In this document: positions 1 to 64,000 of the stretch, in pieces | Layout of the letters: every line of letters begins with the position of its first letter | Numbering within the stretch: position 1 is the first letter of the stretch | Origin: Eutreptiella sp. 'Long Island Sound 2002' | Taxonomy: Eukaryota > Protista > Euglenida | Reading direction: 5' to 3' | Length of the DNA: 64,000 bases | Assembly (NCBI GenBank): GCA_964036045.1 | Contig: OZ038378.1 | Location: 21,018,001 to 21,082,000 of the forward strand | The notes under the pieces: generated by a model | What the model was told of the DNA's origin: nothing | Databases searched by the model: none | Seen by the model: the letters and a program-made list of their open reading frames with translations, nothing else | Position numbers and translations under genes: made by a program

Positions 1-2052
1 ACCTGCTGAAGCGGCCCGAGGGATCCCGGTGTTGGGGCTGCTGAGGATGGTAGCCTGAAGCCCCCCGCGCACCGGGGGAACACCGAGTTGTGGCCGCTAG
101 TTTTGGCTGGCGTTCGAGGCGCGTTAACATTATTCGTGTTGTCTGCGCTCGGGGGGAAATGTTTGAAGTTCACCTGCAAACTTCGCATTCCCTCTTTTTG
201 CACGAGTGATGTTTCTGCCCCCGCTGGTGTGTGCAAAGTTTGGGGGAGGGGGGGACAATGAGGCATACGTTCCACCGACCAATACAAAATAACATCTGTG
301 CATTTATGGGGGGGCCTGCGCAGCCACCCATTTGTTCCAGAGTATTGCCAAGAGGGCTCGAAGTATCCCGAATACCACGACTCACACCTAACAAACACTG
401 TCTCCATGCACCCCTCCCGGCGCCAGCGGGCCTTGTTTGCCAACAAAGCCCAAGGCCGTGAGGTTTGGAGGGTGCTTGCATGTGGGTTGTGAATCACCAG
501 TGTTGCCCATCACAGGCGCGCTGCATGGTGCGGCTCTCGGCCACCACCCCATTGCGGTCTGCTCGCGCCCCTGCCGCATGTTATTGGAGCCAAACCCTCC
601 CACTGGACACCTCTTTATCTCGTTGCCTCCACCGCCCCTGCCACAGTTTATTTTCCGTTGGGCCCCGTTCGCGTCACCACACATCCACTGCCTCGGTAGG
701 GGACAATGAGCTGGGCCTTGAACCCTGCAATTGCTCTATTGGATCATTCTGCACCGCCATCACTGCTTACCACAATGGCCTACATGCCTGCCTGCCTGCC
801 TGTCTGTCTGTCTTTGTTGGGAGGATGCTGGTACCAGGGACAAAGTTGGTTGAGCAAGAGTGCTTACAGCTGCCATGGCCACACAGATGAGAGGTTGCAT
901 GCATATGCCCACCACAGTACTAAATGAAGAAGGCCCCAGCCAGAGCAGTATGGATCCCCACAAACAGACAGACACAGATGCACACGGGGACAATGAGAAG
1001 CACCAACATGTGGGGAGCTTAGGCGTTTCATCCAAGCACCATAATCAGCACCCACCACTGGAGGCCTTGGACAGCCAGGTTAGGAGCCACCCCTGTTGCA
1101 TGCACCCCAACCCTGCACAGCCTGAAGTCGGTGGTAGGGCCAATGTCAGGCAGAATAGGACGTTCCAATGTATTGGAAATCGGATTTGAGGGTAGCAAAA
1201 TCAAGGGCCATCTTTCCTAAGGCCCCGCAAACACTGCCGATGCACAAACCGAAGGGTGTTGCATGTACAAGACACAGGGCCGTCGCGAATTAAAGGACAA
1301 AAAAGGAATTATTGTGGCACCGCTGCCATCAGTTGCTACCAACTGCCATGGGCACACCATCCTCTCATCACCAGCACCTCAGCACTTGCATCTCGTCCCA
1401 GATCAATTTGGGTACTCTGCCTTGCCCTGCCCTGCCCTGCTTTGTTGCCTGTTTCAATCCATTCCACTCCCTGTTCAATGTTCTCACACAAGGGTCTCAG
1501 CCACCAGTTTTTATTCTGCACCAACATGGCCAGGGTGCCAAGGGGGGATGCGGGGTCCGTAAACTCAGTGATGCCGAACAAAAAAAGGGTGGTTTATCAA
1601 TTTCCATTCTACACAAATTATGGCGTTTTAGTCCCCCTCATGCAGTAGACTGTTTGTGTCCGTGGAGGGTTGTAGAGGGCCGTGGAGGGGTGTGGAGGTT
1701 TGTACAAGATGGATTGTGGGTCTCAGTAGCTACTGCCATTCTGCCTTAGCCAGCCATCAGGCAGGAACCACTGAGCCACATCGGTGCATCGTCATCCGGA
1801 GGTTGATGGGGAAGCCCAACAAACCCAGCGTGCCATGTCTTGGTAAAGATGCATCACTGATGCGGGTTCACTGGAGCTCTGGTGGTATGCTGAGAAGCGT
1901 CGCAGTGATTGAAAGCCACTCTGCAATTCTCCACACCTCTCCACACCTCTCCACGACCCTCCAGCCTCTGCCATGCACGGCGTTCTTGAGCCTTATGCAG
2001 CTCTGTGGACAGCGTACATTTTGCATTTTTGTTGCTTTGTTGGTTTCCTCAG

Positions 2053-2220
2053 CACCGGTGCATTGTGCGGTCGGCCAGTGGGGATCGTGGAGCACCTGCA
2101 CACAAACATGCGACGGTGGGATGCAGACACGGACGAGAGAGATCACTGTTGCAGCGGCGAATGGCGGTACAGCCTGTCCTCAGACGGAAGACACACAGAC
2201 ATGTAACACAGAGGCCTGCG
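2053..2220 (+). CDS. Exon: thrombospondin type-1 repeat (copy a)
   Basis: CAVGQWGSWSTCTQTCDGGMQTRTR...CPQTEDTQTCNTEAC has the WxxWxxCxxxC..G..RxR signature. Boundaries tcctcag| and |gtatgc. Confidence 0.93.
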
Positions 2221-5200
2221 GTATGCGCCCTTTGCAGAGGCTCACAGGGCGGAGGATTCAGGGATCATGAACCCTCCCCACCCAAAGATCTGGAGTGTAC
2301 AGGGGGCAGGGATAGTCCATGCAGGCTATTGAGATATGGGTCAAAACATGCCAGGGCATGTGCTGGTCTCTTTATGGAGGTCAAGCCTCAGGTGTACTTT
2401 CGTGCTTCTGTTTTAAATCCTTAGGGTATTGGCACAGAGGGGGAGTATGAGAGTATGTTTACCGAGCTGGGTTTACCCTGTCGAGGTCTTACACCCCTTC
2501 TTAGGGTCCAAGGGTGAGCAACACGTTTTAGCAAGCAGCAGCAAGCAGCAGCAAGCAGCAGGTGATTAAAAAGTCCTCACCGTGGCTCAAAACCGGCATC
2601 CAAGTAGCTCAAAATGACCGGGGAGCAAACGCGCATCACCACAAACAGGTTCCGTGCCGTTTTGAGCCGTCTAGCCCGTTCCAGGGCCGATTTAGTGTCC
2701 AAAAACGGCCGTTTTTGGGCTGTCGCGATCGTCCTGAAAACTCAGGACGATCGCCGGTGTGCCAAGTCGGTGTTTTCAATGAGGGTTGTTCTTTCACAGC
2801 AATTGGGCTATTAAATGATCGCAAATGGGTGTTCAATAAGGCATGTACCATGCCGTGGTGCCACACGGTGGTCCATTTTGAGGTAAAAACGAGCCCCTTT
2901 TGAGCTGTGTTTCAAGACGATGCAAGGACGATGCAAGCACATCTGCAAAGCAAGCGGTCTTTCTTCCACGGTGATTTCCAATGCGTTACGCAAGACTAGG
3001 ACCCAGCTCGGTCCTAGTTTGAGTCTTGATAGCGTGCCGGGCAAAGTTTTCTCCTATTTTCCCCCAGTTCTCCCCCTCTTTTCCCATTTTTTGTCCCTGT
3101 GTTGGGGACCCGTTGTTGTTTGAAAACGGGTATTTTGATGCTTCTTTCGCATTGGGGATATGGTATATTTGGGTTTTCACCCAGTTTCACCCATTTTCAC
3201 CTTTTTTCAACCATTTTTTGCTCATTTCCACCACATCCACTTCTTTCTAGGTTGATTTCTGCCCACCATGGGGACCCCGAGAATACACCCTATATTATTT
3301 CCTTGGGACACAATCCTAGGCAGGGGTTATGGGTGTCGAATAACAATGCATGACAGCTTTCTTTGTCACCCGCAGTTGTGCTTTGTTCTGTCATTCGTGC
3401 TTGGCGTTCCTGGGCTGGAGGAGGGAGTGATGTTTGGTGGTAAAGCATTGAGATAGATGGCCGGAATCCAATTGGTTTGGATGCCGGGCGTGTGCCCGGC
3501 AAACGCACCCTCTATGGGGTTGCACCTCTTCTGCAGTGTGGGATCCAACGCTCCCTCTGGCTGGAGCTAAAAACACTATTTGTCTTGACATTGGCGACCC
3601 TTGAACTCTTCATGTGCCTTGGTGAGTTCCTAGGGGTGTTTGTAAGGCATTGGGGCTGGCTCATGACACGTCATTCTCAATTCTAGAACAGAACTGGGGT
3701 GCCGTGCAGGAAGGGTCCGCTAGGAAGGGTCCCAAAACGGGGGCCCATTCCCCTGGTGAAAGTAATGCTGCACATTTTGAATTCGAGTTTGCGTTGTTCA
3801 GGGGTTGCATGGGCGAGGTGCAATCGGATGTAGTTTGAAAAGGCAGAAACCCATTCCTCGAAGTGATAGGAACCTCTTCCTGCTTTGGGCAGGAAACCCC
3901 TCCTGACCAAGAACCCTTCCTAGAAACCCCTTCCTATGACCCTTTCCGCCCCTTCTTACTTTTCTCATTCTCAGGTGCCTGGTGCATTAAGGGAGGGAAG
4001 GTGGTCTTGCATTATGGGAGTTCTGGGAGGCCTGTCAAGCAATCAACCACCCTGCCCTCTTTCTATGTTCTTTGTGATCCTTCGCTTCACACAAGTAATA
4101 TTTTGTGGCCCAATTGCCAGGGGAATGGGTACAACGCACTGTGGACACGGTGGGAACACATTTGGTGGACGTTTTCAGGATAGTCCTTCAAACTTGCTCA
4201 TCGTGATGAAATGGCCACCAAATACTACATTTGGGCGGAAATGGTTGCTGAAGGGGATTTTGGTTGGGTGCGATCTAGTGCAGTGCACAACTGCATTTGT
4301 GTTTGTGGTAGTAGCAAATCCTGGTGTACATGAGTTCTACTTGCATTTGACAACAAGGGACACGGACATTCTTCTTGAATGAAAAGCGACAATCACATGC
4401 CTCGTCCGCATCCGACTACAACTTGGGCTTTGATTCCAACTCCGTCTCAAACACCAACTCCAAAACCAACTCTGACAGAGCACACAGCACCGTGAACCCC
4501 TTTGCATTTCTGTTGCTTTGCTGGTCTCCTCAGCAGTGGATTGTGTGGTTGGCCAGTGGGGATCGTGGAGCACCTGCACACAAACATGCGACGGTGGGAT
4601 GCAGACACGGACGAGAGAGATCACTGTTGCAGCGGCGAATGGCGGTACAGCCTGTCCTCAGACGGAAGACACACAGACATGTAACACAGAGGCCTGCGGT
4701 ATGCGCCCTTTGCAGAGGCTAACAGGGATTGCGCTGTCTCTTGGCGAAGGTTTCACGACATATGTTCAGGGATCACGAACCCAAAGTGCCGGTGGCAGAG
4801 GCCTTGCATTCAGTCATTCCCAAACTGTGAAATTTGGAGGGTGCTCCCCACCACCACTGATGTGGGAATCGTGATACAGGGCCAGAACAGTGGGGTACCC
4901 CACAAATGTGAGCGCGGAACACATCAGCGCAGTTTTCTGTGCGCCATGGCCATGTCCGTGTAAAGAGAAAAGGCCTAAGAGGGCTGATGCACCAATGGAA
5001 CATCAGAGAATGGCACAAAAATGTTTCGTTTGGGGATTCTCATATGTGTGCACAAGTATAATTTCCATGCCCTGCTATCCCTACGATGCTGCCGTGGCAT
5101 GCAAAAAAGCGTTCTCTATGCCTATTCTGCCCCAAGTGGTTACAAAAACATGGTTCAGGGTTCGGCCTCCTAACTTGCTCCCGCTCGCCATGATGACCAG

Positions 5201-8200
5201 ACTCGGTAATCTACTCTCATGGTCCCAGGTGGGAGGGTGACTCCATCTGTGCCCCCTGCTGTTGTTGCTCAATGCATCAACAAAGTGTAACTCGTGGTGT
5301 GTTGCATTGCACCATCACATTAGGGGGTGCTTATCCTGCGGCGCCTGTGGCGTGCCCTGCAGCACACAATTTGGGTAATTATCTTGGAACAGAGGCAATA
5401 TAGTGGTACATAAACACATGCATTTTTTCTGCAACGCATACCCCTATATTTTTGTTGGTTGCCGCCTCTGTAGAGAGCAATGGTGTCAACAGATCCACGT
5501 GCACAGACCTTTTTTGTTCCGGTGTATACTTCCTGGACAGTGTACACTAAAGCTAATTACCCTTTCCCTGCGGTGCCTGCGGCGCACAGTAAGCGCTCCC
5601 TTAGCCCTTCTGGATGCTCTCATTGCAAACACGTTGGCTTCCATCCACTATTTGTCCTCTTCCCCCTCTTACAAGCAATTTAGGTACGTGGAAAGTTACT
5701 GGTCCTCCCTTCTGTGTAATTTGAGCATTGAAGAGTGCAAATCCAAACGCCCATATACTGATGGTTGATGAGGATCTATTGAAATTATTTTAGCGTATCC
5801 ATCACAAAAGTGGTGCCATCCACTTCTCTTACATCGCCGGTTGTGGTGTGTTCACTTGCAACACCGAAGTTGGCTTCAAGCTTGTCCGTTTGCTTGTTTT
5901 GAATACCTTTCAATGCAAATGACCTTACAATCGGTGCGTCTTGTTTTTCTTCGGTTCCGTATGCAGCAAAAAAAAATGGGCCCTCTTTCAAGATATTTTG
6001 GGCACACCATGGGTGACAACAACGGATTGCAGTGGGAATGGGGCTTTTCACTTTTGTTACTAACCAACATTCCCTAACTCACCACCACCCTAAAAAATGG
6101 GAAAACAGGGGGTGGGGTGGGCTTGGGGTGGGGGGCTAATGACGTTATTGAGGACCATTGGAAATTTGGCCAGAGTGCAGCCCTTGTCTGCCCGTCCACT
6201 GTGTTGGTGAGGAACAATATCTGGCCGTGGTCCATCAATCCTGCGGACACAGTAGCCCAGCCCGGCCCTTACAGCCCTGCCAATGTCCTCAGGCACAGGC
6301 TGCAGCGCTGTGAATGTGTACATTGGGCCGCAGTGGGACAGTGGAACCAAAACGGTGGTAATCCCGTCGGATGTGACCTGGTGCCCGCCCGAATGTGACC
6401 GCCACTGCCGCGTCAACACCGATTGGCCGAACGCCGAGGACACATTTGCCGTGACGCTTCACGGCACGTCGGCCACGGTCACGCGCACAGACGTGTACGC
6501 GGCATGGGGTCTGGAGTTGACGCTTCCATGCTGCCGAGGTACGCGCTGCTGTAGGGCATGCCAAGCGTCCGTGCACACGGCTTTGCCCCGACACATGCCC
6601 CTCGCTTGAGCGGGGAGGGGGGGATCGCAACGTGTCCCGCTACCCTTGCATGCCCCTCAAGCACGGCACGTCCTCACGGGCACCAACTCAACAAGAAGAG
6701 GCCGCTGGTACGGCACGGGCGAGTGTGCGCTCCACTCGTGCCCACGTGGGGGTGTACCCTGTCAATTCCAACTGCGCTGCCCGGGTTCGCCGAGCCGTTC
6801 GCTCGTGACGGTCGCCCAGGGTGCCCTCACACCCCCGCACCCCCGCAGCAGCACCTCATGGGGCAGAGAAGGAAAAAAGCAAAACCAGCGCTCGGGAGTG
6901 GGGGCTTCACAACAGCAGGGGAATGGGGGGCAGGGGGGGCATCACGCAGGCACACACACCACCCGCGTCAACCATAACGGAGCTCACGCCACCCGCGAAG
7001 CGCACGCTACCCGCGACCATCAAGGAACGCGTCATGCGCACGCGCGACCCACGAAATGGTGGAGCGCATGGGTTGGACGGCCGGTAAAACGCGTGGAGGA
7101 GTGGGGCACGTGGGCCTCACGCACACGTAAACGCAGCGACGCAGGTGGTGGACGACTAGAGGGCGGAGGTGCATGGTTCTTAACGTATGCCCCCCTCCCC
7201 CCGCCGCCCATGTACAATGTACAATGGCGAGAGGCCAGTAGGCGCCGCCAAAGTCAAGCAAACCAACACCATGGCCTCGTGCCAACCTCCCCCCCCCCCC
7301 ACCGGCCAATACCATGCACTGATGCCTGGCTGGCGTTGCTATGGGCCCTCTTCCGAGAAGGAGATGCAGGTCTAGTGCATGTAGGCCCTGGGTGCAGGCA
7401 AGAGCTGTCGTTGGGGGTCTGCTTTCGTGATTTGGATGCCTCAGATACCTCGGATTCGCGAGTTTGGGGTCAGAGACGCGCACTTGCGCCCCCCGCACGT
7501 GTCATCATTGTACTTGTCGCCTGCACACCGAGCGGACACTCCTTTGATGCCCCCCCGCCCCCGCCCCCCCCCCCCCCACACACACTGTGCCATGCTGCCT
7601 CCCTCCCCTTCACCTGACGTGCAGACACACTCGCGCCGGTGGATTGTGAAGTGGGCGATTGGGACCCGTGGAGCCCCTGCACTCAGGCCTGCGACAGTGG
7701 CACTCAGACGAGGACCAGGGCCATCACAACCCACCCAGCCCACGGCGGTGCTGCGTGTCCCGTTACGCAAGCGTCGCGGCTGTGCAACACTCATGACTGT
7801 GGTATGTGGACACGCCGGCAGATTCTGAGGAGTGGGTGGGGGGGGGGGGGATGTTGTTGTGTGACGTTGGTGGTCAGCGCATCGCCGGCTATTGGCCCCT
7901 CTGGCCCTTCTTGGGCCTGGGTCTGGGTCCTTCAGGCGTAGGTAGACGCAGGTTCTGTTCAAATTCTTTCTTCTGCCTGGGCTCCCTGACCAACGATGGG
8001 GGTCCCAGTTCCTGTCTCCAGGTACCCTCGATTGGCCCCCGACTACAGGGCCCCACCGGTGCTGTTTGCAGAGTTTCGTGAAATCAGGGTCAAAATCATG
8101 GATGTGGTTTTGGGCTGCCCCTGGTACTGTGCCCCCCCCCCCCCCCCGGAGGGGGTTGGGTGGTGGTATTGTGATGGTACAATCATGGTCCGGTGATGGA

Positions 8201-11200
8201 AAAGGACAGACATGTTTTGCAGCCTCGAGCCCCGCCCAGGGCCGGCTGTGTCGTGTTTGATAGCACTGACACCACCATTTGCACTGCAAGTACCGCAGTT
8301 TTCGGGAGTCTGGGTTGAAATGTTGGACCTTCCGAGATGCGCTATGCAGCAGATCTGACCCTTTGCCTTGGGGCAGTGGGACTGGGAGGCACACTGAGGT
8401 TTGAGAGGTCGTGAAAAACTTTTAGTATTCTCGAATATTCTGACTATCAAAAATGATCGGTGCTTGTGAACCTCGTTTTATACCCCCCTTTGCATGGTGC
8501 TGCAGAATGGGGGGGGGGTTGGCATTCCAAGCCGACCTCCATTCTAGGTTTTGGGGTGGTCAAAAATCGAAATATGGTTTTATCGAAGCGTGTTTTGGGG
8601 GCAGGCAACGCGTAATGTTCTTGCACAATGCGTTTGGGAACCAAATAATAGCGTATACTGACGCCAGGTTTGACACCGAGCAGCGGCTGTGGGGAACTGT
8701 TGTTGGGAAAGAAATATTCACATGGAAGGGCGCTAGGTAGGACGCATTGGTGGGTGAGAGAGGCAAGCAATGCCTCATGTTCGTGCAAAATATCGTTGGG
8801 AGCCAAACATGCCCATTGATTGGTGTTCGGCAGGAACACAGCGGTGTAAGGGGGGGGGGCAAGCAATGCAAAATGCTCACATAAAGTGTCTTTGGCAACC
8901 AAACAAGAGCATGAATTGCTCGATAGAATGCCATGGGGTGGATGGATGGATGGGTGGGTGGGGGGACAAGCAATTCATATTGTTCAGGTAAAACGTCGTT
9001 GGGAACCAAACGTGTACATGAGGCGCTAGGTAGGGCACCCGGCAGTGGTTTTGGGTACACTGCTGTTGGGAACCAAACATATACATGGATGGGCGCCATC
9101 TATTGTGGTGTGCCGTGGTTTCTACTCTTCACATGGGATGGAGGTTGTCAGAGGCAGGAGTGAGGCATTGGGTTGGGATATTTGCGTGCTGAAAGCCCAA
9201 GTCATATGAAGCAGTTTGCTGCAAAAAAGGCAAGCGCTCCATTGACCAGTTTCTATGCAGGAAAATTGATGGTCCTGCCGCTCCTCCTCAACCTGTCTGT
9301 GAAGGGGGGTGCGGCTAGCTGCCTCACACAAAAAACAGATTCAAGGGCCCGGTCCTCAGTACCCTGGGTCTTCAGGTCCGGGTTGCATATTGAAGTGAGC
9401 TTGGGGTGCGTGGTTTTGTTGCGGCTGGCCGGCTCAACCATGTCGGGGGATGTCGTTCTAGGTCGGAGCAAGCGGGGGTGATTGGGCATACAATGTTGGC
9501 CGCGTTGCATGCCTATGAGCGTCGCATGCTCCGGTGTTCTTCCCCCGCCAGCATCCCGCCACGCCGCACCATTCCACACCACACCTGCACCACGCCACGA
9601 AACACCCCCACCCCACGCATGTGCGTTAGGCATGCCCTCTGTGTTCGTGGATATGCACGCTTTGCTGCAAGTGCGATTGTGCATTGGCATTGTGTCTGTT
9701 TCCACAGCCCCCATCGCACGTGTCTTCAGACTCTGGTTGCTATCCTGTGGAGGTGTACATCGGACCGTCCCCTACTCACATAAAGGTAAAGGACGTCCCT
9801 GCGGATGTGACGTCCTGCACGTCGCCGTGTGACAAGGATTGCCGCACAAACACCGATTGGCCCGGAGCCTGGGACATATTTGAGGTGACAGTGCAGGACA
9901 GCAAGGCCACAGTCACGAGGACGGATGCCCCTAATGGATGGGGAATGGAACTGAAGATTCCGTGCTGCGGAAGTATATGCTGCTGCGCCTTTGGCCCCAA
10001 CGCCACCCCAGGGCATTGCCCAAGCCGCAGTCCATGCCCTCTTTTGTGGAAGTAGATGGACAGCCCGACAAAACAATTGAGAGATCCCTTCGCATAGTTT
10101 ACGATTGCTTTTCTGTGTGGGGTCACTGGGATGGGGTCGGAAGGCTGTGCGTCTTCGTGTTTAGGATGTGCGCCCTTGTGTTTGGGACCTCTACATCAGA
10201 AGATGCGCGCGTCCTCGTCATGTGCCTACCCCCAGCCCCCACCCCTCGACCCACCCACCTCCCCAGCCCCAGCCCTTACTAATTGCGCAAGACTTTTCCT
10301 CCGCGCCTTCGGTGCAATTCTTCGTCTCGGTCGCAAACAGCCGCCTCGTTGGCTGGAGATGTGCATGTGCAATTGGCCCTCTCCCCATTCACCAACAGTC
10401 TCCACTGCATGTGTCGTTCTTGTCTTCCGGGAGGTACCGTGTGGCACCACCGCAACTGACGGTCTCGTAGATTGATAAAGTCCTTGGTCTACCCCCACCC
10501 CTGCCCCTGCCTCTGCTACGGCTCACATACCTCAGGCTCAACCCGAGTCATCGACAACCCCGCGGAAGTCAGCAGTGGCGGCGACACTAAAGGGCTTTGG
10601 GACACCGTCTACCCGCTGCTCGTGGTCGCACTACTGGGCACGATCGTGTGTCTCCTTGGGTTGCTGCACTGGCGCAGCGCGCAGCACAGCGCCGCCATCA
10701 AGGAGCTGGTGGCAGAGCACGCCCATGCACTGATTCGCGCCCCCTCGAAGGGCGTGTGTCCCTTGACTCGGACCCGTAGCAGCTGCAGCTACGCAGGGCC
10801 GGAGGCAGAGTTCGTCGGAAAGCGGGACGAGAGCTTTGAGCCGTACGGCGCGGGGTGTGTGCTCACGTCTCTGGCGGAGATGAGCGACGTCGATGTGGAG
10901 TGTGGGACGGAGTCCCCGCCGCACCTGACGCCGTTCCCGTCCTGGAAGACGCCCGGCAAGCCCCCTCCGCCGCCGTTCAGTGACAGGTGCTGCCCTCCTC
11001 AGGGCCCTGCTTTGGGTTTGTTTCCGTGGATACGGTTGTTGCGGATGGCACTGCACTGCGCTACACTCCACTGCACTGCCCAACTCCCCTGCCGCCCGTC
11101 CCTATGTAGCCACTGTGTTGCTGCGTCTTTGGCCCTGAGACAATGTGTGGCGAGCCATGATATACACCGCGCGGCACAAGCCGCCCCCTCCCCCTCGTAC

Positions 11201-14200
11201 GGACCGTTTTGCGGACCGATCAAGCGACTTTCCAGTCCCGCACTCCCTCTTGCCGCTGGGCTGTGGGCTGGAACAGCGGCTGCGTGGCCAACAGGGCCGG
11301 CGGTGGGTGTCCAGCCCTCTCCTGTGGTCCTTAATGCATCCTGGGCCGAGGGCTGCGGGGCCCAGCAGGGCGCCAGCCTCTGTGCGTATCACTGCCCGTT
11401 GCCGCATACTCATCCGTGACCTGTTGCCAGGCACCGACCCCCCTTCATTTTGTTGGGTACGCACGGTCTTTTATTGGCTGATGAGCATCTGTCTTACGTG
11501 CTGCTGGCGCGTGCATCGCACTGCCATGAGACAGCCTTCCAATCGGGGCTGCGTGACTGGATCCCCCCCCCCCCCAACCCCTGGAAAGGAAGCTCACTGT
11601 ACCCCAGTTCCCGACTGACTGCCCCACATCTGACCTGGGCCCCAAATTCAGAAAGGAAGCTACAATGGGCTGCTCCACATCAGCACGACGAGCGGGTGAA
11701 GCAAAGCCATCGCGTGCTGGCTGTTGCGTAGTGTGGTGGACACCCTGCCCCTGGGGGGGGAGGGTCAGCGGCCAAACGAAAGTTGGTGTACCTTGAATCG
11801 GCCTCAAATTTCTGGGCTCTTCAATAAATTTCGTTTTTTCTCTGAGGAAAGGTTTTCCGATGTGGGTGAAGGCTGGGTCGGCCGGGCTGGCAAGGGCGGA
11901 GGCCTGTGCTTAGTGGCTGGTTGATACTATACCCGGGGGGGGGGGGGGGTCAGAGGCCAGAAAAAATTTTGTGTACCTAAAATTGACCTCCCGGTTCGGG
12001 CCCCTTTGCTAAATTTCATTTTTTTCCTGAGGAAAAATTTTCTGATTTGGGTGGGTGCGTGGGTGGATCAGCCAAAATCCTGGGGGGTCCAATCCCCCCC
12101 CCCCCGTATCACTAAGCAAAGGCCTGCCAGGGCCCTAGACTACACGGAGACGGAGGGGGGCAGGGGGTCACGAAGCAATAGCCTGATCACGTGCTTTTGC
12201 TTTTGAATGCTTTTTGTGGGGCAGCGGCACCCCACTGCCTCGCGCTCTATCGCGCAGCGGGGGATTTCCTGGACGGAAGGACGGCACGAATCCAGGCGGA
12301 TGTGTTCGCTGGCAACGCTTTGTTTCATTTTTGTGGCTCCCACCCTGACTGAGACTGAGCCCCCCCCCCCCCCCCTGGGCCCTCTTTGGAGGTCCGATCA
12401 CTCTGCAACGGGTTGGGGTCGGGGAAAAGGATGTCTGCACATTTTCCTCTACCATGTAACTCCCCCCTCTTTGATGTGCAGCGAAGCGTGCCCCAGTGCC
12501 ACCCCAGACCGCACCCCCGCTGATATGAGCTCCGAGGACATCAGCCCCGATCTCCAAAAACTAACATCAGGTGTGCCTGCTGTTGTGCTGTGTCTGTGCC
12601 CCTCACGAGCATGGCGTTGTACCTGGTCGGAATTACCGAAAGTCTGGGGACACTGAAGGTTACGGGCACAGGCATGCCTTGACTCAGGAAAACAATTTGA
12701 GCAAAGCGAAGCGGTCGGACAGAAGTCACCTCGAAGATAGGGTGCTAGCCAAGCGCAGCTGTCAACACCATGCATGCCCCTTTTTGGCGGGGTATTGCAC
12801 GTAGCATGCCTCTTCTGTGGTGCACAGTACAAGGTGCCTTTGGAATCAGCCAGCCAGTGGAATGGATGTGCCATGCTCTGCGCATTGAGTGCCGCAGTCT
12901 CTCCTTTGTGGAGCGCGATGGTGTCAACAGTCTTCCATGTGGACCCCAAACCAATGCGCCCTGGGTTCTATCTCTGGGGACCTGAGCTTGGCATCCCTAT
13001 GGGCCCTGGCGATGAGGACTTTGCCATCTTCAGGCCGGAATGGATTTGCTGAAAAGTCGACTTTGTCCGGCAACCCCTGATGACCCCTGAGAACCCTGGG
13101 CCACGCTTGGGTAATCAGCTGGCAACAATGGCAGTTCTTATAGACCCATGGGGAGCCATGCAGCACCGATTAAGCCCACCTATTGGTGCCCACCCATATG
13201 GACCAATTGCAGGGTTTTGGGTTGTATCTCTGGGTACCTGAGATCTGTCCCCCTGTAGGGCCCCACCAGTGAGGGTTTTGCTGCTGCAGGCCGTCATGGG
13301 TTGGCTGAAATTCGATGTTTTCTGGCAACCCCCAACAACCCCTGGGGCCAGGCTTGGGTCACCATTTGGTTACAATGGCAGGACATACAAAGCTAGGCCC
13401 ACCTGTGGTGTGCATTTGCCCTGACAAGAACCGTTTTGGGCTGTTTTGGGCAGGGGGCTCTCCAGTGGACTGGTGCACAAATTGCTCATGCAGGTTTTCA
13501 CCCTGAAGAAAAATTGAAAATTCCCAGACTAATTTCGTTTGGTATGGTGACCACCCAGAAGGATGAATATCACATCTACAGCATGCTTTAGACCTTCTTG
13601 CTATGTTTTTCACATCATTTGTCCATTGTGTGCTTGGGTGGGTGTGTTGCGGCTTCCTAAGGGCCGGTACACCTGCTCATGCTGTTTTCAACCCTGAACA
13701 GCTCAAAAATATAAAAAATTCCAAGAGCGATTTGTTTGATATTGTGACCATCCATGGTGATCAAAGATCTCATGTACGGCGTGCTTTCGTCCTTCTTTGT
13801 GTGCATTTCATTTCATTGGGCCAGTGGGTACTGCCCAAGGGCCTCGTCCACCACCTGCTCATGCTTTTATTTCACCTGGAACAGCTTCAAAAAAAAAGGG
13901 CAGAATGAGGCAACTGTGAGCAATGGGACAGACATTCCACTCTCACCCACACAATTGCCCCCCCCCCCCCCCACCCACCCACCCAGACCCCCACCACACA
14001 GACATACTTCCCACTTCCCACCCACACCACAGCCTTTATGGAAAACCCTGACTTCTCCCAGAACTGACCCCGACCAACAAAGGCAGGTCACACAAACGAC
14101 ATGGCAGAGGACACCGGTTGCAATTCATGTGGACCACACTGCTTTTGTGGACCCCACCCCCAAATGAGGCCAGAAAGTGGGTTGGTTGGTGGCTATGTTG

Positions 14201-14943
14201 GTTTCCGTGCCCTTCGTCCCCTTTTCTCAGCAAAGGCCCAGTCAATCAGTCGCAACTGTCATGCACATTGCACTGCAGGTGGCAGCTTCCGGCAGACCTC
14301 ACTCACTGTGGACACGAATCTGAACACTGAATCTTTGGATGTTCCCGAATTCTTGATCAGTCCCGCAGCTGATTCAGGTCTGAAGGGTCTCGGGAGGCGT
14401 TGGGCAATTCAGAACACCAGACATTGCCTAAATGCACCATGCACTCTGCATAATCAGCGTCCATCGTTGACTGCCTTGTGCTTTCACTGTTTGAAGAGAT
14501 GCAAGTCCAGTGTGCTCTGGTACAAATACAGTGTCCCAATAAAAGTGCAGTTTGACCCAGTAAAAATACAGTGTTCCCTGGTTGCTGTGTGCGCATGGGG
14601 TTGTGTACCCATGGGATTGCTGGCTGTTTCCAGGTTGATGCAAAATCGGATATGGCTGCGTACAGCCAGAGCTGGCTCCCTTGTGCAGCTGTGTACTGCT
14701 GGACTGAATGCTTGTGTGCGGCTTGAGCCGCAAACCTGCACTGATGGCAGTTGGGCAGTGGTGTCTTTTGCTTGTCCCTCCATGAGCTCCGTGTCCTATT
14801 GCTGACAGAGTGTTCAAGAGGCAGCGAAGAAAGGCCTATGTGGTGGCCGTTTGCTCCCGCGCAGAAGCGGCTGCTGGCAGGTCTCAGCCCAAGGGCACAG
14901 GCGTTGGCAGCCGAGTTGCCTGCAGCTGAGAGGAAGATTGAAG
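2053..14943 (+). CDS. Multi-exon type I membrane protein, 5' end not found: TSP1-TSP1-moduleX-TSP1-moduleX-TM-cytoplasmic tail
   Basis: Phase-compatible GT-AG exons: 2053-2220, 4534-4698, 6293-6538, 7625-7801 and 9730-9972 (all phase 1-1), 10536-10986 (1-2), 12482-12570 (2-1), 14231-14377 and 14809-14943 (1-1). TM segment VYPLLVVALLGTIVCLLGLLHW lies in the 10536 exon. The last three exons are less certain. Confidence 0.8.
2699..3018. repeat. Cluster of perfect palindromes and hairpins in an intron (likely a non-autonomous element)
   Basis: 20-bp palindrome ccaaaaacggccgtttttgg at 2699-2718; 13-bp stem with 4-nt loop at 2725-2754; 9-bp stem at 2995-3018. Confidence 0.7.
4534..4698 (+). CDS. 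Exon: thrombospondin type-1 repeat (copy b)
   Basis: DCVVGQWGSWSTCTQTCDGG...; almost identical in nucleotide sequence to copy a. Boundaries ctcctcag| and |gtatgc. Confidence 0.92.
6293..6538 (+). CDS. Exon: unrecognised Cys/Trp extracellular module X, copy 1
   Basis: GCSAVNVYIGP...CPPECDRHCRVNTDWPNAEDTFAVT...VTRTD..AWGLELTLPCC; phase 1-1 exon; paralogous to 9730-9972. Confidence 0.85.
7625..7801 (+). CDS. Exon: thrombospondin type-1 repeat (copy c)
   Basis: DCEVGDWDPWSPCTQACDSGTQTRTR...CPVTQASRLCNTHDC. Boundaries gcag| and |gtatgt. Confidence 0.92.
8633..9090. repeat. Dispersed short-motif array (TTGGGAACCAAA-like, about 6 copies), intronic
   Basis: Copies near 8633, 8700, 8796, 8890, 8998 and 9066; ggcgctaggtagg also recurs near 8728 and 9023. 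Confidence 0.6.
9730..9972 (+). CDS. Exon: unrecognised Cys/Trp extracellular module X, copy 2
   Basis: GCYPVEVYIGP...CTSPCDKDCRTNTDWPGAWDIFEVT...VTRTDAPNGWGMELKIPCC. Boundaries tcttcag| and |gtatat. Confidence 0.85.
10536..10986 (+). CDS. Exon: transmembrane helix and proximal cytoplasmic tail
   Basis: About 22-residue hydrophobic stretch followed by WRS and a low-complexity S/P/E tail. Acceptor cctcag|; the phase-2 donor matches the exon at 12482. Confidence 0.78.
11900..12126. mobile_element. MITE-like element with imperfect terminal inverted repeats
   Basis: aggcctgtgcttagtg at about 11900 versus cactaagcaaaggcct at about 12110-12125. A partial related copy lies at 11800-11890. No clear TSD. 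Confidence 0.55.
12960..13440 (+). repeat. Diverged tandem duplication of about 255 bp
   Basis: ctgggttctatctctggggacctgag (12961) versus tgggttgtatctctgggtacctgag (13219); the ggcaacccc..ctgggcca.gcttgggt block at about 13070 recurs at about 13322. Confidence 0.55.
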
Positions 14944-15219
14944 GTCTGCATTGCTCTTCAGTGCCTGAGGGGCTGGCCAAGCAGTGCAGGGGCCAGGGAT
15001 GTGCTTAGTGTTCAGCCTACGGGACGGGGGGGGGGGGGTGTTTTGGCAATTCTAGGTGGGTGGGTGTCCAAACACTCCTCCCATGGGGGTGGGCTGTTTT
15101 TTGGTCAGTGGGTGCTGGTGGGTTCATGGCATTCTCCTGCAATGCTGTTTTTGTGTTCCCATTTTATATTCACCCACTGTTTGCTGCATCTTCCATTTCA
15201 AGGCACAGTATAAAAATTC

Positions 15220-15565
15220 TTTGTGTATTCCGTGGCATAATACTGCACATTACTGGTGATATGAAGCCTGCTTTGAAGCGGATTTGCGATGGCTTTTTGG
15301 ATGAAATGCAAAAGCGGTTTTCCAACAGACCAATCCTGGGCAGGCTTGGGTGGCTGGACATATCTAATTGGCCAGCCAATGAGCATGCCTTGGAGTTGCA
15401 TGGTTTACAGGATCTCAAAAGAGTTTTTGAGCATTGGCAGCACAGGTTTCCTTCAGTGACGTGGGCGCTGAATTTGACCAAATGAAGGTGGTCCAGAAAA
15501 CAGCTCTCAAGCCTGTTGATTCCCGTGGGTGGGTGCATATCCCGTGTTGTGGGATAATTACGCAA
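15220..15565 (+). pseudogene. hAT-like transposase C-terminal remnant (frameshifted)
   Basis: FLDEMQKRFSNRPILGRLGWLDISNWP...HGLQDLKRVFEHW / AEFDQMK resembles the L..RF....l..lDp..WP...yG...EW..fK pattern of hAT transposases (from family knowledge). Confidence 0.5.
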
Positions 15566-16347
15566 TTGCGCGCTGTGGGATTGGAGGTCCCCTCGTCATA
15601 TCAATGGGGGTTTCCATGGCCCCCTCAAGCCTTAGGACCACCGGCATCACCACTGTCTGTTCAGGTACTTGTTTGAGCTGTTGCCATTGCTAGTGATGCT
15701 TGTGCTGGTGCTGGTGCTGTTGTTGCTCTGGTGCTGGTCTGTTTCTGTCCGACATGTTGTGGTACTTCGAATCACGACGAAATTTCCAATTCCTATAAGG
15801 GTTGTGCCCCCCACACCCCACCCCCTGTGAAAGGCGTCATCTGTCCAAGCAACATGGGCCGCAGTTTTTGCTGCTTTTTGGAATCAGCACCAGCCAGCCC
15901 CTTGCGATGACCGGCGAATCATTGACATCGTGTGTCAATCAAATGGCTAGTTGCCGTTGGTTGGCCGCAAATAGCCACCCCTCCAGCCAATCTGCTGCTG
16001 AGTTGGGCACTAGGCCCACGACAACGCGGCCACCCACTCATCCACCGGGCCATGCCCTCCACAGGGATGTGCTTCTCCAAGGGGAGGGGGGTGAATTACG
16101 AGACCCACCCACCCAGATTTTAGGAAAACCTAGGATTCAGAATTGTCCCACTCCCAAGGTGGGGGGGGGGGGTGGACAGCGACCTAGTGGTGTGTACGTA
16201 TGGTACTTTTTACGTAATGTATACCCCTATCTGCCATTTCCCCCGTCTTTGATTGCTACATTCTCTCTTTTGGGCCTCTTCCCTTCACAAACAGTGCACT
16301 TGTTGCCCATCCCCAATATGTATGTTCCATGTATCCACATGGAGTCC

Positions 16348-16615
16348 TCCCCACTTTGGGGATCCCCAAGACGGCAAGGGGACCGCGAGACGGCAAGGGT
16401 TATGGAGCTCCTTCTGATTTCTCCCCAATTTGAAGATCCTCGAGACAGCAGGGGTTATCCAGCCATGCCTCCCTGCTTTTGGACCCAGAGATTCCAAGGG
16501 CTGTGTAGCCACTTCTCCCCACTTTGGGGACCCTGAGACTGCTGGGTATATGTAGCCACTTCTGATTTCTCGCCGCTTTGGGGATCCCCGAGATGGCAGG
16601 GGAGAAGTGGCTGCA
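16348..16615 (+). repeat. Diverged minisatellite, about 75-bp unit, roughly 4 copies
   Basis: Recurrent ccccactttggggatcccc.agac.gcagggg and gtagccacttct blocks. Confidence 0.6.
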
Positions 16616-19600
16616 CCATCCCCCGAGCACTGGCTTTGGGGAAGCTGGTGGACGATGTGTCATGGTCTGGGAGATGTGTCCCAACAGCCTTTTCCATGGA
16701 CGCATGGCAGGGCCTCAACTGAGAAGATTTACCTCTTCACCTTGCGTGTGGTTCTGGCTCTGCAAAGGGGAGGGACCTCAAGCAGCAAGAAATCAGAAAT
16801 GTTTCCTGGTATGGAGTATTTCTGCCCCCCCCCCCCCCCCTCTCGCACTGTTCACCGTTGTCTGCTTGATTTGTACAGACCACACACACACACACACACA
16901 CACAAGCGCACACACAAGCATAGCTAGCGAGAAGAACATACAGTGATAGAGAGGCAGCTGTCTGGGCCCCTGACCCTTCAAATCCCCTGGCCTTCTGAGC
17001 TTACTGAATTTCTTTGTGGGGGGAAAGTATGACCAGGAATTCGAATGGGGTTTGGGTGGGCTTGTTTGGGGTTGTTTGGGACTTAGCCTAGTTCTGATTC
17101 ACGGAGCTCATGGCTGGAACCACCTTCCCAAGACAAGCAGGATTGGCTGCAGGCACTAATCTTTGGGCTACGTGACTCCAGCACCCCGCCCCCTCCCCCG
17201 CCTGCCCATATCCCATTTGATGACAACATCCCAGACCAAAAGCATTCAAACACCAAATTCAAGGCAAACCAGAAACGCGGCATTTTGCAGGTAGCATGGG
17301 GCGGGTGGCACCACTACGTCAGCGTGGTGTAGAATAGAAACAGATATACGACCCATCATGCGCACAATCGGAGATGCAAAGATATTCAAATACATTAGCA
17401 CGTAATTCATGATGGGAAACTGTCATGCGTTTGCGCTGCCGCGTTTTCGCGCAGGTTCAGACGAGGAGGACACATGAAGGTCATGAGTGCTGGTATCATT
17501 GCAGCGCCTACATGGGCATCAGGCCTTTGCCCCCAGTAACCCATGCCCGCAGTCATGGAGGGCTGGTCTGTAAGACAGTACGCAGATGGATTCATGCAGC
17601 ACAGTCTAACTGCCAGCGGTGTCAAATCCAGTGACAGTTGGCGAAGCTGTGCTCGAGTTGATGATGGACGCAACATCATTGAAGTGATCGTTCCTCTTCG
17701 GCCACGAAGTTACATTTGCCATTTATCATGTTTTGGTGGGACCACTATTATCCCTGACCACAGCCTCATGAAACATCAATTCATGGCAGACTTTGAATGT
17801 CCTTCTCGTCTTCTGCAATCCCCCTTGGTCCCTGCACTCAGGATTCCCTTTAGCTCCTTGGCCTCCCATTTTCTCATACAATGTACATTCAAGACTACAG
17901 ATTGCGCGTTACATCTGCATGTACTGATCGTGGTTTTTTTTTTTTGAGGTCTGAAACAAGTTTTGCACTGTCGACGCATTGTGTGTGTCGTGTGCAGTTC
18001 TGTAGATACGCCAATTGTTTCGGCAATTTTTGTGTGATTGATTAGCCATTGTAAGCAGCTGTGAGCATTTGTTCGCAATTGGTTTACACGTGTACACCCC
18101 ACATGTGTACACCGGCGAGCACTCTCACGCTGCTTTCTGGGCCATGACCCATTTTTCATTTAGATTTTTCGAGTTGTGATGTAACCGTATCTGGAATTTA
18201 TTGGATGTTGGGTGTTGTTGGCTAGACTCCACGAGTCCATGGGTCCCTTGGGCGTGTGCCACATGCTCCCCCCTGCACTGCTTGCTGCTCTGCGGCCATG
18301 CCCCCCCTGGTACCTTGTCGTCTTTGGGCCCCTGCCTCCAGTTCTCTCGGTACACTCGAGGCATTCCGCGTGCATACCGAATGGCTCTGGCCGTGCCCCG
18401 CATGACCCCGGGGGCACGCCAGTGGCATGCGTGCAAACGTGCCACAGGGCCCCCACCATCCGGGGTGCCCTCCCCTACTCCACTACTCGGCTACCGGTGC
18501 AGTGCGGCACAGTAGTGCAGTGTAGTGTAGGCTGCATTATCAACCGTCGACGGGCCTGACTAGATCCCGGCGCGGTGTCCGTGGGCTCCAGGGCTGCCCC
18601 ATTGTCCACGACTGCGCGCACAAATCAGGGGTTCCCTCCCTCAGCCCTCGGCCTCAGCAGGTGGAGGGACTGGCGGGGTTCAGCGCTCACGCTGCAACAG
18701 TGCGGTCTCAGCACCTACACCTGCTCAGCCAGGCCCTCAGCAGCAGCCGCATGCGGCCAATCGACAGTTCGCCGTTTCCGAGACTTACTGCCGCCGCCGC
18801 CGCCGCCACTGTCAAAATACTTTTCGCAGCCGTCGCTGCCAAGCCCCTTTCCTCCGCCTTCGCAGATCCCTCTCCCCTCACTTCAACACGATGATTGTCC
18901 TGAACGTGCACGAGCTGCCTCGCTCCCACAAGGCATCGCTACGTGCCGTCCGCGCAGTTGGGCGTGTTGGCGTGTTGAAACCCAACCCTTGAAATGGGAC
19001 CTGTGCCCACATGCGCAGTTGCCCAGACATGGCACTGTGCTCGTCCCGCCAGACCTGTCATATCCTGATGCTTGACCTTTGCTGATGCGTGCAGATCTTA
19101 CCTCGCGATCCTTTTTCAGCTCCTTTCCCGAGCCGGCGCTGTGCTACTAGTGCTGTGCCCCCCGCTCTTTGAACGGTGTTCCACATGTCTTTAGCGCACA
19201 GGCCGTTGCTCAAGGGTCGGTCGACCGGGTTGTTGGGGGGCATGGGGTTTTGGAGGTGTTTGCACGAAAACTTGACCGCAAATCTTGGGCCCCTTCAACG
19301 AGTTTCAAATTGCCGAAGCGAAAAAATTGCGTGACGGGGTGAGGGAGTGCCCCCCGGCATGGGCCCAGTTCCAACGCTGTGCCCACCATCGAGCCCCACA
19401 CAGTGCAATCGGCGTTGCAGTGGTCCAAGGCCAATGTTTGTCGTCACAGCGTGCGCTTTGTGATGCGACGTTTCTTGTTCCACAGCAACTTTATCAGTGT
19501 TCACGCTCGGAGACTGTGCGCAGCTCCACGCCACTGGGGACGGCACTAGTAGCCCAGGGGTGCCTGTACCTGTGTCCCCTGGGCAGCAAGGGCTAGCCGG

Positions 19601-21059
19601 CTCACCGCCCGCGCATTCTGTCTGCCATTGGCTCCGGGGCGCTTGTCACCAGGTGGTCCGCGCGCGGGCCCCTGAGCAGGGCCGTTGTATTGTATGTTTT
19701 ACACCCGTCGAGCCTCGAGGTTGCTGCCAAATCCCCTGCACTGAGCAGGGGCGCGCCTGCACACGTCTGATGATGCGTGCCCATGGGGTGTGTGATGGGG
19801 TGCAGTCGTGCGGTGTATATCGGGGAGGCGGATGTGATGCGGTGGTGATGTAAATGTCCGATGCAGATGGGGCCCTCGAGCACTTGTCCACCCCAAACAC
19901 ACTGCAGCCCTGGAGCCGTGGCCATAGTGCGAGGCGCTGCAGTCCCCTGTGACACTTTTACCCAAAGCACGCGGGCGGACATCATGCAGACGACTGACCC
20001 GTCGGACCGTTGTTGTTCAGACCGCAGTTGTTGTGGTCCAGAACGTGAGATGTCACGCATATGAACCCTTTGTAGTTCCAGAAGAACGGTTCCTGCGCAT
20101 ACAACACTGTGCCTTGGTCTGCAGGTCCTTTCTGCCTAAGCCGCAGTTGCGGACGGCGACAGGGCACCCAGGGCAGCACACCGTTGGGGTCTTCGGATTG
20201 TTTCGTCTTGAATGTTTGAATGAAAGGGACTGGGGGGTTCAAATGGGCCTCTCATGGCACAGTCCTACCGGTGGATGTTCCACCTGCGCATCCGTTGCTG
20301 TTGGCTTGAGAGTTGTATGAGTGGCAATGCTTACAGTGTTTGCCCCTCAAGCTGCGTGCTGTGCGCGCACTGCGAGTCCGCTTTCTGCACAATGTCCACT
20401 TTGAAGTTGGTATTCAGTTTATGTCCCACTCTTGGCACGGGATCAAGGCGCAGCGTGCAACCGCAACCATCTGGGCATGCCTTGTGCACCCCATCCCCTG
20501 CCTCAGATTGCGCTCTAGAATGCTTGCCATGCGTTCCGCATGTACCTTTGGTGCCATGGACCCCCCAGGGGTGCAACCCTTTTGAAGACGCCCCCCCCTC
20601 CCGCTGGTGCATGTGCAAGACCTTGTGTATGCCCCACATCCCCCGCGCAGCCCGACAAATCTTGTGACATGCCTTTGTGGGCTCTGGGTATTTGTTTGGA
20701 GGCTGATGCAGTCGTACCTCTGAGCAAAACTGTGTGTATCACTGCAAGAGGCAATGCCACCACTTCTCAGTTGCACCTGCGATTGAAACCGCCGCAAGAC
20801 TCACGGTCCGCAGGCTCTCGAGGCGATTGCACTCCAGGGGATGAAGGGCGGGGGCGTTCCACTTCCGGAGGTACCCGAAGCACACTGGCAGGCCCGGTTG
20901 GAGCCAAGGGTGTGGCGAGGCTACAGCCTCTTGTCCAAGACACGAGTGGGCCCTGAACATTCTACCCTTGCATTCGTTGGCTCAAGGCAATCCTGTCGCT
21001 GGTGCCGCTATCGCTTTCCTTTGTTGCATTTGTTGCTTGATGGTGCCCAGTAGTTCTTC

Positions 21060-21310
21060 TGTGGCTGGGGCGCTCTCTAATAAAAAAAAAAGAAAGAAAG
21101 AAATTGGGTGACCACACACTCCACTAGTTTCGGACGGTGGCCGACAGCGGTTGGATAACCGACGGCAGTTGGAGGATTCCCACAGCGATTTACCAATTGT
21201 TTTGGGCCCTCCGGAAAGGCACTCCGTAGCGCCAAAAAAAAAAACCAGAAAAGACAAGCCAAAGTCATGAAGGAGCGCCCTGCTGTGGGCCGCCATCCGT
21301 GACCTCCGCC
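21060..21310 (-). repeat. Dispersed repeat family member, related to 63050-63290
   Basis: The reverse complement shares the T-run/ggcgct..., caactgccgtcggtta.cc and agagcgc blocks with the 63-kb copy. Confidence 0.55.
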
Positions 21311-22023
21311 TGTTATCCGGGATCTCATTCCCTCCTACCACTGCATTTCATGCTTTCAGATTCCGCAGATCATCACTACGTGGTAAGTCGCGACCACAGC
21401 GCTCGACAAGTGCAGCATGCACAGGGAAGGATGCTTAAGGCTATGGCTGCGCAACTTCAGAGATGTCCTGAAGCTGCTGAGGGAGAGCCTATAACCCTGG
21501 CTGGTGGGTGGGGCTGAACGCATGGCAGTGGTTTTGCAGGGTTGGGGTCACACAACATTCAGCTCAAGCGTTATGCTCTGCAATCTGCGCTCCTTTCTTC
21601 CTGAACATGTACCCACAAAACCCAGACAGCGGGGTTCTTCTTATTGATTTCTTGAGCTTCATGGTGCACCGCACAGCGCTCAGATGTCCCGCAGGGCCAG
21701 GGGAGTGTATGGAGACATCCAAGCGGACCCACTATGGCCTGGGAAGTACACATGAACCGTCATTGAGCAACGGAATGCCCCGCAGCAGAGCTTGGCGGTG
21801 CACATTTGGGTTGCGGCGTCCATTTGGATTTTGCGGTTGTTGTAATAGATTCATGGCCCGCTCTCAGACCCCTGGCTCTCAGGCCCCTCCAATGGAGGCT
21901 GGGGCAACGTCTAATATTTATTACTGCCACCTTCCCCAAAAATAAATCGGTGGATGCACCACCACCACAACCACCACAACCACGTCTCTGAGCAGTTTTC
22001 TAACATCGTCCCAGCAAGGCATG

Positions 22024-22782
22024 TGGAAAATTGGCTTGCGCCCGGGGGGGGTCACGGCTGTCGCCTGAAGGAGGGGGGGGGGGGGGGGGTTTGGGAAATG
22101 GACACCTGTGACAGGACCTATGTATGGTCCTCATTGTCAGCCTTTTTTTTTTTAGTATGCTATACGCTCTCTGATTTTTGATTTCAGCCAGATCCTGACT
22201 TAGCTTAGTTGGTAGCGGGCCTAGGCTCCAATTCCAGAGTCCTGGGTTCAATTCCAGCTTCATGTAATGGTTTTTTCCCTTCGCTTTTTTGGTCCTTTTT
22301 ATGTCTTCATGTTTGCATGTTTGCATGTGCATGCCCCCCCCAAGACAGTTTTCTACAGGTCCCCCCATCAGGGGGGACCCTTTGTGTCAGTCACAGGCAC
22401 ACATACCCCTTAAACCCCCCCCCCTGCTCTCGACCCCTTCCCCGAAGCAACCAGCCCCTGACAAGGAAACAAACAAAAGTCAGTTAAACACAGGGGGCCA
22501 CTGACAGCACCACTTTGCAAATGTGTCTTCATTGACATCTGCAGCAGACTAATTTGCCAACGGGAGGCCATGGTGGGGCGTTGCATCCCCCCCCCCCCCC
22601 GTGCTATGGGATGCAACCGGAATAGACCGGACATAAATACCACCACCGTTGGGGGTAGGGGGGGGGACTGGGGGGCTGTGTATACCGGTTGTCATTGCCC
22701 CGTCACGGCGGGCCAGAAGGGGGGGGGGGGGGTTGGGAAATGGACATCCGTGACCCCCCGTGGGCGCAAGCCAATTTTCCAC
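22024..22782. mobile_element. MITE-like element bounded by about 35-bp inverted repeats
   Basis: gtggaaaattggcttgcgcccggggggggtcacgg (about 22024) versus ccgtgaccccccgtgggcgcaagccaattttccac (about 22748). Confidence 0.55.
22194..22264 (+). pseudogene. Degenerate tRNA-like sequence (CCA anticodon loop, Trp-like), possible SINE head
   Basis: A-box tagcttagttggtag and B-box ggttcaattcc; acceptor and anticodon stems are imperfect. Confidence 0.5.
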
Positions 22783-25700
22783 CACCCCAACGCTTCAGGC
22801 TCTATTCTGCCGATGAGTTGCATTCTCACATGGTTCAGGGCTGTTGTTTGGTTTTTGCTGAATAGGGGCTTTTTTGGCCCAAAACTGCGCAGAACCCATT
22901 TGGACGGGCACCTTCCGACTTGTCACCCTTGCCCTCGACCACCACTGGTGAGGCCAGGGCTCAAACTGTGGATTTGGGAACGCCATGTTTCAATGCAAAA
23001 GATCACTGGAATAGAGTAGTGGGCTTTTTTTTAGGCTTTGGAACAGAGCAATGGCCAAAATGCAAGGGTGATGTGCTTGTTGTTCGGTTGCTTGTTAGAT
23101 GATATTAGGGGAGAGGGCTGAGTAGTAGTGTGCGGTACGCCGTGATTGATTTGGGGTGACAAAGAACGAAGAGGGGTCCGAGCAGTCACACTTTTGGCAG
23201 CCAGCCTCGTACGTGGCCAAAGGGGGCACACTTTGTGTGGGCCCTGGCAACGGTGCGGGCCTGGACGTCTCTGTGTTGCCTGCCCTATATGTTCACTGGA
23301 GCGGTTTCAGCAACTCTGTGCCCCATGTGGAAAGGGCATGCAGTCGGATGGAACCCTCTCCACTGATGATTGCTTTCATTCGGGAAGTTACATTTTGAGC
23401 CATTTGCCAATCATGTCTGTAAAAGATTAAAAAAGTAATGCACCTGAGGAGAGAAGAAGGATGTGTTGCAATACGCGTCCCGTGCCCCTTAATTGATCAG
23501 TATCAATGCTGTATTATACGATTTGAACCCTTGATACTGAGGGGCTCCCTTGAGCCCCTGAGCCGTTTTGTCAATTTTGGGCGCTCTGAAGTTACTGCAA
23601 AACAAAGTAAGAACACTGTTGATGTGCGCATTGATTCCACTCTGTCGCGTCTGCTCAGGGCCTTAAGGGGACATTTGCGCTACCTTTGCAGCTCCGGGGG
23701 CGGGAATGCGCGCCCAGCGCCAACGGCTTGATGCGTCCTGCAGGCGAGTTCACTTGTGTGGAGGGAAGAGGGTATGGGTACCCCAACAAATACACCTCAA
23801 ACTGACCCGCGCAACATCCCAACCATTTTGGAATGTGCGTCATTGAGAGAGAAATTACCACAAAAATTGTTTTGGCCGATTGCCTGCCCATTTTCATGCC
23901 AGTACAAGCCGTAAGCACTGCCCTTGAAGGCAGGCTAGGTCTGTGAGCCCCCGCCCCCCCGCCCATGCAGCCCCCTTGGGCCTGTTTAGGGCACTGGTCC
24001 TTTTGGAATGTGGGGTCTCCTGAAAGTGCGCCGGGCACCCCTGCAGATGGGGGGGGGGGGCATTGGTGGTCGCCAATGACTGTCACTGTACAATGTGTGT
24101 TGCCTTGTCAAAGTAAAGCCCAGCATCCCTGTTCTGCCGCACCATTTTGGCACTGTATTGCGGGGATTCAGTGGTAGGATTGGATTCCCTAGTCTTCACC
24201 CCTCCTTGTGCGACGACCGCCTTGCACAACAAACGCCCCCTGGTGAAATGACAGTTTTGTCCAGACTACTGTTCTTTTTTTTTTTTTTTGAATTGTGCTT
24301 TTGTCTGGTGGGACAAGTGAAGGTGGCTGTGGCAAAAAAAATTCAGGCACGTTCGGTGAATTGAAAGAGGAAGGAACACAAGAACATAGATATTGCGGTG
24401 CCTGTGGCACCAGCCCCAACACAATAAATACCACATGCCCCGATTACCAAGCACAAGGGGGCACAGGAGAACGGAGCAGGAGACAGTACAGAACGGAAAG
24501 AGTGCCAATTCAGTGCACCGGTGCCTAGGGCGCGGCGCCTGCACACACTAGCAATCCAAGCCTCTAAATCTGGGGGGATATCATAGCCAAAAAATTGACC
24601 GTGCCTCCTCTGTCCCAGATGGCTTGGGACGTGGGCGTGCTTGCAGCTAGTGCATGCCCTTCCTGTATATGGGCTGCCATGTCCTGGGCAGTGGGGTTGC
24701 ATCCGAGGCAGTTGTGTACAATCGTGACAGTATTGTCACCCCCATATGAGGGATGGGGGGGGGATAGCACGTGTTGTTGTCGGGGTCCCTGAACTAGGTG
24801 GTGTGCCACAGGGGCATATTATCTAGTAGTTCGCCGTAGGGTATTGGGACGCGTGTTTGTTTGCACAGCAGTGAGGGCGCTTTGCATGACGTGCCCAGGA
24901 AGGGCTTTTCAGCAGCATTTGCATCAATCGCATGAACCAGCATGGGCAATGGGCAATGGAGCGAAACAGATCTGCCGGGTACCGCCGTGAATCAGCACCA
25001 GCATCAGAATCAGAATTCAAATCAAGTGGTACACCACTACACCAGTCACTGCACCCACCTCAAATTTTGTCCTGCCTGCCTTAACCCCCCCCCCCCGCCG
25101 CATGCCTCAATTCTTATCTGCCTCAGAACTCTTTTGATATCGTGAGACGAACGGAGACAACACAACACAACGTGAAACTTGTGTTCATATGCATGCAACC
25201 AATATGCCCAATTCCCAAAAATAGTGCCCCTGAAGAGTGTCTTATTTGTACACACAAATGCCATCACCCAGCCGTTGCATTCAGTGCCCACTGCCCATTT
25301 TTTTAGCAACGTTGAGTATTACTAGAATATGCATGTGCACCGGGAGGACACTGCACCGCACACAACACCGCGTGCATCACGCAGGCGGCACCCTCCTTGT
25401 CTGAATACCTAACCCCACAACACCTTCATATGCTTCTCTGTTGCGGTAGGTGCGCGGAAGGGCCTCATACACTTGGACCAATTGTCTAATGTGCCGGTGC
25501 CACGGTTCTCACCTTGTCTCAAAATGTCAGAACAACTCACATGCATTACTTCAGTCAAGGAGTGTATGAGCAGTATCCGAGAGAAATGAGAGATATATGT
25601 GCGAGATCCGATGATCCCCAGGACTAAGAAGTCCTGGTGTCTCATTGAGATGCGTGGACGATAGGGCATACCCTGATGGTTACAGGTACCACTACTTCAA

Positions 25701-27643
25701 TCTGAGGGAATGTTTTGTCAAACGCCCCAGACAGACCAGCATGTACAACCATTATGGACTGTGGTGTTGCCATGATTCCGCTCCCCAGATGGGGCCGTAC
25801 TGAGGACTGGCGGATGCACAAAGAAAAAAGCCAGAACAACTCACATGCCAATGAATTTGGAACTGTTGGAGCCAGGCAAGGGTGTCATCTATCTGCAAGA
25901 CGACTGGGTAACTTGGATTTTTAGTATTTTTTAGTATTGTTTTAGTATTGCATTATTTCCGTGGGAGCGATTTTTTTGGGCATGTGGAAGGGCGAGCAAT
26001 TTGGAGGCTTTCCTGAGAAAATATGTTCCAAAAGTAGCGAGCACACTGCAAGGACTCCGCCCAGGCTGCCTTGCAGAAATTTTCTGTGCCAAATACTCTG
26101 AAGTAAGTCTATCGCAGTCAATTGGAGGGAATTTTCTGTGCTAGTTTGTGGTTCTTGCCCTCCTTTTTTATGTCTTTTCGGAGGGAATCCAATGGAAACA
26201 GAGCCCAATGTGGGTGCATGCAAGTGCTTTTGCCTTGCGTGCCTGGAATTGAGTGGAATTGACTGGGGGGCATGTGCCATTAAACACAATTACCACCTAC
26301 TGGGGAAATATGAAGATTTGGGAAAATATTTAATTCATAGCCTGAATTCCGGTGATTTCGGTGCAACGGCAAAAAAAAAGAAAGAAAAAAATTAAACACA
26401 AAAAAGTAAATTAATTATTGTGTTCAACAGCAGAAATCTGAAGAAATTTACACAAAATTTAGGGAAATTCACTAATTGTGTTTGCAATAGTGGTGCGATC
26501 TGGCCCAGTCGCGATGAAGTATAAACACATGCGTTGCCATACATGAGCCATACATTATGATCTGCCCAGTTTCTGGCAGTGGAAATTGCAATTGTTAACA
26601 TTACAATGCAAGTGGACCCATCACAACAAATACCTTTTTCAGGGCTTTGGACTTCAGCAATATGTCGATGCTCATGAGTGCAGGCAAGGGATACACCACT
26701 GTTTTTCTCTCAGCCTCCGGTCTTTCTTGTGTTCTAACAGCACACTGGGCGGTCCATGGGCATGGCAGTGCCTGCTGCATTTCCTAGTATCAGATTTAGC
26801 TCATTCTCACTGCATGTAATGTCCACTGACACATTGCTTCGTGGCATTGGACGGGTCTGATTCTTGGTTCGAAAGGGTTTTCTTGAGTCCCCCCCCCCCT
26901 GTCCTTCCCCGGGGGGGAGGGGGGTCACTTTGGCAACCTCAAAATTTTGCCGCGTGTGTTGTCTTGTAGGACCGTGTGTTGTGAGGCACTGCCACTTCCA
27001 TCCCTTATACTTTGGCAGGACTCTCTGAAGTATCTTCTGTGAAATGGAACGTGATGCCACAACCATGTTTGGGGGAGCGTTAGCGCACCGGGCATCTTTT
27101 TTTTTTTAACCATTTCCCACCGTGCCTGTTTTTGCCCCCACCTCACCAAACAATTTGGAGTACCTTCTCACCGTATGACGATGGCAAGGATGGTGGTTGG
27201 AAGTGGTGGGAGTGACATTTTGTGTTGTTGAATTCTAGTATTTCGGTCTATGCAAGGTGCTTTGGAAGGAAGGTTTGTGATCTAGTGCAGTCTACTTGGG
27301 GGACTTCCCAAGGTGAGGATAAACCTAGGGCTAGAGATAAGATACTTAATACAAAGGTAGCGCACCGGGCAAACATTCCCCCTTTACCCTTGGGACGAGT
27401 GCGATATACACCCGCTCTACAGGGGACGATAGTGACATGAATTCTGACTAAAGTTTATGCAGTAAACTTGAGTTTAAATTGGGCAAGGGGGTGGGAGGAG
27501 GGCACCTCGTGAACACTCGCCTGGTGTTTGTTTGTTTTGTGGTGTGCCGTCGTCCTGACCATGCCTGAGTCTGAGAACCAGCCGATAAACTGGCCACGCA
27601 ACTGCTAAACGCGTCTACGCTTCAGCAAGACACGGACAGACTC

Positions 27644-28543
27644 GTGACGGCGGCAAAGACAGCGGGAATCGATACCGTTGAACTGGCAGATCGGCTGAGA
27701 CAGAAGTATGGACTGAAGGGATCCATGGAGGGCATCTACGAGCAAGTCGTGGCCTTCGGGACCCTCCACAAGCGGACCTTCAACTGGAACGACTGCACAT
27801 TCTACATGTCAGCACAGCATGCCCAAGTGATCGCAGGGAACGGGACCCCGGAGAAGAACCCCGCGGACGTGGTGTCAATTAGGGGCAACTCCAATGCCAG
27901 CGGGTCGCCGAACGACAAAGGGGTGCACGCGGACATCGAGAAAATGCGCCAAGAAATGGAGGACATGAAGCTCGTAATGGAGCAACAACTGAAGACGATA
28001 CAAGAGCTCCGAGCGTCCAAGGCAGTGCCGCAGCTGTGGCAGGTGGTTTTCGTACTGGAGGCGGGACAGGAGATGGAGGCCAACGAGGCGAAACCTGCCT
28101 GGGCGAGAGCGATGGCGGGGGCGATGGCAGGCTGGGCGGCGGAGAATCTGCAAAGCATGCTGGAGTCTGAGTACGAGGCGGGCATGAAGGCCCTGTCCGA
28201 AGTGTGGTCCCACCTGCTGTTCGAGGTCGAAAAGGAAGAAGTCAAGGCGCAGCTGGAGGCTCGAGCCGCGGACGGAGCAAACGAGGCCAGGGGCTCGGAG
28301 AAGGCGAACCTCAAGGAGGAGGGAGCGAAGACCAGGCCGAAGACGGGAAAATTGGCTCCGCAGCACGTGCAGGACAGGCGGAGGGAGCGAGTGAAGGACC
28401 GCTTCACCAACATGGGAACACCCGAAGAGACGTACGAGTCCAAAGGCGGCAAGGTGCTCAAAACAGGGAAGCCCCCGCGATATCCCTGCGACGTGTGCCG
28501 AGTCAAGCACTGGTGGTTCCAGTGCCCAGTCGAGAGCGACTGA
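27644..28543 (+). CDS. Gag-like protein of YR element 1
   Basis: 299-aa ORF with a coiled-coil-like middle and a C-terminal Zn knuckle CDVCRVKHWWFQC. Confidence 0.8.
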   Translation: MTAAKTAGIDTVELADRLRQKYGLKGSMEGIYEQVVAFGTLHKRTFNWNDCTFYMSAQHAQVIAGNGTPEKNPADVVSIRGNSNASGSPNDKGVHADIEKMRQEMEDMKLVMEQQLKTIQELRASKAVPQLWQVVFVLEAGQEMEANEAKPAWARAMAGAMAGWAAENLQSMLESEYEAGMKALSEVWSHLLFEVEKEEVKAQLEARAADGANEARGSEKANLKEEGAKTRPKTGKLAPQHVQDRRRERVKDRFTNMGTPEETYESKGGKVLKTGKPPRYPCDVCRVKHWWFQCPVESD

Positions 28544-29496
28544 ATGGAAGGGGGCCCCCGCCGCCTCGGGGCCCAACGGGGCGGCAGGCGCGGGGGGGCA
28601 GCAAGTGCCCGTGGAGGGGACGGTTGGGGGTCGGCCCTCCAGAAGATGGAGAGACTACACACGCAAGACGCTCTGCACAGTGGGCAGACGTTTGTCCTGC
28701 TGGGATGGGAAGAATCGTCATTGGGGACATACCAGTGTCACCTGCGCAGGCTGGCGGCGGTCGAGCGGCGGTTCCCATGTGATGCCAAGGAGCGGGTCCT
28801 GGAGCAGACCATATTGGAGTGCGCCCGATTGGGGAAGTCGGAGAGCACAATCAAGGGGATCATCAGCGCAGCCATTATGGCGACAGAGGTGCGGCTGGTT
28901 GACGCGTGCATCCCGACCACCATCTGGACATCCGTCAAGGCGGCGAAGAAGACAAGGAACGCGGCAAAAGAGCGTATCTGGGGATCCCCGATCATGCTGC
29001 TACACATGGCGGCAAGAACCAGCAGCTTGGAGGACTGGGCAGTGGTCGGGCTGGCCATCGTCTTGTTCCAGCTCTTCCTGCGCGTCGGAGAGGCAGTCAC
29101 CCTACAAACTTGGGCAGTCGTGGATGACGCGGTGCGGTTCTTCGACTCCAAGACGAGGCAGGACTGGCAACAGAGGTCACTCACGCCGCTTACAAGGGAG
29201 TGGCTGCAGTGGCTCCAGCGCCACTTCCCAGAGCCGGCGGCGGAAGGAAGACGGCCGTGGACGACACAGCAGCCGGAAAAAGGCATGCAACGCCTCCTCG
29301 TCGGATCCCCGTTTGAGGGTGCCCGCTGGCACGCGTGGCGCAGAGCCGGAGCTCGGGCTATGTGGACGGCTGGGCCACAATCCGGCAGGTCGCCGTGTGG
29401 GGCCGCTGGGCGCGTGACTCCACCGCGCGGTGGTACGCGCATCCGACCGAAACGCAGCCCGTGCAAGCGGAGGATTTCTGGCCGCGGCCCCCCCGA
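28544..29496 (+). pseudogene. Tyrosine recombinase of YR element 1, 5' part (continues at 36171-36652)
   Basis: FLRVGEA (catalytic R), WHAWRRAG (HxxR), then a 1-bp frameshift near 29372 to WGRWARDSTARWY (W/Y motifs). Split by the DNA transposon. Confidence 0.88.
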
Positions 29497-29796
29497 CTTA
29501 GGCGGCTCTATACGCACGTAGACTTCGTTGCTAAAAGGCACGATTCATGGCGATTTCAACATCCGTTTTTTGCACCTAAAAAAAGCATATCATTTTTTCG
29601 GCCAACTCCACGTGTATTTTCATCGTGGGATACAACAACCTCGCCTTTTCTTGCTTCCAGAGGTGCACATATACACCCCCAATTCCGGGCTGAAAATTGT
29701 ATGATTTAAAATTTTTGGGCACTGCAGTGCCCAAAAATTTGAAATGGCTTTTTTCAGTGGGTTCTCCAGTACACCTCTGTAGTCATCTCCGCAGGT

Positions 29797-32736
29797 GATG
29801 TCCTACTGCAGCAGCAGGCATCAAAATTTGGCATACCCGTTATCAATGGGTCATCGCACCGCGGTGTTATACTCGGAAGGCCACGTATAATGTACCTTGC
29901 CCAATCACTTTCATTCCTGTCCAAATGTGCACTTGAAAATGGACTTCCAGTACTTTTGGGCACTGCAGTGTCCAAAAAATTTAAAACTCCGCATTTCACT
30001 CCTATTGGTTCCCATTGCGTAACACCTGACAAAGGACGTATGAATCATTGGACGTTGGTACTCATCCTCTGCTCATTGGAAATATACTGCCGGTTGTCTG
30101 ACTGCCACCTTGGAGTGTACCCAGGCTTTGGAACGTTCCACGTCCATTGGGAGATACATTGTTTGGATCTTCGCTAGCTGCTTTTGGTCTATGCCGCATC
30201 AGGTTTGTTTTGTGATAGTGTCTCTGTTTTCTTTGTCCCCTTACCTTTGCTGCCTGCGAACAGGACTGTTGTCCATGGATGCGGCTCCCTTCCGGCAGTT
30301 CCTTAGTTCGAAGGTATATGCTTCAAAGGAGGATCTATCTGAGGCTGTGGGTAGGGATAAGGGTGCCGATGAGTTTTGTATGTGGGTGTTAGATCTCCGG
30401 TCGGAGTGGAGAAGTAGGCGGTCCGTTGGTGAATACATCCAACAAAGGGACAGGCGGACCGTTAATTGTCTGCCGGACCAATGGTTCCGTGTTGCTGAGC
30501 AAGAGATTTTTAATATATGGTCTGTTCTACACAAGAGGTGTCGTCCACGTGCCAAGAGTGCTGTAGGTGTCCAACCCAAGAGTCGTGTGCAACGTAGGTG
30601 TTTGGCTCACATGGGTCAATGTTCTTACAATGTACCCTCCTTTGCTGTTCAAGGAGCAACTGCGTGCACCAATCTTTGGCAGACCTTGGAAGGTAAACCC
30701 GCTGTCCTATGGTTCGATAATTTTTATAGACGTAACTTCCGGCCAGTGCCTGGTAATGAGAACCGGTCCCTTAATTGTACAGCCGGTGCTATCATACTCT
30801 TGAAACGACCTGTTGACGTTATGCCGTCTTTTCCTAGCCTCTCGGTTTTGCGGCAGAGGATTGGGTACACTGCAGACTTGTTGGTGCAGAGCCATAAAAA
30901 CTTCATTGATGGCTTGCAAGGGTTGATGGACGACCCCATCCGCCTTCAACATGTTCGTTGTCCCTTGGACGTACGACGGGCTAATGTTACCAGCCCAGCT
31001 TGGACCCCCTTTTTTCTCACAGACCTAACCGTGTCCGCTACCCCCGACCTTGTCTCTATTATTCACGGTCTCCAGGAGGTGCAGTAGCACACACAGCACC
31101 GTCTTCCACTGTTGGTCGACGAGAATATTCACTACCGTGTCCTTAAGCTCGTTTACAGCATCAGCTATGCTCGGTACAACGTGCCCCTGTTCATTACACG
31201 TACCCCGGTAGTGTATGGCACATGGCACCCATATAAATATTGTGTAACCCTGTGCTACAGAAGATTCTTCCCTTTATTTACCTATTTTTCCTATGGTTCA
31301 CTCAATTTGGGCACTGCAGTGCCCAACTTTCCGAAACTCATCTATATGGAGCGTATGATTCTGGTGCTCTTGCACTTGGCCCATAAGTGGCGCCAACCTT
31401 TGGAACAGAAGTTACAGACTCTAAGGGGTTTGCACCGACCGGGTAACGCTAATCACAGCACACTTCTTACACAGGTGCAAGGGTTGGTAACGCTGCTGTA
31501 TGGTTACATTCCAGCCTTGTTTATTATTGGGTCGCAAGTGAGGGATTGTCATTGGTCTGCACAGGGAGAGCAGCACGCTGCAGGGCCATTGCTGAGCCGT
31601 TGCCTACACGTCCTTATGAGGCTCACCCTAGGTTATGAGGACAAGGTTGAATATGTGCGCACCATTGTTGTTGCTAGGCTGTTGTGGTCCCAATGGTTTG
31701 CCCGCTTACCTGGGGTGGCACACAGTGAGGAACCGTGTGAGGCCCTGTTAAGCCGTGTTGTGTACTTAATGGCACAACACCCTGGGAACTGTACGTTGCA
31801 ACAGGTGCATGACCTGTTTATACTCACTCCCGTTGCAGACCAGACCCCAAAGGACCTGCAGTACGTTAATGTTCCCAAGGGACTGCCACAACTGTTTGAT
31901 CGTCGTTTCACCAGATTGATGGCGCGATTTGATGTTGGTGTTATACCCCCCCTGGTCTGGTCCAGTCAGAAGTCGAGTATCGTGCAAGACAGGTGGGATC
32001 CTGCCAAGACGGTGCTCACTGCAGAGCATTACCGAGATCTATGTGCCAAGACATTGCAGACACTTGTTAAACCTGTTAAAGTTGATGCTGACGTGATGAC
32101 AGAGCTGGGTAGACACGTGCCACAACGTCCTCCAGGTGATATGGACACAACAGTAGCACAGGCACAGGACATGTTACGCGCATGTAATACACCAGACCGG
32201 TACAAGCGACGCCGGCCAGCACGCGCTTTTGCGCAAAGGGACCCCGCCCGGATACCCGCCTCCCCCAATGTTGATGGCGACAGTGACAGTGATGAGGACC
32301 CCCCCCCCCCCCGCTGGTTGTTGTGTTTTGTAAGCTGAGCTGAACTGTGCACAGTGAATCCGAGACACCAATTGAACCTGATATGGATGTGCTGCAGTGC
32401 AGCAGAACACTGCACTGATTGTGGTGATGACCATGCGCCTGTGACACGGGGGCGTATGCGAGCCCAGTATCCGTTGCATCATGGCCCCGCTGGTGGGGCA
32501 GCCGGAGATCCTGACCTGAGGGCTGCTGATTTTGTGGGTGATGATGGATGGGACCCGGACCCCCCCCCCCTCCAAAAGCAGTGTCTGTTCACAGTGATGA
32601 TTCCGATGCCCCCGTGGCTGTCCTTTCGGAGTTGAATGAGTTTGACCCTCGATTTTTACCAGGTGCATCCGACTGTGATGCTATTTCTGCCATCTGTGTT
32701 CAATCGTCGAGCGCTGCCAGTAGTCATCAACATTAG
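29797..32736 (+). pseudogene. DDE (RNase H-fold) transposase-like gene with premature stops
   Basis: ORFs 30110-31087, 31112-32338 and 32354-32635 share one frame, separated by a single TAG (31085) and a single TGA (32336). Motifs WFDN (about 30710), VDEN (about 31115), GTWH (about 31217), HSEEPCEA (about 31721). A GT-AG intron at 30203-30263 links to an upstream frame (TAG at 30175). Cys/His-rich C-terminus. The 5' limit is approximate. Confidence 0.7.
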
Positions 32737-32817
32737 AAGCCTGTAAATCAACAATTTGCAGCCCTGTGGCCTTTTGTAGTGTGCCGTGTGACCCTTTGTT
32801 AGCCCCTTTGCTAAGGT

Positions 32818-35490
32818 ATGCCTTCGGATACCGAACTGCCGGAAGGGGATGAGCAGCAGACCGCATCGCAAGCCGTTCACACAGCAGAGAAGACACGGGC
32901 GCAGTCGGGGCAGGCTCCAGTGAAGCGGACGGGGACAGACCGGGCAACGGAAACATTCCGGACAACGTGGATCTAAAAGGAACTGGTCAAGATACAGCTG
33001 ACCAAGATCAAGTTTGACACTGACCTCACGCGTGGGCAGACCAGAGAGAGGGACGAGGACTCATTACTATCGCGGATCGCAAGCCCGAGGACAAATCCAC
33101 CCTGCCGGCCTATCTCAAACATTCTCATATGGCGAAACGAAGGTACACTACCATCTTGTCACACACGCGTTGTAATTTTCACACATTCTGGTCGTTTGGG
33201 CACTGCAGTGCCCATCTCGCTGATATCTCCCATCTCCCATCCCCCTGTGGTGCATTTTTATATCAGCTGAAATTCCCTACTGCTTGGGCGGGGCTCATAT
33301 CCTGACGGCACTCCAAAGACTTCACCGAGAATACTGTGCGAACTCACGGGCGCTGCCGGACTGGTTACAACACGTCTACTGCGAGGAGATCAGACACGAC
33401 TGTCCTGTTGACATCAGAGGGATTATTGGAGGCGATCACAACGCGGTACAACACTCAGTGACCAAGCTGAGTATGGGACAAGTGGCCGCTCGAATTTGGA
33501 CTGAAGTGCAGAAGGGCAAAGCGAAAGAGATGCTGCTGGTGCCTCTGCGGAAGTGTGGCCGGCTGGGTGAGAAAACATCTGTGGTATGACGGATGCACGA
33601 TGAGACCCCCGTTGTCAGTCCTTTGCGTACCTGTGGCCTGTCCAACACTGCATGCCTGCCAGGACTCAATCTGGAAGAATTGGAGACCGCTGGTTTCATT
33701 ACTGCAGATATCTGGTGGCCGCGTGGCTGAGTTTATTGACACCTTTGAGAAGACTGCCGGTGAAGGTATTGTGTCCTCTGAGTACCTGTTTTTGTCGTCT
33801 TCTGGTGTTCATGGGAACTGCAGTGCCCAAATTCGATGCGACCCTAATTTTGGCACTGCAGTGCTCAACCCCTACACTCTGCGGCCGTTGACGGGACTGC
33901 ATGGCGACCAGATGGATGAAATACTGCTGTACATGGCTGGAGATGGGGCCAAGATCGCAGGACTACATGCCAAGGCCAGACTGTTGAAGCGGGACCGCCT
34001 GTGGGAGATGCTGTACCTTCACCCGGACAACACGCTCATCCATCCTTCTCGACGTATGTTCATGGGGCGGCAGGGTATGGCGCGATCGCTGTTGACCCCC
34101 CCCCCCCCGACACACGACGTAAGGCTGTTTCGATCCCAGTGGTACCAGTGGTCACCTGTTCTAACAGTGAACGTGCATGAAATGCAAAGAGTCCGCAAAC
34201 TGCTTGCAAAGTCGCCGAGGGCCGCCAAATTGTCACTGGGGAAATGGACCTGGAGTGCCGAAAATCCCTTACCAAGCAGGGACACCACCCAGAAAGCACC
34301 GCTGTGGCAGGATGAGGAATGGGCTGACCTGAGGATTGCGCTGGCGAGGCCTGTCAAGGAAACTGCAGTGACAGCGACTGATGGGGAGAAATCAACAACT
34401 GTTTGGCTCAACAAGCCGCAGGATGGGACTGAAGCAACTGGAGCTCGGGCAGAGGCAATTGCGTTGGTTCCTGGCAAGGCTATCCCGTATACGATTGCAT
34501 TGAGGGAGTACAAAGCGGTATGCATTCGTTAGGCATAAAAATGGGATCGCTTTCGCATTGCTGGTCACTTTAGGCACTGCAGTGCCCATCTGTAATGAAA
34601 TGTGCTTTTGACACCAGGTCTTCATTGAGTGTACGAAGGAACAAATGGACGATATCCATCCGCTGGTGCTGAAGGTTGCCGGGAAGTTGATACCGGTGGC
34701 TATTGGTGGAATGGCGGCCGACGTTAAGTTCCTGGTTAATCAGTTGCGCGACTCTGAGGAGTGTGGAGGCTGGCAGTATGTTATGACCTCTTTTTTTGAT
34801 CAGGCAGTCGGTCACCCGACCTATCGGTTCGAGGAGAGGACTATTTGCTTCTGTGTCCCAGACAAGTTTAGGGTGAAGGTCCCGAATATTTTCATTTGCG
34901 ATCAGGGTGCATACGGCAGCACCATTGGTCTGGCAGCGGCTGGTTGGCTCCTGCGTGTGCTTGGTATTGTTCCCCGACGCGACAGACAGTCCGAGGATGA
35001 AGTGTGGCTCCTGCTTTTGACAGCATCGGCTGTATTGCCAGCACAGCTCCTGTCCTGCCTTCGTGCGTCCCCCTGTGTGGCAGCTTGTTTCACTGGGCGC
35101 CAGGGTTTGTTTAACGAGTTCTGTGAACAGCTAGCGGCGTATGTGCAGGAGATGGACTGTGTCTACTTGGTTAACTGGGACGCTTGGATGCCAAGGATTA
35201 GGGACTGTATGCCAGTTGTGGTGCAGCGGCCTGGGGAAGGGGAAGCTGAGGAGGGGGGGGACGATGTGGAGGAAGAGGAGGATGACGAGATCGTGCTGGT
35301 CGGAGGTGGTGACAGCAAGAAGAGGGGCACCCCCAGCAAGAAGAAGCCGTCCCCCGACGACAGTGGGGATGGGGTTGATGATCCCCCCAAAAGGCCAGCC
35401 AAAAAGGCCAAGGACAGTACCCCCCTCAATATGTTTCACGCCAAAGTAGGTCAGGCCAAGGGTAAGAAGGCTCCACCAAAGAAGAAGTAG
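32818..35490 (+). CDS. Second transposon gene: five-exon protein of unknown function (about 750 aa, one premature TAA), acidic/Lys-rich C-terminus
   Basis: Phase-compatible GT-AG introns 33143-33266, 33584-33662 and 34518-34617. A probable intron at 33766-33894 has an apparently mutated acceptor but leaves the frame open either way. TAA at 32974. Ends EEEEDDE...KKKAPPKKK. Confidence 0.65.
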
Positions 35491-36170
35491 ACTGCGTTGT
35501 GCGGTTGGCACTGCCTGTGTCCATGTCAGTAGTTTTTTCGCCTCGATTTGCACACTGTCGCGCGTCCTGTTCTATGCAGGTGTGAGACTGGTGCCCTTTT
35601 TCATGTTTTGGTAATTTTGGGCGCTGCAGTGCCCAAGTTCAGCGACTCGCCATTTTTTTACCCCTGTTGCGCCATTTCTTTTGCAGGCATTGTTGCCGTC
35701 ATTTATTATTGCATTGGTTGCACTGGCGGCGCCTCCGTTGTTTGTCGGCACCACTGGTGGTGCAGTATTTGTCACGCTTCGCATACAATCACAGTGACTG
35801 GGTCAGCAGACGCGGTAACAAAAAGCAAACCAGAGTTTTGCATGTGTTTGCCTGTCGTCCTCCTTGCTTCATTTTTTAGGTTGCATTTCACGGTATGGTT
35901 TGAAATGCAGCAGCGGATGATTTGGAAGAATTGGATTTTTCTTCGGATGGACACTGCAGTGCCCAAATTTGAAGGGGATACATGACTTTTGACTGGCACA
36001 TGTTGTAACCCCTACACACAGCCATTTTGGATAATTCACAGGTTTTTGGGGGTGTTCCCTGCAAAGCACAATTGTGCAATTTTTCAAAGTGTTTTTTCAG
36101 CCCCCGTTTTGGGGTGGTACCCATTTGGGACCTGTGGCAATTTTGCTACGTGCGTATAGAGCCGCCTAAG

Positions 36171-36652
36171 CCCGAGAGGGAGCTGGAGGCAGGTGGCGCA
36201 GCCGCACGACGTCCCTACGACTCGAGCAGCTCTGGCCGTCTGGGATACGACAGCAGTGGAAGCACAGAAAGGAGCATGTGGCCTTTGGGCCCTCAAGGAC
36301 CATGCCCGGGGCCGACAGGCACGCTGGAAACTCGACGGCGGCCCAGGGCCGGGCGGGGAGCAAACTGCGACCAAAGGGACAGCTCGCCAAGCACAGGCAG
36401 GCGCCCGGCAACGGGGGCGGCAGCTCGACAGGGGCGCGACAAGTTCGGGGCAGTGGGCAGCAAGTGCTGGCCTCCTCGACCGAGTCGACTCCGTCCGACT
36501 GCCGACCCACAGAGGAAGCCCCCACCCCCTTGCGCCTGGTCCCTAAGTTCAAAAGAGTACGCGCTGAGGAGGCCCGAGCACAGGGGGAGTTCAAGCGAGT
36601 GCGGAGAGCCACCGGCAGCGTGTCCTACTCGTCTTACTCCTCCACCACTTAG
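36171..36652 (+). pseudogene. C-terminal extension of the YR ORF of element 1, after the transposon
   Basis: In frame with 29335-29496 once the element and one TSD are removed. Confidence 0.75.
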
Positions 36653-36845
36653 TGGAGAGCTGTGGCTGTGCGTAGGCGGGTTTGGCGCTTTGTTGGCGGT
36701 ACTGGTGCGACTGGTTTCGCGGGTGTGGTGGGTTGCGGTGGTATGCGCGTCGTACGTGGCCTGCGTGTGTCGTGTCGGGGCGGGGGTAACGTCTGATGCT
36801 ACCGTTGGGGCGGGGCGGCCCTCCAAGGCCAGGTTCCGAGAGGCC

Positions 36846-38632
36846 ATGTATCAGCTTTCGCTGCGTTTTGCGCAAAAGTGGGGTGTAGAGCAGGGACGCG
36901 CGTACAAAGCGTTGGATGTGTTCAGGAGAGAGGTGTTCCAGTTGAGTGAGGATTTGAGGGAAGACAGGCCACTGCTAACATGGATGCACCTGTGCGAGGC
37001 CATGGTCATGGAAGGGCTTAGGGAACTGCTGGACGGCATTTACCCCGCCGTGCCGGAAGGTGAGGTGACTCCTGAGATAGCACAAAAAGGGATAGGATCC
37101 GTGGGTGCGGTTCCGCTGCCGGAGTGGCTGTGGCAGATCTATGTCGGTCCGCGTCAGGAGTTTTTGCTCTCGTTTGCTGAGGAGGCACGGAAGGTGCGGG
37201 GATCCACGGCTGACATGCTCAGCGCCATTGCAAGGACAGGGGCACTGCAGCAACTGTCGAGGCAGGAGGCGGATGCCTTGGGCATTCCGTGGTCGCCTAC
37301 GGCGGCTGCCTTCACCATCCCCAAGAATGAGACCAAGGCGCGGCTTATCTTGCACGGGGTGCGCGCCAACCAGAGGCAGTGGGAGGGCGGGTACAAGGTG
37401 CCGCGTGTCAGCCTGCCTCAGGTAGAGTCTTTAGCGGAGGTTTTTTCGCAGGGGCTGCGTGGCTGGGGGGCCAACATTGACGTAACAAATTGTTACTGGT
37501 CCATACTGCTGCCAAAGGGGAAGTGCCACCTTTTTCGTGTGGGGGGGGGGAGGAGTGCATGTGGGTTTTTAAGACGCTGCCGTTTGGTTGGAGTTCCAGT
37601 CCACTACTGTGTCAGCGACTGCTGGCACAGTTGACGGGGAAGGTGGGGCTGGAGGTGGCAGGGGCGGTGCTGCGGCTCATGCACTACCCGGATGATTTTC
37701 TGGTGTTCGGCGACTCCGAGGCCGCCGTCGCCACAAAGCTGGCGGAGTTCAAGGAAGTTCTGGCAAACGCTGGCTTCCTCATCAGTGACAAGTCGTCCAG
37801 TCGGCCGGAGAAGGAGCTAGTCTTTTTGGGCAAGCATGTCGACTTTGGGCGGGGGGTGCTTTTGAACACCAGGCACACGTTGGAAGATGCCCTGAGTAGG
37901 TACGTGCTGATGGCATCCAGGCCGGTTACGCGAAAGTCCGTCCAGCGGGTGGTGGGGAAGTTGATCTGGGCCTGCAGGCCGTCGCATTGGTCAAACCTAT
38001 TTCTGGCGGGGCCCATTGCGCACGTGCAGTGGGGCGCAAAATGGATGCCGCGCCCGCCCACTAACCTTCTGCGGTCGCTGTCGGGTGCGTTGTGGTTTGC
38101 TGGAAGGGGCTGGTGGCCTCCTACGTCACCCCCCCCCCCCCCGCCCCCAAAGGGGCTGTGCCCGCAGGTGTACTCCGACGCGGCGCGGGACGGAAATAGT
38201 GGCAGGCTAGGTATGTGCTCATCGGCTGGAGCACACCACTCCGTGCGTGTGCCGCTGCAGAACCAGCAGGTGCTAGAATTTCGAGGGGCGGCTGCGGCCG
38301 TAAAATCGGTGGTGGGACGGAAACTCCCGTGGGCTACGCTGCATGTGGACAACCAAGGGGTGCTCTGGGGCCTGAGAACAGGGAAAATGGGAATTGGGCT
38401 GCGGGAGCAGCGTCGCTGTGTTCGACAAGTAATGTATGCTCTGGCAAAGGGGGGGACTTCGGTACACCTTTCGTATGTACCCGGGGCCATCATGCCGGCG
38501 GACTACCTGTCTGGGGTCCGCAGCAATTTTTTTGGTGACATGAGCATGGCACTAGGGTCTGCCATCGACCAAATGGCAGATTTGTTACCTGTTTGCACTC
38601 AGACAGAATGTTGGGGAGTCTTGCGGTTCTGA
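36846..38632 (+). pseudogene. Reverse transcriptase-RNase H of YR element 1 (frameshift in a G10 run)
   Basis: FTIPK..KARLI, IDVTNCYW, LPFGWSSSP, YPDD, FLG; RNase H YSDA/EFRG/VDN/PADYLS. The frame switches at the G-run 37541-37550. Confidence 0.9.
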
Positions 38633-39974
38633 TTGCGGGCCGTGAGTCTACGCACCTGTGGTGGGCCTGCGGTGGGTGTGCGTGAGCGTCGTGCGTGGGC
38701 CCGGAGCGGTCACTCGGATGGTGTGCCCTCTGGGCCCCCCCGTTTACGCGGGCAGTAGCACCGCCACCCAGGCCCCGAGCCCGGGCAGGCTCCAGGGCAG
38801 GGCAGCGCTCGGCGCGCCCTGGAGCCCCTCCCCCTGCCGTCCCTCAGGGCCGTGGGCGGAGGGTCCAGTCCACGACAACACCACCAGTGCCTAGGGCAGT
38901 TAGCAGGTGTGGACCCCCCCAGTCGTGCGCCCAGGGAGCGCGCCCCCGTGCCTCATGCAGTCGTGGGGCCGCTGGCAGCATGTCAATGACCGGGAGGCGG
39001 CGTGTCCAGACCGAACACTCCCCCGGCGGGCTCAGCGTCAGGCTCCCATGGCCTCCCTGCCGGGGCCTGGAGCACCAGGCATCACACAACCCCCCACACG
39101 CGTCCCCCCCCCCCCCCCCCACACACAGGCGCAAGGGGGTAGGGCCAGGCGCGGCGCAGCCACCAGCATGCACGCCACCGCCATGCACGCCCCACCCACC
39201 TGCCCCGCGCGCGCCACACACACAGGCACGGCGGCATCTCCCTCCCGTGTGTGCCACCACGGGGTACGGGGGCGGTCAACAGTCCGGCAGGCCTTGGGAC
39301 CGGACAACCGCGATTTGCCTAGCCCAGTCGTGTCGGCACAAAGGCGAGTGCTGACCGTGGGCCAGGGCGTCCGGCACAGGCCTTGACCCAAACCAAACCA
39401 AAACCCCCCCCCGCCCCCAAAGGGGCTGTGCCCGCAGGTGTACTCCGACGCGGCGCGGGACGGAAATAGTGGCAGGCTAGGTATGTGCTCATCGGCTGGA
39501 GCACACCACTCCGTGCGTGTGCCGCTGCAGAACCAGCAGGTGCTAGAATTTCGAGGGGCGGCTGCGGCCGTAAAATCGGTGGTGGGACGGAAACTCCCGT
39601 GGGCTACGCTGCATGTGGACAACCAAGGGGTGCTCTGGGGCCTGAGAACAGGGAAAAAGGGAATTGGGCTGCGGGAGCAGCGTCGCTGTGTTCGACAAGT
39701 AATGTATGCTCTGGCAAAGGGGGGGACTTCGGTACACCTTTCGTATGTACCCGGGGCCATCATGCCGGCGGACTACCTGTCTCGGGTCCGCAGCAATTTT
39801 TTTGGTGACATGAGCATGGCACTGGGGTCTGCCATCGACCAAATGGCAGATTTGTTACCTGTTTGCACTCAGACAGAATGTTGGGGAGTCTTGCGGTTCT
39901 GATTGCGGGCCGTGAGTCTACGCACCTGTGGTGGGCCTGCGGTGGGTGTGCGTGAGCGTCGTGCGTGGGCCCGG
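38134..39974 (+). repeat. 571-bp direct duplication (38134-38704 and 39404-39974) flanking a 699-bp GC-rich insert
   Basis: Offset of 1270 bp with only a few substitutions; duplicates the RNase H coding region. Confidence 0.9.
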
Positions 39975-40556
39975 CAGCAAGTGCTTGGGCTGTTGAGGGG
40001 AGTGTTGTGCGCTCGTGGCAGAATTTGTTTTGCGGCGCCACGCGCGCTACACATGCCACGAGCCGGCGGCGCACAGCGCGATGCGGCGCAGGTGGCGGCT
40101 AAGCGGGGGCGACGAGACGATAGACTGGTGGCGGCTCACAGGTTTGAAGAAGTATGCGAGGTGGCGAGCGTGTCATATCGAACGTGGATGGTCACACCAG
40201 AGCTGGCGAAAAGCAAGCGCTTTCCGGTCGTGATGCGATTGTGCAGACATGTCGAGGCAACATGGCAACGCGAGACGCAAAGCAAGGTCGAAGGAAAGCC
40301 GCAGGGAACACACTCCATGGAGCGAGCGGTCTTCATCCCAGAGTGGACCGGGGCGACACACGGCGTACGAGTCTCCGTAACGGTGGAGAAGCTGAAACAC
40401 GGGCCACGACTACCGCGAGGGACGCAAAGGCTTTGGGCCGCCGGTTCGCCGGCTATGGTGCGGGCGGTGGCCGCGGTGATGCAGGAAGTGCAGCAAGAGG
40501 GGGGTGGGCACGGAGAGGTGGCAAGCGCAAGTGGGGATGTGGGCCAGCCTCAGTAA
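39903..40556 (+). CDS. Extra ORF of unknown function at the 3' end of YR element 1
   Basis: 217 open codons immediately after the RT/RH TGA, in the same frame, ending just before repeat B1. Confidence 0.45.
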   Translation: MRAVSLRTCGGPAVGVRERRAWARQQVLGLLRGVLCARGRICFAAPRALHMPRAGGAQRDAAQVAAKRGRRDDRLVAAHRFEEVCEVASVSYRTWMVTPELAKSKRFPVVMRLCRHVEATWQRETQSKVEGKPQGTHSMERAVFIPEWTGATHGVRVSVTVEKLKHGPRLPRGTQRLWAAGSPAMVRAVAAVMQEVQQEGGGHGEVASASGDVGQPQ

Positions 40557-41774
40557 GAAGGGTGATTTTGAGTAATTTTTTTTGTGTTCCTTGGTGGTGG
40601 TGGTGACGGATGGTGTCGCCGGCAGAGCAGCAAAATGGTCACGGGGACACTACGTTCTTTGGGTTCAGCAATGTCCACGACTGTGCACTGTTGTCTCGTC
40701 TGCTGCGTGGATGGCAGTGAGGGGAGGTGGAAGAAGGTGCATGGGGTTTGGTGGGGCGAAGCAGCAAGTGCCAAGCCCAGGGGGGGAACAACAATTTAAA
40801 CTAAAGTTTATGCAGTAAACTTGAGTTTAAATTGGGCAAGGGGGTGGGAGGAGGGCACCTCGTGAACACTCGCCTAGTGTTTGTTTGTTTTGTGGTGTGC
40901 CGTCGCCCTCCCCCCCTCCCTAAAACACCGGGCGCGTGCCGGACGTGCGTGGGTGAGCGCGCAAGGCGTGGCTAAGGGTCGCAAGGGCCGCGGGCGAAGT
41001 GTGGCGCAGGGGCACAGAGCAGCTCGCCAGCGAACGGCCCCGATGGGGCCGTGACACGTTTCACGGGAGAACCACCGCCCACCGCAGGCACAGGCACAGG
41101 CGCGGCCGTCGCACAGGCGATGGACCAACGTATATGTGTGTTGTATAAACGTCTATCGGGATCGTGGATGTCCCCTACCATGCACCACCCGCACCACCAC
41201 CCGTGTTCCTTGGTGGTGGTGGTGACGGATGGTGTCGCCGGCACAGCAGCAAAATGGTCACGCGACACTACGTTCTTTGGGTTCAGCAATGTCCACGACT
41301 GTGCACTGTTGTCTCGTCTGCTGCGTGGATGGCAGTGAGGGGAGGTGGAAGGAGGTGCATGGGGTTTGGTGGGGCGAAGCAGCAAGTGCCAAGCCCATGG
41401 GGGGAACAACAATTTAAACACAGAGATTGTTTGGGCAAAAAGGTGCCCGCGGTGTGCGGGGTATGGGACAGTTTTGGGGACAAGTTGTATTTCACAAGAG
41501 ACATCCCCGAAGGCAAGTGGGTTCGGAAGGACCTATTGGCACCTGTTTCAGCCAAGCCTCCTACCAAAAGGGCCAAACCACCGCCCAGGGGCATGTTCAA
41601 GAATTCAAGGTCAAATGGAGCAAGACGAAGAAGTTGAGGGCTATGCGTTCGCCAAAACCTTGGCGAGCTTGGCGAGTGGGCTTGCTTTGGCTTTGGCGAG
41701 GAAATTTCCCTTAATTCCTAAAGGGGTACCGTGGGAGTCGTTGTCCGCCAATGGCGTGTAGGGACCGTGGGGTG

Positions 41775-41966
41775 GAATTATGGGGAATTATGGGGAATTA
41801 TGGGTAATTATGGAAGAATTATGGGTCAATTATGGTTGAACCATGGGGAATTATGGGGAATTCTACGAAAACTATGGTTGATCCATGGGGAATTGTGGGG
41901 AATTATGGTGAATTATGGGGAAATATGGGGAATTATGGGGAATTATGGGGTTTTATGGGGTGTTAT
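41775..41966 (+). repeat. Minisatellite (TATGGGGAAT)n
   Basis: About 19 degenerate 10-bp units. Confidence 0.95.
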
Positions 41967-42288
41967 GTCAGGGTTGCTGCTGCTGCTAGTGTCTTTCTTA
42001 TTCCTTTTGTGCTCATTCCCGCAGACACATTAGATTGAGATTTTTATGTTTTCAACAATGTCTTGTACGTTCGTTTGTCGTATCTGTACAAACCCCCTAG
42101 GGAGTACCTATCGGAGGGTCATCTGGCTAGGGTTATGAAGAACCATAGTTACATAGCCCTCGAAGTAAAGCAGGTTCAGCACATACAGCATTCCCTGCAC
42201 CCTCCCCCCTTCACTCACTCATCTCTCCCTCCATCTCTCCGACAGTCTCCTTTTTCATTAAGGCAGTCAGGCCCCCCAGCACAGGCAT

Positions 42289-43456
42289 ATGGACAAATTC
42301 GATGGGGACAGAGCCTGGTCCTGGAAGCGGCTGCTGGCTCACGACGAGTCCGTGCTTGATGCGGCATGGGCTGAGCTAATGCAGCAACACTGGCCGGCGA
42401 CGGAGGTCCCGCTAGAGCGGCGCGGCACCGTGCTCGACGTGGGGATCAACAGCTGGGTCCGGGCGCGCCTCAACACGTCCAAGCTGGCGGTCTTCTTCAA
42501 TCGCGGGCGGGGGGTGTGCCTGGTGTGCAAGAACTTCCTGGCCTACAGAGACGCCTTCCTGTACGGCCTGGGACTCGCATGGGGCATCGATGTACCCAAT
42601 GTCGAGCTTTTGCAGCCCCAGTCGGAGGCGGCCTTCGAGCTCTGCGCGTCCCTGCAGGAACTCGAGCGCGGGCGGGGCAAGGAGCGCACGGCGCTGGTGG
42701 CGACAACAGCGGCAGCGCGGCGGAACCATCGGGCGCACAGCCAGCGTACGGCCCAGGGGACAATGGAGGGCACAGCGACAAGGCGAGCGACAAGGTCAAG
42801 TGGAACGTCCTGACGGCGTCGGCGGCCCGCGGCATGAGGCGACGGCCGGGGGCCACGAGGTGGACTATCAAATTATGCAGGGCGCTGGAGCAGGAGCTCA
42901 AAAACCACGCGGGGGAGAGCGAGGCGGAGCCCAGCGCCTTGGCGCGAAAGGTGTGGAAAATCATGCTAGACTGCGACGTGACCGGGGCTGACGAATTGAA
43001 GGACAAGGCCCGGGAGCGACGGACGAAAGAGAGCGAGCGGGAAAAACGACAGCGCCGGAAGGAGTGCAAACGGCGCGGTAAAAGCAAACGGCGAGATTCC
43101 AGCTCCGACAGCAACGACTCATCGAGCTCCAGCAACAGCAGCAGCAGCTCGGGCTCGTCATCATGGTCGTCGGGACGATCCTTGCGAGCGCGCAAGAAGC
43201 AGACAAAGAGCACCGCGCGCCGGACGGGAAACGACATCGCAGGGCGCAAAGAAGGAGAAATCTGGAGGGGCACAGGCTCAGCCGCCAACACCGAGTTCAC
43301 CCTGCTAGGCGGCCGCCGACACTTCACAGCAAGCGCTCACGAGCCTGGGAAGACTGCACAGACCCGCCAAAGTCGAAGTGCACAGACTGCAGCCAGGCAC
43401 ACTGGTACTTCGACAGGGACGAGTGGGGCTGCGTCAAAGGCAAGGGCACCAAATGA
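42289..43456 (+). pseudogene. Gag-like ORF of YR element 2 (two frameshifts)
   Basis: Starts MDKFDG; Ser/Arg-rich middle; ends PPKSKCTDCSQAHWYF, matching PPRYPCDVCRVKHWWF of element 1. Confidence 0.7.
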
Positions 43457-44450
43457 CAGCAGGAGCGCAAGCTGCCCGTGGCGGAGGCCGTCGAACGCCT
43501 TGGGCAGGCTATGCGGGACGGCTGGGGCACGGGGTACGACGCCAGTGTCGTGCGGGGCCTCAGCAAATCCACGCTGGACGGGTACCTGGGGGCCCTCGCG
43601 AAGCTCCGGAGGCGCGAACGCATGCAGCCGGGGTGCGGAAGAAGGCGCGTGTTGGAGGACGAGCTCGGCGACATCGCTGCCCAGAACGTGGGGGAGGGCA
43701 GCATCAAGAAACTACTCTCGGGGGTGCGGCTACTCGAAAAACTGGGATGGATCAAAAGTACCGTACGGCCGGGGACTGGTACCTCGTCCTGGGGGTGGAG
43801 AAGGAGCGTGAGCAGCAGGGGCGAGGCGCGGTCAAAGAGTGGGCCAGCATGGAAGCGCTGCGGTACATGGCGGGCATCGCGCGCACCAGGGCAGAGTGGG
43901 AGATCTTGGCGCTGGCAGCGCTGTCGTGCGCCCACTGCCTCCGAGCGAGCGAAGCAATCACGGCCCACGTCGAGGGCAGCGAGTTGGTGTTCCAGGGAAC
44001 CAAGTCCCGCAGCGGCGAGCAACGGCAAGAGATGGGACAGTGGACGGCGAAGTGGGCCGCATTCCTGGCGCGCCTCAGGGCAAGCCACGGATACCACCCC
44101 GACCTCCCTGCGTGGTTTCAGGGAACGGACGGGCTACACAGGGGACTCCACAGCATCCTGGACCGACCCGGCGGATCCTTCAAGTACCTGCACTGGTACT
44201 CGCTCAGGCGATTCGGGGCAGCCCAGCTCCACGGCCTCGGACTCCCAGCGCGGTTCATCATGCTCTGGGGGGGGTGGAAGTCGGCGGCAGTGGCGGAGAT
44301 ATACTACAAGGCGCCGCCGCGATGGAAGTTTGTGCGAGGGGGACCCATCCCCCTGCCAAAGTACGGGGCAAGCGAAACGACGGCGAGGATGCAGCCCGGG
44401 ACAACGTTGGGGATGTGGCCAAGCTGGATTAGGAGCGAGCTCGAGTTCCC
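43457..44450 (+). pseudogene. Tyrosine recombinase of YR element 2 (frameshift near 43770)
   Basis: N-terminal GLSKSTLDGY...SIKKLLSGV; CLRASEA; WYSLRR (expected H appears as Y); WGGWKSAAVAEIYY. Confidence 0.85.
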
Positions 44451-44699
44451 CATGTGCGACTTGCTCGGGCAGATTCGAGTCCGGAGGGCAGTACTGCCCA
44501 CGTGCAGAAAAGGTCCCGAACGGAGTCGCCCAAGCGCGACGTGGTCGAAATCAAAGACTCACCAGAGCGACCGCCGCCCAAGACCGTCAAACGCCAGAGG
44601 GGGGCGACGCCAGGAGCGCGGAGGAGACTGCCAGCGGACAGCGGAGGCGCAGGCAAACCGGACGGAGAACCGGCAGGCGGTGCACGGGCATCACGGGGA

Positions 44700-46518
44700 C
44701 GCGCGGGGGGTGACAATCGAGGACGAGCGCCTGGCGCGGGCGATCAGCGAGCTGCCGGGAGTGAAGCGGGGCCGCAGGGGCATGGTCCACAAGGGCGTCC
44801 AGGAGCTGATCATGGTGGCGGCGCAGCTCAGGCTGGCCTCCGGTGATGCTACTGCGAAGCTGCGAGTCGCACTGCAGGGGGTACTGGACGACGGATTGGA
44901 CGGCGAGGAGGACGGGTATTACTCGTCGGAGGACAAAGACGAGATCGACCCGGAGACGGCGGCAAAAGGGCTCGGATCGGCGGGCCGTGTGCACGTGCAT
45001 GCGCCGCTCTGGAGGTGGCTGGTGCCACAGGACCTCCTGAAGGCTTATGAGAAGCACGCCAAAACCAGGGGGGCCGACCTGAAGTCGCACTGCACTAAGC
45101 TTCCGCTCATGATGCGGGCCCTGCACGTAGACGCGCGGGGGGTGAAACGCACGCGCCTCAGGCCCACCTCACGGGCATTCCTGCGCCCCAAGAATAGGCA
45201 GAAGTGTAGAATGATCTTAGATGCATCTCCTATAAACGAGGCAGACCCCAGACGGCCCCAAAAGTTCACCCTCCCGGGCTTGGAACAGCTCAGAGACTGG
45301 ATGCGGGGGGGGGGGGGTGCGTGGATGGCCAAACTCGACCTCCAGAATGCATTCTGGAGCGTCGTGCTCCCGAGGGGCTGGCGCAGGGTTTTTGTTCTGC
45401 AAACCGCCGACGGGCGGTCGTACCGCTACACGCGCCCCCCCTTCGGATGGCGCTACTCCCCCCTCATCTGCCAGTCCCTCGTCCGGGGTATCGTGGCTGC
45501 CGCCCTGCGAGGCGTGTGGGCCCAGGCATGGGTGTATATAGACGACATACTCGTCACCGCTCGCAGTCCATCCGAGGTGCGGCGCGCTGTGCGGCTCATC
45601 ATCCGGCGCCTGCAGCGGGCGGGTTTTATAATAAGCCAGAACAGCGAAACAACACCCACGATGGAGCTGAGCTTCATTGGCAAACAAATAAACACGGATG
45701 CGGGATACTTCCAAAACGCCCCTGGCGGGCTGCGCAGTGCGCTCCAAGCATGGGTGAGGGCCATGGGCCGTGGAACCATCGAGCCCCGCAGGCTCAGAAA
45801 GCTGCTTGGGCAGCTATGCTGGCTGTCGAGGCCCAATGCCGGCCTCTCCTGCTTTATGGCGGGGAGCTATCAGGCACTGGACTCGGGCGCGCGGTGGTTC
45901 ACACGGAGTATGGCGCGAGGCCTCGGCACGGTGCTTCTGTTCAGCGCTGTAGCCCAGTCTTATCCGCCGGACAACCACGAGGGAGGGACACAACAGGTGC
46001 CGGGCAAGGGCGACCTCCTACTGTTTGCGGACGCGGCACCAGAAGGGGCACGGTTCAGGGTGGAACTGTTGGGCGACAGGCGATTCCGCCGCTCCGTCCG
46101 CTGCCCGGCATGGGTTACGTCACTCCAGCAGGCAGAGCTTTTCGGCATATACTATGCGTGTAAAGTAGCCGTCTACCGCGGGCACAGATCGGTGGTAGTT
46201 GGCACAGACACCGACGCTAGCAGATTCCAGGTGGCAGGGCAGAGGGCCACTGCTTGCTCACAGGCCCACCAGAGAATTCTCCGCCGTCTGTTCTGGCTCC
46301 GGCTTTGGAGCCACGTGAAACTCGGTGTGTTTCGGGTCGATACTGCGGAGAACCCCGCAGACCCGCTCAGCCGCCTGCATACCTTTCCCAGCAGGCGGCA
46401 CGTTGTCCAGGACGCCAATGACAAGCGACAGCTCTGGGAACGCAGCGCACACAAATTGATGCATCTCCATTATCTCCCTCATGCCCCTTGGAGTTTAGCA
46501 CAGGGGGGGGGGGGGTGA
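44700..46518 (+). CDS. Reverse transcriptase-RNase H of YR element 2
   Basis: FLRPK..KCRMILD, LDLQNAFW, PFGWRYSP, YIDD, FIG; RNase H FADA/AELFG/GTD/NPADPLSR. Open frame; the 5' limit is approximate. Confidence 0.9.
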
Positions 46519-47158
46519 CAACGGCCAGCACGGGACCAGCGTGAGTCCGGGGCTCGCATTCGCGAGCACTTTGTGCAGTCGGTCCATGGAGGAATCCTGA
46601 GTTGTGCCTGTTCAGGGGGGCAGGGATGCGGGGGCTGAACCATAATTACGTAGCCCTCGAAGTAAAGCAGGTTCAGCACATACAGCATTCCCTGCACCCT
46701 CCCCCCTTCACTCACTCATCTCTCCCTCCATCTCTCCGACAGTCTCCTTTTTCATTAAGGCAGTCAGGCCCGCCCACCCGCCCTTTCGTCTACGTCCCGC
46801 AGCGACGCGGGGAATCAGGACGAGCACAGTATCAATACAGCAGCGTGCAGTCGGTCCATGGTGGAATCCTGAGTTGTGCCTGTTCTGGGGGGAATGAATG
46901 CGGGGGCTGAAGCAGGACATCAAGTGTGTTAGCAGTACTAAAATTGGCCTTGCTGGTGCTGGGGGCAGTTATGGTGGAGGATGGGTGTCTTGCACAGATG
47001 CACTACAACTGATACCAGCTGGTCACCGTGAAGCATATGCATCTGATTTTGCTACTTCTATTGTTGATGTTGAAGGTCTTGGTGAGCTGCCCGATGCTGC
47101 CAATACTCTTGTGCGTCCACCTGCTGGTTGTGCTGTTGCTTCTACTTGTGCTGCTGAG

Positions 47159-47308
47159 CATACAACCCCATACAACCCCATAATTCCCCATACAACCCCA
47201 TAATTCCCCATAATTTCCCATAATTCCCCATAATTCCCCAGAATTCCCCATACAACCCCATAAGACCCCATAATTCCCCATAAATCCCCATAACTCCACA
47301 TACCCATA
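47159..47308 (-). repeat. Minisatellite (TATGGGGAAT)n, inverted relative to 41775-41966
   Basis: Reads ccccataatt/ccccatacaa on the + strand. Further arrays at 47860-47995, 55613-55732 and 56284-56419. Confidence 0.95.
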
Positions 47309-48939
47309 GGGGGAACGTTAGCGCGCCGGGCGCGCGCTGGGCATCTTTTTGGACCCGTGCCCCTCTAGTGGCCTTTTAGGGGGTGCACTAAGGGGGCGCA
47401 CTTAGCACAGTGCAGCTATTTGGGCGCCTGGCTGTACTAGAGACCCACACTTTGAGATACTAGGAGCATCATGGTGACCCCTAGCGTAGGTTTTGACTTC
47501 TGATTTTGTCTCCTTTGTTTGGACTGACCAAAGCAACTCGGTCGCCACGCAAGATGAGGCAGAGGATGAGGCGGAAGTGTGTGTGTTGTGTTGCCAACGG
47601 CGCTCCACCGTTGCAGTTTGTGATGAGTGTAAGGAGCACTATTGTAATGAGTGTATTGACACCCACACTTGTGGGACCAATGTTGTTTGTTAATTACACT
47701 ACAAATGACAGTTGGAGTGGTTGAATTCACAGATCCTGCTTTATTTTGCAACGTGCTTTGTAGGGAAGGTGTGCAGTGCAATGTGGTCTACTTGGGGGGC
47801 TTCTCCATGGGAGGGTAAATCTGGGGCTGAAGTCGGGATAGTTAGCGCGCCGGGCAAACATTCCCCCATAATTCCCCATAAAACCCCATAATTCCCCATA
47901 CAACCCCATAAAATCCCATAATTCACCATACAACCCCATAACTCCCCAGAATTCCCCATAATTACCCATAATTCCCCACAATTCCCCATAATTCCTATCC
48001 TTTGGCAAGCAGACGTCTTCTGGCGCTGGCGAGCGCATAGGCCTGGACGTTTTACACCGAGCCAGCCAAGGAGTAATTTTATTACATTGGTAGCCCATGC
48101 ATCATTTTCATATTGTTGCAATAGTTGCCCTCTTTCAACACTGTGTGTTGACCATGACAAGCTCTGCACACCAAAGTTGCTTACGTTCGGCCATGGTATT
48201 CTTATGCATTGTTACTTCGTTTTCTGCTGCAATGTCTGTGTGTGTACAGTGGCAGCACGGAGGGGGGGGCTGTCACTTGGCAACGGTCCCCCCAGGGGGT
48301 GGCAGGAGACTGTCTTCCCTTGGGTGGAGAAGGACACCGGGGGGTGAGGGGAAGATTTAGAACAGGTGAGACAGCTTTTGACAGCTCATCAGCCCCCCCC
48401 CCAGAAAAAAGAATAGTGATGAAAGTTCTTGTGGTCCGAAATTGCTTGGGCAAAAGGGCGTGTGTTCCCATTGTTTGCAGACACGTGATAGGATTCACCT
48501 CGCAATGTGGCAGTGAGAAGGGTGCCTTGACGCAATGCCCACACATTGCAAATTTTAGCCCCGTGCTGATGGCACCATTGCAGTTGGACATGCCCTCCCC
48601 ACGCCCCGCAGAATTGCATGTGCACCCTTGCCCTTCCAGGGCCCTGCCCCTCTTCACAGCCGATCAGTATTTTCAATTTCTTCTTGTCTCCATTCGCTTG
48701 TGCCCCCGCTCTCCTCTCACAGTGTTTAATGGACCATGCACAGGGAGCATCCCTGGCATCCTCCTCAGGCGCCACATACTACACCGAGCCAGCGGCGGAG
48801 TCCTACCATGCAGAGCCCCTCCGTTGCAGGTCCTGGCGCCCCCCACTCGTACTCAGCCTCCTCTGCCTCATGGGCGTTGCTTTCCTTGGGATTTGTGCAT
48901 TGCCACCGCGGCCCTCGCACGCGCTGCAGTGGGCTTGGC
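47189..48939 (+). repeat. 1.75-kb direct repeat, copy R1 (contains a duplicated 5' region of the RNase H-like gene)
   Basis: Matches 55613-57363 at an offset of 8424; about four substitutions seen by eye. Confidence 0.95.
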
Positions 48940-49731
48940 AAGCACACCGCCTGTGAAAGTTCTGGGAAAGATGGAAAAGACACACGCCTCTTTTTCGCCA
49001 ATGTGGACTCTATGATATTGAATGAGGTAGTGGACAAGTTCGGATCGCAGCCACACTTTGCAATAATGTCCATTCCATGGCTGGAGGCTGATGATTTGGG
49101 GAAAATGCACCAGGTATTGGAAATCTTTACCACCAAGGACAAACGTAAACAATTGGGTCCACATCTGTTTGCCACTATAATTGCTCCCTTCTGGGAAGAT
49201 GGTTCCTGCCTCAAACCAAACTCCGGTATCATGCTGCAGTACCTCAATGCCTCAAAGTTGCGCATGGGTGTTACCGCCGACATGAAGAAAAAAGTGTGTG
49301 CGCAACTCAAATCATTTGAGAAGGCGGGTATCACTCTGAAGGAAGAACTGACTGGAGATCTGCTGAATGGGTATGACTCTGACGGAACAAGCTCCACAGT
49401 CACTGCCTCATGGTCGACAATAGCCACGGTGTATCGGATCGGGGTACCCGCCTATTGGAGGGAGATCCAGGTCAAGGAAGTTCTAGGCGGCAAGCACAAG
49501 CAAGAAATGGTGCTGCACAGGTCTGCATTTAACGCCGGTGAGATGCACCTAGCCACTTGGAGAATTCAAACACCAACGGCAGATGATCTTATCGGAACCG
49601 TGTTCAAAACCAAGGACGGCCGCAGGCACCTGACGGTTATCAGCAACGAGGATTTCCAGTCCAAAAAACGCATGGCCCAAGGGAAGTCGGCAGCAACCCA
49701 ACACACCCACAGTGAGTATCTCCTTTGCTAA
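48940..49731 (+). CDS. LINE ORF1-like protein (5' part fused in frame to duplicated host sequence from ATG 48736)
   Basis: Open frame directly upstream of ORF2; no CCHC knuckle seen. Confidence 0.6.
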   Translation, partial: KHTACESSGKDGKDTRLFFANVDSMILNEVVDKFGSQPHFAIMSIPWLEADDLGKMHQVLEIFTTKDKRKQLGPHLFATIIAPFWEDGSCLKPNSGIMLQYLNASKLRMGVTADMKKKVCAQLKSFEKAGITLKEELTGDLLNGYDSDGTSSTVTASWSTIATVYRIGVPAYWREIQVKEVLGGKHKQEMVLHRSAFNAGEMHLATWRIQTPTADDLIGTVFKTKDGRRHLTVISNEDFQSKKRMAQGKSAATQHTHSEYLLC

Positions 49732-49755
49732 GCGGAAAAGGGATGAGCCAGGAAA

Positions 49756-52700
49756 ATGAATCCGACCCAACAAACTGCTCCCTTGAATAAGATAAAACTG
49801 CTCCCACCTGCATCAAAGACACGCCTTGCGGTGTTCAATGCCAATGGAATCTGCGCAGAAGTAACCCCTTCTGGTCAACGGAAGCGACGCGTGGACTTCA
49901 TCACAAAATTCTTAGTACAAAAAGAGGTCTCCGTCATGGGGATACTGGAGCACCACCTCAGTACGCCCGAAGATCTGATCCGTTTGCAGGAACACTTCAA
50001 AGCTTTCAACTTTCATTTTTATGCTCAACTCTCCCCATAGGGAAGAGGTGATGCAAGCGTTGCCTTCAGGCAGGAGTGGTCCATGCCATCACCCCCAGAG
50101 CCCATCCCCATCCCTACACACCCTGAGCTGCAGTCAAGAATGATGTTGGTCAAGTTACTTTCCCCCTTCGGGGCCTGCTACCCGATTTTGGTGGCCCACT
50201 TCCACCATGAGGCCAAATTGAGGCAAGCGCAATGGACAGCCCTACATCAATTCTTTGTCCACAGACAGGACAGGATTATACTATTGGCAGACCATAATTC
50301 TTTCATCCTGCCCCACAGAGATGTAGCCTGCCCCCCACAATCCATTGATTCTGAGGTGACTGCAGCTAGAACAGTCGAGACCCAATTCCTAGCCACCAAT
50401 GAACTGATGGACGCCTATCCATTTGTGCATGAAGCCAAATCGGTGTCGTCACATTTGGAAGGATGGACTTGGGGCTTCCCTGCGGCAACACCAAACAAAC
50501 CACCAGCCGGGAAAAAACGCAAACACAGTCACACGACACAAGACGCACCACAAGTAAAACCACCCCCAAAACAGCACAGGACCACGGCGACGCCACCAGC
50601 CAACCACACACACGGCACAACAATAAAGGACCGCAGAAGGCGAATTGATAGAATCCACTTCCCGACAGAACTCTCTGAGTATGTTACAGGATGCTATCCT
50701 CTATTCTTAGGCGCCTCCGACCACAAATGTGTCTTAATGACGATGGACCCACCACCGCAATCAAACACTGCAAAGCGCACCCGCTGCCCGACAAATTTTT
50801 TGCATAATCAAGAACTGGTCGACACACTGAAAGCAGAGGTGATGGGGCTACGCTCAGAGGGCTTCTGTTGGTGGAAGGACGCACAACACATCATCATGCG
50901 CACATCCATCGACTACGAGAAGCATCACAACCCCTCGGGTTTCACCAACATACAGGCACTCGTCATGGAGTGCTCCACTACACATATCTCACCACTGGCA
51001 TGGGATCATCTGAACGACCTGGGCTGCCACCCACCAGACCCATCTTCTGCCTATTCTATGTTGGTGATGTTACAGGCTCAGTCAGAGGGTGAACAGGCCA
51101 GGGAACAGGTACAGCGACAGCTGAAAGAAAGTCTTGACACAGCCAACACGGCAAAGGATAAGTCAAGAGAGCTTTGGAGACTCCTCCAACAACTCAAAAT
51201 AAAACGAAAGCTCTCATGCTTGCGGACAACCACCAGCCAGTCCTTACACTCGGCTGACACAATCGCCCACGAAATCACCAGCAAACTGAAGTCTACCATG
51301 CAGGCCACTGGTGCCTCTGAGGATGCATGCCGGCAATATCTGCACCCCTTCTTTCATGGAAAAAACACACAGTCACTATTCCGCATGCTCACGAAACCGA
51401 TAGATCTAGACCTGATTCAGGCAACCCTATTGTCTTTGCATCCCACGTCTTCCCCAGGAGAAGACGGTTTTACGGCACAAGTGTACCGTTCCTTTCTGCA
51501 TGAATTTGCGCCTGTCATGCTGCGCATTGTCACACAATTTTTGGTCGATGGCACACTGCCGCAGCAGTGGACCACAGCACTACTCAATCCCATCCCCAAG
51601 GGCTCAGGTGTGCCCACAGCAGGTGATTTACGACCGCTAGTACTCCAGAATGTGGCACTGAAATGGTTGGCAGCATCTATCTCTTTGCATCTCAAAGACC
51701 TCATCATCTATTTAACCCCTCTTGAGCAAAAGGGCTTTATTTGCGGTAGATACATGTTTGATCATTTGTATGAATCTTTCGGTTCCTGGAGGCACTACCC
51801 AGAAGCCGCCTTTCTCCCCATAGACTTTTCCAAAGCTTTTGACAGCGTTACGCACACATATTGCTCTGTCTTCTTTCAAATGATGGGACTGCCACAGGGA
51901 TATGTTCCTGCGCTGCTTCATCTGTTTCAAGCGCCAATCAAACTCCTCCTACCACAAGGAATCATGCATCTGCATGGATATTCCCCCACCTCAGGAGTCA
52001 GGCAGGGCTGCCCTCTCTCACCCATCTTGTTCTCGATGCTCATTTCACCAATAATTGCCCATTTGCGCTCACTGAACCACGACATCCGCTCACTTCTGTA
52101 TGCAGACGATTTACTGATTATTCTACCCTTTCCCCAGCATCTCTGTGTGAAATTGATTCATGGAGTTCTGCACGAGCTTGCCCTCTTCACCAGGATCACG
52201 GGGCTCAGGGTCAATTTCGACAAGTCGGCAACTCTGTTGAAAGGAACATGGAGCCTGCATCACAAATCACTCATCAACTCTCTCCCGATTGCCATCAAAC
52301 CATCCGCTAGATACCTTGGGGTACTGTTGGGCAATGCGACACCCGAAGAGTCATTTGCTCCGGCACTGCAGAAGGCTCTCCACCGAGCGGTGCGCATGCA
52401 AGAATGGGGACTGACACTCCAGCAACGCATAGAACTACTCAAGCAATGGGTATTGCCTGTACTGACGGTACCAGCACGCGTCATCTTCCCCACAAAGGCG
52501 ATTTGTGCCCAACTGGCGGACGTGTACCGCATTGCACTCAAATTGAACCCATGGGGCATCACTCTCCCCATCCTGGGGCTACCTGTATCAGAAGGGGGTT
52601 TCTCACTGATGCCCCAGAAATCCTTTCTGATGTGGCAACACGCCTCCATGTTTTTGCAGTACGTCAAAGAACCAGCGACAATTTCCAACATCCTAGCCGT

Positions 52701-54993
52701 GCCCTTCAAGCACTGGGCCCAGAGATACGGAGTGCACTGCACCTCGGCAACCCTTCCTTTCTTCAGCATGGGACCTGTTCCTTACAGCACCATGCCTACC
52801 ATGGCCTTTGCCGCCAAGGCATACTCAGTCACCATGAATTTGGCTTCACCCACTCTGCCAGCAATAGAACCGGCCCTGCTACCACTGTGGCACAATCGCT
52901 TGTTTGCGAAGTCGTCAGGCAGGACCTACTACTCCCCATCGCTGATTCGTAAAAATGTGCTATTTCTTAGAGACATCGTCCAGAGTCCGGAACTGTGCGA
53001 AGCACTACCACACACGTGGAAATCTGTGTATCGATTACACAAGCGAAAGCTGTTATCACTGCGCAGTTCCCCCCCTGCAGTACATCATGTGCCGAGCTTT
53101 TGGTTCCATTGGCAATCCTCGGCTGTGTCCAGGGAGCTAGCCAAGCCGAACAATTTCTGCACCAGACAATCCAGGGACACATGGAAGGCCCTCATGGCCC
53201 TACAGTTACCAGACACGGACAGGCATTTCCTATACAGGGCATTATGGCGTAAACTCCCGACGGGACAACGCCAAGCAAGAATGAACCCGGGACAGACCAA
53301 CTGCCCTATTGATGGGGTGCCTGAAACCCACAAGCATCTCTGCACGGACTGCCGCTTTTTGAAAATTGCATTTGACTGCATCAACAAGGCGTATGCGCCC
53401 ATTGTGATTGAAGGTAACCCCATCTCTTCTGTGTCCGCATTGGTCTGGGATACCCCCTCCCTTAGCTTGAGTACTGCACCACGACTTCTGGCCTGGTCGG
53501 CCATCGTGGTCAACTGGGGTCTGCGAACATCAGCCCGGATTAAGGGTTTCACCGTCACGTGGGAAAGCTTCCTGACTGGCTGGGTGAAAAAACTAGCCAC
53601 TTGGCAACAATACCCTCTGAGGTGGCTGTCCACTGCTGAGCTAAGTATATTCACGGACTGCGTCCTGCAGCTTTTAGAAGAGGGTAAGCTGGTTCACCCC
53701 AACCTCTCCTGTTCTGCTAATTTGCCGAGGCCACGACGCACGGGCAATAACGCCAAGATGGCCAGGAAACTGGCTGCAAAGCAAGAGTTTGCCTCCCAAC
53801 TGGAGGGAATCGTGGCACAAGGGCTGACTCAGATATATACGGACGGCTCATCAGAAAGGGTCCTGCCCATAGGGTATATTGGTGGATACGGAGTACATGT
53901 GCCGAACACACTGGATCTAGGGGCACCTATGCCTGCACACCTACCTCAAACAAATAATGCTACTGAGGTGTACGCAGTGACTCAGGGACTAAAAATATTT
54001 CCACAAGCAAACTTGGCCCTGATGACAGACTCTGCCTTGGTCTACCTAGGGGCCACCGGCGCAGCGCGAATCTGGAAAATCCGTGGCTGGCACGGATCAC
54101 ACGGCCCCATACTACACCCCGAACTATGGGAAGAGCTTCTACAGCTCATCGCGGACCACCAAGGTATACTGAGTTGGTACAAGGTCCCATCACATGTGCA
54201 GATAGAGGGTAATGAACGTGCCAATGATTTGGCAGAATGGGGACGGCAGCAAAACCCGCTATACCCAGAACCCCCCGGGGACAGAGAGGAGGGCAGGGCA
54301 GGCACGGAAGCGAACCACAGCAAAGTGATCATTTTTTCACACAAGCACCCATCCCCCCCCGAGCCCGCAGTACATGCAGGTTCACCCCCACCCCCAGTGG
54401 TGCAAGAACCCTCGACACCGCCGTGTGCGACACCGTCCGCTCCCATGTCAGGCACACAGTCAGATACACACAACATGGTGACACCCCTCGTGACACCTAT
54501 TAGAGTACCGGTCAGTGCCTCCCCATTGTGCAGAGATACACCCGCCCGCCTGCTTTTGAATGATCTGGATTTATGCCTCATGGATGAACCTGTAAGTCGT
54601 CAGAGTGGCTCCCTCTCAGAGACCACCGTGTCTTTCGCCTCCACAGAGGATTACATTCAGTCTCAGGCTTCGCAGGACAGTCTACTCACGGCATCAGGGA
54701 GTGAAAACCATTCGGTCCCACGGCCAACCAAACGAAGGCATTTCAACACGCCTAGCCCGGTGCCATCAAGCCCCGCCTCAGTGGAAATACACTCACACGG
54801 AACAACCATGTACTCACCCAGCATGCCGGCGCGTTCCAACAGACAGCCTGTATACTCGCCACGGCAACCCGCATCGCCTCTGGCGCCAGACACGCCCAAT
54901 TTCTGGCACTACTCAATATGTGACACTGATTGCTCAGGGCACTCCCCACCAGAGTCACCCACCACCCCGGACTCTGGCTGTTTTGAGATGTAG
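49756..54993 (+). CDS. LINE ORF2: apurinic endonuclease, reverse transcriptase, zinc finger, RNase H (one premature TAG at 50038)
   Basis: ORFs 49756-50040 and 50083-54993 share a frame. APE motifs FNANG, ILEH, ADHN, RIDRI, SDH; RT motifs IDFSKAFDSV, GVRQGCPLSP, YADD, RYLG; Zn finger CPID...H...C; RNase H YTDGS, TNNATE, TDS, HVQIEGNE. Confidence 0.95.
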
Positions 54994-55612
54994 GGGCCCT
55001 CTCCCATGTCTGAATGAACAAGCAAGAAAGCACCTGATCCGCAATTGAATTCGTGGTGACGATAGGGTCTGATTGTCTCTGTACCCCGTCACGCTATGCC
55101 CTTGATTGAGGTCCACCCCATGCCCCCAAGAGGTCCCCCCCCCGGGAGACCTTAAGCAAAGTCCAATTTGGCTCCGGTGCCAGTGGATGCTCTGCGGCAC
55201 GGAGCCATTGGCCTGTTCGACTATTGTGCCCAGTCACGATCATGTACAGGACGTCGAGTTCAGCTCAGACGTCAGTACTACCAGGGTGCGAAGGTTGTAG
55301 ACCTGATTTGGGATGTGTTTCCCCACCCCCGAGGGAGTCGTCTGTCAGACACCCAAACACCCTTGAATGTTATGACTGTTCCGTGCACACGCACCGGAGG
55401 TTGGGCCTTCGACCCCTCACACACATGCTGGAGACACTGTCACTGTGGCTGGTCACGGCTATGTACATAGATAGTGGAGCACCCCAACCAAGAAGGGGAC
55501 ACATGGAGCCTGTGTGAATGAACTGCACATGCACGCACTGACGTGATGAACTTATGGATGTACGACAGGCGGTGGTGGACGTCTGTACGTTTCAGCAAAC
55601 CACCTTTATGGC

Positions 55613-57363
55613 CATACAACCCCATAATTCCCCATAATTCCCCATAATTCCCCATAATTCCCCAGAATTCCCCATACAACCCCATAAGACCCCATAATTC
55701 CCCATAAATCCCCATAACTCCACATACCCATAGGGGGAACGTTAGCGCGCCGGGCGCGCGCAGGGCATCTTTTTGGACCCGTGCCCCTCTAGTGGCCTTT
55801 TAGGGGGTGCACTAAGGGGGCGCACTTAGCACAGTGCAGCTATTTGGGCGCCTGGCTGTACTAGAGACCCACACTTTGAGATACTAGGAGCATCATGGTG
55901 ACCCCTAGCGTAGGTTTTGACTTCTGATTTTGTCTCCTTTGTTTGGACTGACCAAAGCAACTCGGTCGCCACGCAAGATGAGGCAGAGGATGAGGCGGAA
56001 GTGTGTGTGTTGTGTTGCCAACGGCGCTCCACCGTTGCAGTTTGTGATGAGTGTAAGGAGCACTATTGTAATGAGTGTATTGACACCCACACTTGTGGGA
56101 CCAATGTTGTTTGTTAATTACACTACAAATGACAGTTGGAGTGGTTGAATTCACAGATCCTGCTTTATTTTGCAACGTGCTTTGTAGGGAAGGTGTGCAG
56201 TGCAATGTGGTCTACTTGGGGGGCTTCTCCATGGGAGGGTAAATCTGGGGCTGAAGTCGGGATAGTTAGCGCGCCGGGCAAACATTCCCCCATAATTCCC
56301 CATAAAACCCCATAATTCCCCATACAACCCCATAAAATCCCATAATTCACCATACAACCCCATAACTCCCCAGAATTCCCCATAATTACCCATAATTCCC
56401 CACAATTCCCCATAATTCCTATCCTTTGGCAAGCAGACGTCTTCTGGCGCTGGCGAGCGCATAGGCCTGGACGTTTTACACCGAGCCAGCCAAGGAGTAA
56501 TTTTATTACATTGGTAGCCCATGCATCATTTTCATATTGTTGCAATAGTTGCCCTCTTTCAACACTGTGTGTTGACCATGACAAGCTCTGCACACCAAAG
56601 TTGCTTACGTTCGGCCATGGTATTCTTATGCATTGTTACTTCGTTTTCTGCTGCAATGTCTGTGTGTGTACAGTGGCAGCACGGAGGGGGGGGCTGTCAC
56701 TTGGCAACGGTCCCCCCAGGGGGTGGCAGGAGACTGTCTTCCCTTGGGTGGAGAAGGACACCGGGGGGTGAGGGGAAGATTTAGAACAGGTGAGACAGCT
56801 TTTGACAGCTCATCAGGCCCCCCCCCAGAAAAAAGAATAGTGATGAAAGTTCTTGTGGTCCGAAATTGCTTGGGCAAAAGGGCGTGTGTTCCCATTGTTT
56901 GCAGACACGTGATAGGATTCACCTCGCAATGTGGCAGTGAGAAGGGTGCCTTGACGCAATGCCCACACATTGCAAATTTTAGCCCCGTGCTGATGGCACC
57001 ATTGCAGTTGGACATGCCCTCCCCACGCCCCGCAGAATTGCATGTGCACCCTTGCCCTTCCAGGGCCCTGCCCCTCTTCACAGCCGATCAGTATTTTCAA
57101 TTTCTTCTTGTCCCCATTCGCTTGTGCCCCCGCTCTCCTCTCACAGTGTTTAATGGACCATGCACAGGGAGCATCCCTGGCATCCTCCTCAGGCGCCACA
57201 TACTACACCGAGCCAGCGGCGGAGTCCTGCCATGCAGAGCCCCTCCGTTGCAGGTCCTGGCGCCCCCCACTCGTACTCAGCCTCCTCTGCCTCATGGGCG
57301 TTGCTTTCCTTGGGATTTGTGCATTGCCACCGCGGCCCTCGCACGCGCTGCAGTGGGCTTGGC
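55613..57363 (+). repeat. 1.75-kb direct repeat, copy R2 (continues into the intact gene)
   Basis: See R1. Confidence 0.95.
57100..57146 (+). promoter_or_regulatory. Polypyrimidine tract and AG splice acceptor 6 nt upstream of the ATG (cis, or spliced-leader trans-splicing)
   Basis: ttcttcttgtccccattcgcttgtgcccccgctctcctctcacag|tgtttaATG. Confidence 0.5.
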
Positions 57364-60300
57364 TACCCCAGCCCCTGCTCTCTGCACGCCCATCCATTGT
57401 GCCCCAAGTAGCTCCGCAGTCTGGTCTGGGCTTCTGGGGGCGCCGGCAGGTGCCCTCACTCACAACCGTGTGGGCTGCTGAAGGGTCGGAGGACGAGACG
57501 GCCGCCGACACGGGGCCCCGCCAGAACGCCACGACGGGGCGCTACAAGCGCTCGCAGCCACGCGCCCTCAAGAGGCGCCCTGTGTACGACAAGGTTTGTG
57601 CCTGCGCAGCCCCAAGCCTGAGCGCCCCGGGGACGGTGGGCGGTGCATATGAATCGTGGTGCCATCATGCAGGAGTCATGGGGTGTGACGTTGGGGATAT
57701 GCTGAGGAATGGTCCAGGGCCCAGCACAAGTGCGCGAACACCGCTTTGTGGTGCAGGGGGGTGACTAGATCAATGATCGTGTTGATCTTTGCCCCCCTCC
57801 AGAACCCCCACCCTACGCCAATGGGGAACAGTAGTTTGGCCAGTGACAAAGGCCCGAAGGGCAATCGAGCTGATGAAGGTGTACGCAAATGCCCTGACTT
57901 GAATTGTATCTTCTTCACCCATGGTGAATGGAATCCCCCCCCCCCCTGAGTTGCGTTCATTCAAAATGTTCTGAAGGAAACGGGGAATCTTAAGATGCCC
58001 CTGGACCCCCCTGCCCACGCCGTAGGGGCTGGGGTCCAGAAATATTTCCAGGTCCAATGCCCAACACACGGGAAGCGTGAGCAGGTAGACACAAGGCCCT
58101 TTCCATTACCGTTTGCTCTTCTGGCGAGAGGACTCTACGATGAAGAGCACCTTTGCTGCATCCCAGAGCTATCTAAAGGGTATCTGGTGGTGTTCCTGCC
58201 AAGCCGTGCCTGGTCCACCTCGAAACCCCGGCTGCCGGCCCCTCTGATCCGGCTGCCTTCCCTCTGATCCGGCTGCCTTCCCTTTTTGTAGGGACACCAT
58301 GCCATGCGGGGGGTGCACTGTACTCACATACTGACCAGAACCTTGAAGTTGCATCGAACCCAAATGGAGGGTTAGAGGATCGCAGCAAAAATCCTCCGAG
58401 TACGGCCAATTTCAGTGGGGGAACACAAGGTCTGGCCTGTTTTCCAGACTCCCCCATCAACCCCTTTCTAATGTGCGCTGGCTGGAAGCCCCCCCCCCCC
58501 CCACATGAGCACCAGGTCCCAACCACCATCTGTCACGGTATGGGCCCTGGGGCCCCCCTATTGCACGGCAACAAATCCCCCAGGAACCGCTTGCCCGTGG
58601 GCTGCGTGTAGACATGTCCTTCTCAGACCCGTCGGACCCTCTTTACCCCCTGACATCGGCCATGCTTCTGCAAGGGGGAGTGGGACCACATCATGCGGGA
58701 CCTCCCATACTGGACCTCCTTTTGTGGGGACAGCGGAGCATTGAGTCAGGGGAAGAGATGCGGGAGGGGGGGGGGGGGGGGCTCCCTTCAGCGATGATCC
58801 GGTTGCCCTGCAGGTGCCAGGACCTGACGCCGCTGGCCCTCCAACCGCCACCGTGACTATCGGGTCGCTGAAGGCCAACGAGACGGCGGAGGATGGCCGC
58901 AATGTGTTGTTTGCCATTTGGTTCGGCGACAAGGACCCACGGAATGTGGTTGAGGAGCTGCATGACAAGGCCCAGGTACGTTGGGGTGGGGTGTGGCATG
59001 GCGTGCTGGGCATCTGTGGTTGGTGTCGGGCGTTGCACGGCTTTGGGGGGGTGGTATGGTATGGTATGGTATGGTATGGTATGGTATGGTATGGTATGGT
59101 ATGGTATGGTATGGTATGGTATGGTATGGTATGGTATGGTATGGTATGGTATGGTATGGTATGGTATGGTATGGTATGGTATGGTATGGTATGGTATGGT
59201 ATGGTATGGTATGGTCTGGTCTGGTATGATGAACGCCCCCCTGTCTGCGGCTGTGTGGTGGCTGGATGGCGCGGTAGCTGGTGGTGGTGGCCGCTGTCCA
59301 CAGGTTGGGCTGGCCCGCTGGTTCCGCTGGTTGAGTTTTGTGTGGTGTGGGGCAGTGGTGTGGGCAGTAGTTGGCCGTGGTGGAGTGGGGGGGGGGTTCG
59401 GTGCTGTGCAGTGTGTGTTGTGGTGTGGTGTGTGTGGGGGTCGGTGGGGCGGTGTGCTGTGACGGCACATGTTGTGGCGCTCCATCCGATACGCCACCAT
59501 GGCCTTTCCAGACTGAGAATCGCGCGCAGCTCCGCGCTGCCCTCGCCGTACTGAAGATGTTCCCAGAGGAGGAGGTGCTGGAGATCAGGACCACCAACAC
59601 CTACATTCCGGAGATTGTGTACGGCAGCTCCTTGGGCAACTGGAGGCAGAGGCAGTGGAAGGGGAAGATCAAGAACTCGAAGCTGTGGCAGCAGCTGGAT
59701 GCTGCATTGCTGAAGCACCGAGGGAAGGTGACCTGGAGGTGTGGGACCCAGCCTTCTGGGGGCCTGTGTGGACCGCAATGAGGCTGGTGTATGCCCCCAG
59801 GGGATCAGGCGAGTTTGCAGAGCACGAGGCGACACACATCAGGGGAAGCCTTGGGGGCCGCGGAGGCATCATAGTGCCGCAGCGGCGCAGGGGGGCCCAG
59901 CGTGGGGGGGTCTATGCATTCAGACACCCGCCCCTGACGTCGGCCTTGCACATGCCCGTGGGGCCTGAAGAGCCCGTTGTCCTGCTGGACGCATGCAGTG
60001 CGTTCCTCTTGTTCTCTCTTCTGTTCCCATAAAGTTATTGCATCAACGGCGCCCAGAAGTTCTCCTGAGACTGCAGTTGGGGTCCATGGGGGCAGCCTCA
60101 GCGGCCCCAACTCAGTTTTACTCGGCCACACGGGAGCTTGCGGTGAGGCATGGACTTCGTCATGATCGCGCATCTGCTCTTGGCGTGCACTCGCCGCCTC
60201 TCGCACAGCCTATTCATGTCTACCCCCTGCTGTCCGCTCCCTTTGTGGGTGGTCCCTCATTTCGGAAGCCTGCCTTGGCCCAAGCAACCCCCCCCCCCCC

Positions 60301-61551
60301 CAATCTCACGCCACAGGGACACGGGGGGGGGGGATTCTGAAATCAAACTCCAATGCCCCCCATGTTAGACCCCTTTCTTCAGCCTCGCAGTCCGACTACA
60401 CAGTGCCAAAGAACAAACTGTCAAATAAAAGGCAACAGTAAAAAGACAAGTCACAAAAAAATGGCTGCTGGCTTGACAGTGGGTTTCGATAGAATCCCGG
60501 TTGCTTTTGCTCCGAATCAAAGCCACATCAGTCATGCTGTGCAATCTCCGTGAATGATGTGTTGGGAATGCCGTGCATGCAGTGCACATGCAGTGCAAAC
60601 TTTTGTATGTCGGCAACTACTTGAACCCTAGTTTTGGCCCTTTTTCACAAGTTTGTTGTTCTACATCAGGTTTTTTTATGCTTCTTGTGCATTGAGGATG
60701 TGGCACATTTGAATTGCCACCCATTTTCAGCCATTTTCAGCCATTTTAGCCCATTTTCACCCAGTTTTACGGCACGTTCTTTGTTATAGTGGATGCTGGA
60801 TTATGATGATGGGGAATCACCGGACGTTGTGTACATTCACGGTGCAACAAATCAGCAGTTGGGTTGTCACACACTCGGATTCCAACCTCCATGGCCATTG
60901 CCTTACTATCTCTAGGAAACAATGTCCTTTGTGGATTCTCTTTATGAGCTAGCTTTTGAACCCTCCATCCACACTCTCAGATCATCGCGAATTAGTAGCA
61001 TGGCTTATCAGTAACGGCCCACATAGTGCTGCATATTGCTACAAGTTGGGCCCCAATCAGGTGAAGGCAGAATGCCTATGTCCCAGGAAGGGTGCCACCA
61101 TCTCCCAACACACTCAACCAACAGCAGATTGCGCTTGGCCACGGCCACCAACCACCAAGGATATGAAGACCTTTGTGATGCTTGCATAAATGCAAGGTGG
61201 TTTGCTCCCTTCCTCCCTTGCTAGGTTTCATCGTATGGGCACCGCTGGCAGTACCCACGCAGTGCGCACGCAGTGCAACAACTTGGCTCTTGCAGCAACA
61301 ATATGCACGGCACCTCGTTGCACAACGGGATGCACGGCTGAAATCAAGCCTCCAGTCCTCTTTCTTCATCCTGTATGTGAACCTGGGCATTTTGGTGGGT
61401 GGCCTGCGAATGTGCAAAATCATTGCACCCCTTTCCCCATTGCTGTCGGACACTGGGATGCTTGCACCTCATCAGCCATGTGACCACTGGTGCACAACAC
61501 ACACCCCACACAACACGCATGAACGACGTAACACGCACAACACACAACCCA

Positions 61552-61587
<36 letters not shown>

Positions 61588-61700
61588 TGGAGGAAAGGCC
61601 GCGAGAGGCGGAGATTTAAACATTGCTGCAGTGCGAACACTGCTGTAGAGAGGTGCTGTATGATAGCGAACGCTTTGGATTCTGTTGAAATGATTGGGCG

Positions 61701-61734
<34 letters not shown>

Positions 61735-64000
61735 CGCTCAACACGCACGGCACACACGACCCACTTCACACACAGCATACACTGCAACACAAGCAACTAA
61801 TTGCGGTGAATGATTGATTGCAGGGGGTCCACACAGGAATTTGCGATGGCTCACAGGATTACCGCCCTCCGGAATTAGATATCTCCCTAGTGTACCGCCA
61901 CCAATCATCCAGTTTCATCAAATGCAATCCCCTTGCAGTTCATCGCACTGGCAACCCTCTGGCTCCACAGGTATGCAGACCCTGCACAGCGCGCGCAGAT
62001 GCAGATGTACATCAGCAAGCGGAAGGCACTGATGACGTCCTCCAAACCCGTGTACATTTCCGTCCTGCCCTCCGCCATGATCACAAGACCCATCCTCTAC
62101 GGCTGCTGGTTTGGGAAGAACGATCCCCGCAACACCGTTCAGCAACTCACCGATGCTTTCCAGACCGAGAATCGCGCGGTTGCTCTCGCTGCCCGCCTCT
62201 TGAGACCCTCCCTTTGCCTCACCCTTTCCAATCTCTCTCGCTTTGCCTCCCCTGCACCCTCCCACCACATCCCTGTCTGAGGCTTCTTAGAAGACCACCA
62301 CATCCCTGCGTGTGGCTGCTTGCCACAAACCCCCCACGTCCCTGGGATGTGGAGGGGTAGTGCGTTGTTTGATGGTTTACAAAACCTGCACGCTGACCAG
62401 TTTGCAGGGGATCGCGATTATTGGGGGTGTGGGGTGTGGGCAAGCCCAACAAATCCGTTATGCACGTTCACCAGGTGCAATGCAAAGTTTCAGATGCCCT
62501 GAGATATGGCACACGGATGGTGGTCCGTCCCCCCTTCATACCCCTCGTGCCCCCCCTCAACTGATCATGTGATTCCCTGCTTCTCCCTCCTCGACCCCCA
62601 CCCACTGTTGCGCCGCCATCCCCAGTCCCAACTCCATTTTGTGCAGGTGCTCAAGGCCGCCATTCTGGCGCTGGAGACCCTGAAGGGGCGCAACGAGCCG
62701 GTGATTGAGGTCAAGTCCCGCTCGGACTACATCACGCAGTCGGTCCGCCGCCTGTCCGACTGGACGCAGAACGGGTGGCTCTCAGCGGACGGCCGTCCCA
62801 TCGCGAACCGCGACCTTTGGAAGAGGGTGTGGAGCCTGCTACAGACGATGGACACGGAGGTGTGCTCTGGGCCCTGTTCTCTACTCGGGCCCTCCGCCCT
62901 GCGCCCATGTCTCCATGCCCACCCTATGCTCTGATCTCCGCCCCTGTCCTTTGCCCCTGTCAACGGAGGCGCGGGTGCCAGTGGCCATGCGGCACGGCTG
63001 CTGATCGACGTTCCCCGGGTGGAATCCTAAGGTGGGGGAGGGGAACCTCCAGAAGGGATGCGCCTGGGCAGGGTGCTCGTTTATGGCCCGATCTTTTTTG
63101 TTTTTTTTGGGGGGGGGGCGCTTACAAGCGCTCTTAGGGAGCCCCCCCAAAAACTGCCCAACCGCCGTCGATTACCCTCTAACTGCCTTCGGTTACCGTC
63201 CAACCGCCGTTGGTAACCGCCGGAATGTAACCGAGTGCATGAGCACCCATTTTGCCTGTTTTGTTTCAAGTAGGGAGCGCTCGGCACCTGAGAGAGAGTG
63301 GGGGCGTACGGACAGGATGTGCGGGCTTGTGGGCGGTGCCCACCTTCCACCTCCCCTTCTAAAAAAAATGATGCCTTCGTTATGTCTTCCCCCCTACAAT
63401 ATGCCTCTGTCTCTGCTGCTGCCCAAGGCCTACACTTTTCCCTGCGCCCCTTTCGCCCCCCCCTCAGTGCGTGTCCCCACCCCCGCCGCCTGCTTGTTTC
63501 TTCCCCCCCACCGTATCAGATGTTGTGTAGCTCAGCTGTCATGCACCTGACACCCGGTCTAGGGATACCAGGTTCGAATCCTGGGGGCACCGGGTGACGA
63601 ACACTCCAACCGACGTGGCTCGGCACGAGTGCGACAGCTGGGCGTCCACCCTCCCACAGCCCTCAGATTAGCAAGAAGAACGGGTCGCTAGACCTGGAGA
63701 ACGCCCAGGACGGCACCTCACCCCTGCCCCTCCCCTATCCCCCTGTCTCCGCGGCTGCACGTCTCTGCCGGTCTCGTCGCAGGTGATCTGGAGGTACCTC
63801 CCCCTGGCGTCTGACCTGGCCTTGCAAGCCTCACTCTTCTCCCCCGCACTGCTCCCGGACACCATCCCCACGCTGCCCCCCACGCCCCCCAAGACCACGG
63901 TGGCGTACAGCAGCGTGATCTGGCCCAAGGGCAAGGGCGCCCAGGCCGTGTACGGCATCTGGTTCGGGCCCAAAGACCCGCGCAACATTGTGGGGCTCAC
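57153..64000 (+). CDS. Protein with a bipartite signal/transit-like presequence and at least 3 tandem catalytically degenerate RNase H1-like domains (runs off the window)
   Basis: Phase-compatible GT-AG exons 57153-57593, 58814-58975, 59512-59738, 61971-62178, 62647-62859 and 63783->64000. Repeated WFG.xDPRN (three times), TENRA, W..NGW....I.N..LW and V.WRY, all RNase H1 motifs. Confidence 0.85.
59052..59215 (+). repeat. Microsatellite (TGGTA)n, about 33 units, intronic
   Basis: Direct observation. Confidence 0.98.
63050..63290 (+). repeat. Dispersed repeat family member (aaccgccgt..gttacc motifs), related to 21060-21310
   Basis: Shares blocks with the reverse complement of the 21-kb copy. 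Confidence 0.55.
63519..63591 (+). pseudogene. Degenerate tRNA-like sequence, possible SINE head
   Basis: A-box-like tagctcagctg and a perfect T-arm ccagg-ttcgaat-cctgg; poor acceptor, D and anticodon stems. Confidence 0.45.

Follow-up and report, generated by a model that had tools for sequence, protein, structure and literature searches.

Boundaries, host site and copies of the element

At positions 29497-36170 of the window, by which we mean the whole 64-kb stretch of DNA that was analyzed, an insertion sits within the coding region of a host retroelement. Its parts and immediate surroundings were as follows (positions are those of the window):

28544-37634, + strand: host, long ORF of a tyrosine-recombinase (YR) retroelement, split by the insertion; frame restored in silico
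29492-29496, no strand: left copy of the target-site duplication (TSD), CCCGA
29497-29521, + strand: left terminal inverted repeat (TIR), CTTAGGCGGCTCTATACGCACGTAG, exact; also found at the ends of five other copies
30275-32338, + strand: gene 1, DDE transposase, a single exon with an in-frame TAG at 31085-31087 (ORF analysis and homologues)
32818-35490, + strand: gene 2, spliced accessory gene broken by TAA at 32974-32976 (colinear homology with L003, L007, L008, L009 and L010)
36146-36170, - strand: right TIR, exact complement of the left TIR
36171-36175, no strand: right copy of the TSD, CCCGA, identical to the left pentamer

The two 25-bp TIRs were complementary at 25 of 25 positions and were the only matches to CTTAGGCGGCTCTATACGCACGTAG with up to three mismatches in the window (2 found, 0 expected from 100 shuffles). 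The exact TIRs starting with CTTAGG, the CCCGA pentamer flanking both ends and the two tandem genes, the second of them spliced, had all been recognized in the initial annotation, and each was borne out. The same annotation had stated that removal of the element restores the interrupted YR frame. In-silico deletion of the element together with one CCCGA did regain a single open frame of 803 codons starting at 28544, but the tyrosine-recombinase C-terminal motif belongs to an adjacent frame (ORF 29335-29709), so that the original wording was loose. A search of the window against Rfam gave no match.

Tabulation of TSD lengths across copies, which had been proposed along with these features, revealed a constant length of 5 bp in 8 of 8 elements from two lineages of the matching assembly (seven perfect, one matching at 4 of 5 positions). 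The six copies of the window family were flanked by CCCGA, CATGT, TCGTT, AGTGA/AGTGG, CATGA and ACTTT, and the two copies of the second lineage (34% protein identity) by ATGCC and TGTGT. Both lineages share CTTAG...CTAAG termini, and an element from another metagenome had a 23-bp TIR and a pentamer matching at 4 of 5 positions. Such termini are not universal, since a third lineage (L008) ends in ATCTATGG. Neither the TIR nor the palindrome of the second lineage was present in the window. TIRs combined with a TSD of fixed length in independent insertions, the features that define a class II TIR transposon, were therefore both found here. The three full-length copies compared were 96.7-98.0% identical, and two deletion derivatives (3.4 and 4.3 kb) retained both TIRs and the TSD. 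The copy in the window is inactivated, and the element is a young, recently active, high-copy, two-gene cut-and-paste DNA transposon.

The transposase and its relation to named superfamilies

Compared with the other copies, gene 1 of the window ends in a different C-terminal tail and shows a gap of 24 bp near position 32008. An intact version of the protein (P0001, 696 amino acids, 96% identical) belongs to a cluster of 288 sequences. The transposase profile retrieved 1,602 clusters at E≤1e-3, and the family, which exceeds 1,600 clusters at 50% identity, comes almost entirely from unannotated environmental contigs and mostly from environmental protist DNA. D148, D282 and E485/486 (P0001 numbering) are predicted to be catalytic, and D148, D232, D282, E359, E485, E486 and E489 showed conservation of 95% or more across 55 homologues. 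The motifs WFDN, VDEN, GTWH and SEEPCEA, which had been singled out from the window alone, were well chosen: they map to D148, D282, W317-H318 and E485/E486/E489, that is, to positions invariant or nearly so among these 55 diverse homologues. An AF2 model (pLDDT 77.9) placed D148 on β1 and D282 just after β4, with E485/486 opening the helix that comes after an all-helical insertion. As modelled, the transposase is an RNase H-like DDE core with the acidic triad and a helical insertion domain. DDE enzymes headed both match lists of the fold searches, in which usable scores came from the VIA aligner only; Foldseek yielded no match to PDB at E≤1e-3.

About twenty superfamilies of eukaryotic cut-and-paste transposons are recognized, and new ones are rare. 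We consider it probable (roughly 0.8) that the inactivated, two-gene, cut-and-paste element of the window represents an unnamed superfamily-level lineage of DDE transposons in the insertion-domain group (P, hAT, Transib/RAG), fitting none of the superfamilies tested in comparisons that covered Pfam, PDB, folds and described features. The earlier impression that the element fits no familiar superfamily agrees with this outcome for the superfamilies tested.

The closest structural scores raise the alternative that the transposase belongs, as a very divergent member, to the hAT (cf. hAT5, with 5-bp TSDs) or P superfamily and not to a separate one. Not far beyond the second Asp it has an invariant W-H pair, at the place of a C/DxxH-type motif of hAT and P transposases that was reportedly described by Yuan and Wessler in 2011. 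We regard this assignment as unlikely for the following reasons: (i) Pfam searches at E≤1 gave no match for the window ORF pieces or for 10 and then 55 diverse homologues, the hAT, BED, THAP and P-element families included as far as the library represents them; (ii) sequence and profile searches against PDB found no match either, Hermes and P chains included, and there is no detectable sequence similarity to P and hAT (Hermes) transposases, the structural alignments with hAT/P structures having just 8-9% sequence identity; (iii) neither the C-terminal dimerization domain, BED finger and YARNG termini of hAT elements (hAT5 included) nor the THAP domain and GTP-binding insertion domain of P elements were found; (iv) the TSD is 5 bp long, whereas it is 7-8 bp in P and 8 bp in most hAT elements; and (v) the family has CTTAG termini (CATG in P), internal repeats that are perfect palindromes, and an obligatory second gene, which is not a feature of either superfamily.

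The initial annotation had noted a partial resemblance to Transib/RAG1 and called 5-bp TSDs typical of Transib/RAG-like elements. To take such a TSD as a pointer to Transib alone is to overlook hAT5, a hAT group with TSDs of this length (PMC12730594). A Transib/RAG1-like element would fit the TSD, the DDE core with an insertion domain and the motif resemblance noted at that time. However, the EnSpm/Transib/RAG1 (CMCT) clade, with TSDs of 2-5 bp, is defined by C(2)C and H(3-4)H zinc motifs and CA..TG termini (PMC12730594), and both zinc motifs were absent among the 55 homologues. The only frequent residues of these kinds between D282 and E485 were H318 (100%), C425 (69%) and H475 (58%), with no paired motif. 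Instead of CA..TG (CAC), two lineages have CTTAG...CTAAG termini and the third has ATCTATGG, and Transib/RAG1 structures scored lower than P and hAT. The kinship was thus not upheld, and we judge it very improbable. Membership of the KDZ group (Kyakuja/Dileera/Zisupton) or DUF6589, the other kinship put forward from the motifs, has only that impression in its favor and is the least probable of all: no member among the 55 matched a Pfam profile at E≤1, no CxC zinc domain was seen, and KDZ elements have TSDs of 7-8 bp instead of 5 bp, Kyakuja lacking TIRs altogether (PMC12730594).

Since the family has no Pfam profile and is known almost entirely from unannotated environmental contigs, current annotation pipelines will miss or mislabel it. 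It adds a second, independent lineage to the DDE enzymes with 5-bp TSDs and would help to ask how the spacing of the active site sets the length of the duplication.

The partner gene and lineage-private palindromes

Gene 2 was colinear and homologous in six lineages, lying in tandem with the transposase gene in four and divergently upstream of it in two. Its conserved exon blocks span approximately 32818-33142, 33267-33493+, 33660-33765, 33864-34064, 34176-34526 and 34615-35490, and the sole intron placed exactly is intron 1 (33143-33266, GT-AG, phase 1). The N-terminal part of the product, about 170 amino acids, is putatively ParB/sulfiredoxin (Srx)-like, and the tail is acidic and then lysine-rich. 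A gene 2 profile (A5) retrieved seven sequences from PDB, all of them sulfiredoxins, with a borderline best E of 0.019 and alignments spanning the G-Q-H motif; the single sequence gave a weaker match (E 0.34), while gene 2 pieces matched nothing in Pfam and NCBIfam. Only the His of this motif is invariant: the window family has Ala in place of Gln, one copy departs from the Gly before it, and the Arg that follows His in the ParB/Srx G-x-H-R signature is not conserved. The AF2 model of the domain, with a pLDDT of 37, was unusable, and the sequence data point weakly to a ParB/Srx fold. PDB searches with the rest of the protein, represented by a 513-amino-acid ORF of L010 that lacks introns and by a profile of the C-terminus, returned only noise, and therefore gave no sign of a fusion with a 2OG oxygenase or methyltransferase. 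The gene 2 ORF of L003 retrieved same-genome copies only.

The element also contains copies of an 18-bp palindrome, TGGGCACTGCAGTGCCCA, located by sequence match:

29716-29733 and 29957-29974: left subterminal, 219 and 460 bp from the left end
31308-31325: within the transposase ORF, encoding a conserved GTAVP stretch
33197-33214: gene 2, intron 1
33812-33829 and 33850-33867: gene 2, between blocks 3 and 4
34571-34588: gene 2, between blocks 5 and 6
35618-35635 and 35948-35965: right subterminal, 535 and 205 bp from the right end

The left offsets of 219 and 460 bp were identical in 6 of 6 copies, and TGGGCACTGCAGTGCCCA did not occur outside the elements, either in the rest of the window or in the flanking DNA of the five other loci of the window family. 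All five lineages checked had palindromes of their own, each different from the others (16-22 bp, 5-10 copies per element). That the palindrome within the transposase ORF marks an intron was rejected: the intact copy consists of a single ORF, and the segment is retained in distant homologues, GTAVP being read at this position also in P0018 (38% identity). A tie of the palindromes to euglenid non-conventional introns was considered as well; intron 1 is of the conventional GT-AG type.

Transposons combining ParB-like partner genes with inverted-repeat arrays are already known from algae. A ParB-like accessory gene was reported in 2025 for both Plavaka PAG3 of Bostrychia (bioRxiv 10.1101/2025.02.11.637652) and Sola1-1_Ec32 of Ectocarpus (PMC12477816), and the protein was proposed to bind, and perhaps modify, its own transposon (bioRxiv 10.1101/2025.02.11.637652; PMC12477816). 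The element of the window resembles them in having an accessory protein with a putative N-terminal ParB-like domain and inverted-repeat arrays in the same element. They are, however, EnSpm/Plavaka, Mutator or Sola1 elements that encode the ParB domain as a fusion with a 2OG oxygenase or DNA methyltransferase, whereas the transposase family described here is unnamed and the ~500 amino acids of gene 2 that come after the ParB-like part match nothing. The pairing of a DDE transposase that has no evident DNA-binding domain with a second, putatively DNA-binding protein is also found, by analogy only, in PIF/Harbinger elements, whose second protein is needed for transposition and whose gene order and orientation likewise differ between lineages. 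Their transposase is unrelated, their TSD is 3 bp long, and they encode a Myb/SANT or MADF partner instead of a putatively ParB/Srx-like one.

By the mechanism we propose, the transposase would bind the CTTAG-type ends and excise the element by means of its D148/D282/E485-486 metal site, the 3' ends would be joined to target strands 5 bp apart, and repair of the stagger would give the 5-bp duplication. The lineage-specific palindromes, which lie about 210 and 460-540 bp from either end as well as between exons, would most likely be recognized by the gene 2 partner or by the helical N-terminus of the transposase, because the N-terminal domain of the gene 2 protein is putatively ParB/Srx-like and no zinc-finger DNA-binding domain is recognizable in the transposase. 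Such binding would serve to mark or assemble the DNA of the element itself. A more far-reaching reading, which we offer tentatively and hold to be somewhat doubtful, is that this family represents an undescribed superfamily of eukaryotic DDE transposons, widespread in uncultured protists, which would depend for transposition on the ParB/Srx-like partner recognizing lineage-private, parS-like palindromes as a self-recognition module co-evolving with each lineage. With a single transposase, a single ParB-like partner and a single private palindrome, the element offers a compact system, in which the recent proposal that transposons carry proteins recognizing their own DNA could be tested.

Variation among four copies amounted to 5-7% in most coding blocks (8.9% in exon block 2), 8-10% in subterminal DNA and 18.5% in intron 1. 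In the transposase, variable sites at codon positions 1/2/3 numbered 36/31/42, as compared with 29/36/63 in the gene 2 exons. These patterns faintly suggest selection acting on master copies.

Termini, target sites and other copies of the element

The element, 6,674 bp in length, is delimited by perfect terminal inverted repeats (TIRs), the sequence of which has exactly two matches across the 64 kb of the window (0 occurrences expected by chance), and the pentamer CCCGA adjoins both ends.

29497-29521, + strand: left TIR CTTAGGCGGCTCTATACGCACGTAG, exact match
36146-36170, - strand: right TIR CTTAGGCGGCTCTATACGCACGTAG, exact match

In-silico removal of the element together with one copy of CCCGA yielded a single open frame of 803 codons starting at 28544, and therefore the insertion had occurred within the coding region of a tyrosine-recombinase retroelement. 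The initial annotation had described this as restoration of a "YR frame"; the insertion inside the retroelement coding region was borne out, whereas the wording proved loose, as the C-terminal motif of the recombinase is read in a neighbouring frame. The host open reading frame (ORF), of tyrosine-recombinase type, spans 28544-29709 and 36176-37634, and its HxxR-like and GxWxSxxxxxxY-like motifs lie just upstream of the insertion in two different frames, which suggests a frameshift in the host retroelement.

Near-identical proteins matched by pieces of the transposase were found on large contigs of the ENA assembly ERZ25074135, from which five loci were fetched. All five shared the TIR of the window element (0-3 mismatches), each with a 5-bp target site duplication (TSD). 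The full-length copies compared (n = 3; window, L001 and L002) were 96.7-98.0% identical, and the family looks recently active. A second lineage from the same assembly (L003 and L011), with a transposase only 34% identical, carried exact 23-bp TIRs (CTTAGCCCACGCAAACTGCACCC).

TSDs of the copies
Window copy: CCCGA
L001, full length: CATGT
L002, full length: TCGTT
L004: AGTGA/AGTGG, one mismatch
L005, 3.4-kb internal-deletion derivative: CATGA
L006, 4.3-kb internal-deletion derivative: ACTTT
L003, second lineage: ATGCC
L011, second lineage: TGTGT

A third lineage, L008, derived from an unrelated metagenome (about 26% identity), had 23-bp TIRs beginning ATCTATGG and flanking pentamers GTAAG/GTATG. 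Termini in CTTAG were thus common to two lineages and not universal, and no target consensus was apparent among the tabulated TSDs. As the duplication recurred in all family copies examined and in the second lineage, the 5-bp TSD claimed for the window copy is a property of the family.

At the loci of the other copies, the transposon often lay within or beside other repeats; L003 1-3810 and 15861-21095 and L004 4078-6644 were dense in Ty3/gypsy-like and reverse transcriptase-bearing elements. In the region of 11448-11470 and 11701-11943, the L003 element also contained a second, internal right-end copy directly after a truncated transposase ORF, and next to it a fragment that weakly matched integrase (rve). 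Since its 5-bp TSD fits the outer ends only, the interior of this element has either been rearranged or received a nested insertion.

A transposase family of DDE type

An intact version of the transposase (P0001) is encoded by a single ORF of 696 amino acids, with 288 sequences in its 90% cluster. In the window gene a nonsense change had turned CAG into TAG at 31085-31087; this gene also differed from the intact copy by a 24-bp gap and in its tail, which lies beside a poly-C tract. Between two poly-C tracts the window copy has 176 bp (32309-32484) that are absent from L001 and L002, and this segment alters the C-terminal tail of its transposase.

A profile of ten homologues, compared with 1.84 billion cluster representatives, retrieved 1,602 clusters at E ≤ 1e-3 and 451 at E ≤ 1e-30. 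The sources of the 20 matches looked up were exclusively environmental contigs of ENA, JGI or Logan, and not one match had an informative name ("hypothetical protein" where any). No Pfam match at E ≤ 1 was obtained for any of 55 diverse full-length family members, and the transposase matched no PDB chain by sequence. In these 55 sequences D148, D232, D282, E359, E485, E486 and E489 were at least 95% conserved, while W317-H318, G419 and R423 were invariant. An AlphaFold model (pLDDT 77.9, pTM 0.74) gave the following order of elements.

143-153: beta1, bearing D148, followed by beta2
After beta2: helical excursion, then beta3 and an alpha helix
279-281: beta4, with D282 next, then an alpha helix and beta5
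About 332-483: all-helical insertion
After the insertion: helix beginning at E485/E486

The predicted topology is the one seen in RNase H-like DDE enzymes that carry an insertion domain. The values from structure comparison were modest relative to the tool's stated background; the fold assignment is nonetheless safe, because the match list was homogeneous and the invariant acidic residues were suitably placed.

Structure comparison of the transposase model (both values; modest relative to background)
P element transposase: 9.8 and 9.5; 280-290
Hermes: 9.0-7.1; about 270-286
Tn5: 7.9; 202
RAG1: 6.7-5.5; about 275-300
ISCth4: 6.5; 226
Transib: 6.3; 259
Retroviral integrase cores: about 5-6; about 130-140

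The initial annotation had placed this two-gene TIR transposon outside the familiar superfamilies, which was right in substance, as the superfamilies tested do not fit. The affinity it suggested with Transib/RAG or KDZ proved wrong. For the CMCT clade (Transib/RAG1), the TSD alone fits; the two defining motifs, C(2)C and H(3-4)H (PMC12730594), are absent and the termini differ. P elements have 7-8-bp TSDs and a THAP domain, as opposed to the 5-bp TSD found here. Sola (4 bp), Zator (3 bp), Novosib (8 bp), Kolobok (TTAA), Dada (6-7 bp), IS3EU (6 bp), Academ (3-4 bp), Merlin (8-9 bp) and MuDR (8-10 bp) are set apart by their TSDs, and Ginger2 combines a 4-5-bp TSD with an integrase-type core devoid of a large insertion. 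Because hAT5 families with 5-bp TSDs exist (PMC12730594), the TSD alone cannot exclude hAT; there was no Pfam match, whether to hAT dimerisation, to BED or to any other family, and the YARNG termini are lacking. The proposed KDZ kinship was likewise not upheld, since KDZ elements make 7-8-bp TSDs (PMC12730594) and no match to the KDZ or DUF6589 Pfam families was seen. By the tests applied here and the literature that could be searched, the transposase family is unnamed.

The partner gene and the palindromes of the element

Gene 2 is a multi-exon gene downstream of the transposase on the same strand. Its conserved blocks were colinear with ORFs in L003, L007 and L008. The same held for two distant lineages from other metagenomes, L009 and L010, in which the ORFs are located upstream and run in the opposite direction. 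Thus, the partner gene has been kept over 24-38% transposase identity, with varying orientation.

Window 33143-33266: gene 2 intron 1, phase-1 GT-AG, junction confirmed by the intronless L009 homologue
L009 1887-5045, - strand: partner gene, upstream of the transposase on the opposite strand, N-terminal domain without an intron
L010 652-3579, - strand: partner gene, placed and oriented as in L009

In the window, gene 2 carries TAA at 32974-32976 versus AAA in L001; with the TAG in gene 1, both genes are therefore broken and this copy is dead, although its 25-bp TIRs are still perfect.

The N-terminal domain of the gene 2 product has a strand-helix pattern ending in (D/G)G..(Y/F)V..GQH. The single L009 sequence gave only weak PDB matches with sulfiredoxins on top (E 0.34), while a 12-row profile gave seven, all sulfiredoxins (best E 0.019), aligned over that motif; judged by sequence, the resemblance appears specific but borderline. 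The structure prediction for this domain (pLDDT 37) was unusable. Pfam and NCBIfam returned no match for gene 2, nor was any found for the remaining ~500 residues, the tail of which is first acidic and then rich in lysine.

The window contains nine copies of the palindrome TGGGCACTGCAGTGCCCA (≤2 mismatches), all of them inside the element (0.01 expected), and at the five other loci of the family every copy is likewise internal, at the same offsets. Two copies lie 219 and 460 bp in from the left end, and two more about 205 and 535 bp in from the right. Other lineages carry different palindromes in similar numbers: AGTGCGCGAGGCCTCGCGCACT in L003/L011, GCGCGCCTAGGCGCGC-like in L008, TCGTAACAGTTACGA-like in L009 and CAACGGGATCGATCCCGTTG in L010. 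If a dimeric protein encoded by the element, probably the partner or the transposase, bound the palindrome, a private and co-evolving site would be expected.

Work from 2025 described ParB-like accessory proteins beside arrays of inverted repeats in two algal settings, namely giant Plavaka elements of the red alga Bostrychia, which have relatives in Chondrus (bioRxiv 10.1101/2025.02.11.637652), and a Sola1 element of Ectocarpus (PMC12477816), so the pairing of a partner with palindromes is not new. In the algal proteins the ParB-like domain is joined to a 2OG oxygenase or to a DNA methyltransferase, and the published proposal is that they bind the DNA of their own element and modify it (bioRxiv 10.1101/2025.02.11.637652; PMC12477816), whereas the gene 2 product, tentatively ParB-like through its sulfiredoxin resemblance, has no recognisable enzymatic domain. 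Such a partner, the transposase family and the combination of end and TSD features remain new.

One palindrome copy lies within the transposase ORF and codes there for the conserved GTAVP; apart from this copy and those near the two ends, the palindromes lie between gene 2 exon blocks. At 33850-33867 the palindrome's central CTGCAG supplies an in-phase AG, which could serve as the 3' splice site between blocks 3 and 4 of gene 2, giving a putative 96-nt phase-1 intron (33766-33861).

Follow-up and report, generated by a model that had tools for sequence, protein, structure and literature searches.

What does a gene encode when it strings together RNase H1-type domains that have lost their catalytic residues, and is it a working gene or debris of the retroelement next to it? 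The question is raised by a gene close to the 3' end of the window, the 64,000-nucleotide stretch of Eutreptiella DNA analysed here. The answer that we favor, and to which we give roughly even odds, is that this is a nuclear euglenophyte gene for a dead multi-domain protein that binds RNA:DNA hybrids without cleaving them, in the plastid stroma or nucleoid.

A spliced gene beside a LINE

The initial annotation had the gene occupy 57153-64000, which proved too short. We completed the gene model past the window end with 10 kb of adjoining sequence taken from the assembly that holds the window, and the gene now runs to approximately 71379 (window numbering). The full model has nine exons and a reading frame open over 931 amino acids; exons 1-6 are covered by the window (Table 1), exon 6 extends to 64169, outside it, and the three further exons, all predicted, lie within 7.4 kb past its end. 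Four domains are present in the extended model, in keeping with the earlier count of at least three and with the description of the protein as multivalent.

Had the gene been untranscribed, the earlier reading would have failed, but RNA contigs from four runs (two are estuary metatranscriptomes, the other two come from 'organism A') show both transcription and splicing. The contigs give exons 3, 4 and 5 and the start of exon 6 with no mismatches and with all introns GT..AG, and the window exons are spliced as the earlier reader had them. Exon 3 is covered in four runs, and three GT..AG joints are spanned by contigs: 59738 to 61971 (four of four runs), 62178 to 62647 (three runs) and 62859 to 63783 (four runs). 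The end of exon 2 matches a loose end at 59508 in run X4, linking 58814-58975 to 59512, and the predicted junction between exons 1 and 2 is based on colinearity and on contigs that run 19-116 nt beyond exon 2. One predicted intron beyond the read-covered exons, at 68498-69833, is of the GC..AG type. A candidate small exon at 59801 ('GSGEFAEHEATHIRG') would have preserved a remnant of domain 1's His...Asp helix; it was ruled out as intronic because the RNA contigs remove 59739-61970 as a single intron.

Upstream of the start codon, the putative trans-splice acceptor reads ctctcctctcacag before the junction and TGTTTAATG after it, and the orthologous transcript L001 begins with the euglenid spliced-leader tail TTTTTTTCG. 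Neither the gene nor the LINE has a spliced-leader sequence close by in the window. Rfam and ARAGORN gave no match across 55-64 kb, either to a tRNA-like string near 63570 or at a depth spike at 60830-60989.

Table 1. Coordinates of the gene and its surroundings in the window
Feature	Position	Strand	Description
Downstream copy of 1752-bp duplication	55612..57363	+	blastn 99.7% identity, 5 differences
Putative spliced-leader trans-splice acceptor	57144..57145	+	AG after pyrimidine tract, 7 nt upstream of start codon
Exon 1	57153..57593	+	147-aa presequence; donor AAG/gtttgt; predicted from sequence
Exon 2	58814..58975	+	domain 1 N-terminal half: VTIGS ... WFGDKDPRN ... DKAQ
(TGGTA)35 microsatellite	59052..59228		within intron 2
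Exon 3	59512..59738	+	domain 1 C-terminal half: TENRAQL, RTTNTY, WRQRQW, NSKLW, KVTWR
Exon 4	61971..62178	+	linker helix YADPAQRAQMQMYISKRK and domain 2 N-terminal half: VYISV ... WFGKNDPRN ... TENRA
Exon 5	62647..62859	+	domain 2 C-terminal half: VLKAAILAL, KSRSDY, WTQNGW, NRDLW
Exon 6 start	63783..64000	+	domain 2 end VIWRY, linker, domain 3 N-terminal half VAYSSV ... WFGPKDPRN

An intact LINE (48940-55611) that encodes RT and RNase H lies 2 kb upstream of the gene, between the two copies of a duplication whose upstream copy is at 47188-48939. The downstream copy of the duplication takes in the region upstream of the gene together with the initial 211 nt of the coding sequence, and so enters exon 1. 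With such a neighbour, the domains could be taken for decayed copies of a retroelement RNase H, or the gene for a pseudogene, a view that we regard as already refuted. The gene is spliced and transcribed with its long frame open, and it has orthologues in other euglenophytes (dN/dS 0.04-0.21). It contains no RT and is split by introns, and its domains contain WFGxxDPRN, a motif of cellular RNase H1; they are only 19% identical to the RNase H of the adjoining LINE, versus 27% to a cellular-type domain. Residues 1-70, the duplicated part, are still significantly similar to the N-terminus of the orthologue.

Four RNase H1-type domains with dead active sites

The protein consists of an N-terminal presequence, four tandem RNase H1-type domains and a conserved alanine-rich helical tail. 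All motifs quoted in the initial annotation are found in the spliced translation: TIGS, YISV and YSSV where the first Asp would stand, RAQL and RAVL for the Glu motif, TTN and SRS in place of TDS, and the tryptophan motifs WRQRQW, WTQNGW, NSKLW and NRDLW. The RNase H reading is more than chance because single exons match Pfam RNase_H (exon 3, E 1e-6; exon 5, E 4e-6) and because E. coli RNase HI aligns with exon 3 (E 1e-8), with E48 changed to Q and D70 to T. The orthologue's counterpart of domain 2 also aligns to E. coli RNase HI, and Pfam places three RNase_H stretches in the relative P0151 (E 7e-32) and four in the relative P0002 (E 3e-43); the hybrid-binding domain PF01693 had no Pfam match in the window exons, P0151 or P0002. 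The RNase H fold (five-stranded sheet, helices A-E) was recovered by Pfam, Foldseek and VIA-align, and predicted domains fit onto the catalytic domain of human RNase H1 with Z scores of 16.1 (rmsd 2.6, 140 aa) and 15.9.

The set of catalytic carboxylates that marks an RNase H1 (D10, E48, D70 and D134) is broken in this protein. At D10/E48/D70 we read I/Q/T in domain 1 (the first Asp becomes Gly if the alignment is shifted by one residue), S or I/V or A/R in domain 2 (where the window copy has E48 to V and D70 to R), S/E/H in domain 3 and G/E/H in domain 4. In each of the four sequences (the window protein and its relatives) no domain retains D10 or D70, there is no D or E in the beta1 strand of any domain, and domains 1 and 2 are also without the glutamate and the His loop. 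With regard to the C-terminal H...D helix, which had been called absent, the His loop and the Asp are indeed lost in domains 1 and 2. The helix itself is not: the His124 loop before helix E is deleted and beta5 (V.WRY) passes straight into the linker helix, which superposes on that helix in the predicted structure and occupies the alphaE position.

Judged by these residues, all four domains are dead at the active site, and the earlier description of the protein as non-catalytic holds: the substitutions are domain-specific, the pattern of each domain is kept across species and the domains are under purifying selection. Because the metal-holding aspartates are lost in every domain, the protein should be unable to cut RNA:DNA hybrids by the RNase H mechanism, and hybrid cleavage assays are predicted to reveal no activity. 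It could be argued that domains 3 and 4 retain a remodelled active site that still cuts some nucleic acid, made up of E48 (retained in both domains in all species), the strictly conserved His that replaces D70 and an acidic residue carried by the last helix; RTHS is invariant and reappears in a paralogue as KTHSEY, and AAQDELA is retained in domain 4. We consider this very improbable, as the metal-bridging D10 is S or G, beta1 offers no acidic substitute and the His124 loop is gone. Moreover, we are aware of no RNase H that is active when D10 and D70 are lacking.

A plastid presequence and a plastid orthologue

Exon 1 encodes 39 polar residues, the hydrophobic segment L40-L58 (57270-57326; LVLSLLCLMGVAFLGICAL), an acid-free stretch rich in P, S, A and R that reaches residue 109 (57327-57479) and, at its end, an acidic/basic spacer. 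The hydrophobic segment and the 51 acid-free residues after it are as first described, and the acid-free run as a whole extends from residue 30 to residue 109 (P 12, S 7, A 8, R 7). Kyte-Doolittle hydropathy peaks at 2.68 over residues 40-58; no second hydrophobic (stop-transfer) domain was found at 97-130, the next-best hydrophobic window reaching 0.55. The same architecture is seen in P0151 and L001, with peaks at 35-55. In 375 confirmed euglenid preproteins that have been published, the signal domain (SP) lies within 9-60 and the STS at 97-130, and 37% of confirmed plastid preproteins have a one-domain (class II) layout. The window N-terminus conforms to this class II layout, which bears out the proposal of a plastid-like presequence.

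Looking up the plastid proteome gave a result in the same direction: the E. gracilis orthologue, EG_transcript_1799, is a member of the experimental plastid proteome (log10 CP/MT 1.60, log p 5.3), an approximately 40-fold enrichment in plastid over mitochondria that pertains to the E. gracilis protein only. The enrichment is a fractionation result and gives the organelle, not a sub-organellar address. A look-up by ID did not find EG_transcript_1799 in the mitochondrial proteome supplements, where the ID format may differ. In E. gracilis the presequence is unconfirmed, because entry 1799 is flagged 'SL, no signal' and its predicted ORF begins inside domain 1. Taken together, a plastid location of the protein is supported, by fractionation for the E. 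gracilis orthologue and by presequence and orthology for the window protein.

Since the proteome is silent on sub-compartment and the euglenid plastid import route runs through the ER and Golgi, the hydrophobic segment might instead be an uncleaved signal anchor that holds the protein in the ER, the Golgi or an outer plastid envelope membrane. The segment starts only at residue 40, behind a mixed-charge N-region, and the AF2 model of P0151 has a helix at 35-49, albeit of low confidence. We find this scenario improbable given that the published SP range and the share of one-domain preproteins accommodate such a segment, that the orthologue is strongly plastid-enriched over mitochondria and that the presequence evolves fast, like targeting peptides (dN/dS 0.48 between L001 and L002).

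The proposal that no such family had been described stands only in part. The orthologue was already listed as 'RNAse H1' (K03469) in two papers, under DNA replication/repair (bioRxiv 10.1101/573709 dataset 1; PMC7580956 Data Set S1), and its dead tandem nature is remarked in neither listing; the main text of the preprint bioRxiv 10.1101/573709 makes no mention of RNase H. From its residues, this E. gracilis plastid 'RNase H1' almost certainly cannot cut, and its annotation should be corrected. If so, the plastid's real hybrid-removing enzyme has to be sought elsewhere, for example in the two further RNase H entries of the same proteome, 12679 and 21394.

Family breadth and selection

Close relatives in the databases amount to three proteins, two Eutreptiella-type transcripts and E. 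gracilis EG_transcript_1799. A search of 1.84 billion representatives returned four matches at E<=1e-30 (P0001, P0002, P0003 and P0004), among which P0003 is the window's own ORF and P0004 is an unrelated three-domain protein from ENA whose first domain has an intact DEDHD site. Word searches that used the Eutreptiella and Euglena proteins as queries added no member to the family, and scanning JGI metagenomes with the family alignment found ordinary RNase H1 genes only, at no more than 40% identity. The family is confined to euglenophytes. The window protein, which represents a third euglenophyte lineage, is 52% identical to the Eutreptiella orthologue and 44% identical to that of E. gracilis, with which its gene is colinear over the four domains and tail. 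The orthologue in JGI sample 3300017323 is from Eutreptiella gymnastica (a co-sampled protein is identical to UniRef A0A6U7VL58). A homologue of EG_transcript_1799 was looked for in non-photosynthetic E. longa with no match, an absence that ties the family to the photosynthetic state.

Comparison of L001 with L002 gave a dN/dS of 0.17 overall and of 0.21, 0.036 and 0.083 in domains 1-3. Across three lineages the only invariant runs of at least five residues are AQTENRA and RTHSIYIVQNVQKL, both of which map to what was once the substrate groove. The phosphate-pocket residues T43, N45 and N100 (E. coli numbering) and the substrate-handle tryptophans are retained under purifying selection, and a pI of 9-10.5 characterizes window domains 1 and 2, the linker between them and all four E. 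gracilis domains. The handle's basic residues are mostly lost in domain 2 (WTQNGWL) and human RNase H1 R179 and W221 have no equivalent in this protein; hybrid affinity may therefore be weak or altered.

What the protein might do

We favor hybrid binding because the fold, the T43/N45/N100 pocket and the handle tryptophans are kept under purifying selection. Taken by themselves, the retained groove residues suggest binding of either RNA:DNA hybrid or dsRNA, and both the ligand and the biological role discussed here are what we infer from sequence. As a working model, the class II presequence, with its signal-type hydrophobic domain and acid-free transit-like region, would deliver the protein to the plastid; the dead domains would bind hybrids multivalently without cutting, as a natural counterpart of engineered dead RNase H1; and the bound R-loops or primers would be marked, protected or organised in photosynthetically active plastids. 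E. longa retains a plastid genome, which it replicates and expresses, yet has no detectable homologue, which argues that the role is not core genome maintenance and that the action may be specific to photosynthetically active plastids. The fullest version of the model, in which a natural tetravalent dead RNase H1 reads or shields plastid hybrids (R-loops, replication primers) in photosynthetically active plastids only, is tentative and in our estimate has clearly less than an even chance of being right.

A different function consistent with a plastid orthologue that has several nucleic-acid-binding-type domains with dead sites is that of an RNA-binding cofactor, the domains holding structured RNA or dsRNA and aiding the splicing, processing or stability of plastid transcripts. 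Introns are very numerous in euglenid plastid genomes, and maize RNC1, with two dead RNase III domains, reportedly promotes chloroplast group II intron splicing. Erosion of the DNA-strand-gripping basic handle in domain 2 would also fit. We nevertheless think this function unlikely, as the best-kept residues, T43, N45 and N100, form the pocket for the phosphate of the DNA strand in RNase H1, and the plastid genes of E. longa retain introns although no homologue is found there.

The dead domains could also act as a scaffold or regulator that docks on, sequesters or competes with an active plastid RNase H or nucleoid enzyme. Candidate partners would be entries 12679 and 21394, pairing of one live with one dead RNase H domain is common in tandem proteins (49 of the best 150 matches) and the C-terminal tail would mediate assembly. 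The tail is 33% identical between the window protein and E. gracilis, is a coiled coil in Eutreptiella, corresponds to a confident long helix (617-651) in the AF2 model of P0151 and matches no Pfam family. Such a role appears quite doubtful to us, since conservation is strongest in the nucleic-acid groove and no new surface is obvious.

Hybrid binding thus remains the reading that we favor. Dead RNase H1 is a laboratory tool for R-loops, and here a natural, four-domain version appears to have been built and kept in a secondary plastid, the pseudo-RNase H protein having been retained ever since Euglena and Eutreptiella diverged. If hybrid binding is true, research on plastid R-loops would gain a natural reader or protector, and the protein could serve directly as a multivalent scaffold for hybrid binding; under the fullest version of the model it would be the first pseudo-RNase H in any organelle to be described as a dedicated hybrid reader.

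Comparison with known systems

Cellular RNase H1 (human RNASEH1 136-286, E. coli RNase HI; PF00075, K03469) shares the fold of the window protein (Z 16, rmsd 2.6 A over 140 residues) as well as WFGxxDPRN, T-x-N-R at the start of helix A, W..xGW and N..LW. The window protein differs in that it has four copies per chain, none with D10 or D70 and two also without E48, a deleted His loop and no N-terminal hybrid-binding domain. Tandem live/dead RNase H proteins (P0005, P0008, P0011, P0019 and P0038) likewise have repeated domains, degenerate copies without D10/D70 and the last helix motif; however, they have exactly one intact DEDD(H) domain beside one or two degenerate ones, whereas the euglenophyte family keeps none intact and adds a plastid presequence. 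The E. gymnastica 'ribonuclease H' A0A6U7VL58 (P0153) resembles the window protein in its RNase H1-type domains and similar substitutions (IYTGS, KTHSEY; RTKSEE), but it has only two domains, lacks both the hydrophobic N-terminal segment and the shared tail, and belongs to a separate paralogous family.

Two plastid proteins provide functional parallels. Maize RNC1 is said to be a pseudo-nuclease that acts by binding, although its fold is different, and Arabidopsis AtRNH1C, an RNase H1-type protein with a single active domain, reportedly handles plastid R-loops; neither is kin of the window protein beyond the RNase H1 domain itself. Another known protein is E. gracilis plastid entry 1799, an orthologue by its identity and colinearity over domains and tail, which both listings carry without remark on dead sites or tandem build and with a predicted ORF that has no presequence. 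A functional analogue is engineered dead RNase H1 (D210N, 'dRNH1'), which also pairs an RNase H1 domain with loss of cleavage and serves as an RNA:DNA hybrid probe (e.g. PMC8266564). Specific hybrid binding without cleavage is established for dRNH1 and is predicted for the window protein. Moreover, dRNH1 is man-made, carries a single point mutation and keeps the HBD, whereas the window protein is natural and tetravalent, with several substitutions per site.

Gene structure and transcription

The region is eukaryotic, intron-split and transposon-rich, and the RNase H-like pieces of the window protein sit in separate ORF fragments of the three-frame translation. Pfam RNase_H matches two single fragments (E 1e-6 and 4e-6), and the exon at 59512-59736 aligns with E. 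coli RNase HI (E 1e-8), Glu48 being matched by Gln and Asp70 by Thr. RNA contigs from four runs, two of them estuary metatranscriptomes and two from a coded 'organism A', were compared with 59230-64000; the exons in this interval were covered without mismatch in all four, and the joints (59738 to 61971, 62178 to 62647 and 62859 to 63783) are all GT..AG. The end of exon 2 is reproduced by a loose RNA-contig end at 59508. According to the RNA contigs, domain 1 ends in KVTWR, spliced straight to YADPAQRAQMQMYISKRK... and then domain 2, while QTMDTE of domain 2 is spliced to VIWRYLPLASD... and then domain 3. The motifs quoted in the initial annotation were all found in the spliced translation. The RNA-contig joints rule out a predicted small exon at 59801, which would have coded for a leftover His...Asp helix.

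The window's own ORF (P0003) is recorded on a 2.3-Mb ENA contig, and its locus with 10-kb flanks (L024) is identical to the window across the overlap and extends about 8.9 kb past it. With the relatives as a guide, a nine-exon model was assembled from the window and L024; its open reading frame encodes 931 aa, in which the presequence is followed by four RNase H-type domains and then by an Ala-rich helical tail of 150 aa.

Features of the pseudo-RNase H1 gene and the neighboring LINE (window numbering, continued into L024)
Feature	Position	Basis or content
Intact LINE	48940-55611	ORF 50083-54993 with RVT_1, zf-RVT and intact RNase H
Exon 1	57153-57593	homology and reading frame, not reads
(TGGTA)35 microsatellite		in intron 2
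Exon 2	58814-58975	end matched by loose end at 59508
Exon 3	59512-59738	RNA contigs
Exon 4	61971-62178	RNA contigs
Exon 5	62647-62859	RNA contigs
Exon 6	63783-64169	start from RNA contigs; end from homology and reading frame
Exon 7	68099-68497	homology and reading frame, not reads
Exon 8	69834-70133	homology and reading frame, not reads
Exon 9	70921-71379	homology and reading frame, not reads

The introns hold several peculiarities. Exons 7 and 8 are separated by an intron (L024 15930-17265, equivalent to 68498-69833) with a GC donor at 68498 instead of GT, the donor being set by homology and reading frame; it could be of the GC-AG type or a non-conventional euglenid intron. In intron 3, the two estuary metatranscriptomes show a spike of RNA-contig depth at 60830-60989 (4383x in one, 1669x in the other), where depth in the organism A runs is zero; Rfam gave no match there, and (CCATTTTCAG)-like 10-mers lie immediately upstream (60718-60769). 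At 63525-63600, intron 5 carries a string that resembles a tRNA and includes a box-B motif (GGTTCGAATCC); it may be a tRNA-derived SINE fragment, and ARAGORN called no tRNA in it. One 5751-nt RNA contig (run X4, record 18) goes 5036 nt beyond 64000, where only about 1330 nt of coding sequence are left; either the 3' UTR is very long or the contig extends into a neighboring transcript.

The N-terminus and the flanking duplication

A 1752-bp, 99.7% identical duplication flanking the intact LINE takes in the first 211 nt of exon 1, which raised the issue of whether the exon 1 start is gene sequence. Residues 1-70 align with the N-terminus of P0151, a Eutreptiella-type orthologue, with a score of 51, which none of 2000 shuffles reached (25.7 +/- 5.0). 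The two copies, one on either side of the LINE and both within 47188-57363, hold the gene's upstream region and first 70 codons; in the upstream copy these codons are fused with LINE sequence. The duplication has its left edge inside a (CCCCATAATT)n array. A pyrimidine tract and AG 7 nt upstream of the ATG form a putative spliced-leader acceptor.

The presequence opens with about 35-39 polar residues; a hydrophobic segment of 20 residues and then 50 acid-free P/S/A/R-rich residues follow, a layout found in both orthologues. In a set of 375 confirmed plastid preproteins of E. gracilis, residues 9-60 hold the signal domain, a stop-transfer domain may follow at 97-130, and 37% are class II (signal domain only). 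The window protein fits class II, which bears out the earlier suggestion of a plastid-like presequence. A membrane-anchored, non-stromal location is an alternative reading.

Conserved loss of the active sites

Catalytic positions were read against intact domains (the RNase H of the neighboring LINE, the middle domain of P0011, and P0005 and P0008, these three being tandem RNase H proteins) and E. coli RNase HI. At D10/E48/D70, domain 1 has I/Q/T, domain 2 S or I/V or A/R, domain 3 S/E/H and domain 4 G/E/H, and in the alignment no beta1 strand has an acidic residue. Domains 3 and 4 also retain an acidic helix (VELRERKEAIEEL, AAQDELA), and a rival view is that residual chemistry persists in these two domains around the invariant His. 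The substitution pattern is domain-specific and conserved from the window organism through Eutreptiella to Euglena. Between the two Eutreptiella-type transcripts dN/dS is 0.17 overall; by region it is 0.48 for the presequence and 0.21, 0.036 and 0.083 for domains 1, 2 and 3. Across the three lineages the only invariant runs of at least 5 residues are AQTENRA, which begins helix A and includes the phosphate-pocket Thr and Asn, and RTHSIYIVQNVQKL, the former Asp70 site and helix B of domain 3. A decayed retroelement or pseudogene is excluded.

The handle tryptophans and the Asn of N..LW are retained, the handle basic residues of domain 2 are eroded, and a hybrid-binding domain is absent; in the window protein, domains 1 and 2 are basic, as is the linker between them. 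The AlphaFold model of P0151 has pLDDT 70-90 in the domains and a presequence disordered except for the hydrophobic helix. In superpositions of this model on the human RNase H1 catalytic domain, domain 2 (287-431) fits residues 136-284 with Z 16.1 and rmsd 2.6 A, and domain 3 (441-590) fits 136-286 with Z 15.9. A linker helix after beta5 occupies the place of helix E, so the initial claim that the C-terminal helix is absent needs correction: the His loop and Asp are lost in domains 1 and 2, but in the model a helix is still present.

Relatives and plastid location

Searching 1.84 billion representatives with a profile built from the two C-terminal half-domains gave only four proteins at E<=1e-30, one being the window's own ORF. 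Of the close relatives, P0001 is on a JGI transcript contig (L001), P0151, 89% identical to P0001, is on an ENA contig, and P0002 is EukProt Euglena gracilis EG_transcript_1799. The euglenid spliced-leader tail (TTTTTTTCG) stands at the start of L001, whose first ATG opens a 651-aa ORF; a UniRef entry of Eutreptiella gymnastica has an identical match among the proteins of the same JGI sample, and on this basis we assign L001 to that species. Identity of the window protein is 52% with the Eutreptiella-type proteins and 44% with P0002, with which it is colinear across all four domains and the tail. These relationships make the window organism a euglenophyte. According to the published table the P0002 transcript carries a spliced leader, yet its predicted ORF begins within domain 1, past beta1; the cause could be an assembly problem, an internal trans-splice site or truncation of the isoform. 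A paralogous second family of euglenophytes (P0153, which is E. gymnastica A0A6U7VL58, P0010 and P0167; L025), annotated 'ribonuclease H', has two RNase H1-type domains with similar substitutions (IYTGS, KTHSEY; RTKSEE) and no hydrophobic N-terminal segment.

In the published plastid proteome (10.1101/573709), E. gracilis 1799 is annotated 'RNAse H1' (K03469) under DNA replication, recombination and repair, with origin 'Rhodophyta', spliced leader present, 'no signal', and a log10 plastid/mitochondrion ratio of 1.60 (log p 5.3); RNase H is unmentioned in the paper's main text. In the transcriptome of non-photosynthetic E. longa, 1799 has 'no hit found', and 12679, another RNase H entry, has an orthologue (PMC7580956, Data Set S1). 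We conclude that the gene is a transcribed, conserved, euglenophyte-restricted four-domain pseudo-RNase H1 and that its orthologue is plastid-resident. The lack of a detectable homologue in E. longa counts against a core maintenance role.

Judging from its sequence, the protein would bind nucleic acid without cutting it. RNA:DNA hybrids are the most likely ligand, since selection kept the DNA-phosphate pocket and groove. In rival explanations it would be an RNA-binding processing cofactor, or would serve active nucleases as a scaffold or decoy protein.

Comparison with other tandem RNase H proteins

One live and one or two degenerate RNase H domains in tandem are common among the best matches of the profile search. 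About 49 of the top 150 matches (P0005-P0150) are proteins of about 300 aa with one intact DEDD domain and one degenerate domain, and the three-domain P0011, P0019 and P0038 (a 14-member cluster) have exactly one intact domain each. This pairing looks like a widespread architecture that has apparently gone undiscussed. For tandem or dead RNase H1 proteins like the euglenophyte one, full-text literature searches turned up no paper. Among the best matches, arrays without any live domain were seen only in the euglenophyte family, bar fragments, the uncertain P0086 and a few short two- or three-domain matches called all-dead by a partly spurious classification. The protein derives from a very well known domain and does not form a new category; it had already been listed, but mis-described.
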